Positions 1 to 64,000 of a stretch of DNA of 64,000 nucleotides are shown piece by piece. Location: assembly GCA_963840855.1 (NCBI GenBank), contig CAWJBB010000030.1:32001-96000 (forward strand), read 5' to 3'. How positions within the stretch are numbered: the first letter of the stretch is position 1; each line of letters begins with the position of its first letter. The translations under genes were made by a program, and so were the position numbers. The stretch is from an uncultured delta proteobacterium. Lineage in GTDB: Bacteria; Desulfobacterota; Binatia; UBA9968. The notes beneath the pieces were generated by a model that searched no databases, was not told where the DNA came from, and saw nothing but the letters and a program-made list of their open reading frames with translations.

Positions 1-1
1 C

Positions 2-178
2 AAGCCCGTACTAGACCTTCTGAACATCACGATGGATACGCCCCTGGAGATTGCCACAGACGGGCGGAATCTCATCGTGTCGCCGATCCAGAGCGCGAGG
101 CGCGAACAGCGCTTCCGCTCCGCGCTCGAAGCGGTAAACCGCCGGCACGGCAAAACGCTCAAGGCTTTGGCAGAGTAG
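2..178 (+). CDS. AbrB/MazE/SpoVT-family antitoxin, 3' part (5' end lies outside the window)
   Basis: My translation of frame 2 gives KPVLDLLNITMDTPLEIATDGRNLIVSP...GKTLKALAE*, directly upstream of a Doc toxin. Confidence 0.8.
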   Translation, partial: KPVLDLLNITMDTPLEIATDGRNLIVSPIQSARREQRFRSALEAVNRRHGKTLKALAE

Positions 179-185
179 CCTTGCC

Positions 186-578
186 GTGGCGCATCCGCTT
201 TTCTTGACACTTGCCGAAGTCATCGAAATTCATGCCGATCAAATTCGTCGCTATGGCGGCCGGGCTGGACTTCGAGATTTAGCGCTGCTCGAGTCCGCCC
301 TCGCCCAACCGGAGGCGTCCTTTGCAGGCGAGTGGCTGCATGGAGATCTCTATGCAATGGCCGCTGCCTACGCCTATCACCTGTGCCAAAATCACCCGTT
401 CATCGATGGCAACAAACGAACCGGTCTTGCCGCCGCGTTGGTATTTCTCGAACTGAACGGTATCACGGTCCTGGATCCAAGAGGCCGGCTGAAAAATGCC
501 ATGATTCGCATCGCCTCCGTCAAGATGAGCAAAGATGATTTCACCAAGCTCTTAACAAAACTGCCTCGACAAGAGTAA
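186..578 (+). CDS. doc: Death-on-curing (Fic/Doc family) toxin
   Basis: Fic/Doc motif HPFIDGNKRTG; N-terminal GLRDLALLESALAQP. Confidence 0.92.
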   Translation: MAHPLFLTLAEVIEIHADQIRRYGGRAGLRDLALLESALAQPEASFAGEWLHGDLYAMAAAYAYHLCQNHPFIDGNKRTGLAAALVFLELNGITVLDPRGRLKNAMIRIASVKMSKDDFTKLLTKLPRQE

Positions 579-621
579 TGAGTCGGCGCTCCGCGCCCGA
601 TTTTCTTTGAGGTTCGCACGT

Positions 622-767
622 CTACTTTCCCTTGATACCCAGTTCCTTTTGCGCTTCCCGGAGAATCGAAAGAACTGCGACATCATCCACACAAATTAGA
701 GGATCTCCCTCGGAACTTTCTTGAAATGGAGATGGGAAAAGGGTGCCCCCCTTTTCCTGATTCTCAT
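622..767 (-). pseudogene. Collapsed remnant of an NMT1/SsuA-type solute-binding protein gene
   Basis: AGGAGG followed by ATG at 767; another frame ends DDVAVLSILREAQKELGIKGK*, which resembles C-termini of this SBP family (from recall). Confidence 0.45.
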
Positions 768-892
768 GATTTCCTCCTCATAAAATCGTCAGTCCACAAG
801 TCCGGATTAGGTCTATAAGCAGTGACAACAACCGCGGGTGACGAGAGACCCTTCGGAATGCCCCAAACGACGTGGAATCGGTTGCGCCGATT

Positions 893-2014
893 TCACCTGA
901 TTACCCTGTCCGCCCGCGCCAGCACATTGGGCGGAATCGTCAGGCCGATCTGCTTCGCGGCTTTCAGGTTGATGATGAACTCGAACTTCTTTGGCTGCTC
1001 CACGGGAAGTTCGGCGGGCTTGGCGCCCTTGAGAATCTTGTCGACATACGTTGCCGCGCGCCGGTCCAAGTCGGTAATGCTCATGCCGTAGGACATAAGC
1101 CCACCGGCTTGCACAGATTCCGCCCCTTCGTATATCACCGGGAGCCGGCTCTTTACCGCGAGTTCTGCAATCTGTGGCCGCTGAAAGCTGACGAACGTGG
1201 CTGACACCCGGAAAAGGACCGCGTCAGCCCGCCCCTTGTCTGCGGCCCGGAATGCGGTCTCAACATCCTTGGAACTTAGGATGTCCAGGTATTGAAGCTT
1301 CACTCCTAACGCCCCCGCGGCGAGATCGAGATCTTTTAACACTTGCGCGTGGTCCTGGCTGGTTGAACTCACGAAAACGGCCACGCGGGAGAGCCTGGGA
1401 ACGATCTCCTTCAGAAGCTCCAGCCGTTTTCCGCTTAACTCCGGGCGAAAGGTTGAGAAACCAGTAACATTCCCGCCCGGCCGCGCCAGACTGGCGACGA
1501 AACCGCTTCCAACAGCGTCGCCACCATTAATCATGACAATGGGAATTGTGGTAGTCGCTTCCTTGGCTGCGCGTATATCTCCCGAACCGCGCGCGACGAT
1601 AACGTCTACCTTGAGACGCACTAGCTCGGCCGCGAGCGCGCGCTGGCGATCGCGGTTTCCCTCACCAGATCGCCATTCGATGACAATGTTTTTCCCTTCG
1701 ACGTAGCCGAGGTCGCGCAGACCCTGCCGGAATGTCTCGAGGCGAGCCGAGTCAGCGGAAAGCGAGGTGTTCGTTAGGTATCCTAGCCGCGGGATTTTTG
1801 TCGGCTGCTGCGCCAAAGCCGCAACTCCACCGAAGGCGAATATGAAAGCGAGGATGACAAGCCCAACCAATTTTCGTCTGCGGGGCCGCTTTTGAATTGT
1901 CGGACGCGTGTAGGGGCCGACCTGCGTGTCGGCCCTCCGAACGGGCGGACACCCTGCGACGTTACTCACGGCAGGCATAGGTCCGCCCCTACCATTGCAT
2001 GTTGCGTTCTTCAT
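893..2014 (-). CDS. ABC transporter substrate-binding protein (ABC_sub_bind type), paralog 1
   Basis: Signal peptide ending ALAQQ; SLARPGGNVTG and KPAELPVEQPKKFEFIINLKAAKQIGL motifs; ATG overlaps the stop of paralog 2 (alternative TTG near 1870). Confidence 0.9.
   Translation of the reverse strand: MKNATCNGRGGPMPAVSNVAGCPPVRRADTQVGPYTRPTIQKRPRRRKLVGLVILAFIFAFGGVAALAQQPTKIPRLGYLTNTSLSADSARLETFRQGLRDLGYVEGKNIVIEWRSGEGNRDRQRALAAELVRLKVDVIVARGSGDIRAAKEATTTIPIVMINGGDAVGSGFVASLARPGGNVTGFSTFRPELSGKRLELLKEIVPRLSRVAVFVSSTSQDHAQVLKDLDLAAGALGVKLQYLDILSSKDVETAFRAADKGRADAVLFRVSATFVSFQRPQIAELAVKSRLPVIYEGAESVQAGGLMSYGMSITDLDRRAATYVDKILKGAKPAELPVEQPKKFEFIINLKAAKQIGLTIPPNVLARADRVIR
1910..1992. repeat. GTAG-type REP doublet (REPIN-like) with a nested 24-bp insert
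   Basis: GTAGGGGCCGACCTGCGTGTCGGCCC ... GGGCGGACAC[24 bp]ATAGGTCCGCCCCTAC. Confidence 0.8.
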
Positions 2015-3000
2015 CGAATCACCTGATTCGCCCGCGCGAGCAGGTCGGGTGAAATTGTCAGTCCAATCTGTTTTGCCGCCTTAAGGTTAATGACGAATTC
2101 AAACTTCGTTGCCTGCTGCACGGGCAAATCAGCCGGTTTGGCACCTTTTAAGATCTTGTCCACATAAACAGCCGCGCGCCGATAGAGGTCAGCGTAGTCT
2201 GCCCCGTAGAACATGAGACCGCCCTCATCGACAAACTCCTTCTGTGGATAAATAGCCGGCAACCGGTATTTACCAGCAAGCTCGACGATCCGCTTTCTTG
2301 CGGCCAAAAAGAACGGACCGCCGGTCGTCATAATTGCGCCCACCTGCTTCTGCTTGGCGGTCTGGAAAGCGCTCTCTAAACCTTTGGGTTCGCGTTGAGT
2401 CTCGATCTCCTCCAATTTTAACCTGAGCGCCTGAGCTGCCGACCTGAGCTCTTTCAGTTGGAGGTCTCCTCCTGCGCCGCCTCCCGCCGGCCGCAGAACT
2501 CCAACTCTGGCGAGCTTGGGAATGGCGTCCTTGAGTATCTCTAGCCTTTTGGTAATTAGCTCGTACGATAAACTCGCGAGCCCGGTCACATTGCCTCCCG
2601 GTCGCGCCAGACTGGCAACCAGACCTAAAGCCACGGGGTCTCCCGCTCTTGTCATTACGATGGGGATGGTAGTAGTCGCTTTCTTCGCGGCTAACGCCAC
2701 TCCAATTCCCGAGACCACAATTAGATCGACCTTAAGACGAACTAACTCCCCCGCAAGCTCAGGTTGGCGCTTAGGCTGTCCCTCCGCAAATCGGTACTCA
2801 ATGGCGATATTCTTTCCCTCAATCCAGCCAAGCTTGCTCAGCTCTTGCCGAAACGACTCCACGAGGACCGCGCTAGCGGAAGCAATGCTTGAATCTAGAA
2901 AACCTATGCGGAAGATTTTCCCTGTCTGCTGCGCCTCGGCGAGAAAAACAGTAAGCAGAAGGACAGTAAGCGCCAGGCAGACAACAATACTTCTAATCAT
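2011..3000 (-). CDS. ABC transporter substrate-binding protein, paralog 2
   Basis: Signal peptide ending AEAQQ; same family motifs as paralog 1. Confidence 0.92.
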   Translation of the reverse strand: MIRSIVVCLALTVLLLTVFLAEAQQTGKIFRIGFLDSSIASASAVLVESFRQELSKLGWIEGKNIAIEYRFAEGQPKRQPELAGELVRLKVDLIVVSGIGVALAAKKATTTIPIVMTRAGDPVALGLVASLARPGGNVTGLASLSYELITKRLEILKDAIPKLARVGVLRPAGGGAGGDLQLKELRSAAQALRLKLEEIETQREPKGLESAFQTAKQKQVGAIMTTGGPFFLAARKRIVELAGKYRLPAIYPQKEFVDEGGLMFYGADYADLYRRAAVYVDKILKGAKPADLPVQQATKFEFVINLKAAKQIGLTISPDLLARANQVIR

Positions 3001-3016
3001 TTGTTTCCCTCTCTTA

Positions 3017-3044
3017 TACTGCCAACTGCATTCTGCTCACTGCC
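3017..3044. repeat. Degenerate heptamer tandem repeat (nnCTGCn x4) upstream of SBP paralog 2
   Basis: tactgcc aactgca ttctgct cactgcc. Confidence 0.6.
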
Positions 3045-3190
3045 GGCTGTCATTCGATGATCCGTGTGAAAGAGCATTTTCGGTGGGATTGTAAGACTGA
3101 TCGGTTTGGTCTCGGTGCTGAAATTTAGACACGACATTTAAAACAATTTTTTTATGACCTTATGCCGCTAATGCTTGTGGTTGGAACGCT

Positions 3191-3433
3191 TCAATCCGGA
3201 AGACGGTCGTAAACTTCGGGCTGCACTTTAGGAACTTTCGCCATGGCGCGTTTGAATTTCTTTCGATTGCCACGTTTGGCTCGTTCTTCAAGATAGTCCT
3301 CGGTCATCAGTGCAGAGATTTTCTCAGCCAAAGCGAGTGTAATTAATTGATTGATAGAGACACTCTCTTTTTCAGCCAATCGGCGCACTTGCTTATGCAA
3401 GGAATCGGGGAGGCGGAGGCTAATTGTACTCAT
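3191..3433 (-). CDS. Ribbon-helix-helix (HicB/CopG-like) antitoxin
   Basis: MSTISLRLPDSLHKQVRRLAEKESVSINQLI; 4-bp overlap with the upstream PIN gene. Confidence 0.85.
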   Translation of the reverse strand: MSTISLRLPDSLHKQVRRLAEKESVSINQLITLALAEKISALMTEDYLEERAKRGNRKKFKRAMAKVPKVQPEVYDRLPD

Positions 3434-3861
3434 GGCAACTCTCCTATGGCTCTCAAAAATTCTTGAGCGGTCATTACGCGAACGCCAAATTGCTCCACAC
3501 CTTCAAAATCATCTTTGTTATACGTGACGATAATATCGCAGCCTGCGGATACGGCCAATTCGAGAACCATATCGTCTTTCGGGTCCTTTAAGAATGGCCG
3601 CCATAGGTAATAAACTTTTCTTCGATTCGCCACAGAGCAAACATAGTCGAGGACGTCGTCAACGTCGCTTGGTCTCAGGCCAGTTTTCTTACCGACGAGT
3701 CGCTTGGCTACCTCTTCGTACTCGAAGATCAACGGAACGGAAACGTTGATTTCAAACTTCCCGCTTTCGAGAAGCATAAAGAGTTTATTAGACGCTCCGT
3801 ATTGTGACCGCAGGGCCGCGACGAGTACGTTGGTGTCGGCGACGATTCGGGGCGGGCTCAC
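3430..3861 (-). CDS. PIN-domain toxin (VapC-like)
   Basis: DTNVLV, DPKDDMVLELA and VTYNKDDF PIN motifs; GTG at 3861 preferred as start because a promoter lies just upstream. Confidence 0.88.
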   Translation of the reverse strand: MSPPRIVADTNVLVAALRSQYGASNKLFMLLESGKFEINVSVPLIFEYEEVAKRLVGKKTGLRPSDVDDVLDYVCSVANRRKVYYLWRPFLKDPKDDMVLELAVSAGCDIIVTYNKDDFEGVEQFGVRVMTAQEFLRAIGELP

Positions 3862-3868
3862 TGCTGGT

Positions 3869-3897
3869 ATCGTATGCAATACCGCCCGATTTGTCAA
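3869..3897 (-). promoter_or_regulatory. Sigma70-type promoter of the PIN-antitoxin operon
   Basis: TTGACA-17 bp-TACGAT, then 7 nt to GTG. Confidence 0.7.
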
Positions 3898-4051
3898 TTT
3901 GGAGTTCGGTAGATCTGACTCACAAATCTGGTCGGCGCGCAGTTTGCGTTTTTGGTTGAAGTGGAAGCGAAGTGTTTTGATTGTCGGACGAAATTCAGAT
4001 CAAAAATTTGGCTTTAAGATCATTTTCATTTCTTCTGCTGCCCAGCCAAAA

Positions 4052-5044
4052 TTATTTGATCACTTGATTCGCCCGCGCTACCACGTCAGATGGAATTGTC
4101 AGTCCGATCTGTTTCGCCGCGTTCAAGTTGATGACAAACTCGAACTTCGTTGCCTGCTGCACCGGCAAATCAGCCGGTTTGGCGCCTTTCAAGATCTTGT
4201 CCACGTAAACAGCCGCGCGCCGATATTGGTCAGTGTTGTCCGACCCATAGGACATGAGGCCGCCCCCATCGACATACCCCTTGTCTGGGTAAATAGCCGG
4301 CAACCGGTATTTGCCGGCAAGCTCGACGATCCGCTTTCTTTCGGCTCCAAAGCGGCGACCGGGGGTCGTCATAATCGCGGTCACCTGCTTCTGCTTTGCG
4401 GTTTGAAAGGCGCTCTCTAAACCTTTGGCGCCGGGTTGAGTCGAAATGTCTTCTAAGTTTAGCTTCAATGCCAGCGCCGCAGCTCTTAGCTCTTTCAGTT
4501 GGAGGTCTGCTGTTATGCTGGTTCCCGGCCACCGCAGAAGCCCGACTCGTGAGAGTCTGGGGATGGCGTCCTTGAGTATCTCTAGCCTTTTGGTGTTTAG
4601 TTCGGTCCCTAAACTCGAGAGCCCCGTGACATTGCCTCCCGGCTGCGCCAGACTGGCAACCAAACCTGCACGCACGGGGTCTCCGCCGCTCGGCATCACG
4701 ATGGGGATAGTAGTAGTCGCATTCTTCGCCGCTAACGCCGGTGTCGTCGCTGGGGCTACGATCAGATCGACCTTTAGACGAACCAAGTCCGCCGCAAGCT
4801 CGCGTAGGTGCTCAGCGCCCTTGCCCTCTCCAAACCGGTACTCGATGGTGAAATTCTTCCCCTCAATCCAGCCAAGCTTGCTCAGCTCCTGCCGGAACGC
4901 GTCCACGAGGACCGCGCTACCGGAAGCAGTGCTCCCATCCAGGAAACCTATGCGGAAGGTTTTTCCCGGTTGCTGCGCCTCCGCGGACGAGCAAAGCGCA
5001 AAGAGCATAGCGCAAAGAGTAAGGACAGTGATTTTTGTCTTCAT
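4052..5044 (-). CDS. ABC transporter substrate-binding protein, paralog 3
   Basis: MKTKITVLTLCAMLFALCSSAEAQQ signal; very similar to paralog 2. Confidence 0.92.
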   Translation of the reverse strand: MKTKITVLTLCAMLFALCSSAEAQQPGKTFRIGFLDGSTASGSAVLVDAFRQELSKLGWIEGKNFTIEYRFGEGKGAEHLRELAADLVRLKVDLIVAPATTPALAAKNATTTIPIVMPSGGDPVRAGLVASLAQPGGNVTGLSSLGTELNTKRLEILKDAIPRLSRVGLLRWPGTSITADLQLKELRAAALALKLNLEDISTQPGAKGLESAFQTAKQKQVTAIMTTPGRRFGAERKRIVELAGKYRLPAIYPDKGYVDGGGLMSYGSDNTDQYRRAAVYVDKILKGAKPADLPVQQATKFEFVINLNAAKQIGLTIPSDVVARANQVIK

Positions 5045-5065
5045 GTCTTTTGCCCTGACTTGATC

Positions 5066-5093
5066 CACTCGTCACTCGACACTTGACACTCGC
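5066..5093. repeat. Degenerate heptamer tandem repeat (CACTYGn x4) upstream of SBP paralog 3
   Basis: cactcgt cactcga cacttga cactcgc. Confidence 0.65.
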
Positions 5094-5099
5094 CCCTTC

Positions 5100-6098
5100 T
5101 CACTTGATCAGCCTATTCGCCCGCGCCAGCACCTCCGGCGGAATCATCAGGCCGATTTGCTTCGCCGTTTTGAGATTGATCACGAACTCAAACTTCGTCG
5201 GCTGCTCCACCGGCAGATCGGCAGGCTTGGCTCCTTTCAGAATCTTGTCCACGTAGTATGCGACGCGCCGGTAGCTGTCCGCGAGGTCCGCCCCGTAGGA
5301 CATGAGCCCACCGGCATCTACAGCTTCTTTGTTGCCGTATATCGACGGTAACCGGCTCTTTAACGCAAAGCCCACGATCCGTTTTCGGTTAGCAAGCATT
5401 AGCGCAAGCCCCCGGTCACGTAGAGTCCATCCGGGCGCTGCTTGGTCAGCGCAGCGAATACCCGGTCGAAATCGTCCGCAACTTCGTACCTCCCAAGGCT
5501 GAATAGTCAACCTCAGCGCACGCGCCGCGACGGGGAGAATCTCTTTCACCTCGCGTACATTGGGCGGATTGGCCGGATCGTAGAGAACCGCGACACGGGC
5601 AAGTTTGGGAACGGCTTCTTTGAGCAACTCAAGCCGCTTACCGCCTAGTTCTCGGCAAGGTTTGTAACGCCCGTGACGTTGCCGCCGGGACGGGCAAGGG
5701 TTTCAACAAAGCCTGCCTCGACAGGATCGATCCCAGCGCCCGTCATAACGATGGGAATCGTCTTGGTCGCATTCTTGGCCGCCTGGATCAGCGGGTCCCC
5801 TCCTGCTGCCACGATGATATCAACTTTGAGCCGCACCAGCTCAGCCGCAAGCTCAGGGAGCCGATCGCGCTTCCCCTCCGCATATCGGTACTCGCTGGCG
5901 ATGTTCTGTCCTTCTATGTAGCCACGATCGCGCAGAGCCAGCCGAATTGCCTCGAAACGGGCGGACGTCAGTAGCTGGATCGATATTGGATAGATAGCCT
6001 ATCCGCGGGACTTTCTTCGGCTGCTGCGCTTCGGCGATCACGACAACAGTAAGCAGCGTCATTGCAATCAGGGCTGATGACAGGCCAGCATTCTTCAT
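5100..6098 (-). pseudogene. ABC substrate-binding protein paralog 4, frameshifted (or assembly errors)
   Basis: ORF pieces 5853-6110, 5645-5836 and 5100-5627 join into one protein with single-base indels near 5966, 5652, 5482 and 5406. Confidence 0.85.
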
Positions 6099-6208
6099 CG
6101 CACGCTCCATTCCTGGCGTTATTTATCACGCGGATGGAAGTAAAGAAAAGGATGATCACGGCAGAAGGCGAAAGGTATTCGTCGCGTAGCAAGGCCGGAT
6201 TCATCCCG

Positions 6209-6240
6209 AGATTGAACTGATTGCCGCGTCAGTTCAGTCT
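6209..6240. promoter_or_regulatory. Inverted repeat between divergent genes (operator or hairpin)
   Basis: agattgaactga-8 nt-tcagttcagtct. Confidence 0.4.
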
Positions 6241-6306
6241 TCAAAAATTTAATAAACGCCACAGCCATCCTTGCCTAAAAGCGGGCAGAGGAGCGAGACC
6301 GAGCGA

Positions 6307-6336
6307 TTGACGATTCGGAATAGCAAGCAGTATATT
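6307..6336 (+). promoter_or_regulatory. Sigma70-type promoter
   Basis: TTGACG-18 bp-TATATT, then 6 nt to ATG at 6343. Confidence 0.6.
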
Positions 6337-6342
6337 CCGGCG

Positions 6343-7407
6343 ATGAAACTCCGAGTCGGTAACGCGTGCTGGCATGCTTTTCACGTCCAGCATGCACTGC
6401 TCTGCCGTGAGGCGGGCTTTTTCGCGCAGGAAGGCATCGACGTCGAGATCGTCCACGCAAAAATCAATCCGAAGGCCATCGAGTCGAGCCGGCCCGGTGG
6501 CGAGCGCTATGACGAAGTGGGTACGGTTTTGCGCGACATGGTGGCATTCGGCATCGACATCATTCCCGACGTGCATGTGCGCACGCCGTTCGCCGAGCGT
6601 GCCCTGGGCAACGACGAGGTACGCATCATCGGCGGTTGGCGCAATCACTACGGCGGCACTGCCATGGCCGCGCCGGGCGTCAATTCCATGCGCGATCTAA
6701 AAGATAAGCGCATCGGCGACTGGTACAAGGGTGGAATTCACACGATGTGGTGGGAGCGCCAGCTGCGCCAGGCGGGTCTCAATCCTGAACGGGATGTGCA
6801 ATGGAAAATCGGCTACCTGTACGGCTCGATGCGGGAAGCCTGGAAGCCGCTTCAACGCGGCGAGACCGACGCGGCGATCGTGCAAAATCCTTGGGTGCCC
6901 ATGCTGCTCGAACAGGGCTTTAACAAGCTTTACGATTTTGATGAACAGACAAAACCCTATGGGCGGCCGGATCGGGTGACGGTGGCGCGCAAGTCCTTCA
7001 TCGAGCGCAATCCCGAGTTGATCAAGCGCTTTTGGAAAGCGGCGATCCGCGGTTATCATTTCATGCGTATTGTTCCTGACAATTTCGCGTTCCAGCGTTA
7101 CGTTGAAGCTAAACTGCGCGTTGACAATCCCGACGAGTCGGAGCGCATGCGCGACCTGACGCCCATGGTGATGATGGAAGGCCATTTTTTCCCTCTCGAC
7201 GGACAACTCACCGAGGAAGGGGTGTGGCGGATTCTAGAGGAACACCTGGACGCTGGGGTGCTCTCGAGGTCCATCACCCGCGCCGATGTGGAATACCTGA
7301 TCGATCAAGATTTGGTTCAGGAAGCGTGGGCTGAGATCTCCGAGACCGACGAAGTCAAACGCAATCTCGAACGGCTTCAACCGGTGATAGAACGCGTGGG
7401 ATACTAG
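6343..7407 (+). CDS. NMT1/SsuA/THI5-fold protein without a signal peptide
   Basis: GFFAQEGIDVEIV and FIERNPELIKRFWKAAIRG family motifs. Confidence 0.8.
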   Translation: MKLRVGNACWHAFHVQHALLCREAGFFAQEGIDVEIVHAKINPKAIESSRPGGERYDEVGTVLRDMVAFGIDIIPDVHVRTPFAERALGNDEVRIIGGWRNHYGGTAMAAPGVNSMRDLKDKRIGDWYKGGIHTMWWERQLRQAGLNPERDVQWKIGYLYGSMREAWKPLQRGETDAAIVQNPWVPMLLEQGFNKLYDFDEQTKPYGRPDRVTVARKSFIERNPELIKRFWKAAIRGYHFMRIVPDNFAFQRYVEAKLRVDNPDESERMRDLTPMVMMEGHFFPLDGQLTEEGVWRILEEHLDAGVLSRSITRADVEYLIDQDLVQEAWAEISETDEVKRNLERLQPVIERVGY

Positions 7408-7522
7408 CTGTCGCTCTCGCTTTAACAGCCGCAGCAACGAACTCATACGCTTCGTTTACTTGACAGAATATTTGCAACGGTAGTAAGCGTGTGAAGGTGC
7501 GGGCTGAAACCACGGAGGCGAC

Positions 7523-8752
7523 ATGTATCGTACAACAAAAGAAGAGAACGAGATCTTGACGCGGGTAGGTCCGGGGACTCCCATAGGCGAACTGCTGCGC
7601 CGCTACTGGTGGCCGGTCGCTATCTCCGCCCATCTCAAGGATAAGCCGACTTTCATTCGTGTCCTCGGCGAAGACCTGGTGCTGTACCGGGACGCCGCGG
7701 GCCATGCCGCGATTTTGGGCGCCAAGTGCGCGCACCGGAGAGCCAATCTGTGTCTCGGCAACGTGGAAAAAGGGGGCTTGCGGTGTCGCTATCACGGTTG
7801 GCTCTACGGCAATGACGGCCGGGTGTTGCAGACGCCGGGGGAGCCGCCCGGCAGCAAACTCAAAGATACCATCCACCATTCTGCCTATCCCGCCGAGGAG
7901 CTTGGCGGCTTCGTCTTTACCTACATGGGACCCCAACCCATGTCGCTCCTGCCCAGGTTCCACTTTCTTGCCGCCGAGGGTGAGCGTTATTCCATCGTGC
8001 AAGGTTTTGGCAGATGCAACTGGTTGCAGGCGGTGGAAAACGGCATCGATCCTCTGCACGCAGGCTTCTTGCACGGCGACATCTGGGAGGCTGTCTCCTC
8101 CGAACCGGAAACAACCTGGTTTGAAGAAACCGAGTGGGGCATCGTTTACAAAGTTATTCGTCCCGGCAGAAAACCCGGTGAATATAACTACCGCGAACAT
8201 CACTTGTTCATGCCCGGAATTAGTTCCGGAGGAGACGCCTCGGTCAGCGAGGGAGCCGACAATCCGCCGCCGGATGAGCTGCCGGCCGTCACGGCGCGCT
8301 GGAGTGTTCCCATCGACGATACCAACATGATGCACATGCGGGTATTCTTTAAGCCGGCCAGCAAATCAGCCAAGCCCCTCCAGTTTAAAACCCTCAGTCT
8401 GGCGCAGACGCGCACGTCGCCGTTCCAGGTGAAACCCTACGGTGAGTACAACGGTTCGGATACGCCGACTCTCGGCTACACGATCCCCAGATCAATCGGC
8501 GGCGAGGACGCCGTGATGCTCGACAGCATGGGGCCCATCGCCGACCGGGAAAACGAAAACCTGACCGTAGCGGATGAGAGCATGGAAATGCTGCGAAAAA
8601 TGTATCTTCAGCAAATCGAGGTCGTAAAAAGCGGCGGCGACCCCATCGGCGTGGTCCGCGACGAGAAGAAAAATCGGCTCATCATCGCCGGTGGCCTTTA
8701 TCGCTGGATCTCCCCCGAGGAACGAAAACAAATGCTCGAAGCAGCCGCGTAA
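7523..8752 (+). CDS. Rieske non-heme iron oxygenase alpha subunit (phthalate dioxygenase-like)
   Basis: CAHR...CRYHGW Rieske ligands; ENGIDPLHAGFLH mononuclear iron motif; N-terminal LTRVGPGTP. Confidence 0.92.
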   Translation: MYRTTKEENEILTRVGPGTPIGELLRRYWWPVAISAHLKDKPTFIRVLGEDLVLYRDAAGHAAILGAKCAHRRANLCLGNVEKGGLRCRYHGWLYGNDGRVLQTPGEPPGSKLKDTIHHSAYPAEELGGFVFTYMGPQPMSLLPRFHFLAAEGERYSIVQGFGRCNWLQAVENGIDPLHAGFLHGDIWEAVSSEPETTWFEETEWGIVYKVIRPGRKPGEYNYREHHLFMPGISSGGDASVSEGADNPPPDELPAVTARWSVPIDDTNMMHMRVFFKPASKSAKPLQFKTLSLAQTRTSPFQVKPYGEYNGSDTPTLGYTIPRSIGGEDAVMLDSMGPIADRENENLTVADESMEMLRKMYLQQIEVVKSGGDPIGVVRDEKKNRLIIAGGLYRWISPEERKQMLEAAA

Positions 8753-8790
8753 ACGGCCGGAGCCGCTTCGCGAGATCAGAGGAATACAAA

Positions 8791-9252
8791 ATGGAAATAG
8801 AAAAGAAACTGAACGAGATGGGATTTCAGGTGCCTGGCGTGCCCGGGGCGGCCGGCAACTATATTGGCTGCGTAAGAGTCGGCAATCTCCTGTTTGTCGG
8901 CGGCAATACCGGACGGGTCAACGGCAAGAGGAAGTTCGAGGGCAAGGTTGGCGAAGCGGTTACCTTGGAACAGGCGTATATCATGGCTCGCGAGTGCGCC
9001 CTCAATCATCTCGCCGTCATCAAGGAGGCGCTCGGCGATCTCGACCAGGTTGAGAGGATCGTTAAGGTCTTAGCCTACATCAACGTCGCTCCGGGTTTCA
9101 CAGAACTGCCCAAAGTCGCCAACGGCGAGTCCGATCTGTTGGTTAACCTGTGGGGCGATCGCGGCCGGCACACACGCGCGGCCATAGGAGTGGCGGCCTT
9201 AGGGAGCAATGCGGCGGTGGAGACCGAGATTATCGTTCAGGTCCGCGAGTGA
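8791..9252 (+). CDS. RidA/YjgF family protein
   Basis: VANGESDLL...GRHTRAAIGVAAL...VETE. Confidence 0.9.
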   Translation: MEIEKKLNEMGFQVPGVPGAAGNYIGCVRVGNLLFVGGNTGRVNGKRKFEGKVGEAVTLEQAYIMARECALNHLAVIKEALGDLDQVERIVKVLAYINVAPGFTELPKVANGESDLLVNLWGDRGRHTRAAIGVAALGSNAAVETEIIVQVRE

Positions 9253-9290
9253 TGGATTTTAACCGGAAAGAACGCAAACAAAAGAAGACT

Positions 9291-9367
9291 CACCACGAAG
9301 ACACGAAGGTCACGAAGATTAAAAGAATAATATCCGAACCCTTCGTGCTCTTCGTGGCTTCGTGGTG
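9291..9367. repeat. Inverted repeat built from 9-mer CACGAAG units
   Basis: caccacgaagacacgaaggtcacgaag ... cttcgtgctcttcgtggcttcgtggtg. Confidence 0.8.
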
Positions 9368-9458
9368 AAGCAAAACGTTCGGCGCAATGAAATAGCATGC
9401 GCCAGCTTGCTCATACGGAAACTTCAAGATGCAACCTAATAGATAGGAGGACAGTCTG

Positions 9459-10793
9459 ATGGCATCAGGCCCGAATTTAGAAGGCTTGGCATTCACCAGA
9501 GAGGAAAATGAGTGGTTGACCCGCGTTGGTCCAGGAACCTTGATGGGAAATCTTTTTCGGCAATACTGGATTCCGGTCTTGCCGGTGTCCTTTCTTAAAG
9601 AACCCGGCGGGAAGCCTTTACGGATACGGCTTCTTTGCGAAGACTTGGTGTTGTTCCGAACCGGCCAGGGAAAGATTGGCTTAGTTGGCGCATATTGCCA
9701 GCACCGTCTGGCGCCGCTTTATTTTGGTCGCATCGAGGACGACGGCATTCGTTGCCCGTATCATGGCTGGAAGTACGCTACTGACGGCACGTGCATGGAG
9801 ATGCCGAACATTCCGGCCGAGCAGCAGTTCTGTGATGCGATTCATCACCCCGGTTATCCTTGTGTAGAGTATGGCGGAGTCATTTGGACTTACATGGGGC
9901 CTGCCAAAGAACTTCCCGCTCTGCCGGAATTTGAGTATGCACTGGTCCCTGAAGATCAACGGCGCTATCGTTTGTTTCGCTCTGAAGGCAATTATTTGCA
10001 AGTTTTGGAAGGGGGCATCGATCCGACACACGTAATGTGGCTGCATTCTCCGTACAATCTGGCCGACGACGACGTCGCCACAATCCACCAGGGCCCGCAA
10101 CAGGTGGTGGCCAACAAATCGCAGAAGAGAACCCCTGATCGCACTGACATCGTCGACACTTCCGGCGGCTTCATGTACGGTACCAGACGCTCCCTGAATG
10201 ACGGTACAAGCCTGTGGCGCGTGAACCAATTTATGGTTCCTTTCTACAGCATGCCCCCCGGGGGCGATTTCCGTGGCGCACGGGCGTATGTGCCGATCGA
10301 CGATGAAAGCTGTGTCAAATGGCAGATCGGCTGGTACCCATCACCCGAGATCATGGAAAAGACCAAAGAAACTCCGCGCCTGATTCAGAAGGACGAAGAG
10401 CATATGGAGCCAACGACGCAGCCCTACGGCTTCATCATTCCCAAGGCCAATAAAGCGAACGATTACCTTATCAATTGGGAGACCCATACGACCAGGCGAG
10501 TAGGCATCACCGGCGTCAATCTTCAAGATATGTGCGTCACGGAGTGGCAAGGACCGACGCCGATCCTGGACCGCACTAAAGAGCACCTTTGCAGCGGCGA
10601 TCAAACGGCGGGCAAGGCGCGCCGGATGTTGCTCCGGCTTGCCAAGGCGTTACGCGACCAGGGTGTGACGCCGCTGGGAGTTCGCGAACCGGAAATCTAC
10701 CGCGTCCGTGGCACCTCTGTGGTGGTGCCTGACAACCTGAGCTGGGTTGATGCCGTCAAAGAACGAGTAACGGTTGCGAAAAGCGCGGCGTAG
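9459..10793 (+). CDS. Rieske non-heme iron oxygenase alpha subunit (phthalate dioxygenase-like)
   Basis: CQHR...CPYHGW; EGGIDPTHVMWLH. Confidence 0.92.
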   Translation: MASGPNLEGLAFTREENEWLTRVGPGTLMGNLFRQYWIPVLPVSFLKEPGGKPLRIRLLCEDLVLFRTGQGKIGLVGAYCQHRLAPLYFGRIEDDGIRCPYHGWKYATDGTCMEMPNIPAEQQFCDAIHHPGYPCVEYGGVIWTYMGPAKELPALPEFEYALVPEDQRRYRLFRSEGNYLQVLEGGIDPTHVMWLHSPYNLADDDVATIHQGPQQVVANKSQKRTPDRTDIVDTSGGFMYGTRRSLNDGTSLWRVNQFMVPFYSMPPGGDFRGARAYVPIDDESCVKWQIGWYPSPEIMEKTKETPRLIQKDEEHMEPTTQPYGFIIPKANKANDYLINWETHTTRRVGITGVNLQDMCVTEWQGPTPILDRTKEHLCSGDQTAGKARRMLLRLAKALRDQGVTPLGVREPEIYRVRGTSVVVPDNLSWVDAVKERVTVAKSAA

Positions 10794-10808
10794 CGAAAAG
10801 TCTCAAAC

Positions 10809-10838
10809 AACGCGCCGTGGAGAGATCCACGGCGCGTT
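10809..10838 (+). terminator. GC-rich hairpin after the second Rieske gene
   Basis: aacgcgccgtgga-gaga-tccacggcgcgtt; weak U tail. Confidence 0.5.
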
Positions 10839-10994
10839 CAACTTATCTCGTCCAGCCGCTACCGGAGAGGCTTGCTCCTCGATCGCTATCGTTGCGAATA
10901 ATTCGGGCCGGTGCTTTGCCACTCGCGTGTGCGGGGTTTACCTAGAATCAATCAAGGAAAAGATCAACGCCGGCAAAATGGGTCCGTGTTTGGC

Positions 10995-12728
10995 ATGAAG
11001 ATTGGCACGCTCGAATTATTTCCGGCGCAAAGCCGGCGCTTGTTTGAGAGCGTCGACGGGCGGACGCTCTTATTGTCGTTGTTTTTGGCCTTGGTCGGGT
11101 TTCTGGTTTTCACGCCCCTGCTTTTTCTCCTTTACGGCAGCTTTGAGACGGTGGGGCCTGATGGAAGAACGGTCTACAGTTTACAAGGCTGGCGCCAGGC
11201 GCTTGACAATCCAGGCATTGTCTCCGCCATTTACAACAGTTTTTCTTTAGCCATCGCGCGCCAATCGATTGCTACGGTCATTGGAATTCTTCTCGCCTGG
11301 CTTATCGCTCGCACTGATATTCCGCTGAGGGGATGGCTGGAATTTTCTTTTTGGATATCCTATTTCATTCCGTCCTTGCCGGTTGCGTTGGGTTGGATCT
11401 TGCTCCTGGATCCGAAGTACGGACTCATCAATGACTGGCTTGCAGCTCTGCCTTTTATCAAGGAGCCGCTGTTTAACGTTTATTCCTTCTGGGGAATCGT
11501 TTGGGTTCACCTTAGCGCCAGCACCATCGCCATCAAAGTCATGTTGCTCACGCCAGCCTTCCGCAACCTGGACGCCGCGCTCGAAGAGGCCTCTCACGTG
11601 GCCGGAGCCGGCTCGCTGAAAACTCTGCTGAAGATTGCCGCGCCGATCATGATGCCGACAATTTTAGTGGCGTTCATCCTGGGTCTGATTCGTTCACTTG
11701 AAGCCTTTGAAATCGAGCTTATTCTGGGCCGTCCCATCGGACTCCACGTGTTCTCTACCAAGATATATAGTTTCATGACCGTGGAGCCGCCGCAGTTTGC
11801 TCCGGCCTCGGCTCTGGGGAGCTTCTTTCTTATCGTGCTCGGATTGTTGGTTGTTTTTCAGCGCTTTTTCCTCAAGGAGAAGTCCTACGCCACGGTCACC
11901 GGCCGAGGTTTCAGCGCCAGGTTGATCCGCCTGGGTCGCTGGCGCTATGCAACGCTTCTGTTCGTTTTGGCCATCGCCCTCTGTACCACAGTGGTGCCCA
12001 TCGCCTCGCTTTTTTTTTCGACCTTCATGAAGCTGTTCGGCTACTTCCATATTCCCGATCCCTGGACCCTGGATAACTGGAAGCAGGTCCTGAAAGATCC
12101 GATTCTGCTGCGCTCTTTGCAAAATACTTTGGTGCTGGGCGTCTCCGCGGCCGGGCTCGGCATCGTCCTGAGCAGTGTGATCGCCTACATCATCGCCAAA
12201 TCGAAATTCGGCCTGCGCGGTTTGCTGGATTTTATCTCATGGATACCCTGGTCTATCCCGGGCATCCTGTTAGGAATGGCGCTCGCCTCCTCATTGCTAT
12301 TGATACACAGGGTGGTGCCTGTTTACGGCACCATGTTCGCTCTGGTACTCGCCATGGCGATATCCGGTTTGCCGCTCACCGTGCAAGTTATCAAGGCCTT
12401 TCTCATGCAGTTCGCCGATGAACTGGAGGAGGCCTCTCAAGTAGCTGGCGCAAGCTGGTACACGACGTTTCGCCGCATATTGCTGCCGCTGCTCTTGCCC
12501 TGTCTCATCGTCGTGGGTCTTCTTGAGTTTATCGCGTCGGCGCGCAACATCAGCACGGTTGTTCTTCTCGCAACCGGCAAGACCAGAACTATGGCTCTAT
12601 TGATGCTCGATTATACCGCGGGCGCCGAACTGGAGAAGGCGACCGTGGTGGGCGCCATGATTGTCTTGATGGTAGTCGCTGCGGCGATCATCGCGCGAAT
12701 TCTCGGTGGAAAATTCGGAATACAGTAA
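10995..12728 (+). CDS. FbpB-like ABC transporter permease (two BPD_transp domains)
   Basis: About 12 hydrophobic segments; two EAA loops (LEEASHVAGA, LEEASQVAGA). Confidence 0.9.
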   Translation: MKIGTLELFPAQSRRLFESVDGRTLLLSLFLALVGFLVFTPLLFLLYGSFETVGPDGRTVYSLQGWRQALDNPGIVSAIYNSFSLAIARQSIATVIGILLAWLIARTDIPLRGWLEFSFWISYFIPSLPVALGWILLLDPKYGLINDWLAALPFIKEPLFNVYSFWGIVWVHLSASTIAIKVMLLTPAFRNLDAALEEASHVAGAGSLKTLLKIAAPIMMPTILVAFILGLIRSLEAFEIELILGRPIGLHVFSTKIYSFMTVEPPQFAPASALGSFFLIVLGLLVVFQRFFLKEKSYATVTGRGFSARLIRLGRWRYATLLFVLAIALCTTVVPIASLFFSTFMKLFGYFHIPDPWTLDNWKQVLKDPILLRSLQNTLVLGVSAAGLGIVLSSVIAYIIAKSKFGLRGLLDFISWIPWSIPGILLGMALASSLLLIHRVVPVYGTMFALVLAMAISGLPLTVQVIKAFLMQFADELEEASQVAGASWYTTFRRILLPLLLPCLIVVGLLEFIASARNISTVVLLATGKTRTMALLMLDYTAGAELEKATVVGAMIVLMVVAAAIIARILGGKFGIQ

Positions 12729-12759
12729 TTAAGTGAAATCTTTAGGGGAGTAGTCAATC

Positions 12760-13872
12760 ATGAAAAAAATGTTCTGGAGGGCTACGGCGTTGCTTGTTGT
12801 TCTATCGGGGTTAGCGCTGGCCGGGTCGGCCCAGGCACAATGGCAAACCGAGTGGGAGCGCGTCCAGGCGGCGGCGAGGAAGGAAGGAAAGCTCGTTATC
12901 AGTATTCCGCCAAGCGCCGACCTGAGAAAGGCGCTGGAAGAAACCGTCAAGCAAAAGTTCGGCATCGAACTGGAAATTGTCCTGTCCAACAGCGCGACCA
13001 CGACCAAAAGAGTCGGAGACGAGTTCAAGGCCGGCGTCCGCTACTTCGACGTCATAACGAGCACGTGGGATGCGCTCTCCTATAACCTTCTGCCCATGGG
13101 CGTGATTGAGCCTCTGGAGCAGTCTTGGATTCTTCCCGAAGTCAAAGATCCGGCGAACTGGTGGGGCGGGCATATCTGGACGGATTCGGCGAAAAAGTTT
13201 GCCTACTCTCCTCTCGCTTATATGCTGGATAACATTTGGTACAACACCGGACATGCGAAGCCGGAGGAGCTGCGCACTTATGACGATTTGCTCAATCCCA
13301 AATGGAAGGGCAAAATCGCCTTCTGGGATCCCAGAAGCGCCGGCGGGGCGGCTCTTGGAATCTGGGGCTATCTCTGGCTCACCAAAGGTGAGGGTTATTT
13401 GAGAAAGCTCGCTCAGCAGAATCTTCTCCTGGTGGAAGATCGCCGTCTGGTCGCCGATTCTTTGGCGCGGGCGAAGGTGGCAGTCGCCATCGGCGCGACC
13501 TACTACAGCTACGCTTCATTCATCAAGGCGGGCTTACCCGTGAAACCGCTGCCGCCGTCCAAAGAAGGTACGTTCGTTTCGGTTGGAAACGGCGGGCCGG
13601 TGGTGGTGAAGAATCATCCTCACCCCAACGCGACAAAAGTTTATGTGAACTGGCTTTTGAGCAAAGAAGGCCAGAACCTTTATAGCAAAGCTTTTGGCCA
13701 GGCGACGCGGCGCCTGGACGTCGATACCAAGTGGATGCCCGAGATTGGGGTCCGGCCGGCCAAAGACAGCATCACGATAGACAATTTTTACAAGTGGCAG
13801 AATGCGATCGAGGAAAAAGATCTCACGGTGCGGCGTCCGGCGCTCGAATTTGCCCGCAAGATTCTGCAGTAA
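12760..13872 (+). CDS. Extracellular solute-binding protein (FbpA/AfuA-like fold)
   Basis: Signal peptide ending AQAQ; DLLNPKWKGKI; HPHPNATKVYVNWLLSKEGQ. Confidence 0.88.
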   Translation: MKKMFWRATALLVVLSGLALAGSAQAQWQTEWERVQAAARKEGKLVISIPPSADLRKALEETVKQKFGIELEIVLSNSATTTKRVGDEFKAGVRYFDVITSTWDALSYNLLPMGVIEPLEQSWILPEVKDPANWWGGHIWTDSAKKFAYSPLAYMLDNIWYNTGHAKPEELRTYDDLLNPKWKGKIAFWDPRSAGGAALGIWGYLWLTKGEGYLRKLAQQNLLLVEDRRLVADSLARAKVAVAIGATYYSYASFIKAGLPVKPLPPSKEGTFVSVGNGGPVVVKNHPHPNATKVYVNWLLSKEGQNLYSKAFGQATRRLDVDTKWMPEIGVRPAKDSITIDNFYKWQNAIEEKDLTVRRPALEFARKILQ

Positions 13873-13889
13873 GGAGGTTTAACGATTTT

Positions 13890-14711
13890 ATGGCACCCGC
13901 AATCAACAAGACCTATGTGCAAGTGGATGGTATCAAGACTTTTGTTGTCTCGGCAGGAAGCGGTCATCCGCTGCTGTTGATTCACGGCGCGTCCCCGGGA
14001 GCTGCGTCGCTGGTCAATTGGAAGCTCAACATGGAGCCCCTTGCCGCCGCCGGCTTTGCGATTTACGCCTACGATCAACCGGGGTTCGGGCTCACCGAGA
14101 ATCCATCGGATCATTCCATCGAGTATCGAGTCACCCATGCCAAGGCGTTGGTCGATATATTAAAGTTGGATCGGATTCATGTCGTGGGAAATTCCGTCGG
14201 CGGTTACATAGCGGCCAGGCTTGCCCTGGAGGACAAGCGTGTGAAAACCTTTGTGACCACGACCAGCGGCTCATTGTCGCCGCAGGGCTCCGCCGAATCG
14301 CAGTCGCTGGCAAAGAAGCATTCGGAGGATCTCAGAGAATATGAACCCAGTCTCGAGAACATGAGAAAGCTGACTTTCGGAACGATTTTCAACAAGGACC
14401 TGGTCACAGAAGAATTGGTCCGCGAGCGTTATGAGATGAGTATCGGCAAAAACTACGAGGCTCAGTTGCAACGGCGGAATGCCGCGCGCCAAAGGCAGGT
14501 GTATGACGAAATGAGGCAATTGCCCGTCAAAGCGTTGCTGCTATGGGGCAACAACGACCGCGGCGTTTCAGTGGAGCGGGGTCTGGAGCTTTTTCAGCGC
14601 ATTCCGGGAGCCGAGTTTCATCTGTTTGACAAGTGTGCCCACTGGGTTCAGTGGGATCAGGCCGATAGATTCAACCGGCTAGTCATCGACTTTCTTAAGG
14701 GCGCGAGCTGA
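13890..14711 (+). CDS. Alpha/beta hydrolase, MhpC/BphD-like (meta-cleavage product hydrolase)
   Basis: LIHGASPGA, GNSVGG nucleophile elbow, CAHWVQWDQ. Confidence 0.8.
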   Translation: MAPAINKTYVQVDGIKTFVVSAGSGHPLLLIHGASPGAASLVNWKLNMEPLAAAGFAIYAYDQPGFGLTENPSDHSIEYRVTHAKALVDILKLDRIHVVGNSVGGYIAARLALEDKRVKTFVTTTSGSLSPQGSAESQSLAKKHSEDLREYEPSLENMRKLTFGTIFNKDLVTEELVRERYEMSIGKNYEAQLQRRNAARQRQVYDEMRQLPVKALLLWGNNDRGVSVERGLELFQRIPGAEFHLFDKCAHWVQWDQADRFNRLVIDFLKGAS

Positions 14712-14878
14712 TCGTCATTCCACACAAATGTTGGTTTTGACGCGGGCTATCTTGTGTTAAGAGTCGATGTTAGGCTAACCTTGCGTTGCGCGGCGATTTG
14801 GGCAAGAGGATGGTCATAGAGTGGCGAAGTGGATGCGCTAGTTGAGACATGGGGACAAGAAGCTTACGGAGGTAGATC

Positions 14879-15790
14879 ATGGCTTATCCGAAAATCAAGA
14901 TGGAACGGCCCAGCGTATATAACGGCTTGGATTGGCTGGTGGCGCTAGACGAGGGGTTGTTTGCTAAAGAAGGGCTTGAGGTCGAGCTCATCGCGCATGG
15001 CGGTGAGCGACAAACCAATTTAAATGTCACGGACTGGAACGAGGTGCGCTCCAACGCCGGCCACGCCGAGGCCATGGAACGCGGCTGCGCAAACATTTTC
15101 AATGCTTGTGAATGGGGTAACTATCGTCGATCGCAAGATACCGGGGTCGGGTGCCGGCAACTCGGCAGGCGCGCATCGATCGTCGCCGGCGCCGTAGCGG
15201 TGGCACCGGATTCCGACATCTATACGCCACAGCAGTTGGCGAACAGAACTATCGCGGTGCCCTTTCATGCCGGGACGCATTATTTGACGCTACAGTTGCT
15301 CGAAGGCTTTGTGCCGCGCGACATGATCAAACTCGTCAGCAGCGGTCGGCCCTCGGAGCGCTACAGGGCGATGATGAATGGCATCGTCGATGCTTGCAGC
15401 GTGCGCGAACCCTGGATTGCGATTGCCGAGAAGAACGGCTGCCGTCTCATCGTCCAAGGGTATTACAACGGAACGGACACGGCCACGCCAGAGATTAGCG
15501 CAGAAGCTTACGCTGCGATCAACCGGGCGCTCAGTGAGGCGGTGCGCCGGATCAATGCCAACAAACGAGGCTACCTGCACTACTTCATTGACAACGAGAA
15601 GGGTGCTGAGGTGAAAACCTTGACCCTTGACGACTTCAATCTTAACCGGATCGTATTTGTCGAGCCGGGAAAACCGATTCCCGAAGAACAGTTGATGCGA
15701 ACCTATCACTGGATGGTGAGCTGGAATCTGATCGATGCGGGCCATGAAGTTCAGGATCTTGTAAATACTCAGGTCATGGCGCCGGCATAG
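14879..15790 (+). CDS. NMT1/SsuA-fold protein without a signal peptide
   Basis: VALDEGLFAKEGLEVEL; strong RBS ggaggt. Confidence 0.75.
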   Translation: MAYPKIKMERPSVYNGLDWLVALDEGLFAKEGLEVELIAHGGERQTNLNVTDWNEVRSNAGHAEAMERGCANIFNACEWGNYRRSQDTGVGCRQLGRRASIVAGAVAVAPDSDIYTPQQLANRTIAVPFHAGTHYLTLQLLEGFVPRDMIKLVSSGRPSERYRAMMNGIVDACSVREPWIAIAEKNGCRLIVQGYYNGTDTATPEISAEAYAAINRALSEAVRRINANKRGYLHYFIDNEKGAEVKTLTLDDFNLNRIVFVEPGKPIPEEQLMRTYHWMVSWNLIDAGHEVQDLVNTQVMAPA

Positions 15791-15871
15791 TTTGTTATCC
15801 TGAAGATCAGGGCGATCTGGGCGGCTGCTTTTTGAGATCTCAGCCTCATTGCTTTTCGCTTTCATCCTTTG

Positions 15872-16897
15872 TCAACGCTTCGCCCATGAGAAGAAACCCT
15901 CCTTCTCGACCTCCTTCAACGCGCTGTCGTCGATGAAATCAGCTGCCTTCTTGCCTGTAAGCTCTGCGACGTTAGCGCTTAAATCATTAATGTCCAAATC
16001 CATGCTTCTTTCCAATGGACGGGCATTGTGGGGTTTGCTGCCGAGGAAATAGTGGCTTTCATAATACGCATCGAGTAGCTGTTGATTGTCTTCCTTCATG
16101 TATTTTCGGATGGCGCGATAAAAAAGCTCCTTATTTTCCCTGGCCATTTTGACGGCATCGCTGAATGCTCTGAGCAGGGCTTTGACGTGATGGGGTCGGG
16201 TCCGCAAAAATTCGCGCGTGGTAATAAAATCACCGCCCGATACCTCGACTCCTTGCTCTTCTGTGCCGGTCAGGACATTGAGCTTTTTCCCTTGCAACTC
16301 AATTCTCGCAACTGAATTTTTGGTCGACATCACGGCGTCTAGTTTACCCGCGAACATAACGTTCATTCGGTCATAGGGGGAGGTAAAGCCGGTCGGCAGG
16401 AGACTGACGTCTTTATCGATCACCAAGCCCAGTTTCGGCAACAACCTGCGCAGCGCAAAAAAGTCGCCTGCGCCAAAGCCGGCAATACCGATGGTTTTAC
16501 CTTTCAGTTGCTGGATTGAATTGATCGGCGGGCGCGAAACCAAGACGTATTCGGTGGGGCCGATCGTGCCAACGATGACAATCGGCGCGCCGCGGGCGGC
16601 CGCCGTGACGGCCACCGAGCTCGCCGCCACCGCCATTTGGATCTCGCCTGCCAGAAGCGCCGCTGTATTGATGGCAGCGCCGCGAATATTGACGATCTGC
16701 ATGTCGAGCCCATACTTTTCAAACAGACCGAGATCTTTCGCGATGTACAAAGGAGCGCGGCTCTCCGCCAAGGTGGAATTAGACAAAACAAAGCGTTCTA
16801 ACTTTTTTCCCTGGGCGAAACTCAGATTGGCGAAGAAAAAAACAACGACAGACGTTAGGAGTATAGGTCCGAAATTGCATTGCGGCTTACTATACAT
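15872..16897 (-). CDS. NMT1/SsuA-type substrate-binding protein
   Basis: Signal peptide; PLYIAKDLGLFEKYGLD; QLKGKTIGI. Confidence 0.88.
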   Translation of the reverse strand: MYSKPQCNFGPILLTSVVVFFFANLSFAQGKKLERFVLSNSTLAESRAPLYIAKDLGLFEKYGLDMQIVNIRGAAINTAALLAGEIQMAVAASSVAVTAAARGAPIVIVGTIGPTEYVLVSRPPINSIQQLKGKTIGIAGFGAGDFFALRRLLPKLGLVIDKDVSLLPTGFTSPYDRMNVMFAGKLDAVMSTKNSVARIELQGKKLNVLTGTEEQGVEVSGGDFITTREFLRTRPHHVKALLRAFSDAVKMARENKELFYRAIRKYMKEDNQQLLDAYYESHYFLGSKPHNARPLERSMDLDINDLSANVAELTGKKAADFIDDSALKEVEKEGFFSWAKR

Positions 16898-16898
16898 A

Positions 16899-16927
16899 GT
16901 TCAAAGTTCAAGGTTCAATGTTCAACG
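16899..16927. repeat. Heptamer tandem repeat GTTCAAn x4
   Basis: gttcaaa gttcaag gttcaat gttcaac. Confidence 0.75.
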
Positions 16928-17004
16928 TTTTCAAATCCGTTGTGAACCGCACCAGCCTAATACCTGACTTTAAACGCTTGAACCGCTGCAATTGGAGCTG
17001 ACCG

Positions 17005-18153
17005 TTAATTTCCCTCGATGACTCCGGCGGCGTGAAGTTGAATCAGGTTTCTTCCGGGCAAACCAAGAGCCATCGCGTGACAGGCCGGCCGCTTGTCTTT
17101 GTCGGGGAAAGTTTCCAGCAGACTCTTCGTGACGACGTCCCGGGCGTGGTAATCGCGCAACAGAATGGTCAGGTGCGCCACGGAATCCATGGCGCCGCCG
17201 ACCTGTGCCATGAGCGCGCGGAGATTCTGAAACGCCAACTCAGTTTGCCGCTCAAGGGTCTCAGCCTGCTCTCCGGTTTTGGCATCGTAGCCGCCGATGC
17301 CGGAAGAAAAGAACCTGCTGCCTAGGGTGGCGCCCATCGGGATAGGATCATGATGCCCGACCCCCGGGATTTCAAAGTTTCTCCGTTTCGCTCCCAACGC
17401 GGCCGTGAACTGGAGCTGAACCAATGTTTCGCGCCCCTTTAGCTCGTCGTACATGATGGTTTTCCGCGCCGGCCGGTCGCCATCGTGGGGAAACATCTTC
17501 AACCATGCGTCGATCATTGCGGGTTGGTCAGCTTTATCGCGCAGAAATACCCACACCAGGCCGATATCTTCCGTGGTGCCGCCGGCTTGCTCAACCAGCG
17601 CTCTCATGTTTTGAAAGGCCTGGTCCATCTGTTGCTCGGTGCCCGCCACCTGCTTGTTGGTCTTCGGGTCCTGGCCGCCGATTACCGAGGAATACACCAT
17701 GTTTCCAGCCTTCGCTCCCATCGGCAGCGGGTCGCGGTGAGATAATCCCGGAATCTCCAAAGGCTGGCGTCCGCCTCCGGCTAGCGCGAGCGCTTGGAGC
17801 TGAACTTGGATTCCGTCGGGAAGCGGATATGTCGTTGTCTTTCTAGCGGGTCGGTTGTGTTCATCAGGGAAGGTTTGCAACCAGGGTTTGTTGATGAGTT
17901 GGCGTGCACTGGCGTCGCCGATGAAAACGGTCACATGGGCGATGTCATCGGTCCTTAGACCAGCCTGTTCAACCAGCGCTTTCAGGTTGCGGAAAGCCAG
18001 ATCAAACTGTTTTTCGGCGCCGTCGCCCAACGAGCCGGTGGCCGGATCTCGGCCGGAAATGGATGAGGAAAAAAAAGCGTTGCCGATGCGAACCCCCATC
18101 GGAATCGCAGGTTCGGAAGTCATTTGCGGTAAGAAGCTAGTTTGCCTACTCAT
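17005..18153 (-). CDS. Protein with three tandem RidA/YjgF domains
   Basis: Three copies of PMG...SS.I.G.D..T...AF.N..AL..Q.G...FP....RPA(R/C). Confidence 0.88.
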   Translation of the reverse strand: MSRQTSFLPQMTSEPAIPMGVRIGNAFFSSSISGRDPATGSLGDGAEKQFDLAFRNLKALVEQAGLRTDDIAHVTVFIGDASARQLINKPWLQTFPDEHNRPARKTTTYPLPDGIQVQLQALALAGGGRQPLEIPGLSHRDPLPMGAKAGNMVYSSVIGGQDPKTNKQVAGTEQQMDQAFQNMRALVEQAGGTTEDIGLVWVFLRDKADQPAMIDAWLKMFPHDGDRPARKTIMYDELKGRETLVQLQFTAALGAKRRNFEIPGVGHHDPIPMGATLGSRFFSSGIGGYDAKTGEQAETLERQTELAFQNLRALMAQVGGAMDSVAHLTILLRDYHARDVVTKSLLETFPDKDKRPACHAMALGLPGRNLIQLHAAGVIEGN

Positions 18154-18181
18154 GATATCCTCCTGATCGGCGGCCCGACCT

Positions 18182-18592
18182 TCATACTCCCAAAGCGTTT
18201 AAGCCAATTTGCGCCATCTCGACGTCACGTTGACGCGGACTGCCGCCCGAGGCGATGGCGCCTACGATTTGATTACCGGATCGGACGACCAAGCCGCCCT
18301 GCAGAGTAGTCAGGGAAGGGTCGCCATAGTCGCTAAGGCTGCGTCCTGCGTCCTGTATGTCTTTCTTAAACGCGACAGTATCTCTGCCCATGACCGCCGC
18401 CGTATAAGCCTTTCTAATGGCATAGCGCAGAACACGGGCGTGGGCTCCGTCCATGCGCGCGCAGGTAATGAGATCGCCGTGATTGTCGACAACCGCTACG
18501 GCGACAGGCCGGCCGTCTTTTTTGGCTTGGTCGAACACGGCGGCAATGGCGCGTTGCGCTTCCTCCAGACCTAACGAAAGCTGTGGCACCAT
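18182..18592 (-). CDS. GlcG/HbpS-family heme-binding protein
   Basis: VAVAVVDNHG, RMDGA, KAYTAA, GAIASGG. Confidence 0.88.
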   Translation of the reverse strand: MVPQLSLGLEEAQRAIAAVFDQAKKDGRPVAVAVVDNHGDLITCARMDGAHARVLRYAIRKAYTAAVMGRDTVAFKKDIQDAGRSLSDYGDPSLTTLQGGLVVRSGNQIVGAIASGGSPRQRDVEMAQIGLNALGV

Positions 18593-18725
18593 ATTTTCTC
18601 CTCCAATTTGTGACAGACGCGGGGCGACTATTGTTTTGTTGAAATTTTGCCAGAAGCCGAAGCAAGCCTACATAAGCCGGTGAGGGTTTGTCAAATTCAT
18701 GTTCGTCGTTCGGTTAGCTCAAGAC

Positions 18726-18744
18726 CCTGAGCAAAGTCGAAGGG
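18726..18744. repeat. Short palindromic repeat of the CCTGAGC..GTCGAAGG type
   Basis: ccctgagcaaagtcgaaggg, related to the insert at 1953-1976. Confidence 0.55.
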
Positions 18745-18844
18745 TGGTTCGTGCTCGCATTTATTCACGCGTATCGTTTCACGCACACGATCGCCATGGC
18801 CACGCGCCGCGAATTGGTTGCTATATCAACTGAACCGGGATGGC

Positions 18845-19150
18845 TTACGTGGGTTTAAGGAAATTAGCGATGGTCGCCACGATAAACGAGCCGACGAAGC
18901 CGATGATGAGATCAAACAGCCAGGAAAATTGGGGTATTAGTTCCAAAAGTTCCTTGAGCCCGAGAAGAAATACGAGGAATTGACCCAGGAAGAAACCGAG
19001 TAAGCCGACGACGATAAACAACAGACTAATGCCCTTCCAGTCGGAGGCGACGGCCTTACAGGCGGCGAAACCCGTGATGAGGACTATGATTATAGTCGCC
19101 GCCAGATTTTCCTGCATATATAAAAGAACTTCCCGCGCTGTTTGTTCCAC
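18845..19150 (-). CDS. Small membrane protein (GlsB/YeaQ/YmgE-like)
   Basis: Three hydrophobic segments; follows thiE directly. Confidence 0.6.
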   Translation of the reverse strand: MEQTAREVLLYMQENLAATIIIVLITGFAACKAVASDWKGISLLFIVVGLLGFFLGQFLVFLLGLKELLELIPQFSWLFDLIIGFVGSFIVATIANFLKPT

Positions 19151-19151
19151 G

Positions 19152-19781
19152 TTACGATCTCTCGAGGAGTTTTAGAATCGTCTCAGCGGCTAATTTGGGA
19201 TCAATCGCCGCCATGACCGCGGAGATCAAGGCAACTCCCCTAACGCCCGCGACCACGACCGCCCCGACGTTATCCGGTTTGATTCCGCCTATAGCATAAA
19301 CGGGCAAGGCAACATTTTCCACTATTTTTTTTAACGCTGGCAGTCCCTGGGGGGCGCCATAGGCAGCCTTCGTCGGCGTGAAATAAACCGGACCGAATAA
19401 AACAAAGTCGGCGCCGCGCCGTTCTGCCTCCCTGGCTTCTTCAACGGAATGTGTCGATGCGCCGATCATGCGATCAGCGCCCAACAGCTCGCGCGCGGTC
19501 TCAATGGGAAGAGACGTTGTTCCCAGTTGCACGCCGTCGGCGCCAACGGCGCGGGCGACATCGATCCGATCATTAATGAAAAGCGCGGCTTGATAGCGGG
19601 CGCAAAGGGCGCGGACTTTTTCCGCGAGCAGAAACAATTGCTTGCCGTCAAGATCTTTTTCTCGAAGTTGGATGGCTTTGACGCCGCCGTCGAGTGCCTG
19701 CTCCAAAACCCAGAGCATATCTCGTCCCTGGGTCTGACTTCGGTCGGTGACCAGATAAAAGTCGAAATCAGGAGTAGGCAC
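19152..19781 (-). CDS. thiE: Thiamine phosphate synthase (ThiE/TenI family)
   Basis: IQLREK, INDRIDVA, GASTHS, GPVYFTPTK, AIGGI; lies in the thi operon. Confidence 0.85.
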   Translation of the reverse strand: MPTPDFDFYLVTDRSQTQGRDMLWVLEQALDGGVKAIQLREKDLDGKQLFLLAEKVRALCARYQAALFINDRIDVARAVGADGVQLGTTSLPIETARELLGADRMIGASTHSVEEAREAERRGADFVLFGPVYFTPTKAAYGAPQGLPALKKIVENVALPVYAIGGIKPDNVGAVVVAGVRGVALISAVMAAIDPKLAAETILKLLERS

Positions 19782-19790
19782 TTGAGGCGA

Positions 19791-20564
19791 TTATCCCAGG
19801 ATTCCTTCCAGTGGGCTGGAAGCGGTGGCGTATAGCTTCTTAGGAATCCGCCCCGCCAGGAACGCCTTTCTGCCTGCTTCGATGCCGAGTCGCATCGCTT
19901 CGGCCATGAGAATCGGGTCTTTGGCGCCGGCGATAGCGGTGTTCATCAAAACACCATCGCACCCCATCTCCATGGCCATGGCTGCGTCCGACGCCGTGCC
20001 GACACCGGCATCGACGATTACGGGAACGGTTGCCTGTTCCAGGATGATGCGGATGTTGTACGGATTTCGAATTCCGAGCCCCGAGCCGATGGGAGCGGCG
20101 AGCGGCATCACCGCAGCGCAGCCGATGTCTTGGAGCTTTTTCGCGGTGACCGGATCGTCGGTGATATAAGGGAGGACGACGAATCCTTCTTGCACCAGGA
20201 TTTTCGCGGCTTCCAGAGTCGCCGGAATATCCGGGAAAAGCGTCTTATCGTCGCCGATAACTTCCAGCTTGACCAACTTCCCTACCCCCGCCTCGCGCGC
20301 CAGGCGGCAGGTGCGCACGGCGTCGTCGGCGTTATAGCAGCCCGCGGTGTTAGGGAGGATTGTGTATTTCTTCGGGTCGAGATAGTCGAGCAAGTTTTCT
20401 TTATTCGGATCGGTGATATTGACGCGGCGCACGGCGACGGTGACGATATCCGCGCCGGAGACTTCGATGGCCTTTTTGGTCTCGGCAAAGTCTTTGTATT
20501 TGCCGGTGCCGACGATGAGCCGGGACCGGTATTTGACGCCCGCCAATTCAAAATGATCTTCCAT
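19791..20564 (-). CDS. thiG: Thiazole synthase
   Basis: [35 protein letters not shown]. Confidence 0.97.
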
Positions 20565-20568
20565 AGTT

Positions 20569-20769
20569 TTAACCTCCGCCCACGAAGTGGACGATCTCAA
20601 GCGCGTCGCCTTCTTTCAAGGCCGTGGACCCATGCGCCTCGCGGGTAATTATATTACGATTGAGTTCCACGACGACGCGGCCCGGCCGGATCTGAAGCTC
20701 GTCGAGTAACGCCGCAAGGCTCAGTCCCTCTTTGATTTCTTTCTCTTCGCCGTTAATCCGTATATTCAT
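20569..20769 (-). CDS. thiS: Sulfur carrier protein ThiS
   Basis: 66 aa ending EIVHFVGGG. Confidence 0.96.
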
Positions 20770-20775
20770 TTGCAC

Positions 20776-20827
20776 AAAAAAACCGTATTCGCGACGGCCA
20801 TCCAACGGTGGCCAGGGAATACGGTTT
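20776..20827 (-). terminator. Intrinsic terminator (riboswitch expression platform)
   Basis: aaaccgtattc...gaatacggt stem followed by a run of T, just before thiS. Confidence 0.8.
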
Positions 20828-20869
20828 CAAGTTTGCCCCGTGGCGCGGTTACGCCGGGGCCATCACTCT

Positions 20870-20966
20870 CACGCTTCCCTACGCCGGCGCTAGCCGGATC
20901 AGGTTCGAAGGGTTGCCTGATGAAGGGTCAGGCTCTCAGTCCGCTAAGACAGACACCCCTAGCATG
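20870..20966 (-). ncRNA. TPP riboswitch
   Basis: catgctAGGGGTG...CTGAGA...ACCCTTCGAACCTGATCCGGCTAGCGCCGGCGTAGGGAAgcgtg upstream of thiS. Confidence 0.95.
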
Positions 20967-21063
20967 GGAGAACCCTTAACAAAGGGAAGAAATCAAGTCA
21001 AATTGTGGGCTCTGCTCGCAGTCATGAACCTACCCAGAATCAGCGCGCAGTTCCGCCCAAGTG

Positions 21064-21909
21064 TCAAAGCCCAACGGCGACGCTGGCGTAGCCGACGACT
21101 TTTCTCATGGGAGCCACATCGCCGGAATGGCAATGCTTCAGCAGCCGTGCCTGTGTTGCGCCCAAAGCTTTGGCGGCGCAGAGCATGACCGCCGTCGGCA
21201 GAACTCCGCACATACTGATTCGTTTCTCCTCAACGATCTCAAGCAGGCCAGCGGCATCCAGCGCAATGACTCGTTCGAGCGCCAGATGATCCAGCTCCTC
21301 GGTTTCTCTCGGTGAGAGATAGTGACTGAGATCGCTGCTCGCCAAGACAACGGCCCTGTGCCCGGAAGCGACTTCCGCCGTGCAAGCCGCGGCGATGGCC
21401 GAGCCGAGCTCCGCGCATTCGTCCAAATCCAGGCGCGAAAGCGAAATGGGGAGGAAAGTAAAATCCTCCAAGACCCGCGGCAAGAACGGCAACTGCACTT
21501 CGATGCTGTGTTCCTCGGCGTGGGCGTCGTCGTCGCGCGTTAAAAACTTGACCCGCGCTGCGAGAAAATCATTCAGCGCGGTGTCGACGGAAACCTCTCC
21601 GGAGGGAATTTGCCAACTCTCGCGACGGCTCAGCGCGGCGCGATGCCCCCGTGCCCAATGATTTACGCCGAGCAGAATGACGCGCTGGATGGATTTGTCC
21701 AGCGTTGCATAGAAATGCGCCGCGCAGGGGCCCGAATAGACATAGCCGGCATGGGGCACCATGCCGGCTATGAGTGTAGTTGAGGGGGACCGGATTCCTT
21801 TCGGCCCCAACGGACTGTCGTTGAAGCACTCGTCGATGAGTCCACTGAGTTCGTCCGGATTGGACGGATAGAATGAACCGGCCACTGCCGGTGGTCGAGG
21901 GCGGTTCAT
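21064..21909 (-). CDS. amrB: MEMO1-family protein (AmmeMemoRadiSam system protein B)
   Basis: PAVAGSFYP, PHAGYVYSG, EHSIEVQLPFL, SSDLSHY, SMCG, VVGYAS. Confidence 0.93.
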   Translation of the reverse strand: MNRPRPPAVAGSFYPSNPDELSGLIDECFNDSPLGPKGIRSPSTTLIAGMVPHAGYVYSGPCAAHFYATLDKSIQRVILLGVNHWARGHRAALSRRESWQIPSGEVSVDTALNDFLAARVKFLTRDDDAHAEEHSIEVQLPFLPRVLEDFTFLPISLSRLDLDECAELGSAIAAACTAEVASGHRAVVLASSDLSHYLSPRETEELDHLALERVIALDAAGLLEIVEEKRISMCGVLPTAVMLCAAKALGATQARLLKHCHSGDVAPMRKVVGYASVAVGL

Positions 21910-21929
21910 AACTTCCAGCTCTAGGCCCG

Positions 21930-22874
21930 CTACGGCGCTGCGATCACCACTTCCAGCGTACCGATGCCTTCGACTTCGCCCTCTACTTTGTCGCCGGGAT
22001 TGAGAAATACCGGCGGCGTGCGCGCGAAGCCGACGCCGGAAGGCGTTCCCGTGCTGATAATGTCTCCCGGCTCCAGCGTCATCCCGCCGGACAGAGATTC
22101 GATAATCGTCGGTATGTCGAAGATCATGTCGCGGGTATTGCCGTCTTGCATGACTTGGCCATTGACCCGGCAGATGAGCCGCACCTGTTGCGGGTCGGGC
22201 ATGGCGCTCTTATGCACGATCCAGGGACCGAGAGGGCAAAGGGTGTCTAAGGCTTTGCCTTTGAACCACTGGCCGTGGATGCGCTGCAGCTCACGCGCGG
22301 TCATATCGAGGCAGACCGTATAGCCGAAGATGAAATCGTAGGCTTTAGCTTTGGGAATGTCGCGGCCTTTCTTGCCGATGATCACGGCGAGCTCGACTTC
22401 CCAATCGAGCTTGTCCGTTACTTTGTGTTTGATCACCTTGCCCAGATGGCCAATGACCGACGTCGCTGGTTTGGTGAAGAATACCGGATAGTCGGGGTAC
22501 TTGATTTCCAGGGACCGCGCTCTGGCGCCTTCATCGACATGCTCGCGATAATTGATACCGAGCATCATGCAGTTTTTTCGCGGCGTCGGGATCGGCGAGA
22601 TGATCTTGGCCTGGTTGGGTTTCACCAGAGCGCCGGCGGCGCTGAGTTTTTTTTGCGCGTCGGGGTTTTTTTCCGCGACGTATTTTTCCGCTTTCTTGGC
22701 TGTTTGAACGGCCTTGCCGCCGGCCTCGATAAACGCCTGCATGCTCGCCAAAAAAGGCTGATTGCCGCCCTTTAGATAACGGCGATTGACCTCGGCGAGA
22801 TCGATGATCTGCTCCTGCGGACCCACAAGGCCGAGCCGCTGTTGATTCTTGCGTGTGAAAGTAACTAAGCGCAT
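21930..22874 (-). CDS. Fumarylacetoacetate hydrolase family protein
   Basis: GINYREH, DWEVELAVIIG, WFKGK, TGTPSGVG. Confidence 0.93.
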   Translation of the reverse strand: MRLVTFTRKNQQRLGLVGPQEQIIDLAEVNRRYLKGGNQPFLASMQAFIEAGGKAVQTAKKAEKYVAEKNPDAQKKLSAAGALVKPNQAKIISPIPTPRKNCMMLGINYREHVDEGARARSLEIKYPDYPVFFTKPATSVIGHLGKVIKHKVTDKLDWEVELAVIIGKKGRDIPKAKAYDFIFGYTVCLDMTARELQRIHGQWFKGKALDTLCPLGPWIVHKSAMPDPQQVRLICRVNGQVMQDGNTRDMIFDIPTIIESLSGGMTLEPGDIISTGTPSGVGFARTPPVFLNPGDKVEGEVEGIGTLEVVIAAP

Positions 22875-23041
22875 GAAACCCTCCGCAATAGAAGTTTTTC
22901 TCTCAGGCTTCGACGCCCGGGTGATCGGTGCGATTGAATTGCTCCTCGGACAGCTATCCGAGGGTATGATAATTGTCAAGGATATTTACCGGGCTGATGG
23001 AAATATTTGCCTGTTGACAGCGGCAATGGTAGTTTTCGGCC

Positions 23042-23269
23042 ATGAAACGAAAAAAGGATAGCCGCACCACGATGAGAGAAGGGGACCGCATTCTGATCAA
23101 TAAGGGGATCTCCAAGAAAGTCATGATCATCGCGCGGGTCGAAATACCTCATTCCAACGAAAGAATTTTTGTCACCAAATCCGGCGGCAAGTACACAATC
23201 GGCCTTAAGGTGTGGAGGTCCGACTACGCATGGAATGATAAGAACCAGATGTGGATGCCGAAACGTTGA
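23042..23269 (+). CDS. Small basic hypothetical protein
   Basis: 75-aa ORF in an intergenic gap, preceded by TTGCCT-17-TAGTTT. Confidence 0.55.
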   Translation: MKRKKDSRTTMREGDRILINKGISKKVMIIARVEIPHSNERIFVTKSGGKYTIGLKVWRSDYAWNDKNQMWMPKR

Positions 23270-23385
23270 GGCGATGTACAAACGCCCGTTTCGTGCATTG
23301 CTAAAGCGCTACACGTCGCACAAGGATGGAGTATCGCCATAGTGGACTCTGCGAGATACCGAGATCCAAAAGTACCCGGCGCCCA

Positions 23386-24756
23386 ATGAAACGCGATCTT
23401 ACGAGCGCAATGACCGAGATCAAAAACGGCAAAGGAGCCCGTTGCCTGCTGCTTTTTGGCGATGACCTGCAGGTTCAAGAAACCTGCGCAGCGGTTATCG
23501 ACCTCCTGGTTTCCAAGGAGCAGCGGGGCTTCAATCTCGAGCGTTTCGACGGCCGCGTCGCGCCATGGGAACAGGTGCACGCATCGCTGATGACGCCGCC
23601 GTTTTTGCCGGGAATCAAGGTCTTATGGATCGAAAACGCCCCTTATTTCATATCCCGGGAACAAAAAGGCGAACTGGGAGAGAAGATCTTGCAACTCTGG
23701 GGTGACGGGAAGCGGGAAGAAGCAGGCAAGCTCTTGATCGACTTGCTGGTCGTCGAAGGATGGACCCAAGAACAGTGGGAGCGAACGGAGCCCGGCGCCG
23801 CGCGCGAGCTGGTTAAACTGCTCGGCGTCGAGGACGGCGGAGGCCAAAAAGAGCTGGAGGAAGTAGACGCGCTCCTGGCTTCTTGCAAAAGCCAGGGAAT
23901 TGACATGAGCCGGCGCCGGGGAGTCGAGGCGCAAGGGCTCGCGGAGTTACTTGAGCGAGGATTGCCGGAATGGGGGTTCTTACTGCTCACCGCGGTGCAG
24001 GTGGACCGGCGCATGCGCCTGTACAAGCGTTTCGATGAGCTGGGCGCGGTGTTTCATCTCGGCCTTGAGCGAGACCGGAGCGGCAGGGTAAGCCGCGAGA
24101 ATCTTTTGGAGTTCATCAACCAACGCATGCGCCAAGCCGGAAAAACCATGGAGCCCCAGGCGCGGGAAATGATCGTTCAGCGGGCGGCTTCCGATCTTAG
24201 AAACCTCAGTCAAGAATTGGAGAAGCTTTTCTTGTATGCCGGTGAGCGCGCCGCAATCCGGGCGCAAGATGTGGAAATGATATTCACGGACCAAGGCGAA
24301 GGCTGGGTCTTCGATCTCACCCACGCCATCGGCGAGCGCGACCCCTGGGCGGCGCTTTCCCAGTTGGCCCGCCTGATTTCTCGCGGCGAACATCCGTTGA
24401 AGCTCCTGGGCGCCATCGCCAGCGAAGCGCGCCGGCTGCTCGCCGCGCGCCAATTGCTTGACGGCGAGCTGCACGGGCGCTGGAGGCCGGGCATGTCGTA
24501 TTCGCAGTTTCAGCAACGGGTGTTGCCGCACGAAGCGCCGTTGCTCACGCGTAATCCCTACGGCGACTATATGTGTTTATTGCGCGCCGAGCGGTTTTCC
24601 CTGAGCGAGCTCTGCCGGTACATGGACGGTATTCACGACGCCGATTTCCGGCTGAAATCGAGCGGCGGCAATCCGCGGTTGGTGATGGAGCGGCTCGTCC
24701 TCGGCATGTGCCTGGGCGAAAAGAAAACAACGGCGGCGGCGAGAGCGGCGCAATGA
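23386..24756 (+). CDS. holA: DNA polymerase III subunit delta (long form)
   Basis: LLFGDD, FNLERFDG, TPPF, QELEKL, VFDL, DFRLKSSG. Confidence 0.85.
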   Translation: MKRDLTSAMTEIKNGKGARCLLLFGDDLQVQETCAAVIDLLVSKEQRGFNLERFDGRVAPWEQVHASLMTPPFLPGIKVLWIENAPYFISREQKGELGEKILQLWGDGKREEAGKLLIDLLVVEGWTQEQWERTEPGAARELVKLLGVEDGGGQKELEEVDALLASCKSQGIDMSRRRGVEAQGLAELLERGLPEWGFLLLTAVQVDRRMRLYKRFDELGAVFHLGLERDRSGRVSRENLLEFINQRMRQAGKTMEPQAREMIVQRAASDLRNLSQELEKLFLYAGERAAIRAQDVEMIFTDQGEGWVFDLTHAIGERDPWAALSQLARLISRGEHPLKLLGAIASEARRLLAARQLLDGELHGRWRPGMSYSQFQQRVLPHEAPLLTRNPYGDYMCLLRAERFSLSELCRYMDGIHDADFRLKSSGGNPRLVMERLVLGMCLGEKKTTAAARAAQ

Positions 24757-25286
24757 GAGCGACCAAAGCGGCCGCAATCGTCATTGTCCTCTTAACCTAC
24801 GCGCCCGCGACGGCCGAGATGGTCGTGCAAGCCTGTTTCAGCCCGAGGGGCATGTGCGCCGGGCATCTTCTGCGCGAGATCGGGCAAGCCAGAAAGGAAC
24901 TTTTGGTGGCGGTTTACGCGTTTACCAGTGATGAACTTGCCGGGGCGCTGGCGCAGGCCAAGAAGCGAGGGGTTGCGGTGCAAGTCGTTCTTGACCGCGA
25001 ATTCGACGCGCGCAGCGAAAAATCCAAGGGCAAATTTTTGGAAGGACAAAAGATTCCCGTCCGGCGCGTTTCCGGATTGAAGCCCAATACACCCGAGAAA
25101 GATGCGGGGCTGATGCACCAGAAATTCGCCGTCATTGACCGGAAAAATGTTTTTACCGGCTCTTATAACTGGACCCACTCGGCCGAAAGCTTCAACGATG
25201 AGAATCTTTTGCTCTTCCGGGATGCCGGGGCGCTGGCGGAGGAGTATCGGAAAATATTTTTGGAGCTCTGGGAGCGCAAGTCATGA
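24753..25286 (+). CDS. Secreted single-domain phospholipase D/Nuc-family protein
   Basis: Signal peptide; CFSP; HQKFAVID...TGSYNWT...NDEN. Confidence 0.9.
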   Translation: MRATKAAAIVIVLLTYAPATAEMVVQACFSPRGMCAGHLLREIGQARKELLVAVYAFTSDELAGALAQAKKRGVAVQVVLDREFDARSEKSKGKFLEGQKIPVRRVSGLKPNTPEKDAGLMHQKFAVIDRKNVFTGSYNWTHSAESFNDENLLLFRDAGALAEEYRKIFLELWERKS

Positions 25287-25810
25287 ACAAAATCTTCCCC
25301 ACCGTGGCTTTCGGTTTGGCCATCGCCTTCATGGGGGGATTCTTTACTCATTTCCTCTACCAGCGCTGGAATTCACCCGGGGCACAGGTTGGGGCCGCAG
25401 GCGTTGCGCGCCCGGCGAGCGAAGGCATCGCGCTCGAACCCCAGAGCCACCAGGTGACGTTTTCGCCCCTGACGCCCGCCCCCACAGCGGTGGAGTTGCC
25501 GTTGATGCAAGCGCGGGATGTAGACCGGATACGGGGCCTCACCGGCAATCGGGCGCGCATCCGCGGCCGAGTTTTTCGCGTCGGCCATTCGGCCAAAAGC
25601 AATACCTATTTCTTGAATTTCGGCCCTTCACGCGAAGCGCTGACTGGCGTGATATTTGCGTCAGCCGTGGAGTCATTCGATAAAAGAAAGCTCGCGCCAA
25701 AAAGCTATGAAGGCAAAGAAATCGAAATTGACGGCGTGGTGAGGGATCATCCTCAATACGGGTTGGAGGTTATCCTAGAGGATCCGGCACAAATTCGGAT
25801 CATCGATTGA
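25283..25810 (+). CDS. Membrane-anchored OB-fold protein
   Basis: N-terminal TM helix; TYFLNFG...VIF...YEGKEIEIDG...EVILEDPAQI. Confidence 0.7.
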   Translation: MNKIFPTVAFGLAIAFMGGFFTHFLYQRWNSPGAQVGAAGVARPASEGIALEPQSHQVTFSPLTPAPTAVELPLMQARDVDRIRGLTGNRARIRGRVFRVGHSAKSNTYFLNFGPSREALTGVIFASAVESFDKRKLAPKSYEGKEIEIDGVVRDHPQYGLEVILEDPAQIRIID

Positions 25811-25882
25811 GAGGGCGGCGCGGGAAAAGAAGGATGAAAGCAGAAGGATGAATGGGACAGTGTCACGCAAAGGAAATGATTC

Positions 25883-26062
25883 ATGGCCGATGCAAAAAAA
25901 AGATGTATGATCTGCGCCAAGGAAGCAGCGGTGCTCAACGGTGGTATCTGCGAGCCCTGCCAGGATCGCATTCGGCGTGAAGCGATGGGCCAACAGGCGG
26001 GTATCAGCGAACGCGCCGATAAGGAATTGTCCAAACATGGAATAACCCCGGCCAAGAAATAA
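25883..26062 (+). CDS. Small CxxC...CxxC zinc-binding protein (59 aa, absent from the ORF track)
   Basis: MADAKKRCMICAKEAAVLNGGICEPCQDRIRREAMG...; aagga RBS upstream. Confidence 0.7.
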   Translation: MADAKKRCMICAKEAAVLNGGICEPCQDRIRREAMGQQAGISERADKELSKHGITPAKK

Positions 26063-26245
26063 AACAGACGATGAGCGCGCTAGCATGGATTTCCAGGGTG
26101 TTGAGTATCGCTCGGGCGCGGCGGCCGCTTGGATGTCACAGTGAATGATTTTGCTAACTTCGCCTCTCTTTTGCTGCCTGGCTGGTAAAAATTTGCCATA
26201 AAGTCCCGATTACTTTTCTAGAGACTACACAAGTATACGTACCGG

Positions 26246-26254
26246 TGTTATAAT
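26246..26254 (+). promoter_or_regulatory. Extended -10 promoter for the dac gene
   Basis: TGTTATAAT. Confidence 0.6.
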
Positions 26255-26294
26255 GCGGTTCTATTTCGCTTTTGGCAGCGATATATGGGTGATT

Positions 26295-27269
26295 ATGCAA
26301 TCCGTACCAGGGAGGTTTGTCGATCTGCGTCGTAAAAAGTTAATACCATTTGGCCCGGTTCTGACGGCATTCCTAATCCTATTCACGGTTCCTTCGGCCT
26401 GGTCTTATTCCCCTGAAGACGAGCTAACTGCACGGGCGGCGATCCTGGTGGACGCGGCCAGTGGCAAGATTTTGTATCAACGGGAGCCAGATCTACGCTT
26501 ACCTCCAGCCAGCACTACCAAGGTGCTCACCGCGATTGTGGCTCTGGAAAGCGGTCACAAACTCAACGAGTTACTGACCGTATCCAAAGCCGCGACGCGG
26601 GTGCCGGCGTCGAAACTCTACCTTCGACCGGGCCAGCAACTCACTATAGAAGATCTGTTGTACGGTCTGCTGCTTTCCTCGGCCAATGATGCAAGCAACG
26701 TGCTCGCTGAAGGCATTGGCGGGTCGGTTGAGCAGTTCGCCGAGTTGATGACCAAGAAAGCGCACCTGATCGGCGCTACCAATACCCATTACACCAACCC
26801 GCACGGACTGACGGCGCCGGATCACTACTCAACCGCTAGGGATTTGGTGACCATTTTCCAATATGGCATGAGAAACCGAACCTTTAGCGCCATCGTGCAG
26901 ACCAAAATCAGTTCGGTAAACTCCAGTGCCATGGTACGGAAAAAGGTCGTGCCCCGGCGCATATCGGTGCGTAATCATAACCGTCTACTGTGGAACTTCG
27001 ACGGCGCCATCGGCGGCAAGACGGGCTACACCCACGCCGCCCAAAAATGCTTCGTCGGCGCGGTGCAAAGAAACGGCGCGACGCTGCTCATCGCGATCCT
27101 CGGATCGCGAAATCTCTGGGGCGATACGCGACATTTGCTGGAGTATGGGTTCGACAATTACGAAACGCTCAAGACCGCCGCCCATACCACAGGCCGGGCT
27201 TCGTCACCCCACGGCCTCGGCGCGGACGCGAGGGCGGCGGCATCACCCCGGAAGGCGACGTTAAGTTGA
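26295..27269 (+). CDS. dacA: D-alanyl-D-alanine carboxypeptidase (peptidase S11)
   Basis: PASTTK (SxxK), SAND (SxN), GKTGYT (KTG); exact start uncertain. Confidence 0.9.
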   Translation: MQSVPGRFVDLRRKKLIPFGPVLTAFLILFTVPSAWSYSPEDELTARAAILVDAASGKILYQREPDLRLPPASTTKVLTAIVALESGHKLNELLTVSKAATRVPASKLYLRPGQQLTIEDLLYGLLLSSANDASNVLAEGIGGSVEQFAELMTKKAHLIGATNTHYTNPHGLTAPDHYSTARDLVTIFQYGMRNRTFSAIVQTKISSVNSSAMVRKKVVPRRISVRNHNRLLWNFDGAIGGKTGYTHAAQKCFVGAVQRNGATLLIAILGSRNLWGDTRHLLEYGFDNYETLKTAAHTTGRASSPHGLGADARAAASPRKATLS

Positions 27270-27544
27270 GCGCGCCCGACGGATACATACTCCAACTGGG
27301 GGCATTTCGCGAGCGTGAACGCGCCGAGTTCCTGGCGCGACAGTTCTTGCAACGAGGCTTGGAAGCCTTTCTCGATAAGGTGGTGCCCACGACAGGCGAA
27401 ACGACTTATCGAGTACGCGTGGGTCCCTATTCGGCACGCAGCGAAGCTGAAGAGATCGCCAAGGAAATATTGCAACAAAGCGGGCACCAGGCCATTATTG
27501 TCCCCGCCGAACCGCCGCGCGATTCGAGAGGCCGGCCCAGTTAA
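27266..27544 (+). CDS. SPOR domain, probably the frameshifted C-terminus of the carboxypeptidase
   Basis: YILQLGAF...YRVRVGPY SPOR motifs in a different frame; no signal peptide of its own. Confidence 0.7.
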   Translation: MSAPDGYILQLGAFRERERAEFLARQFLQRGLEAFLDKVVPTTGETTYRVRVGPYSARSEAEEIAKEILQQSGHQAIIVPAEPPRDSRGRPS

Positions 27545-27603
27545 GTTCCCGCAAGTGTCGCGACGAACTTGCTTTTAGCCGCCGCCATGCGAGTTAGGAG
27601 ACG

Positions 27604-28326
27604 CTAAGCAAGTAATCCGATACCGCCCATCAGACCCGCGAGTTTGGTTTTGGCGACGTTGTGGTCCCAGATTTTCTGAACAACTGAATCTTTTCGCCGC
27701 CCTTTCATCGTCCGCTGTGTCTCATCATCATTGTACACCCGCACCGGTCCCAGGAGCGAGGCTTTATAAAATCTCGAAGCCGCTTCCTCGAGATCGACGC
27801 AGGCGGCAAAAACCCATTCGATTGCCTGTCCAACCACCATCGAGCCGTGCCCGCGCAGCATGACTGCGTCGGCCTTACCCAAGGCCTTGGCGACGGCGTC
27901 GCCTTGTTCATTGGTGTGAATCAGAGCCGGGTCCATATAGAGTGGCAACGCACCGGGACCGAAAAAGGCGCCGGGGTTCGAGGAGGCCGGATAAAAAGGC
28001 TTGTCCACCATGCTGAGGACCGCCACCATATGATTATGCAGATGCGCGACGCTTTGAATATCAACGCGCCCCTTGTAGGCACGGGCGTGCATATAGACTT
28101 CCGAGGGCGCCTGGTACTTTCCTTCGATCAATTTGCCGTCAAAGTCCGTCACGACCATGTCATCCGGCACCACCGTCGCCCGGCTGATCGGATGAGGCAG
28201 AATCAAGAGATGATCCGAGCCTGGAATACGCACGCTAATATGTCCGCTGTAGTCCACCAACCCGGAATTGAAGAGCATGCGCGACGACATGGCTAGTTTT
28301 GTTTTGAGTTCCGATAGTTCCGACAC
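27604..28326 (-). CDS. Class II aldolase/adducin family protein
   Basis: GHISVR, PSEVYMH, VAHLH, MLRGHG. Confidence 0.9.
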   Translation of the reverse strand: MSELSELKTKLAMSSRMLFNSGLVDYSGHISVRIPGSDHLLILPHPISRATVVPDDMVVTDFDGKLIEGKYQAPSEVYMHARAYKGRVDIQSVAHLHNHMVAVLSMVDKPFYPASSNPGAFFGPGALPLYMDPALIHTNEQGDAVAKALGKADAVMLRGHGSMVVGQAIEWVFAACVDLEEAASRFYKASLLGPVRVYNDDETQRTMKGRRKDSVVQKIWDHNVAKTKLAGLMGGIGLLA

Positions 28327-28451
28327 GATACTTCTCCTCTCTTTGAAACTGGTTTTTGTGGTATATCTTTCCGTGCATCAGAGGTCAACGGGACAGAGAT
28401 GGAATCCATCCACAAACATCCGCGCAAAGTTGACAAAGGGAGAAAACGTTG

Positions 28452-30239
28452 ATGAGTGCCAATAGCGCTGAAGGCATAAGATGGGACTTGACCGATCTGT
28501 TCGCGTCCCATGGTGATCCAAGAATCGAATCGACTTTGAACGAAACTCGCCAAAGGGCCGAATCGTTTGCGAATCGATTCCGGCCTGTCATGGCGCAACC
28601 CGAAAGTCTTAGTCCCGCCGAGATTCTTGACGCCCTGAAAGAATTGGAGTTTATCTATGAGGCCTTGGGCCGGGTCGGCGGTTTCGCTGGCCTTCTTTAC
28701 GCGGCGGACACCGCAAAGCCGGAATACCAAGACTTGGAGCAAAAAGTCGAGCAGCGCACTACGGAGATCAGAAATTTGCTGCTCTTTTTTGAGTTGGGCT
28801 GGCTCACGTTGGAAGATGCCATCGCGCAACGATTGATCGATGATTCGGCTCTAGAGCCGTACAGGCACTATCTTACCAGCCTGCGCCGTTACCGATCGCA
28901 TATGCTCTCCGAGCCCGAAGAAAAGGTCATCAATGAAAAAGACAACACCGGTCAAAACGCCTTCGGCCGGCTTTTCTCAGAGATTAACTCTTGTCTCACA
29001 TTTTCACTGGAAAAAGCCGGCAAGAAGGAAGAACTGAATCTGAGCCAGATTCTTTCACGCCTTCACGACCCCGACCGCGAACTGCGCAAGCGCGCCATGG
29101 ACACCCTTTATCAAGGTCTCGCGCAGCATGGCCAGGTGCTGACGTTTGTTTACGACACGCTCATCCAAGATCACCTTACGATGGACCGCCTGCGCCACTA
29201 CTCCGACCCCATGGCGATGCGCCATCTGGCGAATGAAATCGACGGCGCTGCCGTGGCGACGATGATGGAAGTGGCGGAAGCGAATTATGGCCCGGCGCAG
29301 GATTACTTTCGCCTGAAAGCCAAGCTGCTGGGCCTACCGCGTCTTGCGCTTTACGATCAGTACGCGCCCATCGGCAAGGAAGTCAGAGCTTTTGCCTACG
29401 CGCAAGCGGCAAACGTTATTCTCGAAGCGTTTGGCGCATTCGACCCGGGGTTTCGTCAATTAGCCGCCGAATTTTTCGGCAAAAATTGGATCGACGCGGA
29501 AATCCGCAAGGGCAAACGCGGCGGCGCCTTTTGCGCTTCTCCCTCACCGCAGCTGCACCCCTACATACTTTGTAATTATGATGACAATTTACGTGACGTG
29601 ATGACCCTCGCCCACGAGCTAGGCCACGGATTGCACGGCTGCTTGAGCCGCAAACAGAACTATTTCAACTACGACACGCCACTCACCACCGCCGAGACTG
29701 CGTCAGTTTTCGGGGAAATGCTGGTTTTCGATTACCTGCTCGAGCGCCACACGGACCCGCAAGCACGGATAGCTCTGCTCGCGGGTAAGATCGAGGACAT
29801 CTTCGCCACGGTGTTTCGACAGAACGTTTTGACGCGCTTCGAAGAATTAGCTTTCTCTGCAAGAAAGGACAAAAGGCTCACACCAGACGCTTTAGGAAGT
29901 CTATGGCTCGAGGCAAATGCAAAATATTACGGCGACGCGGTGGAGATGCCCGACGGCTACCGCTGGGGCTGGTCCTATATTCCGCATTTTATCCATTCCC
30001 GTTTCTATTGCTATAGCTATGTCTTTGGGCAGCTCTTGGTTTTGGCCCTGTATCGAATGTACAAAGAACAGGGAAAAGCCTTCGTACCGAAATACCTCGC
30101 CCTGCTTGAAGCCGGTGGATCGGACACGCCGGAAACACTGCTCAAGCCGCTAGGGGTCGATATTCACGACCCGGCATTCTGGCAGAAGGGCATCGATGAA
30201 ATAAAATCCCTTGTGGGTAAATTACAGGAGACCATCTAG
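28452..30239 (+). CDS. pepF: M3 family oligoendopeptidase F
   Basis: HELGHGLH, ETAS, GKRGGAFC, FYCYSY. Confidence 0.92.
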   Translation: MSANSAEGIRWDLTDLFASHGDPRIESTLNETRQRAESFANRFRPVMAQPESLSPAEILDALKELEFIYEALGRVGGFAGLLYAADTAKPEYQDLEQKVEQRTTEIRNLLLFFELGWLTLEDAIAQRLIDDSALEPYRHYLTSLRRYRSHMLSEPEEKVINEKDNTGQNAFGRLFSEINSCLTFSLEKAGKKEELNLSQILSRLHDPDRELRKRAMDTLYQGLAQHGQVLTFVYDTLIQDHLTMDRLRHYSDPMAMRHLANEIDGAAVATMMEVAEANYGPAQDYFRLKAKLLGLPRLALYDQYAPIGKEVRAFAYAQAANVILEAFGAFDPGFRQLAAEFFGKNWIDAEIRKGKRGGAFCASPSPQLHPYILCNYDDNLRDVMTLAHELGHGLHGCLSRKQNYFNYDTPLTTAETASVFGEMLVFDYLLERHTDPQARIALLAGKIEDIFATVFRQNVLTRFEELAFSARKDKRLTPDALGSLWLEANAKYYGDAVEMPDGYRWGWSYIPHFIHSRFYCYSYVFGQLLVLALYRMYKEQGKAFVPKYLALLEAGGSDTPETLLKPLGVDIHDPAFWQKGIDEIKSLVGKLQETI

Positions 30240-30295
30240 CTCTTATCGGAACACGAAATTCTCAAGTCGCGGAAACGTGGCGAGCCCCATAAGTG

Positions 30296-31738
30296 TCACT
30301 TCATCTTGAACGCCGGCGGCACGATTTCATCTATTTCCTTCCCGGTCCAGTGCCACTTGGGCACGCTGTCCCACACCTGTTCGCCTTTGGCCTGGACTTT
30401 GTCGAGCAGTTCTTCTTCGTTGAGGCGAAGATACTTGCCGTTGTCGACAAGCGTTTCGCCGTCGACGATGACCGTGCGCACGTCGCGGCTGACAGCGGTT
30501 TCCATCAGCGAACGGATGGGATCGCGCACCGCGCCGAAGGCGATGTCGCGGAGGTTGATGATCGCGACATCGGCCTTGGCGCCTTTTTGCAGCCTCCCTA
30601 TATCCTCCCGTCCGAGCATTTTCGCTCCGCCTAGCGTAATCGCGTTGAAAACGTCGCGCGGCTGGCCCGAGAGAAAACTCTTGTCGGCGACTCTAGACGC
30701 AATCGCCGCGTAGCGCATGTCGGAGAGAATGTCTTTGGGGAAGGTATCGGTGCCGATACCCATGTTGATGCCCGCTTTGCGATAGCGATCAAAGGATTCC
30801 ATGAGGATACCGAGCTTTAGATATTTGAGCGGACTGTAAGCGACCGACGCGCCGGAATCCGCGATGATCTTGAGGTCGTCGCCGTAAGGATAAGCCAACC
30901 AACTATGGCCGCTGACGAAGATGCAGTGCGACAGCGACACTTCAGGATCGAGGAAGCCAATTTTTTTTAACAGCTCAATCGGCGTGCAACGCTCGCGCTG
31001 CATGACGGTGTGGAATTCGAAGAGATTGATCGTCGCGTGGATCTGAATCCGCACTCCGGTATCCTTCGCCGCCTTCCTGGTTTCCTTTAGCAACGCCGGC
31101 GTGCACGAGTCGACATGGCCCGGGAACAACAACGCGGTCATGCGGCCGCCGCACGCGCCGTTGAATTTCCTGGCGAAATCGACGGCCGCTTTGAGTCCTT
31201 TACTGCCGCGCTCGTCGTCCCAGTCGTACTCCAAGCGACCGTCGCGGTCGTGAAAGAAAGCGACGTTTTTGTAGCTCGGGCCGGCGGCGCAACGAATACC
31301 CACCTGATCGATCATGTCCACATATCGCTCTGCTTCAGCACCGGCGCCGCCGATGTCAAAGGTCGTCGTCACGCCGCTTTTGAGCACGTGGATCAGCGAG
31401 AACCGCTGGCCGACGTCCACGTCTTTCAAGTGCGCCGAATGCGCTCCCTCACGCGTCGGCCCGCCATGGGCGAGATAGTTGGCGGCGAAAAAATCCGTTT
31501 TCGTCGAATCGGCGAGAATATAATCGCTGGCGTTGATGCCGGAATGAAAGTGCGTGTCAATAAACCCGGGCGAGACCAGGCAGCCTTCGGCGTCGATCTT
31601 CTTGTCAACCGGATGACGGTAGTCCTTACCGACGAACTCGATGCGATCGCCGTCGTAAACGACGGCGCCGTCTTTGATTATTTCATGTTCATTGCCATCG
31701 AAGGCGGCGACATAGCCGCCTTGGATCAGTGTTTTCAT
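30296..31738 (-). CDS. Amidohydrolase family protein (MtaD/AtzA-like)
   Basis: PGFIDTHFH, QIHA, SHCI, GTD, GAKADVA. Confidence 0.9.
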   Translation of the reverse strand: MKTLIQGGYVAAFDGNEHEIIKDGAVVYDGDRIEFVGKDYRHPVDKKIDAEGCLVSPGFIDTHFHSGINASDYILADSTKTDFFAANYLAHGGPTREGAHSAHLKDVDVGQRFSLIHVLKSGVTTTFDIGGAGAEAERYVDMIDQVGIRCAAGPSYKNVAFFHDRDGRLEYDWDDERGSKGLKAAVDFARKFNGACGGRMTALLFPGHVDSCTPALLKETRKAAKDTGVRIQIHATINLFEFHTVMQRERCTPIELLKKIGFLDPEVSLSHCIFVSGHSWLAYPYGDDLKIIADSGASVAYSPLKYLKLGILMESFDRYRKAGINMGIGTDTFPKDILSDMRYAAIASRVADKSFLSGQPRDVFNAITLGGAKMLGREDIGRLQKGAKADVAIINLRDIAFGAVRDPIRSLMETAVSRDVRTVIVDGETLVDNGKYLRLNEEELLDKVQAKGEQVWDSVPKWHWTGKEIDEIVPPAFKMK

Positions 31739-31847
31739 CGCTCGTGCCTTTCAGGTTTTTAGATGAGAATCACGGGCAGCACTAACAAAAGAAAACAGCT
31801 ATGACAAGCACGTCGCCTGATGCGCGGGCTTTACGAGAAGCGCCGGC

Positions 31848-32918
31848 TCACCGCCTTGGCGCGTGCGGCTCGCCGCCCCAGAGATCTTTTTGGAACCCGC
31901 TTTTTTCCAGATGATGCACAAACGAATTGTCGTAAATCTCCTCGGCCTTGCGCTTGACCGGAATACCCAAGCTGCGCAGGAGTTCGACAGAATCGGCAAC
32001 CGTCGTCCCGGACACGATCATGCGCCGGTCGACGATATCTTTCGTATAAACGTTGTATGAAACCTGCAGCGCTTCTTCATCCTTCACGCGCATCACCTTC
32101 GCGATGGCGGCCTTGGCTTTAGCCGGATTTTTATCGGCATAATGGATCGCCTCGGCGAATGCGGCGACCATGCGCTGGACAATCTCCGGCCGCTCTTTAA
32201 TGGAGCGCGTGCTGGCGTGCAATGAGCTATAGATGAAAGGTATATCGAGATCGATCAGGCGATAAGTCACGTTGTATCCTTCATTCTTGGCTCGCACGTC
32301 CAGTGGCGGCGTAATCACTACGCCTTGAACGATGTTGGCCGCCATGGCTTGAAAGCGCTCCGATTGACTGCCGCCGATGGGCCGCATGGTCACATCGGGA
32401 ACGTTGAATTTTTTCACCAAAATGCGCGAGAGCCGATCGCTCAAGTCGCCGGCCCGCACCACCCCCAAAGATTTGCCCTTGAGATCTTCGACGCGCCGGA
32501 TCTCTTTTCGCGTCACCAAAACAAACGGCAACTTGACCAGCGGCGCGGCGACGAGTTTCACGTCTATACCGGCGGCCAGGGACGGCAGAGTGGCATCGGC
32601 GGCGCAGTATAGGAATTGAATCTCGTCCGCCGTGAGCGCTGCCACCGACGGGCCGCTGCCGCGGATATAGACGTGCTCCATCTTGAAGCCGTACTTGTCA
32701 AAAAGATTGTTTTGGAGAGCGGTGTAAAGATGGATGAAGCCGCCCGAAACCGCGCACGTGGCGATACGAATGTTGATCCCGCGCTCACCCGGCTTTGCCA
32801 GATACGGGTTGGCATGGGCAACTGCCGCTATCAGCAGGGCGCTGACAATGACTAGCATCGCCCGATGAACAAAATGAAGCGATCGTCGAAGCAATCGAGC
32901 AAGATCGGCGCGGGTCAT
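31848..32918 (-). CDS. NMT1/SsuA-type substrate-binding protein
   Basis: Signal peptide; LFDKYGF; EDLKGKSLGV; C-terminal YDNSFVHHLEKSGF. Confidence 0.88.
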   Translation of the reverse strand: MTRADLARLLRRSLHFVHRAMLVIVSALLIAAVAHANPYLAKPGERGINIRIATCAVSGGFIHLYTALQNNLFDKYGFKMEHVYIRGSGPSVAALTADEIQFLYCAADATLPSLAAGIDVKLVAAPLVKLPFVLVTRKEIRRVEDLKGKSLGVVRAGDLSDRLSRILVKKFNVPDVTMRPIGGSQSERFQAMAANIVQGVVITPPLDVRAKNEGYNVTYRLIDLDIPFIYSSLHASTRSIKERPEIVQRMVAAFAEAIHYADKNPAKAKAAIAKVMRVKDEEALQVSYNVYTKDIVDRRMIVSGTTVADSVELLRSLGIPVKRKAEEIYDNSFVHHLEKSGFQKDLWGGEPHAPRR

Positions 32919-33013
32919 GGTAAACTCCTTTTGCGGAACTCTAACGACATGGACAGCGGCGGATCATAGGCGATTCCCCTTGCGGTTTCAAATCGCCACA
33001 GCTTCCGCGCGGT

Positions 33014-34048
33014 TCAAACCGCAAAACGAAAATGAATGATGTCGCCGTCCTGGACGATATAGTCCTTGCCTTCGAGGCGGAGCTTGCCCGCTTCTTTGCA
33101 CTTTGCTTCGCTGCCATAAGCGATGAAGTCTTCATAGGCGACCGCTTCAGCCCGAATGAATCCGCGCTCGATATCGCTGTGAATTTTACCGGCCGCCTTT
33201 CTTGCGTTCGTCTCCTTGGTAATCGTCCAGGCGCGCACTTCGTCGTCGCCCGTGGTCAGGAAGCTGATTAGATTGAGAAGACGATAGGACGCCCGGATAA
33301 ATCTGTTCCTTGCCGATTCCTGAATGCCGATCTCCTTGAGAAAAGCTTCCCGGTCGGCCTCATCCAACTGCGCGATCTCCATCTCGACCTTGCCGGCGAG
33401 CGCCAGACCTTCAAGCCCGCGCCGCTTTAATTCTTCGTCATACTGCGGCGCCAGCGCCCGCCCGGCTTTGTCGTCGCCTTGATTGAAAAGCGCTAGGACC
33501 GGCTTGCGGCTGAGAAAACCAAAACCGGAAAGCAGATTTTCTTCATCCGGGTTGAAGGGCAAATTTCTCAAGCTCTCCTCGTTCTCCAGGGTTTTGGCGC
33601 AGCGTTCCAGCACCGCTTCTTCCAATGGCCGGGCCTTTTCCTTTTTCAAACGGGCGCGGCGATTTTCCACAGCGGTCATGTCCGCCAGAATCATGTCGGT
33701 CAGCAAATCATTCAGCGCCCGCAGCGGACCGGCGCCGAACTCAAAGTCATTGAGCACCAGCGCGATGGCATCCACCTCGCGCATCTGTGTGATGATGGTA
33801 TTATCGGACTTGAGATTTTCTTCTCCCTCGCTGGGGGGAAAATCGGTGAAACGGATCTCGGCGTAGGTGGTCTTTTTAGGCTTGTAGATCTGCGCCAGTT
33901 TGTCGACGCGCGCGTCGGGAACTTTTATGACGCCCAAGTGGACCTCTTCTTTGCCGCCGAAGCCGCCCACTTGCGCTTGCAGGCCCGTCAGCATATTGAA
34001 GATAGTGGTCTTGCCGGCGCCTCGGTGGCCGATCAAACCTACTTTCAT
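33014..34048 (-). CDS. ychF: YchF/OLA1-family ATPase with atypical motifs
   Basis: VPDARVD, AAGKIHSDIERGFIRAE, RLEGKDYIVQDGDII. Confidence 0.9.
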   Translation of the reverse strand: MKVGLIGHRGAGKTTIFNMLTGLQAQVGGFGGKEEVHLGVIKVPDARVDKLAQIYKPKKTTYAEIRFTDFPPSEGEENLKSDNTIITQMREVDAIALVLNDFEFGAGPLRALNDLLTDMILADMTAVENRRARLKKEKARPLEEAVLERCAKTLENEESLRNLPFNPDEENLLSGFGFLSRKPVLALFNQGDDKAGRALAPQYDEELKRRGLEGLALAGKVEMEIAQLDEADREAFLKEIGIQESARNRFIRASYRLLNLISFLTTGDDEVRAWTITKETNARKAAGKIHSDIERGFIRAEAVAYEDFIAYGSEAKCKEAGKLRLEGKDYIVQDGDIIHFRFAV

Positions 34049-34244
34049 TTTCTCTCTGTCTCCTGACTCTTGGGTTTGAGTCAGTCAATTTAGCAGGAAT
34101 ATCAAGCTGAATAAAACCGAGAGGCCGGCGTGGGGGGTGGTGAATTTCGGCGCACAACGCAATATCGCACGGCTTCCGAGGAGGTCTAGGGAACTGCGAC
34201 GGCTGCAAAAGTTGGGCAATTGGTTTGGCGTTAATTCGCGGCGG

Positions 34245-35685
34245 TTACGGCTTCAACGCAAGAAACATGCTCCCCTTATCGCGTTTAACCAGAAATAGAA
34301 TCGATTTGCCGCTTTCCACGCGAGAGATTTCCCGTTTGTAATCGGCCATATCGCGCACTGGACGACGATTGATCTCGGTGATTGCATCGCCGCGCCTGAT
34401 ACCGGCTTCATCTGCGGCGCTTCCGGGTTTGACTGAAGTGACTACCAACCCCTCGGCACGCTCCAAGCCCAGGCTTTCAGCCATTGCTGGTGTTACCGGC
34501 TGTACCGCCATGCCGAAATCACCCTTCCCTGATTCGGCTACGACTTCGCTATCATTCATTTCACCGATCTGAACGGCAATGCTTGACGGCTTTGCATCGC
34601 GCAGGATTTTCACTTGCGCCGTCTTCCCCGGCGCCACGCGCGCGACCTCGAGCGGCAGATCGGCGGAGTCTTTGATCGCCTTGCCATTGAACTCGATGAT
34701 GACGTCTCCCGATTTGATGCCCGAGCGCTCCGCCGGCCCGCCTTCGGCAACGTCGGCGACCAGCGCCCCGCTCTCGTTCTTCAAACCCATCGTCGCGGCG
34801 ATGTCGCTTGTAACTTTTTGAATTGTCACCCCGAGGTAGCCCCGAACGACTTTACCTTTGTCTTTAAGTTGGGGTACCAGTTCTCTTGCCAGGTTCGCCG
34901 GAATGGCAAAGCCGATGCCCATATTGCCGCCCGTTTGGCTGAAGATCGCCGTATTGATGCCCACCACTTCACCGCGCAAGTTGACCAGTGGCCCGCCGGA
35001 ATTTCCCGGATTGATCGAGGCATCGGTTTGGATAAAACTATCGTAGGGTCCCGCGCCAATATGCCGCCCTTTGGCGCTGACGATTCCCGTAGTGACCGTG
35101 TGATCCAGTCCAAAAGAATTGCCGATGGCTATGACCCATTCGCCGACTTCGAGCTGATCGGAGTCCCCCAACGTGGCGGCGGGTAAATTTTGCTTTACGT
35201 TGATTTTGAGAATTGCGATGTCGCTCTTTGGATCCTTGCCCAAGACTTTGGCGTCGAAACTCTTGCCGTCCGCCAAGGTCACGACGACCTTTTCAGCGCC
35301 GTCGACGACATGATTATTGGTGATAATGGTGCCGTCGGAGTCAATGATGAAACCCGACCCGAGACCCCGCTGGCGCTGGGGCGAATTGGGTAATTGGCCG
35401 CCGAAAGGAGAGGGCATACCCTGTGCGGGTCTTCGCGCCTGCGTCGTGGCGATATTAACCACCGATGGCCCGATCTTTTTCACCAAGCTGACGAAATCGG
35501 GTAAGTTTCGGCTCTCTGGAGCCGAAGGTTTGGCGTTCGGCGTATCCACCGCATGGGCTAAATGAGCAGCGAAATAAGTACCCAGTCGTCTTGTTCCAGC
35601 TGAAAACAGCGAAGAGAAAAAACAGGCCGATAACGGCGGCCCCGCCCGGCTTGATCTTGCGAATTCGCAACCCTGTTACTGCCAT
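34245..35685 (-). CDS. degQ: DegP/DegQ serine protease with two PDZ domains; frameshift near 35580 separates the N-terminal signal region
   Basis: TNNHV, QTDASINPGNSGGPL; the N-terminal MAVTG...AAVIGLFFLFAVFS is out of frame by one base. Confidence 0.88.
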
Positions 35686-35800
35686 TCTAATCCTCCGGTA
35701 AAAGTATGAATTTGCCCCGAACATCGCCGCGCGCAACAGCCCTGCGCGGCAGCCACCCACGCGGCGGTAATCGCATCGGATATCGCGCCGGGCGCCATCG

Positions 35801-36253
35801 TTAGCTCGCCAATCTTTTCCGGTGCTCCTTCGCCGGCGCCGTGGCCAGCGCTTCTTGTTTCCAACGCGTCAACCCATCGCGAAGATAGCTGGCGTCAAAG
35901 CCCAGCACGTCACAGATGTTTTCAAACGAAAAAATGTAGGAGGCGTCGTGGTCAAGGATCCATTCCTCGGCGTCTTGAAAAAGAGCCTTCTTCCGTTTGC
36001 AGTCCGTGCCGAAGTTATCTTGAAAACAAACAATGGCATCCTCCAGAAGCGCAAGCATCAACACTTTCTCGGGCTCCTGGTGGAACCGTCTCTGATGGGT
36101 CGCCTGGTACTGTGTTTGGATCAAAATGTCAGGCTGAAACAATGCCTCCATGTTGAAACCCGCGCCATGCCCGGCTTCATGGACGGCGAACGGCTGAGGA
36201 CTTCGGCCGGCTCCGTCTGAAACCGCGGTTTTGGCGCTCTTCCGTCGAATCAT
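35801..36253 (-). CDS. Hypothetical protein (LMLALLEDA/FSFENIC family)
   Basis: 150-aa ORF with a ggaggt RBS. Confidence 0.7.
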   Translation of the reverse strand: MIRRKSAKTAVSDGAGRSPQPFAVHEAGHGAGFNMEALFQPDILIQTQYQATHQRRFHQEPEKVLMLALLEDAIVCFQDNFGTDCKRKKALFQDAEEWILDHDASYIFSFENICDVLGFDASYLRDGLTRWKQEALATAPAKEHRKRLAS

Positions 36254-36497
36254 AACTTACCTCCATGACGCTTAAAGGGCCGTATTATGGCGTCATAGCC
36301 CTTTGACGACTTAAACCCCCATTTTGTTCCAAATATTCCCTTTGGCGCACCAACGTAGGGGTAAAATCCTTGACGCATCGGCGGCGGCGCAAATTTAGCC
36401 AACTGACTCGGCCGCACAGCTATTTCCTTAATTGATAGAGGGTTACCGCTCGCCGAAATGGTTGACCCCCCACTCCAAGGTGGTACATTAGGAGCCG

Positions 36498-37676
36498 ATG
36501 CCACTGGCGAGCATAAAAGAATCCATCGACGAAATCAGACGCGGTAGAATGGTCATCCTCATGGATGACAAAGACCGCGAAAACGAAGGCGACCTCTGCA
36601 TGGCCGCCGAGAAGGTAACGCCGGAAGCCATCAACTTCATGGCCACCCATGGACGCGGCCTGATCTGTCTGCCACTGACCGAAGCGAGAGTCAGGTATAT
36701 GGGCATCTCGATGATGGTGTCGGAGAACACTTCACCCTTCGGCACAGCGTTTACGGTGTCCGTGGACGCCGCGGCTGGAATCACGACCGGGATCTCCGCC
36801 GCCGACCGGGCCAAGACAATCCTCGACGCGATTGCGGACGATGCCAAACCGCAGGATCTGGTTACGCCGGGCCATATATTTCCTTTGCGGGCGCGAAACG
36901 GCGGCGTGTTGGTGCGCGCGGGACAAACCGAAGGCTCGGTGGATTTGGCACGCCTCGCGGGGCTCAAGCCCGCCGGCGTGATCTGCGAGATCATGAGGGA
37001 CGACGGCACCATGGCACGCCAGCCCGACCTCATGAAGTTCGCGCGCAAGCACAAACTCAAAGTTTGCACTATAGCCGACCTCATCCAATATCGGCTAAAC
37101 TACGAATCGCTGGTTTTCCGCGCCGCCGCGGCGCCATTGCCGACCCGTGCGGGCGGCCTGTTCCATGCCATCGTTTATAATACCCATGTCGATCAAAACG
37201 AGCACCTGGCATTGATCAAAGGCGAGATTTCCCCAAAAGATGAAACCCTCGTGCGAGTCCACACGAAGTATGTGCCGGGGGATGTCTTTGGTTTCGAGCT
37301 TCTGAATACTGGGGCGATAATTCAACGTTCGCTGGAGATCATCGGGCAGGAAGGCAAAGGGGTCATCCTATATCTACAACCGGATCAAAAATTGCACCGT
37401 CCGTCGAGGGTGGCCTACCCGAGAGTCGAAGGCAAACGAAAGAAGGACATGAACCCGTCTTTCGTGTATCGGGCCGACTTCAAAGAGTACGGCATCGGCG
37501 CGCAAATTTTGCGCGACCTAGGGGTGCGCAAGATGCGCCTATTGACGAACAATAAAACGCACCTCGTCGGGCTGGGAGGTTACGGCTTGGAAGTGACTTC
37601 GTTGGTGCCGATCCCGCGCGATCAGCCGCTGCGGGTTGCGGCAAAGCCGAAAAAGACCGGAACCAAGAGCGCATAG
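36498..37676 (+). CDS. ribB: DHBP synthase fused to a degenerate GTP cyclohydrolase II domain
   Basis: DRENEGD, GLICL, RAGQTEGSVDL; the GCHII part lacks the zinc cysteines. Confidence 0.92.
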   Translation: MPLASIKESIDEIRRGRMVILMDDKDRENEGDLCMAAEKVTPEAINFMATHGRGLICLPLTEARVRYMGISMMVSENTSPFGTAFTVSVDAAAGITTGISAADRAKTILDAIADDAKPQDLVTPGHIFPLRARNGGVLVRAGQTEGSVDLARLAGLKPAGVICEIMRDDGTMARQPDLMKFARKHKLKVCTIADLIQYRLNYESLVFRAAAAPLPTRAGGLFHAIVYNTHVDQNEHLALIKGEISPKDETLVRVHTKYVPGDVFGFELLNTGAIIQRSLEIIGQEGKGVILYLQPDQKLHRPSRVAYPRVEGKRKKDMNPSFVYRADFKEYGIGAQILRDLGVRKMRLLTNNKTHLVGLGGYGLEVTSLVPIPRDQPLRVAAKPKKTGTKSA

Positions 37677-37757
37677 CCGAGCGGGCTCGCGGATCACTAG
37701 TTTGACCGGCGTGAGCCTGATTTGAAATCTGCCATTGCGACCAGGAGCGAAGAACCC

Positions 37758-37967
37758 ATGCCCATCTTTGAATACAGTTGCCGCCGTTGCGATTATCATT
37801 TCGAACAAATCGTTCTGTCGGCGCGGGAGAAAATCTCCTGCCCCAAATGCGCCAGCGGTGCCGTCGAGAAACAGTTATCGGTGTTTAGCTCGCCGGGGTC
37901 AGCAAAAGCAGAGAGCGCGGCGGGGACCGGCTGCGCCTGTACGCCGCAAACCTGCGGTTGCCGTTAA
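37758..37967 (+). CDS. FmdB-family zinc-ribbon protein
   Basis: MPIFEYSCRRC...CPKC...EKQLSVF. Confidence 0.9.
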   Translation: MPIFEYSCRRCDYHFEQIVLSAREKISCPKCASGAVEKQLSVFSSPGSAKAESAAGTGCACTPQTCGCR

Positions 37968-38488
37968 TCGTTGTCCGGCGCCTTTAAATAGCCCGGTAAG
38001 TCGGGCTTGATTCTTCTAAGCGCTTCGCCGACGTTCGAGAACAGCCGCTCTTCAACCAACTGTCCGTTGACCCAGTAGTCGAGAGAGGGCGCATCGGTAA
38101 AGTTGATATCGACGTAACGCTCGCCGACCGGCTGCCCCGTTATCACTATCCTCAAGGAATACCCCGCGTCAATTAAAATGGCTCGGGCGCCCGGCGGCAG
38201 CGGCAAGCCGCTTTTGATTCTCGCCAATTTATCCGCTGGATAGGTGCCGACGTCCAGGGAATAATAGGTCCATTCGCCGGCGTTACTGGAGAGCGAGTTT
38301 AAGATTTTCGGATTGATATCGACAAGATTTTTTGCCGCGAGATCTTGGTTGTAGCCTTTGAGCAACTCGTGGGCCCACTGTTCAATGATGCCCTTTACCG
38401 GAGCAGCCGGCTTTTCGCGATCCTTTACCGGTCCGCGGTCGATCCACCACTTGGTTTCTTCAAATTGCGCGTCTTTTTCATCCGCCAT
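37964..38488 (-). CDS. Hypothetical protein
   Basis: 174-aa ORF filling the gap, plausible composition. Confidence 0.65.
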   Translation of the reverse strand: MADEKDAQFEETKWWIDRGPVKDREKPAAPVKGIIEQWAHELLKGYNQDLAAKNLVDINPKILNSLSSNAGEWTYYSLDVGTYPADKLARIKSGLPLPPGARAILIDAGYSLRIVITGQPVGERYVDINFTDAPSLDYWVNGQLVEERLFSNVGEALRRIKPDLPGYLKAPDND

Positions 38489-38521
38489 GGCGAAAAATCC
38501 CGCTCGCGAGCGGCAGCGCGA

Positions 38522-39514
38522 TTAGATTTTGAAATCCTCCAGCGTGCTTTTGGCGAAAAGCGAATCGACCTCCAAGCGCTTGCTGATCAATCCTTGCTCA
38601 TGGCTGTATTGGATCAGGGTTTCCAAGATATGACGATTCGCGTCCAGACCGTAAGCCCAGGGATCTTCGCCGAGAACTTCCCGTTCCTTTTCCATCTCAT
38701 CGATGGACCATGCCAGCATATATTTCAGAGCGGAAAATTCGTACATCGTTTCCTGGCAGACTCTTTTTGATTCGTTGAAGGCCTTGAAAAGACTCTGGGC
38801 GATCCAGGGATGCTGTTCGTAAACCTCTTCACGGATCACGATGGTGTGCATGATGGGAAAAATCTTGGTGCGTTTGAAATACTCCTGTTCCACCTCGCGA
38901 AAGTTGGGGATCAACCGGTGAACCTTAGGATGGCGGCGCACGAAGGGCGACGGTATATGCGCCGAAATCATCGCGTCGATTTCGCCTCGTTCAAGCATGC
39001 CCGAAAGGGTTTTGTCGGCGGGTATTGGCTGGATATCGATGTTTGGCGGCAAATTATGCTTGACTTTGTCTTGGCGGCCCGGATGCTCTTCACCTCCGGT
39101 AAACCATTTCATTTTCTCCGGCGCTACGCCGTATTCATGCTGCAAGATGCCGCGCGCCCAGGTCGCCATCGTAATCTGGTACTCGGGAACGCCCACCCTC
39201 TTGCTCGCCATGTCGGCCGGCTTTTTTATACCCGAATCGGTGTTGATATAGATGCAGGAGTGGCGAAACGTCTTGGATGGAAACACCGGTATGCCTATCA
39301 GTCTTGGCGCGCCTTTATCCCGCGACATCAAAAAGGATCCCGTGGACATCTCCGCGACGTCAAATTCGCCGTAGCGCAGCATGCGCCAAAAGGTTTCCTC
39401 CACGCGCAATGGCAGGTAGGTGAGATCGACCCCTTCTACTTCCACCCGCCCGTCTTGCAGGGCGCGGGTGCGGTCGTAATCCCAACAAGCCAAAGTCAGT
39501 CGAATCTTACTCAT
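38522..39514 (-). CDS. 4,5-dihydroxyphthalate decarboxylase-like protein (SBP fold)
   Basis: LACWDYDRTRAL, PVFPSKTFRH, IFPIMHT, DPWAYG. Confidence 0.88.
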   Translation of the reverse strand: MSKIRLTLACWDYDRTRALQDGRVEVEGVDLTYLPLRVEETFWRMLRYGEFDVAEMSTGSFLMSRDKGAPRLIGIPVFPSKTFRHSCIYINTDSGIKKPADMASKRVGVPEYQITMATWARGILQHEYGVAPEKMKWFTGGEEHPGRQDKVKHNLPPNIDIQPIPADKTLSGMLERGEIDAMISAHIPSPFVRRHPKVHRLIPNFREVEQEYFKRTKIFPIMHTIVIREEVYEQHPWIAQSLFKAFNESKRVCQETMYEFSALKYMLAWSIDEMEKEREVLGEDPWAYGLDANRHILETLIQYSHEQGLISKRLEVDSLFAKSTLEDFKI

Positions 39515-39556
39515 GATCTGCTCCTGGATGTAAGCTCCGTGCATCGCACGAGAAAT

Positions 39557-39754
39557 TTATTTCACCCTGGCGAGAAACTCGCCGGCGCCGATGACGAACT
39601 GGTCTTTTTCCCCTTGCAACACCACCGCGGCTTCGCCGGAAGCCAGCGTCGTGCGCAGCTGAATTATGTAGGGCTTACCGTCGAATGTCACCTGCTGGCC
39701 GGGGTGGAAGCGGCTGAGTTTCTCGTGATCCTGTTGGGGATCGATTCTTTCCAT
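39557..39754 (-). CDS. Small hypothetical protein
   Basis: 65-aa ORF MERIDPQQD... co-oriented with its neighbour. Confidence 0.6.
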   Translation of the reverse strand: MERIDPQQDHEKLSRFHPGQQVTFDGKPYIIQLRTTLASGEAAVVLQGEKDQFVIGAGEFLARVK

Positions 39755-39823
39755 GAGTGATTTTAATAGCATATCGTGTGTGAAAGCTTAAATCACCGTG
39801 GCGGGTCTCGTGAGGAGAGAAAT

Positions 39824-39852
39824 TTGACATGAGTAGGCGCGGAGATTAGAGT
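39824..39852 (+). promoter_or_regulatory. Sigma70-type promoter for panE
   Basis: TTGACA-17 bp-TAGAGT, followed by an AAGGAGG RBS. Confidence 0.65.
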
Positions 39853-39874
39853 CCAAGCTAATGAAGGAGGAAGC

Positions 39875-40822
39875 ATGCGTATCGCCGTGATGGGCGCTGG
39901 AGCCGTCGGTGGATACTTTGGCGCGAAGCTCGCCGCGTCCGGCCATGATGTTGCGTTCATCGCCCGCGGCAAACATTTGGATGCGCTGCGGCGCAACGGC
40001 CTGCGCGTTAATAGTCCAAGCGGCAATTTAGACATCAGAAATGCCCTGTTCACTGCCGATGCCGCCCAAGCCGGAGGCGCCGACTTGATTCTATTTTGCG
40101 TCAAGTCCTACGACACTGAAGCTGCGGCTGAACGGCTCCGACCGATCATCGGCGCCAGGACCGTGATCCTGTCCCTCCAAAATGGCGTCGATAACACCGA
40201 CAAAATCGCTCGCCGCTTCGACGATCGCCGTACCCTGGCCGGCGTCGTCTACGTGGGCGCGCAGGTCATCTCGCCCGGCGTGATCGAGCATTCAACCGGC
40301 GGCAGTATCATTTTCGGCCCGAGGACGGGAGGCGACAGCGAAGCAACGAAAATCGTTCATCAGGCGCTTGCCACTGCGACGATTCCCTGCGAAGCGAGCG
40401 CGGAAATCCAAAAAGCGCAGTGGCGGAAACTCCTGTGGAACTCGCCTTTCTGTGCGATCAGTTGTCTGACGCGGGCCACGGTTAAGGATATCGTCGAATC
40501 CGAGTCGCTCGCCAAACTCGCTGTCGATTGCATGGCGGAAGTCAGGCAATCGGCTCAAACCCGCGATATCGATCTCTCCCCCGAGCTCTTCGACGAAACG
40601 CTGCAGTTTTCGCAAGGTCTCGGAGCCTTCAAACCATCGATGCTGCAAGACCTGGAGGCGGGAAAGCCGCTTGAATACGAAGCGTTCAACGGGATCGTCG
40701 TTAGGTTGCTCAGCGACGCGGGCAAGGACGCGCCGGTCAATAGGGTTTTTTACGGCGCGTTAAAATTCTTAGATAACAAAATCCGCGAGGAGGCATCGCG
40801 CTCAAACCATGCGTCGACATAA
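39875..40822 (+). CDS. panE: 2-dehydropantoate 2-reductase
   Basis: GAGAVGG, VKSYD, SLQNG, WRKL, SMLQD. Confidence 0.9.
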   Translation: MRIAVMGAGAVGGYFGAKLAASGHDVAFIARGKHLDALRRNGLRVNSPSGNLDIRNALFTADAAQAGGADLILFCVKSYDTEAAAERLRPIIGARTVILSLQNGVDNTDKIARRFDDRRTLAGVVYVGAQVISPGVIEHSTGGSIIFGPRTGGDSEATKIVHQALATATIPCEASAEIQKAQWRKLLWNSPFCAISCLTRATVKDIVESESLAKLAVDCMAEVRQSAQTRDIDLSPELFDETLQFSQGLGAFKPSMLQDLEAGKPLEYEAFNGIVVRLLSDAGKDAPVNRVFYGALKFLDNKIREEASRSNHAST

Positions 40823-41714
40823 TCGAATAGTACAGGCCGTGCTTTGGCTGGCCGCTTTTGCACCGCTCATGGGTCTTCCCGTTGTTGTTTATGCTCAAGC
40901 CAGCAAAGATCTCGTTGCCAAGGGTCAATACATCTTTGCCGTCGCCGGCGGTTGCGCTTGCCACACGGAACCGAAAGGCACCCCGCACGCGGGCGCGCGC
41001 GCCTTCCCGATACCCTTTGGCACGATCTACAGCACCAATATCACTCAAGACAAAGAAACTGGACTCGGCGACTGGACGGACCAACAGATCCACGATGCCA
41101 TGGTCAAGGGCATTCGTAAGGACGGCAGTAGAATCCTGCCAGTCATGCCCTATGAAAAATATTCCGGCATGGCGCAGGAAGATAGGCAGGCGATGATCGC
41201 GTACATGCGCACGTTGAAGCCGGTGAAAAAAGCCACGCCGGCGTTGAAGACCTGGGCCCCGTTCGCGCGCAGTTTGGGAACACCTTTGTTCCTCCAGGTC
41301 TTTGGCAAATTTAACGCCGCGCCGCCACAGGCGCCCAAAAGCGGCATCCAGCGCGGTCGCTATCTCGTCGATCACGTCGCGCTCTGCGGCGACTGCCACA
41401 CGCCGAGAAATTTCATCGGCGCTCCCAATCAATCCCTCTACATGGCGGGCGCCAGCGAGAAGAATGGACCGCTGGGGGAAGCTGTGCCCAATCTCACGCC
41501 GGATAAAGAAACCGGCATCGGCGATTGGCGGCGCCAAGATATCGCGGAGTTACTCCTTACCGGAATTAAGCCTGACTCCGACAACGTGCAGGGCTTGATG
41601 TACGAAGTCATTCAAGGCACGCCCCATGGCTACAAAGACATGAAGAAAGAAGATGCTTTAGCCATCGCCGATTACATCAAATCCATCCCGGCGATAAAGA
41701 ATAAGGTCAAGTAG
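40809..41714 (+). CDS. Periplasmic diheme cytochrome c
   Basis: Signal peptide; CACH and CGDCH; repeated NITQD/NLTPDKETG.GDW motifs. Confidence 0.88.
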   Translation: MRRHNRIVQAVLWLAAFAPLMGLPVVVYAQASKDLVAKGQYIFAVAGGCACHTEPKGTPHAGARAFPIPFGTIYSTNITQDKETGLGDWTDQQIHDAMVKGIRKDGSRILPVMPYEKYSGMAQEDRQAMIAYMRTLKPVKKATPALKTWAPFARSLGTPLFLQVFGKFNAAPPQAPKSGIQRGRYLVDHVALCGDCHTPRNFIGAPNQSLYMAGASEKNGPLGEAVPNLTPDKETGIGDWRRQDIAELLLTGIKPDSDNVQGLMYEVIQGTPHGYKDMKKEDALAIADYIKSIPAIKNKVK

Positions 41715-41738
41715 CATGGCCGCACAACTTATTCACGA

Positions 41739-41773
41739 GTTCAATTCGTTCCAATCGTTCAAAACGTTTTGAA
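41739..41773. repeat. 9-mer GTTCAAnnn repeat
   Basis: Shares gttccaatcgttcaaaacgttttgaa with the repeat at 63927-63998. Confidence 0.7.
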
Positions 41774-41857
41774 GTGCGCTTGTCGATGACAGGGCCCGGA
41801 GGATCGTTTCACATGGCCGCGGAACGGCGCTGCTTGGAGGGCGGGAGAAAGACACCT

Positions 41858-42844
41858 TTAGGTGCGCCGTACCTGTTTAACGACCTCGGCGATGATCTGG
41901 TCCGCGTTGACGTTTTCCGCTTCGGCTTGGAAGTTGAGAATGATGCGATGGCGCAGCGCCGGGTAGAGCACTTTTTCCACGTCTTCGTAGCTGATGTGAA
42001 CCCGGCCTTCGGCAAGGGCATTGCCTTTGGCGCCGAGTATTATCGACTGCGCGCCGCGCGGGCTTGAGCCGAAACGCAGATAATTTCTTACCGACGCCGG
42101 CGCCACGGTGCCGTTTTGGGCCGCGGGTTGCGTGCCATGGACCAGACGCACTACGTAGTCTTCGATGGGCGGCGCGATCAGAACCTGGCGTAACAGTTGC
42201 TTCATGTCATTGATGTGCCGTCCGCCGTCTTCGGGCAGAACCCTGTTTGTTTCACCGCTTTCCGTGCCCGTAGTGCGCTTGAGGATCTCGCGCAACTCCG
42301 CCTGCGTCGGCGACGTCACTAGGAGCTTAAAAAAGAACCGGTCCAGTTGCGCTTCCGGGAGCGGGTAAGTCCCCTCGAGCTCGATGGGATTTTGCGTCGC
42401 CATCACCATGAACGGCGACTCGAGCAAGTGCGATTCCCCGAAAACGGTCACCTGCTTTTCTTCCATTGCTTCCAGCACCGCCGACTGAGTCTTGGGCGTG
42501 GCGCGGTTAATCTCGTCCGCCAGGACGACATGGGCGAAGACCGGGCCTTTTTTGAACTGGAATTCTCTACGTCCGCCGTTTTCTGCCAGCACCTCGGTGC
42601 CGACAATATCAGAGGGCATAAGATCCGGTGTAAACTGGATGCGCTTAAAAGACATACCGATGGCGGCGCTAAAAGCTTTGACGAGCAGCGTCTTGCCTAA
42701 TCCCGGCACGCCTTCTAGCAGCACATGGCCACCGGCGAAAAAGGCGATCAGAACTTTTCGGATAGCGTCGTCGTGACCGACGATGACCTTGCGTATTTCC
42801 GCTTCGATGCGCTTAAAAGTATCCTGAAATTTTTGCGGCTCCAT
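41858..42844 (-). CDS. moxR: MoxR-family AAA+ ATPase
   Basis: GVPGLGKT, RIQFTPDLMPSD, DEINRA, EGTYPLPEAQLDRF. Confidence 0.95.
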   Translation of the reverse strand: MEPQKFQDTFKRIEAEIRKVIVGHDDAIRKVLIAFFAGGHVLLEGVPGLGKTLLVKAFSAAIGMSFKRIQFTPDLMPSDIVGTEVLAENGGRREFQFKKGPVFAHVVLADEINRATPKTQSAVLEAMEEKQVTVFGESHLLESPFMVMATQNPIELEGTYPLPEAQLDRFFFKLLVTSPTQAELREILKRTTGTESGETNRVLPEDGGRHINDMKQLLRQVLIAPPIEDYVVRLVHGTQPAAQNGTVAPASVRNYLRFGSSPRGAQSIILGAKGNALAEGRVHISYEDVEKVLYPALRHRIILNFQAEAENVNADQIIAEVVKQVRRT

Positions 42845-42863
42845 CGCCACCCCTTTTTTTCCG

Positions 42864-44249
42864 TCAACGAATAATTCCGCGGTACTCCAGCGGCATCTGC
42901 TGCTTTTCGGCCGGCGCGTCGGGCACATGTTTGGGCAAGGGAACGTTACTTACGGGAACCTGAGAACTCGCTTTACCACCCTTCGAGTCCCGCTTTTGGC
43001 CACCGCCTTTTCCCTCCGCCGCGAGTTCTTCCGGCAACTGCACGGTCACGTAACCCGCGCCCTTGATGCCCTGGGATCCGCCCTCGCCCGGTTTATAAAA
43101 ACGTTCCGCCGGCGGCGTGCCTTGGGGTATTTCCTCCGACACTTTGCCGCGCCCGGTTCCTTCGTCCTTACCGCTTTCGGGCTTGCCGGGGCGTTCTTTG
43201 TTCTGATCCTTAGCGGTTTTGTTTGGATCGGACTGATTGCCGATACCGCCACTCTGGTCGCCCGGGTTCTTTTCCGAGCCTGGTTCCTTGGGGTTTCCCT
43301 GGGCCATTTTCCCTCGTTGCATTTCGTTGTTCAATTGGGCGTCAAACTCGCCCTTGCTGTCACCGCTGCTGCCCTGGCTCTGCTTCCCTTCTCCCTGACC
43401 CTGCTGCGGCAGATTGCTTTGAATTCCGCCCGCGCCGCTATCCTGATCTTTCTTTCGCTCTGCCCCGCCGGATTGCTGCTCTATACCCTGGAGCGTGCCG
43501 GCCGCCTGGTTTAATAGATCACGGTCTTGTTTCTGAGTTTGTTTTTTCTGCTGCTCATCTATCTTCTTGCGCTCTTCCTGAGCTAGGTTCCGTTGTTCTT
43601 GCATCGGCACCTTAGGATCTTCGAGTTTGGCCGCGAGATTATGGAGAGAACGTGCCGTTTCCAGCAGGTTTGGCCGCTGCGCCATCCGTTGCGCTAACTC
43701 GCGCAGCAGCTCGTGGGCGGGCTGTGGATGGAGGGTCGAATGAGCCAGCGGCAAAAGCAGTTGAAACAGCAATGCGGCGGCCAGTGAAATCAGCAACGAT
43801 GCGTAAACATGCCGTTTGATCCGGTAGGGAAACTCATGCTTGATCGCGATATGGCCTTGCAATCCAACCGCCTCCGCCCGCAGCCGGGACACCAAAAACG
43901 CGGCCGTCGGCGACGGTTGCAGCGTTGCCAACGTGAGAAACCGGTCTTCCGCAGCGGCGCGGTCATCGATCAAGCGCGCCGCTAGGTGGGCCGAGGGAAT
44001 GTTTGGACGGTAGCGGATCGCGATCGCTAGCGCGCCCACGGCCAGCGCCGCACAACCCAAAACCAAGGTTATTACCGGACTGATCCATAAGTTAAGAAAG
44101 AGATAAAGTAAGCAATAAAGGACCGCGGCCACGGGCGGCAACAAAACCAGGAGTGCGTCCCAAAGGGCATGGTGCGTGAGTTTTGTAACCAGGCCGAGAA
44201 TCACCTGTTCCGGCGCGCCGCGCTCCGACTTTTCTTTTAGCGCCTCCAT
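42864..44249 (-). CDS. Membrane protein with a coiled coil and a G/Q/K-rich tail (MoxR-associated)
   Basis: Three TM segments, low-complexity C-terminus ending PLEYRGIIR; directly upstream of moxR. Confidence 0.75.
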   Translation of the reverse strand: MEALKEKSERGAPEQVILGLVTKLTHHALWDALLVLLPPVAAVLYCLLYLFLNLWISPVITLVLGCAALAVGALAIAIRYRPNIPSAHLAARLIDDRAAAEDRFLTLATLQPSPTAAFLVSRLRAEAVGLQGHIAIKHEFPYRIKRHVYASLLISLAAALLFQLLLPLAHSTLHPQPAHELLRELAQRMAQRPNLLETARSLHNLAAKLEDPKVPMQEQRNLAQEERKKIDEQQKKQTQKQDRDLLNQAAGTLQGIEQQSGGAERKKDQDSGAGGIQSNLPQQGQGEGKQSQGSSGDSKGEFDAQLNNEMQRGKMAQGNPKEPGSEKNPGDQSGGIGNQSDPNKTAKDQNKERPGKPESGKDEGTGRGKVSEEIPQGTPPAERFYKPGEGGSQGIKGAGYVTVQLPEELAAEGKGGGQKRDSKGGKASSQVPVSNVPLPKHVPDAPAEKQQMPLEYRGIIR

Positions 44250-44292
44250 GGCGTTAACTATAACATGCCATCGCAGGGCCTCAAACGTGGTG

Positions 44293-45300
44293 TCAGCGCG
44301 GGCGCGCGACGGGCTGGAAGGTTTTCACCGCCTGGTTGTGCGCCTCAAGGGTCTCGGAGAAGTGGTGTGAGCCGTCGTTTTTTGAAACGAAGTAAAGATA
44401 CGGCACATCGGCTGGCGCTAGCGCCGCTTTGATGGATGATAAACCGGGATTGCAGATCGGCCCCGGCGGCAGACCTGGTACTCGGTAGGTGTTGTACGGA
44501 CTAGGATGTTGCAGGTTCTGGCGCGTCAGGTTTCCCTGAAAATCTTTGAGCCCGTAAATTACCGTGGGATCGCTTTGCAGAGGCATACTTAGCTTTAGAC
44601 GGTTGTGAAACACGGCTGATATCAATGGGCGCTCCGTTTCGAGCCCAGTTTCTTTCTCGATAATCGACGCCAAAGTAATCAGTTCATGGGGCGTCAGCCC
44701 CGCACGGGCGCCATTGGCTCGCTCTAGGACCGGGGCAGATACCTTGCGGAACTGTTCGGCCATGGCGAGGACGATATTTTTTTCGGGCGTTGACGGCGTG
44801 AAATAATAGGTGCTCGGAAACAGGTAACCTTCGATCCCTCGATTTGGCAATCTCAAAGTTGCCAACAGCTCCGGGGCGGATGCTTCGGCGAGAAACTTCT
44901 CGCTGTCGGCAATCTGCAGCTTTCCCAGCAACGCGGCGATTTCCTTGACCGTCAGGCCTTCCGGAATCGTGATCTTATGGAATAACCCTTTGCCCGTCGC
45001 CAGCCTTTCCAAAATCTCCCACGCCGGCACAGGCCCTTCGAAGCGATAAAGGCCGAGATGAATTTTCGTTTCCACGCGCCTAAGGCGCGCCCATAGCAAG
45101 AACAGCCGCTCGTTCGCAATGAGCTTTTCTGCGCGCAACTTGCGCACCACCACGGCCAGGGAGTCGCCCTGTTCTACCCGGATCTCCGTGACCGCCGGGT
45201 TACCGCTTGGATGGTGATTGAAGATGGACACGGCGACGAATGCGACGGACAACAAGGCCGAGCCGGCGATTATAAGCAGTGTGGCGAGTATGCGTTTCAT
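44293..45300 (-). CDS. mltG: Endolytic transglycosylase MltG
   Basis: TIPEG, EGYLFP, LASIIEKE, LQSDPT, SPYNTY, GLPPGPICNPG. Confidence 0.95.
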   Translation of the reverse strand: MKRILATLLIIAGSALLSVAFVAVSIFNHHPSGNPAVTEIRVEQGDSLAVVVRKLRAEKLIANERLFLLWARLRRVETKIHLGLYRFEGPVPAWEILERLATGKGLFHKITIPEGLTVKEIAALLGKLQIADSEKFLAEASAPELLATLRLPNRGIEGYLFPSTYYFTPSTPEKNIVLAMAEQFRKVSAPVLERANGARAGLTPHELITLASIIEKETGLETERPLISAVFHNRLKLSMPLQSDPTVIYGLKDFQGNLTRQNLQHPSPYNTYRVPGLPPGPICNPGLSSIKAALAPADVPYLYFVSKNDGSHHFSETLEAHNQAVKTFQPVARPR

Positions 45301-45349
45301 TTTGGAAAGCTTAAAGGGGCAGCGATTGTTGGTCGAGGCGTTAAAGCCG

Positions 45350-45919
45350 TCAATTCGGCCTTATATTGACCTTGGCCCAGCCATCGATTTGGCGGAGAAA
45401 TCCGGCGAAGGGATCTTCTCCCGGATCCGCGGCGAAGTATGCCTTGCGGGTGTAATCCAGCGCTCCGGAGTAGTATTCGAATTTCTTTGAGAGTTCTTGA
45501 AAAAGAATGAACCCGGTGCGGTAGAGGGACACGTCTAGCTCCGAGACGGTCCAGTAGGAGCGGCTTCCCTCTTCGATGTAATAGCTGAGGCAGCCTTGGC
45601 GCGTGATGTAGTTGCGAAATATGCCGCTCATGAACAAGGCGTAATCGCCGACGTACTTGCGCCGCGAGCGCTCGGAGAGAATGGCGTCTTGGTCCGCCGG
45701 CTCATCCGCTCTTGCCGCAAGCATTTCCACGACGCTGTCCACTTTGCGCCCGCGCTGGCCGCGGATTCGGTATAAATTGTCGGTGCGGGCAAATTCCGTC
45801 AATACGTCCGCCACGTAATTCGCGACCATCGCATCGTTGATACCCAATTGCCAAAAGCTTTGGCGCACCACATTGAGGAAAAAGCCTTTGAGTTTGTTAT
45901 CCCCTGATCTCGTTTCCAT
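45350..45919 (-). CDS. Hypothetical protein
   Basis: 189-aa ORF containing VGDYALFMSGIF; promoter-like TGGTAAAAT upstream. Confidence 0.75.
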   Translation of the reverse strand: METRSGDNKLKGFFLNVVRQSFWQLGINDAMVANYVADVLTEFARTDNLYRIRGQRGRKVDSVVEMLAARADEPADQDAILSERSRRKYVGDYALFMSGIFRNYITRQGCLSYYIEEGSRSYWTVSELDVSLYRTGFILFQELSKKFEYYSGALDYTRKAYFAADPGEDPFAGFLRQIDGWAKVNIRPN

Positions 45920-46073
45920 AAGGTAATTTTACCAGAGTAGCATTTTTATGAAAAGACGAAATTCCGAAGGGTTCTATGAATAAGGCACGAGAGGAGGGCG
46001 GATAACCTAGCCATTTTCCGCGGGAAAGCTATAATGGCACAAAGTTAAAACAGCCGGAAAGCCGGAGGAAGTC

Positions 46074-46595
46074 ATGCCAGAAGACCTCAAGCAGGAGTTT
46101 TTTCGCCTCGATGGCGCCTGGGCCTCGTTCGAGTTGATGATGATCCGCAACCGCCAAGACTATCTTAAACCTTTCCGAATCCTCCGCTGCAAAATCGACG
46201 ACCAGGTCGATTTCCAATCTCCAGCGCCGTATCGAGCCTCGACGGAGGCAAGCGTCCTGATTGAAATCTTTGGCGAACAGGAGCTCGTTGCGGCCACTGG
46301 CAATGGACCGGTGCACGCCGTCGATAGCGCTATGCGTAAAGTTCTCGAAAAACACTATCCTCAGCTCTCGGACGTGCGCTTGGAAGAGTTCGATGTCCGG
46401 TTATTACATCACGGCGGCGGCTCGCGCGACGATGAGGGCAAAGGCGCGGAGGCGCTGGTGCGGGTGCTGGCGATTTTCTCCGACGGCAAGGACAGTTGGG
46501 GCACCGTGGGTGTCGCCGCCGATATCCTACAAGCCTGTGTTGAATGCATCATCGACGGCCTGGAATGGAAGCTGCGCGGCGAGCGCAAACACTAA
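46074..46595 (+). CDS. Stand-alone LeuA/CimA allosteric (dimerisation) domain protein
   Basis: ASFEL, TEASV, GNGPVHAVDSAMRKVL, WGTVGV; no catalytic barrel. Confidence 0.8.
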   Translation: MPEDLKQEFFRLDGAWASFELMMIRNRQDYLKPFRILRCKIDDQVDFQSPAPYRASTEASVLIEIFGEQELVAATGNGPVHAVDSAMRKVLEKHYPQLSDVRLEEFDVRLLHHGGGSRDDEGKGAEALVRVLAIFSDGKDSWGTVGVAADILQACVECIIDGLEWKLRGERKH

Positions 46596-46662
46596 ACTTC
46601 GCGCCCGTCACTCGGGTGCGATAGAAACGCGGCGGTCCGGTGACTTCCGATTTACCGCAATC

Positions 46663-47502
46663 ATGCTCCTGAGAACTGTTTCGCGTGGCATGCTGATTTT
46701 GTTCGTGCCGTTTTTTCTTTGGGCGTGCCCAATGGAAGAACGGCTGATTTTTCGCCCTGACAAGACGATCTACCAAACGCCCCGCGACGTCGGTCTCAAT
46801 TTCGACGACGTCCATTTCACGGCCCAGGATGGTGTTCGCCTCAACGGCTGGTTTGTTCCCTATCCCAATGCTCAGAGAACCCTGCTCTGGTTTCATGGCA
46901 ACGCCGGCAACATCAGCCACCGCGTGCAAAACATCAGGCTGCTGCACGACAAAGTTAAAATCAACGTCTTTATTTTCGACTACCGGGGTTACGGTCGCAG
47001 CGACGGCAAGACCTCGGAACCGGGCACTTACCTTGACGGCAGCGCGGCAATCGACTTTGTGCGCCGGAGCTATAACGTGCAACCGCAGCAGTTGGTTCTG
47101 TTTGGCCGCTCCTTAGGCGCGGCGGTGGCGGTTGAAATGGCCATGCATGTCGACAGCTTGGCGTTGATTCTTGAGAGCCCGTTTGCCTCCGTGCCGGAAA
47201 TGGCGCGGGCGGTTTTTCCTCTTTTGCCGCTTGCACCACTGCTCTCGACTCGATACGACAATCTGGAAAAAGTGCGGCGCGTTAAAAGCCCTTTACTGGT
47301 GCTGCACGGCGACCGCGACGAGGTGGTCCCTTTTAATCAAGGAAGGAAAGTTTTCGAGGCCGCGCCGGAGCCGAAAAAATTTTACACGATTGTCGGCGCA
47401 GGGCACAACGACACTTATCTAGTCGGCGGCGATGGATACTTTACAGCGCTGCGTGAGAGCATCGATTGGGCCGCGTCCTTGGCAAAGGACGCCGCGATCT
47501 AA
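46663..47502 (+). CDS. Alpha/beta hydrolase (ABHD13/YfhR-like)
   Basis: FHGNAGNI, DYRGYG, GRSLG, HGDRDEVVP, GAGHND; start uncertain. Confidence 0.9.
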   Translation: MLLRTVSRGMLILFVPFFLWACPMEERLIFRPDKTIYQTPRDVGLNFDDVHFTAQDGVRLNGWFVPYPNAQRTLLWFHGNAGNISHRVQNIRLLHDKVKINVFIFDYRGYGRSDGKTSEPGTYLDGSAAIDFVRRSYNVQPQQLVLFGRSLGAAVAVEMAMHVDSLALILESPFASVPEMARAVFPLLPLAPLLSTRYDNLEKVRRVKSPLLVLHGDRDEVVPFNQGRKVFEAAPEPKKFYTIVGAGHNDTYLVGGDGYFTALRESIDWAASLAKDAAI

Positions 47503-47589
47503 AAACAAGCGTCGACGATGCACAATTGCGAGGACGCGTGAGAACTGCTGCGCCGAATAAGAATCCGCAAAGCGGGTCAAAGCGTTGAG

Positions 47590-49311
47590 TTACGCTGAAA
47601 TCTCGTCTTCGCCGCCGGCATAGGCGTTTCTGATGTACTGCTCGATCATCCGTTGCGTGTTAAAGAACGAGCCGTTCAGGACGATGGCCGAACGCCTGAC
47701 TTCGGCGAATTTATCCGGTTCTCTGTAATACAGCGGCAGGATGACTTTTTCCAGTTTGTCGTATAGAGAAGCGGCTTCGGCCGAGGAATCGTTTTCCGTT
47801 CCGCTGGCGTCGCCGATGGACCAGCCGGTGACCCCCTCGACGTGCCCTTCGATCCACCACCCGTCGAGCACACTGAGGCTCGGCACGCCGTTGAGGGCCG
47901 CTTTCATCCCGCTCGTGCCGGAAGCTTCCTGCGGGCGCATCGGCGTGTTGAGCCAGGTATCGACGCCGGAGCAGAGCAGCCGTCCCAAATTCATGTCGTA
48001 ATTTTCCAAATAGACGACGCGCACAGTGTCGGAGAGCTCCGCCGCGGCCTCGAAGATGCGGCGGATGATCGCCTTGCCGTACTGATCTCGCGGATGGGCC
48101 TTGCCCGCATAGATCAGTTGTAGCGGTCCCGGGCCGCGGGCGATCCGTTTCAGCCTTTCCAGATCGGTGAACAGGAGATCACCGCGCTTATAGCCGGTGG
48201 CGCGGCGCGCAAAGCCCAGGGTAAAAATTTTCTCGTCAAGTTGCACCCCTGTGAGCCAGCGCACCTGTTGCAAAAGCTCTCTTTTCGCTTCGCTGTGAGC
48301 CGCGCGGATATCTGCGAGTGGCACGCCCAGGGCGTAGCGAAGATAATAATTGTCGCGACGCCATTCGGGAATGAAGCGGTCAAATAAGGCGCGCAACGGC
48401 GGGGCGGTCCAGGTGACGGCGTGAACACCGTTAGTAATGGCGCTTATACGGTGGCGCGGGAACATCGCGCGCGAAACCTCCCGGTGGCGGAGCGACACGC
48501 CGTTGATGAAACCGGATTGCTGTAAGGCCAGCTCGGTCATGTTCAGCGCGCCGTTCATGACCCGCAACTGCCTGAGTTCTTCGGCGCGCTCCGCGCCGAG
48601 CACCCCCTCTACCAGCTCCGAAGCAAAACAATCATGGCCCGCAGCCACCGGCGTGTGCGTGGTAAATACGCATTGGCGCCGCACGGATTCCAACTGCTCT
48701 TCGTCGAATCGACGAATCGCTTGGCCGCTCGCCGCTTGTTCCAGCAGAGCGAGTGTGACCAACGCCGAGTGGCCTTCGTTCATATGGTAAACGCTTAGAT
48801 TCGAGTAGCCCAGCGCGCGCAATATCGCGACGCCGCCAAAACCCAAGATGGTTTCCTGGCATAGGCGGTAGTGCTCGTCGCCACCGTAAAGGTGATCTGT
48901 GATCGCCCGAGCGCGGCGATCGTTCTCTTCTAAGTCGGTATCGAGAAAGATCAGCGGGACGAGATGGCCCGTGACACCGCGAATCGGGTAGCGCCAGGCG
49001 CGAATGCGTACTTCCCGGCCTTCCACCAGCACGGAAGCGCGGGCGGCCAACGACTCGAGCCGGCCTTCCGGCGACCAATGAGAAGGGCTTTCCGACTGGT
49101 TACCCTGGATATCGAGCCGCTGCTCGAAATAACCCTTGCGGTTCAGCAGCGTGACGGCTACCATCGGAAGCCGCAGATCCGCCGCCGAACGGACCATGTC
49201 GCCGGCCAAGATTCCCAATCCACCGCTATAAGTCGGAATCTCTGACTCGATGGCGATGTCCATGGTAAAGTAAGCGATGGTTCGGTTTGCTGAATCGAGG
49301 TCAGGCATCAT
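47590..49311 (-). CDS. glgP: Alpha-glucan (glycogen) phosphorylase
   Basis: YSGGLGILAGD, HMNEGH, TNGVH, ARRATGYKR, EASGTSGMK. Confidence 0.95.
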   Translation of the reverse strand: MMPDLDSANRTIAYFTMDIAIESEIPTYSGGLGILAGDMVRSAADLRLPMVAVTLLNRKGYFEQRLDIQGNQSESPSHWSPEGRLESLAARASVLVEGREVRIRAWRYPIRGVTGHLVPLIFLDTDLEENDRRARAITDHLYGGDEHYRLCQETILGFGGVAILRALGYSNLSVYHMNEGHSALVTLALLEQAASGQAIRRFDEEQLESVRRQCVFTTHTPVAAGHDCFASELVEGVLGAERAEELRQLRVMNGALNMTELALQQSGFINGVSLRHREVSRAMFPRHRISAITNGVHAVTWTAPPLRALFDRFIPEWRRDNYYLRYALGVPLADIRAAHSEAKRELLQQVRWLTGVQLDEKIFTLGFARRATGYKRGDLLFTDLERLKRIARGPGPLQLIYAGKAHPRDQYGKAIIRRIFEAAAELSDTVRVVYLENYDMNLGRLLCSGVDTWLNTPMRPQEASGTSGMKAALNGVPSLSVLDGWWIEGHVEGVTGWSIGDASGTENDSSAEAASLYDKLEKVILPLYYREPDKFAEVRRSAIVLNGSFFNTQRMIEQYIRNAYAGGEDEISA

Positions 49312-49742
49312 TTTACCTAATAAGCAGTTAGACGGTTAGATTCGTCAAAGGATTGGAAGATTTGTTCGGGGATGGCCAAGGATTAAACTAATTCATCCGA
49401 GATCGAGAAATTCTCGCCCATATAGCACGTCTCTGGAGCCATATTCAATGGATAATCCGATGTGATGCACAATCCGTTCCATCCATCGCTCTAAATGAAC
49501 GCCTTGTCAGCGTTTCACGCGTCGCTCGATTGGCCGCCTCCATTTTCCCTGTCTATTTGCGATTCAGGCGAAAATTACTGTGAGCAAAAGCCGCGTAAAT
49601 CATCAGCCTTAAGGCTCCTGACTATCCTCTCCGGGGTCACTGGCGAGGCAATTTTTTGGCATGCCTGTCAATCCTATGCCGCTCCATGACCGAATGGGGA
49701 AGTTTATAGGAAATCCTTGCCGCGCGGAGATATTCCGATTTA

Positions 49743-50454
49743 CTAAAGCCGGTAGGCTTCGCAAAGATTACTCCAGGCCGGGTAGCGGGCAAGATTACGA
49801 AGTACTGCAATCGTCGGTGGCATCATGGGGAACTTGCCTGATTCTGATTCTGCCAGCGCTTTCTCCGGAGTGACCCACAGACTCTCCGCCACCTCTTCAG
49901 AAGTTGGCAGTGGCGTCTGGTTTTTCGGCAATGCCGCAAGATAGAAGCGCGTGTCAAAGCGAATTTTGTAATGTTCCGGAGTGATTCGGTGATAGATATA
50001 TTTCAGCCGGCTAAGGTCGCAGGCGAGTCGTTCGGCAGCCAATAGACTCGACAAATTGAGTTCCCCTCGCTGCAACGCTTGGCGTTTTGATGCCAGCTGT
50101 TGGATAGGCGTCGTTTCGTCCATGCATTGCGCGCTGGGGTTGACGAAAAAATGGATCCCCGCTTCTTCGAACAATTCCCGCACCGCCGCCACCCAATGTC
50201 CCAAACAGACTTCCCCGTCCAGTTCCGACTCAAGTGCCGCCCGCGCCTCGATTGGCGCGAGCCCCTGGGTAAGCGCGACCATCTGCCTGTGAACAGTCAT
50301 CCTTTTCGACGCAGCCGCCGGGAAAAACGTAGACGCCGGCGTAGGTCTCCATTTTTTCCGGCCGCCGGTTCATGAACACTTCGAACCCGCCACCTTCGTT
50401 GGGACGAACTAAAACGACGGTCGAGGCTGGCAACGGATTAGCGGGTTGAGCCAT
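49743..50454 (-). pseudogene. NUDIX hydrolase (NUDT19-like) split by a frameshift near 50290
   Basis: PASTVVLVR...YVFPGG in one frame; AAVRELFEEAGI...RFDTRFY in the next. Confidence 0.8.
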
Positions 50455-50526
50455 GGGTGTTTAACTCCTCGATTTTAGGGACTTTGAAACCGTGCTGTCA
50501 GGCCGGCACGCCATCAAACGGCTGTT

Positions 50527-51300
50527 TCAATTGCGCGCTGATGGTTTGCCGATATGGATATGCGCGCCGGTGGAACTCCCTGGCATGCTGCCGCGAAAGG
50601 CGATGAACGGTATGCCTAATTGGCGCAGATATGATATCAACGAGCGCCCTTCGTTGCTGTCTGGATGGAGCGCCACATCCATCGCGTCACGATGGTCGAA
50701 ACGCAGGCGGTCATGCGCCGGTGACTGGCCAAAGGCACTAACCGGCAAGGTCTTGCTAAAGGTCTCGGAGAAAAACCTTTCGATCTTCGGCGCCTCCGCC
50801 AACGACCACAAGGCGCCGCCGTTGAAACGAATCAGCGCGCCGCCTTCGCTATAGCCGCCGCGGGCAAGCCGTGGCAAACGGAATAACTCATCGCGCAGTG
50901 TCACCTCGGCGATCGCGATGTCGTCTTCCAAAATCCAGCGCTTCACGTCCATGATATTGCGAATGGATGTCAAAAGCGCCTGTTGCACCGGCGCCACCTC
51001 ATCCCTCGCGATCAAACCCTGTTGGTAAAGATCCCGGCGCTTCTCGAATTGTTCACTTAGTCGCTTTTTTTCCTCTTCGTAAAGGCTAAGAAGCTGATCA
51101 TATCTCGCACGCGATTCTTTCATCTTGGCAATCGCGTCCGCCCGAAGGCGCACCAGCTCGGCATTGGTGCCTGATGCAGCACTCGACGATGCCGCGCGGC
51201 GTGGCGCCTGGTTGCCGGAATCTTGCGCCGCCTGCGCAAAGGCAGCGCACACTCCTAGATACAATAAAGCTAACCAAACACTGGGGCGTCGAAAAATCAT
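50527..51300 (-). CDS. Secreted coiled-coil protein with a C-terminal H..D..HxH domain
   Basis: Signal peptide; FDHRDAMDVALHP...TGAHIHIG. Confidence 0.7.
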   Translation of the reverse strand: MIFRRPSVWLALLYLGVCAAFAQAAQDSGNQAPRRAASSSAASGTNAELVRLRADAIAKMKESRARYDQLLSLYEEEKKRLSEQFEKRRDLYQQGLIARDEVAPVQQALLTSIRNIMDVKRWILEDDIAIAEVTLRDELFRLPRLARGGYSEGGALIRFNGGALWSLAEAPKIERFFSETFSKTLPVSAFGQSPAHDRLRFDHRDAMDVALHPDSNEGRSLISYLRQLGIPFIAFRGSMPGSSTGAHIHIGKPSARN

Positions 51301-51637
51301 GCCTTGACTCTACGTCGAAAAATCCCGTACAGGCAAATTTTATGGGCTCTTATTGGTTGGGTCAAGAGCATGCAGGGGGCCCATAAACCTGGACGGTGCG
51401 GAGCCAAGGCCCAATAACGATCTCGTTTGATTCTATGGAAACCCCGCCTCTTGAGGCGGCAACAACATTGCGGGGTTTCCAAAGGGAGCCAGCATCCCCT
51501 TTGCGATATTTTAATTGGCGGCGGGATCAAAACCCGCCCGCGAATTGGCTACGTTTATTGGAAGCGCCGATCTTGAAAGTGGCCTGGCATAGAGTCGCTA
51601 ATTCCACGCCAGGCCGCCGCTGCAATAACCGGTCCCG

Positions 51638-52621
51638 TCACGCCGATTCGAGCAGACCGCGTCGCACTAGATCCTGTGCCAACTTCACCTTGTAGACGTT
51701 GTCCTTCAATGGCTTAGCCCCTTCGAGGGCAATGACACCGGCTTGCTGGGCGACGGTGTCGTCGATCTTCTTGCCACGCAGGAAGGATTCGGCTCCTGGC
51801 GCGCGCCAGGGGATCGGCGCGACGCCGCCGAGGACCAGGCGTGCGTCGCGCGCTACGCCGCCGCTGCTTTGGACGACGGTAGCGACGGCGACGATGGCGT
51901 GATCCCAGGCCTGGCGCTCGCGGACTTTATGATAGTAACCTTTGCTACCGGCTTTCGGTGTCGGAACGAAAATCTCTGTGACGATTTCGCCGGTCTTGAG
52001 AACGTTTTCTCGTCTATAGTCCACCGATGGCAGCACGAAAAATTTCTCTAGGGGAATGGCTCTTTCACCCGCTGGCCCGGCGATCTTAATCTGCGCATCC
52101 AGTGCTACCAGCGCCGGGGCGGTATCCGACGGGTGGACAATGTAGCTCGGCCCGCCGCCCAGGATGGCGTGAAAACGGCCGTCGCCGGTCACGGTGTAAC
52201 AGAGCTGGCCGCCTTTTCGCAGGCAGTTGAAGTTTGAAGAGCGAAAATACCAGCAGAAGGGTCGCTGGCAGATGTTGCCGCCGATGGTGCCGGCGTTGCG
52301 AATCTGCGGCGAAGCTGCTTCACCCGCTGCCGTCGAGAGAATCAGCAGCTTATCACGCACGCCCGGATGATCTTCTACATCCGCCAGGGTTGTCAGCGCG
52401 CCGATACGAAAACCGCCGCGCTCCTCTTTGATCGTATTCAAACCGGGAATGGTTTTGAGGTTGATAACATAGTCGGGAGCCAGAACATCGTCTTTCACGA
52501 GCTGTAACGCTTCGCTGCCGCCGCCGACCACCAGGGCCGGCTTTTTTTCCTGATGGAATTTTTGCAGCAGCGCGACCGCCTGACCTACGCTTTTGACATC
52601 GATATTTTCAAATGACTTCAT
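51638..52621 (-). CDS. Xanthine dehydrogenase family FAD-binding subunit (PaoB/YagS-like)
   Basis: ASPQIRNAGTIGGN; Cys-rich insert CWYFR...C.RKGG..C. Confidence 0.92.
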   Translation of the reverse strand: MKSFENIDVKSVGQAVALLQKFHQEKKPALVVGGGSEALQLVKDDVLAPDYVINLKTIPGLNTIKEERGGFRIGALTTLADVEDHPGVRDKLLILSTAAGEAASPQIRNAGTIGGNICQRPFCWYFRSSNFNCLRKGGQLCYTVTGDGRFHAILGGGPSYIVHPSDTAPALVALDAQIKIAGPAGERAIPLEKFFVLPSVDYRRENVLKTGEIVTEIFVPTPKAGSKGYYHKVRERQAWDHAIVAVATVVQSSGGVARDARLVLGGVAPIPWRAPGAESFLRGKKIDDTVAQQAGVIALEGAKPLKDNVYKVKLAQDLVRRGLLESA

Positions 52622-52636
52622 CGGTTTCTTCCTCCA

Positions 52637-54850
52637 TCAGACCTGGCGCGCCTGCAAGATCTTGTCTGGTGTAATCGGCAACTCTTTGATCCGCCTTCCC
52701 GTGGCGTTGAAGATTGCATTGGCGATGGTCGCCACAGCGGGCGTGATCGGCGGCTCGCCCACTACTTTGCCGCCGAAGGGACCGAAGGGGTCTGGATGCT
52801 CGATAAAGATCACCTCGACCTCGGGCGCTTCCAGATGAGTCGGAACTTTGGCGTCGCGATAGTTGGGGTTGATGGGAATGCCGGTCACGCGGTCGGTGAT
52901 CAACTCCTCGGTAAAAGCCATGCCGATTCCCTGTACAATGCCGCCCTTGATCTGGCTCTCGGCGGCAAGCCGGTTAATGATCGTGCCGGAATCATGGGCC
53001 GCGACGTAGCGCGTAATGCTCACGTGGCCGGTCCAGGTATCGACTTCCACCTCGGCGAAATGCGCCGCGAAGCTTTTGCCTTCCACGTCTTTGAACGACG
53101 GGTTTGTCGTCGCGCGGCCGATGAGTTCACCGGCTCGTGAAACAACGCGCGCCAGTGGAAGCTTGCGTGAGGGCTCGGTCTTGACGAAAACTTCGCTGTT
53201 TCGCAGGTCCAATTCTTCCGCTTTAGCTTTTAATTGCCCGGCCGCAAGAGCAAAAATTTGCCGCCGCGCATCTTCGGCGGCGGCGATTACCGCCGGTCCG
53301 GTAAAAGGGGTCGTTCGGCTACCCGACTCGCCGACGGAATAAGGCGTCACATCGGTGTCACCGTTGGTAACCTGAAACTGATTGAGCGGAACACCGAGGG
53401 CCTCCGCGGCGATGATCGCCATGGTGGACTTGGCTCCGGTGCCGATGTCTGTGACACCGACTAAGAGATGCGCCGTGCCGTCGGGATTGACACGAATGGT
53501 CGCGGCCCCAAGGCCGGGCCGGAAAGGATATCCCCCCAGCGCCATACCGATGCCGTGCTTCTTAGCATCGCCCATGGCGCCCGGTTTATGCCATTTTTCT
53601 TGCCAGCCGATGCGCTTCGAACCTTCGACGATGCACTCGTCTAAATGATTTGAGGTGAATGGAATCTTGCTCTTGTACTTTTGAATCCGGTTCTTCGTGA
53701 ACATGTCGAGCGGGTTGAGACCCATCTCGTGGGCGATGTGATCGAGAAATGACGCAAAGCCGAAAACCGACTGCGGGTACGCCGGCGCGCGGTAGTTGGC
53801 GCCCACCACCGTGTTGGTGTGCACCGGTTTTATGTGCTTCTTGAAATTGGCGATCTGATAAAAATCGGTGCCGCTTAGGTTGCCGCTGGACTTCCGATAG
53901 GCGCCGACGTTGGTGACCGCGTCGAGGGAAACGGCCGTGATAGTGCCGTCTTTTTTCACGCCGATTTTGTATTTTTGCTCGGATGCCCAGCGGCCATGCA
54001 TGCCGATGTAGTCATCCTCTCGGGTGAACTCCAGTTTCACCGGCTGGTTGCAAATCCTGGCAAGCGCCGCCGCCATGTAATCGTAATCCTGCGCCTGGTT
54101 TTTGTTGCCGAAGCCGCCGCCCATATATTTGCACACGATGCGCACTCTGCTGAGCGGCAAATTAAAATCTTTAGCGATGTCCGTACGCGCATTGGAAACT
54201 CCCTGGGTGGAGGCGTACACGGTCAATTTGCCGGAATCCCATTTGGCGATGCTGACGCGCCGCTCGAGCTGCGCGTTGTTGGTATGCTTGGTAATGTAGG
54301 TATCTTCGAAAACCCGGTCCGCATCCTTGAAGCCCTGGTCGAGGTCGCCCCACGATTCTTCAATGGGGGCGCTGAAGTTGCCCTTGCCGACGGATAGATT
54401 GCCGTCGGTGGATATCTTCGGCGCGTCGGGCTTGAGCGCTTCATTAGCATCGAACACATGGGGCAACTTTTCATATTTGACTGCGATCAGCGCCAGCGCC
54501 TGCTCGGCGATATGCCGGTCCGTTGCCGCCACCGCCGCCACCGCGTCGCCGACGAAACGAACCGGGTTGTTAAAAATGAAGCGCGGGTGCGTGTGGCCGC
54601 CGCTGGACCAGGGAATCATCGCGTTGCCATGATGAATCACTGCCTTCACCCCCGGCAGTTTTTCGGCCTTGGATGCATCGATGCCGATGATTTTGGCGTG
54701 CGGGTGCGGGCTGCGCAAAACGCGCGCGTAGAGCATGCCCGGCAGCTGAATGTCGCCTGTATATTGCGCCTGACCGGTGACGCGTTCGTAGGCGTCGATA
54801 CGCGGGATTTTTTTGCCGACGACGGAAAATTCTTTTTGTGCCTGTGCCAT
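52637..54850 (-). CDS. Xanthine dehydrogenase family molybdopterin-binding subunit
   Basis: GGGFGNK, YRAP, GESGSR, QIKGGIVQGIG, VGEPP. Confidence 0.94.
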   Translation of the reverse strand: MAQAQKEFSVVGKKIPRIDAYERVTGQAQYTGDIQLPGMLYARVLRSPHPHAKIIGIDASKAEKLPGVKAVIHHGNAMIPWSSGGHTHPRFIFNNPVRFVGDAVAAVAATDRHIAEQALALIAVKYEKLPHVFDANEALKPDAPKISTDGNLSVGKGNFSAPIEESWGDLDQGFKDADRVFEDTYITKHTNNAQLERRVSIAKWDSGKLTVYASTQGVSNARTDIAKDFNLPLSRVRIVCKYMGGGFGNKNQAQDYDYMAAALARICNQPVKLEFTREDDYIGMHGRWASEQKYKIGVKKDGTITAVSLDAVTNVGAYRKSSGNLSGTDFYQIANFKKHIKPVHTNTVVGANYRAPAYPQSVFGFASFLDHIAHEMGLNPLDMFTKNRIQKYKSKIPFTSNHLDECIVEGSKRIGWQEKWHKPGAMGDAKKHGIGMALGGYPFRPGLGAATIRVNPDGTAHLLVGVTDIGTGAKSTMAIIAAEALGVPLNQFQVTNGDTDVTPYSVGESGSRTTPFTGPAVIAAAEDARRQIFALAAGQLKAKAEELDLRNSEVFVKTEPSRKLPLARVVSRAGELIGRATTNPSFKDVEGKSFAAHFAEVEVDTWTGHVSITRYVAAHDSGTIINRLAAESQIKGGIVQGIGMAFTEELITDRVTGIPINPNYRDAKVPTHLEAPEVEVIFIEHPDPFGPFGGKVVGEPPITPAVATIANAIFNATGRRIKELPITPDKILQARQV

Positions 54851-54862
54851 GACGACCTCCTG

Positions 54863-55480
54863 TTAGCGAGCCTTCGCCGCGGCGAGTACCGCCGCGACCT
54901 CGCGGTTGTAGTTGCCACAGCGGCAAAGATTGCCCGATAGCCCGCGCCGCACTTCGGCTTCCGTCGGATTGGGCTTCTTCAGCAGCAATGCCTTGCCCGA
55001 CATGATCTGCCCCGGCGTGCAAAAGCCGCACTGCGGGCCGTCATGTTCGATAAATGCCTCCTGGACCGGATCGAGCTTGTCGCCCTTGGCCAGGCCCTCG
55101 ATGGTGAGAATCTCTTTGCCCTCCATCCACACCGCCAGCTGGCTGCACGAATACAGGTTGCGGCCGTTGATCATCACGGTGCAAGCGCCGCACTCGCCGC
55201 GGTCACAGCCGATCTTGGTGCCGGTGAGGCCGAGCTGGTCGCGCAGCACTTCGGCAAGCGTATTTCGGTGCTCGACTTCGACTTTATAATTCTTACCGTT
55301 GACTTTTAGGCTGAGAGTCGACCTCCCCCGCGCCGTCCCCACCGCTTCTTGGGTATAAGCCTCGACCTCGTCGGGCTTGACTAACCCCGTAGAGACCACG
55401 GCGGTGCCGATGGCCCCGCCGCCGATGCCTTTGAGGAAATCGCGCCGCGATACCCCTTTGCCATTTCTTTCTGCTTCCAT
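54863..55480 (-). CDS. [2Fe-2S] subunit with a Tat signal (PaoA/YagT-like)
   Basis: SRRDFLK; GCDRGECGACT; QCGFCTPG; CRCG. Confidence 0.94.
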   Translation of the reverse strand: MEAERNGKGVSRRDFLKGIGGGAIGTAVVSTGLVKPDEVEAYTQEAVGTARGRSTLSLKVNGKNYKVEVEHRNTLAEVLRDQLGLTGTKIGCDRGECGACTVMINGRNLYSCSQLAVWMEGKEILTIEGLAKGDKLDPVQEAFIEHDGPQCGFCTPGQIMSGKALLLKKPNPTEAEVRRGLSGNLCRCGNYNREVAAVLAAAKAR

Positions 55481-55620
55481 AATATGCTTGCCTCCTTCGC
55501 TCCCTGTTAACAGGAATTGATTTGGGAGTGATCAAAGCTTCCACGGAACGGGTATCGCTGTCAATGGAAAAATTCGCCTTGCCGCCTCGGAGCAAAATCG
55601 CTAAACTTCCCCGCAAAGCC

Positions 55621-56547
55621 ATGGCGGACGAAACCCGGCTCATTTCCGAAGGCGCAGCACTCGATGAGTTCCTCGACGAACTTCAACGGGAACAACAGGT
55701 TAAAGAGATCGCTGGTTGGGATACCGCTTTTGCCAATCTCACCCGCGCCCTGGACGGCATCCTTCCCGGTCTTTATCTGCTTGTCGGGCCGGCGGCCTGT
55801 GGAAAGACGTCATTCGCCAAACAACTGCTGGATCAGGTGGCCATGCGTAACGATGCCATCGGAATTTTCTTCAGCTTCGCCGAATCCAAGAATGAACTAA
55901 GAATCAAAACCCTCGCGCGCTTGAGCGGCATCGAGACCAGGGAGATACGCCGCGGCAGCGCCTATCTACTCCATTGGTACGGCGTTCCTCGGCTACGCGG
56001 CAATGAAACCGAGCAACTCTCGCCCAGTTGGGAGAGGGTAAGACACGCCGCCGAAGGCGCGAGGACCTGGTTGGATTCGATATTTTTGCTGGAGTGCGGC
56101 GCGGGCACGACAACGGCAGCGTTGGAGGCGCATATGCGCGAGACTCGCGCGACAACGAATAAGCGAAAAATTATCGCTGTGATCGACGACTGTCAACGGC
56201 TTGGCGGCGATCAACCGTTACAAGCGCGCCTCCCGCTGGTGACCGAGCGGTTGCAGTCGCTGGCCAAGAATACGAACGCGGCGCTGCTTGCCGTCTGGCC
56301 CGACCTCCGGGAAAACGGAGAAATTGCACCGCAAACATGGGCCGAAAGAGCGTTGGGAACTGACGTCGTCATGGTCATGGAAGCCGACCCGGAGCGAACC
56401 AAGAAGCTTACAGAGCCCAATCAGGCGCTGATCCTCAACATCGTCAAGAATCGAGGTGGAGAAAGGGGTAAATTGGCCTTCGACTTTCTGCCCGCTTTCT
56501 CGCGGTTCGTCGAGGCGGCTGAAAATCGACAAACTCGCTCGCTATGA
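55621..56547 (+). CDS. DnaB-like RecA-fold ATPase, C-terminal domain only
   Basis: Walker A GPAACGKT, Walker B VIDD, KNRGGERG. Confidence 0.8.
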   Translation: MADETRLISEGAALDEFLDELQREQQVKEIAGWDTAFANLTRALDGILPGLYLLVGPAACGKTSFAKQLLDQVAMRNDAIGIFFSFAESKNELRIKTLARLSGIETREIRRGSAYLLHWYGVPRLRGNETEQLSPSWERVRHAAEGARTWLDSIFLLECGAGTTTAALEAHMRETRATTNKRKIIAVIDDCQRLGGDQPLQARLPLVTERLQSLAKNTNAALLAVWPDLRENGEIAPQTWAERALGTDVVMVMEADPERTKKLTEPNQALILNIVKNRGGERGKLAFDFLPAFSRFVEAAENRQTRSL

Positions 56548-56930
56548 TAGCGCGCAGTTGCCGCGCCGATCCGATCTCCTCGATTCGGTATTTAGCCTGC
56601 TGGAGAATCATGCTCTGCGCGCCGTCACCTCGGCCGTGACAATGGCGGAGATTCTTAAAAAGCCGTTTGCCGATTAAAAACTTCTCTCTGGCCGATGAGA
56701 TCAAGTTCACGCTTCACTCTTTCTCTTGGCTTTCCGTCGCGTCGATCGACGCGAGGCCGGCGGAAACTGCGGCGCTTATTCGAGCACGCTATGCCATCCG
56801 CCTGCCCGACGCGCTGCAGTTCGCCGCGGCGGTCCAAGCAGAAGCCACCCTGTTTTTGACCAACGATAAACGAGTAAAAAAAGTCGAAGCGGTTGAAGTG
56901 CTGGTGCTGTCCGACTTTCTTCAAAGCTGA
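56520..56930 (+). pseudogene. Degenerate PIN/VapC toxin
   Basis: AVTSAVTMAEILKKPF, frameshift near 56673, then IRLPDALQFAAA...FLTND; the N-terminal DT motif is missing. Confidence 0.7.
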
Positions 56931-56935
56931 GAACA

Positions 56936-57715
56936 TCAAGCTTCCGGTGAGAATTTTTGGTGGGGTTCTATAAGCGGCGACTCCCACTGGTAGCATCGAA
57001 TCGGGCGCGGATCGCCCTGTACTACTAGTGCCCCCTGGTATCCGACACAAAGAGTAAGCTCGGTTAGAGACCAGTCGGGCACGCTCGCATTAATCCGTAC
57101 CTGTTGATCAGCAGCCAGGGTAATTACAACTTCATCGAGCTTGCCCGACAAGCCCGTACCCTTAGCCTTTAAGAACGCTTCTTTGCTGGTCCAACATTTG
57201 AAGAAAGCTTCGCGCTGAAGCGTTTGCGGCAACTCGCATAGCGCCGCGACTTCTTTGGTGGTAAAGAACCGCCGGGCAAGCTCGTCGAAAGAAAATTGCC
57301 TCTTGACGAATTCCACATCGACGCCCACCGCTCTCTGCCGAGCGACGGCAACCAATGCGACCTCGTGGGAGTGGGAGAGATTGAACTCCAAACCGCCTGC
57401 GGCTTGTGGCGGAGCGAGCGCGGGTTTGCCTTGAGGTCCTGAGACAAAGTGAATCTCATCCGCGGCAACTCGCAGGTATTTAGCCAATAGCGAGCGCAAA
57501 GCGACATGGGCGGCGATATAAAGCCGGCGGTCTTTAACGAACTTGAACCGCGCGGCTCGCTCTTTCTCCTCTTCCGATAGGGACGTGGCCAAAAGGTCAG
57601 GGGGAATATCTTTCGCGCCAGCATTAACCAACCAGACATGAACTTCGTCGTCGTTCAGTTCGACGGCGTTAGGTGGCAAAGGCCAAAGGTTATCGGAACA
57701 TTCCGCGGCGGCCAC
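56936..57715 (-). CDS. Sfp-type 4'-phosphopantetheinyl transferase
   Basis: GKP, FNLSHS, VGVDVE, WTSKEAFLKAKG. Confidence 0.93.
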   Translation of the reverse strand: MAAAECSDNLWPLPPNAVELNDDEVHVWLVNAGAKDIPPDLLATSLSEEEKERAARFKFVKDRRLYIAAHVALRSLLAKYLRVAADEIHFVSGPQGKPALAPPQAAGGLEFNLSHSHEVALVAVARQRAVGVDVEFVKRQFSFDELARRFFTTKEVAALCELPQTLQREAFFKCWTSKEAFLKAKGTGLSGKLDEVVITLAADQQVRINASVPDWSLTELTLCVGYQGALVVQGDPRPIRCYQWESPLIEPHQKFSPEA

Positions 57716-57745
57716 GTCAATATACCTTTCCTTGTGAAGAAAGAA

Positions 57746-57911
57746 TTCACCACGAAGGCATGAGCTTACGCTCGCCCACAGATCACGAAGGGATGGAGAG
57801 ATTCCATTTTCCTAGCAACTTTGTGTTCCTTCTCGTACGCCGTGCCTCTGCCGGTCAGATCATCTTCCATTCCTTTCGTTGCGGCTTCGCTCGCTGGGCC
57901 TTCGTGGTGAA
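57746..57911. repeat. Miniature element with 13-bp terminal inverted repeats
   Basis: TTCACCACGAAGG ... CCTTCGTGGTGAA; same family as 9291-9367. Confidence 0.7.
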
Positions 57912-57919
57912 AAGCTAAC

Positions 57920-58201
57920 TTAGCGCGAGAGCTTGCGGTTGCTCAAGCGGTAAATGAAGGCGAGGATTTCAGCCACCGCTTTGTAGACCTCGGCAGGCAC
58001 TTCCTGATGGAGATCGAGGCGGGAAAGAATCTGCAAAAGGTTTTTGTCCTGGCGAATGGGGATGTCGTGTTGTCGCGCCAGCTCGAGAATTTTCTCGGCG
58101 AGGTAGCCGCGCCCTTTGCCGGTGATCTTCGGCGCCCGGTCTTTCTTGGGCTCGTAGCGCAGTGCCACCGCTTGTTTTTGCTTGTTCGTCGATGGGTCCA
58201 T
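57920..58201 (-). CDS. FlhB C-terminal-domain-only protein (FlhX/YlqH-like)
   Basis: AVALRY...APKITGKGRG.LAEKI...IP...YKAVAEILAFIY. Confidence 0.92.
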   Translation of the reverse strand: MDPSTNKQKQAVALRYEPKKDRAPKITGKGRGYLAEKILELARQHDIPIRQDKNLLQILSRLDLHQEVPAEVYKAVAEILAFIYRLSNRKLSR

Positions 58202-58202
58202 G

Positions 58203-59375
58203 TCAGGCCTTCATGTCGAGCAGGTGCATCGAAGACGGCGCGCCCACCGCCAGCGCCGCGAATTTTTCCTGCTTCTCTTGCGACAATTCCCTGAGCGGCT
58301 TTGCCGCCAACAGCACATCGCGGTAGCCGAGCGCCATCAGCATTTCACGGAAGCCCGGCAACTCTTGCCGGATCAACCGTAGAGATTCCTCGCGATCTAG
58401 ATAGAACACCGCGCGTAATTCCTTGGCGTCGATATGGGCGTCGATGCGCGTGCGCCCGAAGTTTTCCAAATCGAGGAGAAAGAGCAGGGAGTAGCGGCCT
58501 TTTTCCCTGGCTTGATTGCCCGCCGGACCGTGGCCGTCCTGTTCCACCGCCAGCGCCGCGGTGGAGAACCCGGCGCCGGTGAAAAAAGGAATCTGCATTC
58601 GGAAAGCGCCGCCGTCCAGTTGCGCCACCAGGTTAACGGCTTGCTGGGTCTCAAGATTGTCGAGCTGGGCGCTGAGAGCGTTCTGCAGACCGGCAGAAAA
58701 CGCTCTGGCTTTAGCCTCTTGCAGCGCGGAAAGCAGTAAACCTTTAAGATCGTGATCAGGGATTTCCGGCAACTGCTCGGGATCATGCGCCGCCGCATCG
58801 AAGAGTTTGGCCTCGTAAAAAAGCCCGCCGTCCCGGGCCAGAACTTCGAGCTTCTCCGGAGTGGGCGGTGTACCGCCGGCCAAAAGCGTTGCAATCGAAT
58901 CGCGCAGTTTCGCCAGCTTGTCTGGGGTCGGGGCGGTGTCAGTCCGTGGATCGACGTAGGCGGCCAATTCGAATTGCAAAGAATCCATCAGTTCACCTGA
59001 GTCGGCGTGGGCCGGCAGACGGGTGCGGAGTAACCGCGCTGCTTCGGATTCAATGGTGGGTTCGAGATCGGTGATATGGAGCACGACGTTGGGCTGGAGC
59101 TGCTCTACGCGCAAGCGCACCTGTTGCCCGGCGCCAAGTCCGCCGGGGCCGTCGGCTTCAATCAATGTAGCGCCAATTTTCACCAGCAACCGTCCGCCGT
59201 CCAACTCTTCCAGGACGAGGGCGTCAAGTTCCTGTCCGAGTTCCAGCGGCGGCAACGCGCCGGTTGCCCCATGTTGGGAAACCAGATTGCGCGGCACCCG
59301 GTCGTTGTTGGCCGAGGTTATCTCCTGCCCTTGGACGAGCGGCGCGGAGACGGATTTGGGCGCGTCGATTCTCAC
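58203..59375 (-). CDS. FliK-like protein (hook-length-control C-terminal domain)
   Basis: GLFYEAKL, DLKGLLL, QIPF, LDLENFG; directly upstream of the FlhB-C gene. Confidence 0.75.
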   Translation of the reverse strand: MRIDAPKSVSAPLVQGQEITSANNDRVPRNLVSQHGATGALPPLELGQELDALVLEELDGGRLLVKIGATLIEADGPGGLGAGQQVRLRVEQLQPNVVLHITDLEPTIESEAARLLRTRLPAHADSGELMDSLQFELAAYVDPRTDTAPTPDKLAKLRDSIATLLAGGTPPTPEKLEVLARDGGLFYEAKLFDAAAHDPEQLPEIPDHDLKGLLLSALQEAKARAFSAGLQNALSAQLDNLETQQAVNLVAQLDGGAFRMQIPFFTGAGFSTAALAVEQDGHGPAGNQAREKGRYSLLFLLDLENFGRTRIDAHIDAKELRAVFYLDREESLRLIRQELPGFREMLMALGYRDVLLAAKPLRELSQEKQEKFAALAVGAPSSMHLLDMKA

Positions 59376-59451
59376 CGTTATATTATCGGCACTTTGGGGT
59401 GAACGGTTTACCGCTCGGAACGGCGGCTACTTTTGGCGGGATTCCGGCGTC

Positions 59452-59790
59452 TTAGGCCAGCTTTTCATTCTGGTTTTCCGCGCCGCCTTTTACAATCACC
59501 CGATTGCCGTCGCGGCAGATGTCCAGATCGCAGGGACCGTTAAAGAAAATCATCGTGCGCGGGTGCTCATAGACCGTTGTCTTGTGCGGAATTTCCTCGA
59601 CGTAAATGTCGAAGATCGTGCCTGCAGGCAGGTTGACGGTTTTCGTGTGCATGAGGTCGCCTTCGAAGATAACCTCGATCCAGGAGCGGTTCTCCGAGAC
59701 GGCGAGAATGACACCGGCGGCGTTTTTAATCGTCGCGATCGGTTCTTCAGCGCCAGCGTCATTCATATTGCCAGGATTGAAGCTTTTCAC
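59452..59790 (-). CDS. Hypothetical beta-rich protein
   Basis: 112-aa ORF co-oriented with its neighbours; start uncertain. Confidence 0.6.
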   Translation of the reverse strand: MKSFNPGNMNDAGAEEPIATIKNAAGVILAVSENRSWIEVIFEGDLMHTKTVNLPAGTIFDIYVEEIPHKTTVYEHPRTMIFFNGPCDLDICRDGNRVIVKGGAENQNEKLA

Positions 59791-59881
59791 AGCTTACGCA
59801 ATTTTTCTGCGACACATTAATCACGGCGCTAGCATTCGAGAAATAGCTCTCTCTTTTTTGCGTTCTTTACGGCTAAATCCC

Positions 59882-61411
59882 CTAATTAGCCAGCAACGTC
59901 TGGGCGTCACGGATCGTCTTGCCGGATGACGTGCGCGGCAGCGACTCGCGTATGACAATTCGATCGGGCACTTTGAAGTTAGCCAGATTGGAGCGCAGAA
60001 AAGTCAGCAGTTCTTTCTCAGCGACACTGGCGCCCGACCGCGGCACGACGGCGGCGCCGATCACTTGACCGCGTTTCGGATCAGGGATCGCGAAAACGAT
60101 CGTCTCCTGGACGCCGGGATAAGTGTAAATCAGATTCTCAACCTCCGCCGGATAGACGTTGAGGCCGCCGGTGATAATCATGTCGTCGCGCCGCCCCAGA
60201 TGATAATAATAGCCATCGGCCTCGCCCTTGCCGACATCCCCGGTATGGAGCCATTCGCCGTGGATGCGCTCCGCGGTGGCCGCGGCCTTGCGAAAGTATC
60301 CTTTCATCACGTGCGGGCCGCGAGTGATGATCTCGCCTGGTTCGCCCACGGGAACTTCGTTGCCATTCTCGTCGACGATCCTCACCTCCACTCCGGGAAC
60401 CGCCCGTCCAATGCTGCCCATCTTGGTCACCGCCCGTTCGGGTTCAACCAGCGTGATTAGCGGCGAAGTCTCGGTAAGCCCGTACCCCTGTATGACTTTG
60501 ATATGGGGCTGTGCCTGCTTGAAAGCTTGCAGCAGCGGCAGCGGCACGCTGGTGCCCATCATAGCCGCGATTTTGACGCTGCTGGTATCGTAGTCGGCAA
60601 GGTTTTTTACGCCCAGTATCAATTGAAAAATAATCGGCACGCCTTCGAAAACCGTCACACGGTGTTTCTGAATCCCCTCGAGCAGCGTGATGGGGTTGAA
60701 CTGATCGAAGATCACGAGCGTATAGCCTTTTTCGGCGACTTCGTTGCACACGATGGGTCCAACGATATGTGACATGGGCAGAATGCAGCCGCGCATGGTA
60801 TCGGAATCGGTGACACCCATGTCGCCCATCACCGCCGGGTATTGCGTCAGGTTGTGATAGCTCAAGACCACGCCCTTGGGCTCGCCGGTGGTGCCCGAGG
60901 TGTAAAGAATCAGCGCGTCGTCGCCCGGCTTCAGCTTCGGTGGACTTAAGGAGGTCGCCGGCGCCGCAAATTTTGCCTCGAAGCTCCGTTCACCGGCAGC
61001 GCCGACGATCCACAGGGGGATCCGCGCCATCGCTTTGAACAGCTCCTCGACTTCGGGTAGTAACTGGTTATGCACCACCAAAAGTTTGAGATCGGCATCC
61101 GTCAAGACGTTTTGCAGCTCGATTCCTTTGAGCCGCGCATCGAGGATGACGGTGACGGCGCCGATCTTTTGCGTGGCGTAGTAGCTCAGGGGAATGGCCG
61201 TGGAATTCGGCAAGAGAACGCCCACCCGATCGCCTTGGCGGATGCCCTCCTGTCGCAGATGGCCGGCCAATGCGTGCACGCGCTGATTGAGCGCGGCAAA
61301 AGTAAGCTCTTCTTCCTTGGCGATGATCGCCGTCTTGTTCGGCTTGCGCTCAGCCGTCTTGTCTAACAACTCCGCCGCGTAAAAGCCTACTGAATGGGTA
61401 TCGTTTGCCAT
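59882..61411 (-). CDS. AMP-forming long-chain acyl-CoA ligase family protein
   Basis: YTSGTTGEPKG, GYGLTE, TGD, GRRDDMI, PRTSSGK. Confidence 0.93.
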   Translation of the reverse strand: MANDTHSVGFYAAELLDKTAERKPNKTAIIAKEEELTFAALNQRVHALAGHLRQEGIRQGDRVGVLLPNSTAIPLSYYATQKIGAVTVILDARLKGIELQNVLTDADLKLLVVHNQLLPEVEELFKAMARIPLWIVGAAGERSFEAKFAAPATSLSPPKLKPGDDALILYTSGTTGEPKGVVLSYHNLTQYPAVMGDMGVTDSDTMRGCILPMSHIVGPIVCNEVAEKGYTLVIFDQFNPITLLEGIQKHRVTVFEGVPIIFQLILGVKNLADYDTSSVKIAAMMGTSVPLPLLQAFKQAQPHIKVIQGYGLTETSPLITLVEPERAVTKMGSIGRAVPGVEVRIVDENGNEVPVGEPGEIITRGPHVMKGYFRKAAATAERIHGEWLHTGDVGKGEADGYYYHLGRRDDMIITGGLNVYPAEVENLIYTYPGVQETIVFAIPDPKRGQVIGAAVVPRSGASVAEKELLTFLRSNLANFKVPDRIVIRESLPRTSSGKTIRDAQTLLAN

Positions 61412-62382
61412 AGCGCAAATGCCCTTTGAAATGGTTTATACCAGCGCGAAAGTTGCGCCAGTTCGCCGCGTTTGAGTTTCAATTTTCCCTGCTGAGTGGC
61501 GAGAAACGGATCGATGCGCGCGCGAAATACCGCTTCCCACCACTCAACTTTGCCGCTGATCATGAATTCGCCGCCAGCGCTCGGTAGAAGCTCGGTGATC
61601 TCACCATTCAAATATCGCACCGTCCAGGCGTCATTAGTTTCTTCGAGATGGAGCGTCAACGACGTCGTGAGCGCCGTGTCGGCGCCATGGGCGCGAAATT
61701 GGGAATCTTGATTCGCCGAGTCGACCAGCGCCTGCATGTGTTCCTTGGAGAATAGCGCGAAACGCTCACCCGACGCCGTCGCGGCGGGTTGTTCCGGCCT
61801 TGCGCTTGTCGATGCCGCGGCGGCAATCTCCGCTTTCTCGATAAAGAATTGACACTGCACCGCTTCTTCCAGCAAATCGGTGTAGAGGAACGCCTCCTGG
61901 AAATTCTTGCCGATGGCGACCGTGCCATGACCCTTGATGATCACAACTGGATTGTACCTGAGTGCCTCCACTACTTCTTCGGGTTTGGTCACCGTCGGCG
62001 TGTCCTGCGCAATGACGGACACCTTGCCGATGGTATATTTTTCTTCGTAACTCACGGGCGCGAAGCTGTCGTGGGTGAGAGAAAACGCCAGCACCATCGG
62101 CGGGTGGACATGGACGATCGCTTGGGCATCCGTGCCGTCGTAAACCGCCAAGTGCATCGGTGTCTCGCTCGACGCGCGCAGGCCCTTGCGCGCCGGCTTG
62201 CCATCCGATTTCAGCCTGACCAAATCTTTGGGCGCGAGAAAACCCAGTGGCGCGTGCTGTCCGGTGATCAGAAAATCATTCTTACCGACGCGGCAACTCA
62301 AGTTACCGCCCCAGCCGCTGATGAGCCGCCGCTCGAAGAGCAGCTTGCCCCAGCGAATCATTTCGCTTTCCGGCTTGGCCAT
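61387..62382 (-). CDS. Class II aldolase fused to an SCP2 sterol/lipid-binding domain
   Basis: GGNLS, SSETPMH, VHVHP, IKGHG; C-terminal IDPFLATQQGKLKLKRG. Confidence 0.88.
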   Translation of the reverse strand: MAKPESEMIRWGKLLFERRLISGWGGNLSCRVGKNDFLITGQHAPLGFLAPKDLVRLKSDGKPARKGLRASSETPMHLAVYDGTDAQAIVHVHPPMVLAFSLTHDSFAPVSYEEKYTIGKVSVIAQDTPTVTKPEEVVEALRYNPVVIIKGHGTVAIGKNFQEAFLYTDLLEEAVQCQFFIEKAEIAAAASTSARPEQPAATASGERFALFSKEHMQALVDSANQDSQFRAHGADTALTTSLTLHLEETNDAWTVRYLNGEITELLPSAGGEFMISGKVEWWEAVFRARIDPFLATQQGKLKLKRGELAQLSRWYKPFQRAFALWQTIPIQ

Positions 62383-62395
62383 TCACTAACCCTGA

Positions 62396-63913
62396 CTAAT
62401 CTTTGAACAATCCCCAGGGAACTACTTCCTCCTCAACGGACCGAACGGCAACGCCGGCGGGGCAGATCTTTTTACCCATGAAGGTCGAAACGTCGCTATC
62501 ACGCGGCGAATCGCTGCGTTCGTCGCCGTTGAAGAGTTCGATGGGCACACCATGCAGACGCGCTAGCTGTACGGCTAGGAGCGATCCGCAGATCCCTGTC
62601 GGCCCTGCTTCGCCCAGGCTACCGTAGAAAAGGCAAAGCTTGAGAATCTCCCCCTGGGCGAATAGCGCACCCATCATGTTGTCCGAAATTAAAGTCGTAG
62701 GCACATTGCGCTCGAGCAGATCCCGCGCGACTACCCGGGCGCCCCAGAGCTGTGGCCGCATCTCGGGGACGAGAACGCTCTCAGCCCGATCTGCCTTTAA
62801 CGCGCTAAGCAAGAATGAATATTGACTCTTTGGCGGAACGCCGTAGAGCAAAATATATTTGCCGCTCGCCTCGCTCTGATTGTCATCGGCTTCAACCTTA
62901 CCCTGATACTTCCGGCAAAAAGATTCCGGCGTGTAGAGATCGTCGAAGCCGACTAAGTGCGTGATCAACGCCGCCGGCGTCATATCGAACGATGGGTAAC
63001 GCGCGCTAAGCCCGCTTAGCCCTCCGGCAACCAGCGGTTGTCCGTCAAAAATCAGCAACTCATGAGCCGGGCGCTCCTCGATACGCACGTCGGTACCGCG
63101 TTCAAGCGAGCGTGGATCTTGTACCAGAGCGTGGAAAGGCACGCCGTACTCCTTTGCCAGCCGCGCGATGGGGTAGGTGCCAACCTTGTTGATGATGTCG
63201 CCATTGCGCGCCGTACGATCCGCGCCGACGATCACGCCGTTGACTTCGCCGTTGGCCATCACTTGCGCGATCGCACAATCGGGGATCGACGACACTGGCA
63301 CGCCCGCTTGTGCGAGTTCCCAAGCGGTCAACCGCGTGCCTTGTAAGTAAGGCCGCGTCTCGGTGGCGATCACGCTGAATTCTTTCCCAAGCTCTTTGCA
63401 ATGCCGCGCCACCGCGACCAATTCGCCGCTCACGTTACAGTGCGTCAGCACGCGGGCCGGATTTGGTAAGATTGCGGCTGCGCGCTTGGCCCGCGCGTGG
63501 CGCCCGCGCACGATCTGCTGGGCCAACTCGAGCGCCTGGCGCGCGATGGTTTCGCCGGCGCCCGCGTCCTGCGGCAACTTCTTACACCATTCTTCGAAGT
63601 AAGAACCCAGGCCCTGGAAATCGAAAGTTGGCCGGGCCGCGCAAAACTGCTCCGTCATCTGGGACAGGCTCCGGCTGAGCGGCGCGGCGTCCACGCCAGA
63701 GTAATTTTGCGCCACCAAGGCGCCGCTGTAAAGAAAGGTCAGTACCTGGCCGAAGGCACGGGTCTTCATGTCGCGCACGGCATCCAGTGCCTGGGCGACT
63801 TCGCTAACATGAATGTACTCAATCTTCTCGGGAACTTGAATTTCGTCGAGAATTTCAAAGCCCCGCCCGCGCCACAGAACCGGCTCGAACAGGGGGCTTT
63901 GAGCGGCGCTCAT
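62396..63913 (-). CDS. MtnA-like (eIF-2B family) ribose-1-phosphate isomerase with an extra degenerate C-terminal domain
   Basis: ARPT, LTHCN, ETRPYLQGTRLTAWEL, VGADR, NKVGTY, PSFDMTP; second copy EMRPQLWGAR. Confidence 0.88.
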   Translation of the reverse strand: MSAAQSPLFEPVLWRGRGFEILDEIQVPEKIEYIHVSEVAQALDAVRDMKTRAFGQVLTFLYSGALVAQNYSGVDAAPLSRSLSQMTEQFCAARPTFDFQGLGSYFEEWCKKLPQDAGAGETIARQALELAQQIVRGRHARAKRAAAILPNPARVLTHCNVSGELVAVARHCKELGKEFSVIATETRPYLQGTRLTAWELAQAGVPVSSIPDCAIAQVMANGEVNGVIVGADRTARNGDIINKVGTYPIARLAKEYGVPFHALVQDPRSLERGTDVRIEERPAHELLIFDGQPLVAGGLSGLSARYPSFDMTPAALITHLVGFDDLYTPESFCRKYQGKVEADDNQSEASGKYILLYGVPPKSQYSFLLSALKADRAESVLVPEMRPQLWGARVVARDLLERNVPTTLISDNMMGALFAQGEILKLCLFYGSLGEAGPTGICGSLLAVQLARLHGVPIELFNGDERSDSPRDSDVSTFMGKKICPAGVAVRSVEEEVVPWGLFKD

Positions 63914-63926
63914 AACTTCAGTAGGC

Positions 63927-63998
63927 GTTCAAGTCGTTCAAATAGTTCCAATCGTTCAAAACGTTTTGAACGACTTGAACGGCTTGAACGTTTTGAAC
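63927..63998. repeat. Palindromic array of 9-mers (4x GTTCAAnnn, then 4x nnnTTGAAC)
   Basis: Centred on the perfect palindrome gttcaaaacgttttgaac. Confidence 0.85.
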
Positions 63999-64000
63999 GG

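Follow-up and report, generated by a model that had tools for sequence, protein, structure and literature searches.

The three genes studied here, encoding an MtnA-family isomerase, an aldolase-SCP2 fusion and an acyl-CoA ligase, belong to a conserved but so far unstudied version of the pathway in which modified nucleosides of the adenosine type are split to yield a sugar phosphate and an aldehyde. They lie in a 64,000-nucleotide stretch of a Binatia genome (the window; the genome is called G000 below), and our literature search found no published description of the module. We judge it slightly better than an even bet that the module is a specialised DHAP-shunt paralogue, which would convert a 5'-modified purine nucleoside to DHAP and an activated acid. 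Our analysis shows the gene order, its conservation, the retention of catalytic residues, the folds and the co-distribution, whereas the individual reactions, the flux direction and the identity of the 5' substituent (X) are what we infer.

Gene order and conservation

The ORF coordinates (Table 1) confirm the tight linkage described in the first-pass annotation, with a 13-nt gap between isomerase and aldolase (62383-62395) and a 25-nt overlap between aldolase and ligase (61387-61411). The three family assignments are likewise borne out by Pfam. The observation made in that annotation is thus confirmed, while its interpretation as a whole is partly supported.

Table 1. Features of the locus, in window coordinates.
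Feature	Position	Strand	Length, extent or evidence
MtnA-family isomerase ORF	62396-63913	minus	505 aa
Aldolase-SCP2 ORF	61387-62382	minus	331 aa
Acyl-CoA ligase ORF	59882-61411	minus	509 aa
MtnA-family ribose-1-phosphate isomerase, catalytic part	62879-63913	minus	residues 1-345; Pfam IF-2B 8.7e-55
Extra C-terminal domain, partial second IF-2B, Rossmann-like	62396-62878	minus	residues 346-505; Pfam IF-2B 7.4e-8
Class II (metal-dependent, FucA/DrdA-type) aldolase domain	61819-62382	minus	residues 1-188; Pfam Aldolase_II 2.1e-38
SCP2-fold domain fused to aldolase	61387-61761	minus	residues 208-331
FadD-type AMP-forming acyl-CoA (or acyl-carrier) ligase	59882-61411	minus	Pfam AMP-binding 4.4e-88 and AMP-binding_C
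Conserved small ORF, 112 aa, unknown function	59452-59790	minus	tblastn; downstream of ligase in most Binatia-type loci
Sfp-type 4'-phosphopantetheinyl transferase	56936-57715	minus	Pfam ACPS 7.9e-17, AASDHPPT_N 1.5e-12

The operon order is MarR, Fe-S/CCG oxidoreductase, nucleoside phosphorylase (PNP), isomerase, aldolase-SCP2 and ligase, and the first three genes are found just outside the window. The Fe-S/CCG gene of G000 is broken over three reading frames. The first-pass annotation had reported no phosphorylase, which holds for the window itself, but the PNP gene lies just past its end (G000:C30:96083-96880; distance stated as 169 nt) and completes a DHAP-shunt-like gene set. Metatranscriptome assemblies of soil and rhizosphere samples (three studies) contain near-identical fragments of all three window genes, which is consistent with their expression but not proof of it.

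PNP, isomerase, aldolase-SCP2 and ligase recur jointly in Binatia, Omnitrophota, Planctomycetia-labelled and other loci. All 14 Binatia-type loci whose contig reaches far enough have the order MBL / MarR, Fe-S/CCG, PNP, isomerase, aldolase and ligase, and the same MBL-to-ligase order is seen in a larger set of 58 such loci (ligase in 54). The four core genes of Omnitrophota are 31-45% identical to their G000 counterparts. Where the isomerase motif occurs, PNP is directly upstream in 50/55 loci and the aldolase downstream in 45/55. Relatives of the aldolase-SCP2 fusion were found in at least 280 stretches of species-representative genomes. Outside Binatia, genes for an aldehyde dehydrogenase, a B12 radical SAM enzyme and ketosynthases are the usual companions of the module. 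Some loci also contain extra stand-alone SCP2 or SRPBCC genes, or lipid-export-type neighbours (MMPL, LolA-like, DUF1302).

The isomerase

The isomerase retains the catalytic residues of its family in an altered surrounding. We read its motifs from residue-level alignments to solved MtnA chains and from a 21-sequence alignment (A1), in which R52, R94, C159, D232 and K243 are invariant and Q191 is at least 90% conserved; the catalytic Cys and Asp and the phosphate-binding R/R/Q/K are kept, as previously claimed, and so are the THCN and GADR motifs. The subfamily signature consists of MKTRAFGQV, RPTFDF, THCNVS-GE and YPSFD. KTRAFGQV is found at the position of RGAPAIG in canonical MtnA, in agreement with the reported change of RGAP to RAFG. 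The loop after THCN had been described as deleted; seven residues are indeed missing (THCNVS-GELV versus THCNAGALATxGYGTALG), but the loop is shortened and not gone entirely. The pocket argument of the first-pass annotation, which we regard as plausible, takes the Pro of RGAP and this loop to line the methylthio pocket of MtnA.

The protein scores 186.9 bits on the NCBIfam model TIGR00524 (cut-off 185.85) and 220.3 bits on the MtnA equivalog TIGR00512, below its cut-off of 279. Its AF2 model (pLDDT 90.3) resembles the solved MtnA-family structures 4ldr, 4ldq, 2yvk, 2yrf, 6a34, 1t5o and 1t9k with Foldseek TM-scores, normalised by target length, of 0.79-0.83, and a quick tree places the subfamily outside the canonical MtnA clade (SH-aLRT 98). 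G000 also carries a canonical MtnA of 344 aa, in which RGAP and the complete loop are present, an MtnP (319.6 bits, above cut-off) and 15 further class II aldolase genes, which argues that the module is separate from the housekeeping route.

The C-terminal ~160 residues, absent from the first-pass annotation, form an extra half IF-2B domain. The match covers profile positions 110-174, and strands and helices alternate in residues 353-462 of the AF2 model. This half is fused in Binatia and is a separate ~160-aa ORF in most Omnitrophota and Planctomycetia-labelled loci; three of the stand-alone ORFs (L020:7936-8421, L023:7956-8462 and L024:5500-5985) are 29-30% identical to the fused domain.

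The aldolase-SCP2 fusion and the hopanoid question

The Glu and three His that the aldolase was said to keep are invariant (E73, H91, H93 and H152), as are N27 and S29 (alignment A4). The domain matches FucA 2fk5 in fold (Z 27.2), and the family profile matches DrdA 6btd (2.1e-23). Beyond a low-confidence linker (residues 189-197), the Pfam SCP2 model is sub-threshold on the window protein alone (E 0.029; 15.2 bits, cut-off 21.3); it matches 10 of 18 family members at E <= 0.01, and with the family profile the SCP2 structures 1wfr and 2cx7 are found at about 1e-4. Residues 208-329 of the AF2 model (pLDDT 89.2) superpose on Thermus thermophilus SCP2 (2cx7_B; Z 18.6, rmsd 1.7 A, 120 residues), with Z 9-10 for yeast, human and archaeal SCP2. 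As modelled, the C-terminal domain is confirmed as a genuine SCP2 fold, as the first-pass annotation had proposed. The fold means a hydrophobic cavity and says nothing on its occupant.

The SCP2 domain suggests a hydrophobic 5' substituent. A lipophilic 5' group on the nucleoside is plausible when the fold is taken together with the stand-alone SCP2 or SRPBCC genes and the MMPL and LolA-like neighbours of some loci. One specific guess had been the side chain of adenosylhopane-derived C35 hopanoids: the ribosyl part of adenosylhopane or phosphoribosylhopane would be cut, leaving a C32 hopanoid aldehyde and, from it, an acid for the ligase to activate. The predicted chemistry would yield such a C32 acid, an SCP2 fold is suited to a polycyclic lipid, and contig C40 of G000 does carry shc (808.8 bits), an hpnG-like gene (183 bits, against a cut-off of 187.1) and also hpnH (543.9 bits). 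These genes are, however, on a different contig from the module, and the cluster PNP reaches only 21.6 bits on the HpnG model. The proposed co-occurrence is not borne out: HpnH is rarer in Binatia with the module (4/14) than without it (122/187). It was not found in 10 of the 14 module-bearing Binatia genomes (92-100% complete), and neither Shc nor HpnH was found in 10 module-bearing non-Binatia genomes, among them the complete Ca. Velamenicoccus archaeovorus. We therefore regard the hopanoid reading as extremely improbable. As a general function, adenosylhopane cleavage is largely refuted, and the guess would survive only as scavenging of exogenous adenosylhopane.

The phosphorylase and the nature of the sugar

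The PNP is a relative of hexameric-type purine/uridine phosphorylases and retains the phosphate-site motifs GNGGR and RIGSCGS. In place of the ribose-binding E-M-E motif of its relatives, its subfamily carries DMV(T/S)S, so the sugar may not be ordinary ribose. The N-terminal H27 is invariant, and we take it to be the counterpart of the 5'-OH-binding His of E. coli PNP. Such a residue would fit ordinary ribose catabolism, in which ribose-1-P is isomerised to ribulose-1-P and cleaved to DHAP and glycolaldehyde, which would become glycolate and glycolyl-CoA; in a variant, a 5'-C-alkylated nucleoside retaining its 5'-OH would give a 2-hydroxy acid. Several recurrent neighbours with 2-hydroxy or 2-oxo acids as substrates point the same way (ApbA/PanE-type reductases, the GlcF-like Fe-S/CCG protein and a FAD_binding_4 oxidase encoded beside the B12 radical SAM gene of G000), as does a weak match of the aldolase to the haloarchaeal ribulose-1-phosphate aldolase model NF053831 (64.7 bits). 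But several other models outscore NF053831, the resemblance of the Fe-S/CCG protein to GlcF is distant (17 bits), the His assignment is putative, and the plain-ribose form accounts for neither SCP2 nor the B12 enzyme. Even with the variant included, ribose catabolism appears improbable to us.

The ligase and the direction of flux

The best NCBIfam model for the ligase is PRK06187 (long-chain-fatty-acid--CoA ligase; 440.1 bits, below the cut-off of 476), and its closest solved chains are feruloyl-/fatty-acyl-CoA synthetase (8wev, 8weu), FadD5 and FadD13, not acetyl-CoA synthetase. It is 31-36% identical to the Omnitrophota cluster ligases. An aldehyde dehydrogenase gene directly follows the aldolase in all 19 non-Binatia loci examined, which fits the proposed order of oxidation and then ligation. 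The enzyme belongs to the non-acylating family (Aldedh about 1e-165 to 1e-171).

As both class II aldolases and nucleoside phosphorylases can run in either direction, the module could in principle condense an aldehyde with DHAP and, after isomerisation and base coupling, make a 5'-alkyl nucleoside or a polyol lipid head group, for which the lipid-export-type neighbours might speak. We give this biosynthetic direction very little weight: the clustered dehydrogenase works towards the acid, the ligase is in line with that, and the cluster has no conserved acyl-CoA reductase.

Downstream of the ligase, the 112-aa ORF had no match in a Pfam search and gave weak Atlas leads (AMIN-domain, 0.88). The Sfp-type transferase is found downstream in 11/14 loci, and in 24/58 Binatia-type loci of the larger set, with or without intervening flagellar genes. 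Whether it is part of the system is uncertain.

A B12 radical SAM partner

The module is associated with a single radical SAM enzyme, which has a B12-binding domain and is BchE/HpnJ-like, though far under the cut-offs of those models. It is adjacent to the module or within 10 kb in 16/19 non-Binatia loci. The G000 ortholog (G000:C10:39706-41187) is unlinked to the module and 36-42% identical, compared with 22-27% for the next-best G000 matches. Within Binatia the enzyme is present in 13/14 module-positive and 1/187 module-negative genomes, counts that overstate independence because the genomes come from roughly two lineages, the family f1 and the genus g119. In a phylum sample all five module-positive genomes have it, adjacent in two; five further genomes of the sample have it without an isomerase match at E <= 1e-60, a threshold that may have missed short forms. 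Methylation is the usual reaction of B12 radical SAM enzymes, and we know of none that makes a 5'-C-substituted nucleoside.

Radical SAM enzymes release 5'-deoxyadenosine, and a constant radical SAM partner could mean that the module disposes of 5'-deoxyadenosine and/or MTA beside a heavily used enzyme. Phosphorolysis, isomerisation and aldol cleavage would then yield DHAP and acetaldehyde (or methylthioacetaldehyde), after which oxidation and activation with CoA could lead, for example, to acetyl-CoA. The DrdA match agrees with this, and the enzymes correspond to those of the DHAP shunt and the 5-deoxyribose pathway (PMC6079011, PMC12632272 and PMC10986504). It is less clear why G000, with MtnP and canonical MtnA, would need a second set, or the five other module genomes, all with additional IF-2B homologues. 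The separate isomerase clade with its altered active-site region and the FadD-like ligase also speak against disposal, the conserved SCP2 domain would have no role for acetaldehyde, and the tie to one specific radical SAM enzyme among many is left unexplained. We consider by-product disposal rather unlikely.

Relation to known systems and proposed pathway

In the fluorometabolite pathway of Streptomyces cattleya, 5'-fluoro-5'-deoxyadenosine is converted to fluoroacetaldehyde and fluoroacetate. The module has the same succession of enzymes (phosphorylase, then MtnA-like isomerase, fuculose-type aldolase and finally aldehyde dehydrogenase) and would share a 5'-modified adenosine substrate and a two-carbon-derived acid as end product; that pathway has nothing corresponding to SCP2, the ligase or the B12 radical SAM enzyme. 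The futalosine (MqnE/MqnB) and hopanoid (HpnH/HpnG) routes rely on a radical SAM enzyme that joins the 5'-deoxyadenosyl radical to an alkene; the base is then removed by an enzyme of the PNP superfamily. The shared concept would be a C5'-linked adenosine adduct, PNP_UDP_1 processing and ribose carbons kept in the product. The module differs in its B12-binding partner and in that the sugar would be removed by isomerase and aldolase.

The closest relatives are the phosphorylase variant of the DHAP shunt (MtnP, MtnA and Ald2 in Rhodospirillum rubrum, R. palustris and extraintestinal E. coli) and 5-deoxyribose disposal by DrdK/DrdI/DrdA in Bacillus thuringiensis (PMC6079011). The three chemical steps are predicted to be alike and to use homologous families, with an MtnA-family isomerase with Cys and Asp, a FucA/DrdA-type aldolase with three His and one Glu, and adjacent genes. 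The module differs in having a hexameric-type phosphorylase instead of MtnP, an isomerase of a distinct clade (RAFGQ for RGAP, loop deletion, scores below MtnA equivalog cut-offs, extra half IF-2B domain fused or alongside) and an SCP2 domain on the aldolase. It is extended by the FadD-type ligase and, elsewhere, the aldehyde dehydrogenase, and tied to the B12 enzyme, and its predicted substrate is a 5'-modified nucleoside.

The DHAP-shunt logic of the first-pass annotation is upheld, as the catalytic residues of PNP, isomerase and aldolase are retained and the three genes are adjacent across phyla. In the specialised paralogue that we favour, the PNP relative would phosphorolyse a 5'-modified, probably purine, nucleoside. 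The B12 radical SAM enzyme most likely produces this nucleoside or belongs to the pathway that does. The MtnA-like enzyme would use Cys159 and Asp232 to convert the 5-substituted ribose-1-phosphate to the ribulose-1-phosphate, and the aldolase would cut C3-C4 to give DHAP and an aldehyde, X-CH2-CHO, that keeps C4', C5' and the 5' substituent. The aldehyde would be oxidised by the clustered dehydrogenase in other phyla and by an unlinked enzyme in G000, and the resulting acid would be activated by the ligase. The activated acid probably serves as the primer of a ketosynthase/ACP system in the Omnitrophota and Planctomycetia-labelled genomes.

Gene content of the cluster

The source genome of the window (G000; the window is G000:C30:32001-96000) is a metagenome-assembled genome of 7.1 Mb with a completeness of 94% and a contamination of 8.3%, and loci related to the window carry the label Candidatus Binatia. 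The three genes for the MtnA-like isomerase, the aldolase-SCP2 protein and the acyl-CoA ligase are as tightly linked as the first-pass annotation had described, the ORF coordinates giving a 13-nt gap and then a 25-nt overlap, both exact. A scan for promoters and terminators found no signal delimiting the operon clearly above shuffled controls.

Coordinates of the features discussed in the text. Plain numbers are positions within the window; G000 is the source genome, C numbers are its contigs and L numbers are fetched loci with their own coordinates.
Feature	Position	Strand	Match or context
MtnA-like isomerase, 505 aa	62396-63913	minus	Pfam IF-2B 8.7e-55, two stretches
Aldolase-SCP2, 331 aa	61387-62382	minus	Pfam Aldolase_II 2.1e-38
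Acyl-CoA ligase, 509 aa	59882-61411	minus	Pfam AMP-binding 4.4e-88, AMP-binding_C 3.2e-18
Small ORF (orf112), 112 aa	59452-59790	minus	
FlhB C-terminal-domain gene (93 aa) and FliK-like gene (390 aa)	57920-59375		between orf112 and PPTase
Sfp-type phosphopantetheinyl transferase (PPTase)	56936-57715	minus	
Stand-alone DnaB_C/KaiC-like ATPase, 341 aa	55522-56547		between Mo-hydroxylase genes and PPTase
Mo-hydroxylase genes	51638-55480		xanthine/aldehyde oxidoreductase family
PNP (PNP_UDP_1)	G000:C30:96083-96880 = L017:284-1081	minus	PF01048 6.4e-34
Fer4/CCG iron-sulfur oxidoreductase	G000:C30:96820-98045 = L017:1021-2246		upstream of PNP
MarR regulator gene			upstream of PNP
Metallo-beta-lactamase-fold (MBL) gene			upstream of PNP, divergently transcribed
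Canonical MtnA, 344 aa	L018:7795-8829		G000
B12 radical SAM orthologue	G000:C10:39706-41187		unlinked contig; orthologue of the Omnitrophota-cluster enzyme
Gene set starting with the B12 orthologue	G000:C10:39706-45292 = L222:9707-15293		
MMPL and neighbouring genes	G000:C12:7942-14362 (L223)		
Class II aldolase domain	G000:C40:208080-208598		within a 1333-aa open frame
77-aa ORF of Ca. Velamenicoccus archaeovorus	L293:19721-19954		directly after two ketosynthases of the Omnitrophota-type cluster

All three window proteins score near, yet under, named NCBIfam models. The isomerase reaches 220.3 bits with the MtnA equivalog TIGR00512 (cut-off 279) and 247.4 bits with NF004326 (cut-off 271), and passes only the broad eIF-2B_rel model TIGR00524 (186.9 bits, cut-off 185.85). 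The aldolase scores 136.6 bits with the aldolase model PRK08660 (cut-off 203). For the ligase the best of 109 models is the long-chain-fatty-acid--CoA ligase PRK06187 (440.1 bits, under the cut-off of 476), and Pfam assigns it to the AMP-binding superfamily.

The first-pass annotation had noted that the window contains no phosphorylase. This holds for the window itself, but a purine nucleoside phosphorylase-like gene (PNP) sits 169 nt past the window end. The PNP, IF-2B and Aldolase_II genes are thus consecutive in the source genome and form the gene set of the DHAP shunt and the 5-deoxyribose pathway. The Fer4/CCG gene upstream of PNP is broken across three reading frames, implying two frameshifts, and is one intact 410-aa ORF in the fetched locus L019; the break may reflect either misassembly or a true pseudogene.

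Short pieces of metatranscriptome contigs from four soil or rhizosphere runs of three studies match all three genes and orf112 with 0-1 mismatches (for example 60205-60513, 61500-61650, 62522-62669 and 59542-59785). These are short contig fragments only; uncovered stretches carry no meaning. The fragments are consistent with transcription in nature and are no proof of it, since RNA libraries can carry DNA. A depth peak at 60786-60939 was rejected as a signal of the ligase gene, as its loose ends on both sides show that it stems from an AMP-binding motif conserved in many other organisms. An Atlas look-up of orf112 returned weak AMIN-domain leads at 0.88.

A remodelled isomerase and its phosphorylase

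The motifs of the isomerase were read from residue-level alignments to the solved MtnA-family chains 1t5o, 1t9k and 4ldq and from a 21-sequence alignment of the family. The catalytic Cys and Asp recognised earlier in THCN and GADR are invariant in this alignment (C159 and D232), as are R52, R94 and K243 of the phosphate-binding Arg/Arg/Gln/Lys set, with Q191 at least 90% conserved. We take these residues to match the B. subtilis numbering on the basis of the alignment to the solved chains. The proposed replacement of RGAP is borne out by the alignments, in which KTRAFGQV stands in place of the canonical RGAPAIG. The loop after THCN, which had been described as deleted, is indeed changed, but only 7 residues are lost (THCNVS-GELV against THCNAGALATxGYGTALG), and the alignment gap therefore represents a shortening. 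Two further changes are RPTFDF where canonical MtnA reads RPTAVNL, and YPSFD where it reads NPAFD. All these changes are common to the whole isomerase subfamily and absent from the aligned canonical sequences, including the source genome's own canonical MtnA. As judged from these alignments, RAFGQV, RPTFDF, the shortened THCN loop and YPSFD are a signature of the whole subfamily. A quick maximum-likelihood tree of 51 sequences, 26 of them subfamily rows, gives a canonical MtnA clade (SH-aLRT 98) that contains none of the 26 and into which the canonical MtnA of the source genome falls; the sister of this clade, with weak support, is sequence P0267, in which the motif is a divergent RGLGQ.

Residues 1 to about 345 of the isomerase superpose on solved MtnA-family structures with TM-scores of 0.79-0.83 (target-length normalised) for the ten best-ranked chains. 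The protein is about 160 residues longer than MtnA, and the extension is a second match to the Rossmann-like half of IF-2B (E 7.4e-8), for which the AF2 model confidently predicts strands alternating with helices (pLDDT 90.3, pTM 0.90). In most Omnitrophota- and Planctomycetia-labelled loci this half-domain forms an ORF of its own, about 160 aa long, between isomerase and aldolase, 29-30% identical to residues 347-488 of the window isomerase. PMC4787765 describes dimerisation of the MtnA family via the Rossmann-like domain, and it is therefore a reasonable guess that the extra half-domain may serve as a pseudo-dimer partner.

The cluster PNP is nearest to the uridine phosphorylase and DeoD-type PNP models, well under their cut-offs. 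Its subfamily keeps the phosphate-site motifs, the N-terminal His and an 'SD' motif, the last of which presumably marks purine-type enzymes. An invariant DMV(T/S)S stands where T. thermophilus PNP reads FEMEAS in the family alignment. We take the second Glu of FEMEAS-type motifs to bind the ribose 2'/3' hydroxyls in the PNP superfamily, so that the loss of this motif suggests that the substrate sugar, or its binding mode, may be unusual.

The aldolase-SCP2 fusion

The intact catalytic set that had been read in the aldolase is confirmed, the catalytic Glu (E73) and the three metal-binding His (H91, H93 and H152) being invariant among 18 family members, and the N-terminal domain has a FucA-type class II fold (Z 27.2 and rmsd 2.2 A over 186 residues with FucA 2fk5). 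The SCP2 domain proposed for this protein also stands. The window protein alone reaches only 15.2 bits with Pfam SCP2 PF02036 (gathering score 21.3; E 0.029), whereas orthologues exceed the gathering score (27.0, 25.9, 28.0, 24.5, 34.5 and 29.8 bits), and 10 of the 18 family members match at E <= 0.01. With the family profile, matches to 1wfr and 2cx7, both solved SCP2 proteins, reach about 1e-4. In the AF2 model (pLDDT 89.2), residues 208-329 adopt the alpha/beta fold of T. thermophilus SCP2 (2cx7_B: Z 18.6, rmsd 1.7 A, 120 of 130 residues), and eukaryotic, archaeal and UbiJ-type SCP2 chains match the predicted domain with Z 7.4-10.2. We consider the fusion genuine, for which the family and the predicted structure are a stronger basis than the window protein alone.

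Conservation of the cluster across genomes

Conserved linkage of the three genes, a check suggested by the first-pass annotation, is found widely. Across species-representative genomes, MBL, MarR, Fe-S/CCG, PNP, isomerase, aldolase and ligase genes are present in all 14 isomerase-bearing loci wherever the contig reaches, usually with orf112 and the Sfp-type PPTase downstream. All are of the Binatia type despite differing labels in some cases, and their identity to the query is 48-93%. Searching with the aldolase-SCP2 alignment brought up 280 stretches that encode a relative; the best 80 loci were taken, three of which (L001, L005 and L010) were already within the 14-locus set, and the 77 new ones were analysed. 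Fifty-eight are Binatia-type loci with the same gene order (ligase in 54, PPTase in 24, and Fe-S/CCG in 45, the misses being mostly truncated contigs). The other 19 carry Omnitrophota or Planctomycetia labels and have in common a longer operon, with all genes in one direction, of PadR, ligase, PNP, isomerase, half-domain, aldolase-SCP2, aldehyde dehydrogenase and B12 radical SAM genes, followed by an unknown gene, an ApbA-type reductase, two ketosynthases, a cyclase and SRPBCC, and sometimes trailed by MFS, SDR and amidohydrolase genes. Aldehyde dehydrogenase is present in 19/19, B12 radical SAM in 16/19, ligase in 15/19 and the ketosynthase genes in 14/19. Identities between the source genome and Omnitrophota are 41-45% for PNP, 39-42% for the isomerase, 32-37% for the aldolase and 31-36% for the ligase. 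A DNA pattern specific to the isomerase subfamily matched at least 118 stretches, from which 80 loci were fetched; 25 were chance matches lacking an MtnA-like gene, and in the 55 with the subfamily isomerase PNP lies immediately upstream in 50 and the aldolase downstream in 45.

Other neighbours are less constant. The Mo-hydroxylase genes, which encode a 737-aa large, a 2Fe-2S and a probable FAD subunit, were considered as the missing aldehyde oxidase and set aside, as they lie beside the cluster in only 2/14 related loci (L008 and L013). Only 1 to 2 of the 14 loci match the flagellar-type genes over most of their length, so that these genes look like an insertion into the neighbourhood and were likewise excluded from the system. 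MMPL (HAE3-type) genes occur in four larger contexts (L020, L218, L221 and contig C12 of the source genome), accompanied in three by LolA-like/DUF1329 and DUF1302 genes. On contig C12 the MMPL gene is found with BNR/Ycf48-like, DUF1329/LolA-like and DUF1302 genes, a set similar to the lipid-transport-type genes next to the module in L020 and L221. A stand-alone SCP2 gene is present in the L022 context (L022:7906-8298). The 77-aa ORF in the complete genome of Ca. Velamenicoccus archaeovorus has, as judged by eye, an ACP-like GVDS motif. In that genome (CP019384) the cluster lies at around 1.657-1.678 Mb; the organism dominates a limonene enrichment for which metaproteome and metatranscriptome data are published (PRIDE PXD025008, named in PMC12583861).

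Hopanoid genes and the cluster

The most specific earlier suggestion was that the substrate derives from adenosylhopane, with co-occurrence of shc and hpnH as a check. On paper, the source genome should make extended hopanoids, its contig C40 encoding shc (808.8 bits), hpnG-like (183 bits, cut-off 187.1) and hpnH (543.9 bits) genes. A class II aldolase domain lies about 8 kb from these genes. The wider distribution runs against the suggestion. In a class sample of 201 genomes including the source genome, with thresholds of E <= 1e-60 for isomerase and HpnH, the isomerase occurs in 14 genomes, namely 12 of the 13 other genomes of family f1, the source genome and one of two in family f78, and was not found in the other families at this threshold. 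HpnH is present in 126 of the 201 (125 exceed the family cut-off), a total that includes the module-negative genome G243, on which no conclusion rests. It is commoner without the module (122/187) than with it (4/14: G000, G176, G277 and G317), and the ten module genomes lacking HpnH are 92-100% complete. Outside Binatia, none of ten module-bearing genomes, including the complete Velamenicoccus, has Shc or HpnH over cut-off. The cluster PNP is not HpnG either (21.6 bits with TIGR03468, cut-off 187.1). On this gene content, endogenous adenosylhopane is not the substrate of the module family. It is conceivable, though nothing here supports it, that soil Binatia scavenge exogenous adenosylhopane. 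The attractive idea that enzymes produce C32 hopanoic acids from adenosylhopane receives no support from these genomes.

A B12 radical SAM partner

Co-occurrence with radical SAM genes had also been proposed as a check, and here the outcome is positive. The cluster of the source genome contains no radical SAM gene, and an orthologue of the B12 enzyme of the Omnitrophota cluster lies on an unlinked contig. It is 36-42% identical to that enzyme over the full length, the next-best matches in the genome being at 22-27%. Downstream of the orthologue lie genes for an SDR, a FAD_binding_4 oxidase, a haem-oxygenase-like iron enzyme and an O-methyltransferase-like protein, a set that might represent the other, unlinked half of the Binatia pathway. 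At E <= 1e-60 the orthologue is found in 14 of the 201 class genomes, comprising 13/14 module genomes and one without the module, and in a phylum sample of 151 genomes in 5/5 isomerase-bearing genomes (the source genome and four from other families), counts that overstate the statistics because relatives are not independent. The module genome without it, G167, is 96% complete, and the sole class genome with it but without the module, G331, belongs to the same family and is 87% complete. In the phylum sample it adjoins the isomerase in two genomes (G087 and G127), and five more genomes have it without an isomerase match at the stringent threshold of E <= 1e-60. Adjacency of the B12 enzyme in several phyla, together with its co-distribution where unlinked, is the strongest functional tie that we found.

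The orthologues adjoining the module are nearest to the BchE and HpnJ NCBIfam models, far under the cut-offs. The enzyme has no close solved relative, the best being AprD4 (6fd2, 6e-9), and an Atlas look-up returned only unnamed B12/radical SAM clusters. An Omnitrophota-like ketosynthase pair is not evident in the source genome, where both queries match the same FabF-like ORF. The module and the B12 enzyme, and not the polyketide-type genes, therefore appear to be the portable unit.

Discussion

The DHAP shunt is a housekeeping route for two SAM by-products, and the cluster might serve to salvage MTA and 5'-deoxyadenosine. Its enzymes follow the same logic as those of the DHAP shunt and of the 5-deoxyribose pathway, as laid out in PMC6079011. 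However, the source genome has, in addition, a genuine MtnP (319.6 bits, above the cut-off) and a canonical MtnA elsewhere; 15 further class II aldolase-family genes are present as well. Additional IF-2B homologues are found in all five other module genomes examined, and the ligase resembles FadD5, FadD13 and feruloyl- or fatty-acyl-CoA synthetases, not acetyl-CoA synthetase. For these reasons we regard the cluster as a specialised paralogue and not as housekeeping. It is a diverged copy of the shunt that has its own PNP and a ligase to activate the acid, and in which the isomerase is remodelled and has an extra domain and the aldolase bears a putative lipid-carrier domain.

The general reading of the first-pass annotation, that a 5'-substituted ribose phosphate passes through a DHAP-shunt-like route before oxidation and ligation, is partly supported, without its adenosylhopane specifics. 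A lipophilic nature of the putative substrate is plausible. One more detailed scheme, which we consider unlikely, would give the adenosyl group the role of a two-carbon (acetaldehyde-equivalent) donor. The B12 enzyme would attach the 5'-deoxyadenosyl group of SAM to a hydrophobic acceptor, or alkylate C5' of an adenosine derivative with it, and PNP, isomerase and aldolase-SCP2 would trim the product to C5'-C4'. An unactivated lipid would thus become a C2-extended acyl-CoA, which would prime the ketosynthase system in Omnitrophota and have another fate in Binatia. If true, this would be a new route of C-C bond formation and an O2-free activation of hydrocarbons or lipids.

In our literature search we found no published description of the module, and the Omnitrophota survey PMC10066038 contains no mention of methylthio, polyketide, radical SAM or lipid. 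The annotations 'methylthioribose-1-phosphate isomerase' and 'L-fuculose-phosphate aldolase' that module genes carry in metagenomes are probably wrong in substrate. Hundreds of uncultured species in several phyla have conserved the module, whose distribution follows that of a single B12 radical SAM enzyme. The module points to an uncharted 5'-modified nucleoside metabolite and to an unrecognised form of nucleoside trimming that supplies an activated acid; in Omnitrophota such an acid could prime an uncharacterised ketosynthase pathway to a lipid or polyketide.
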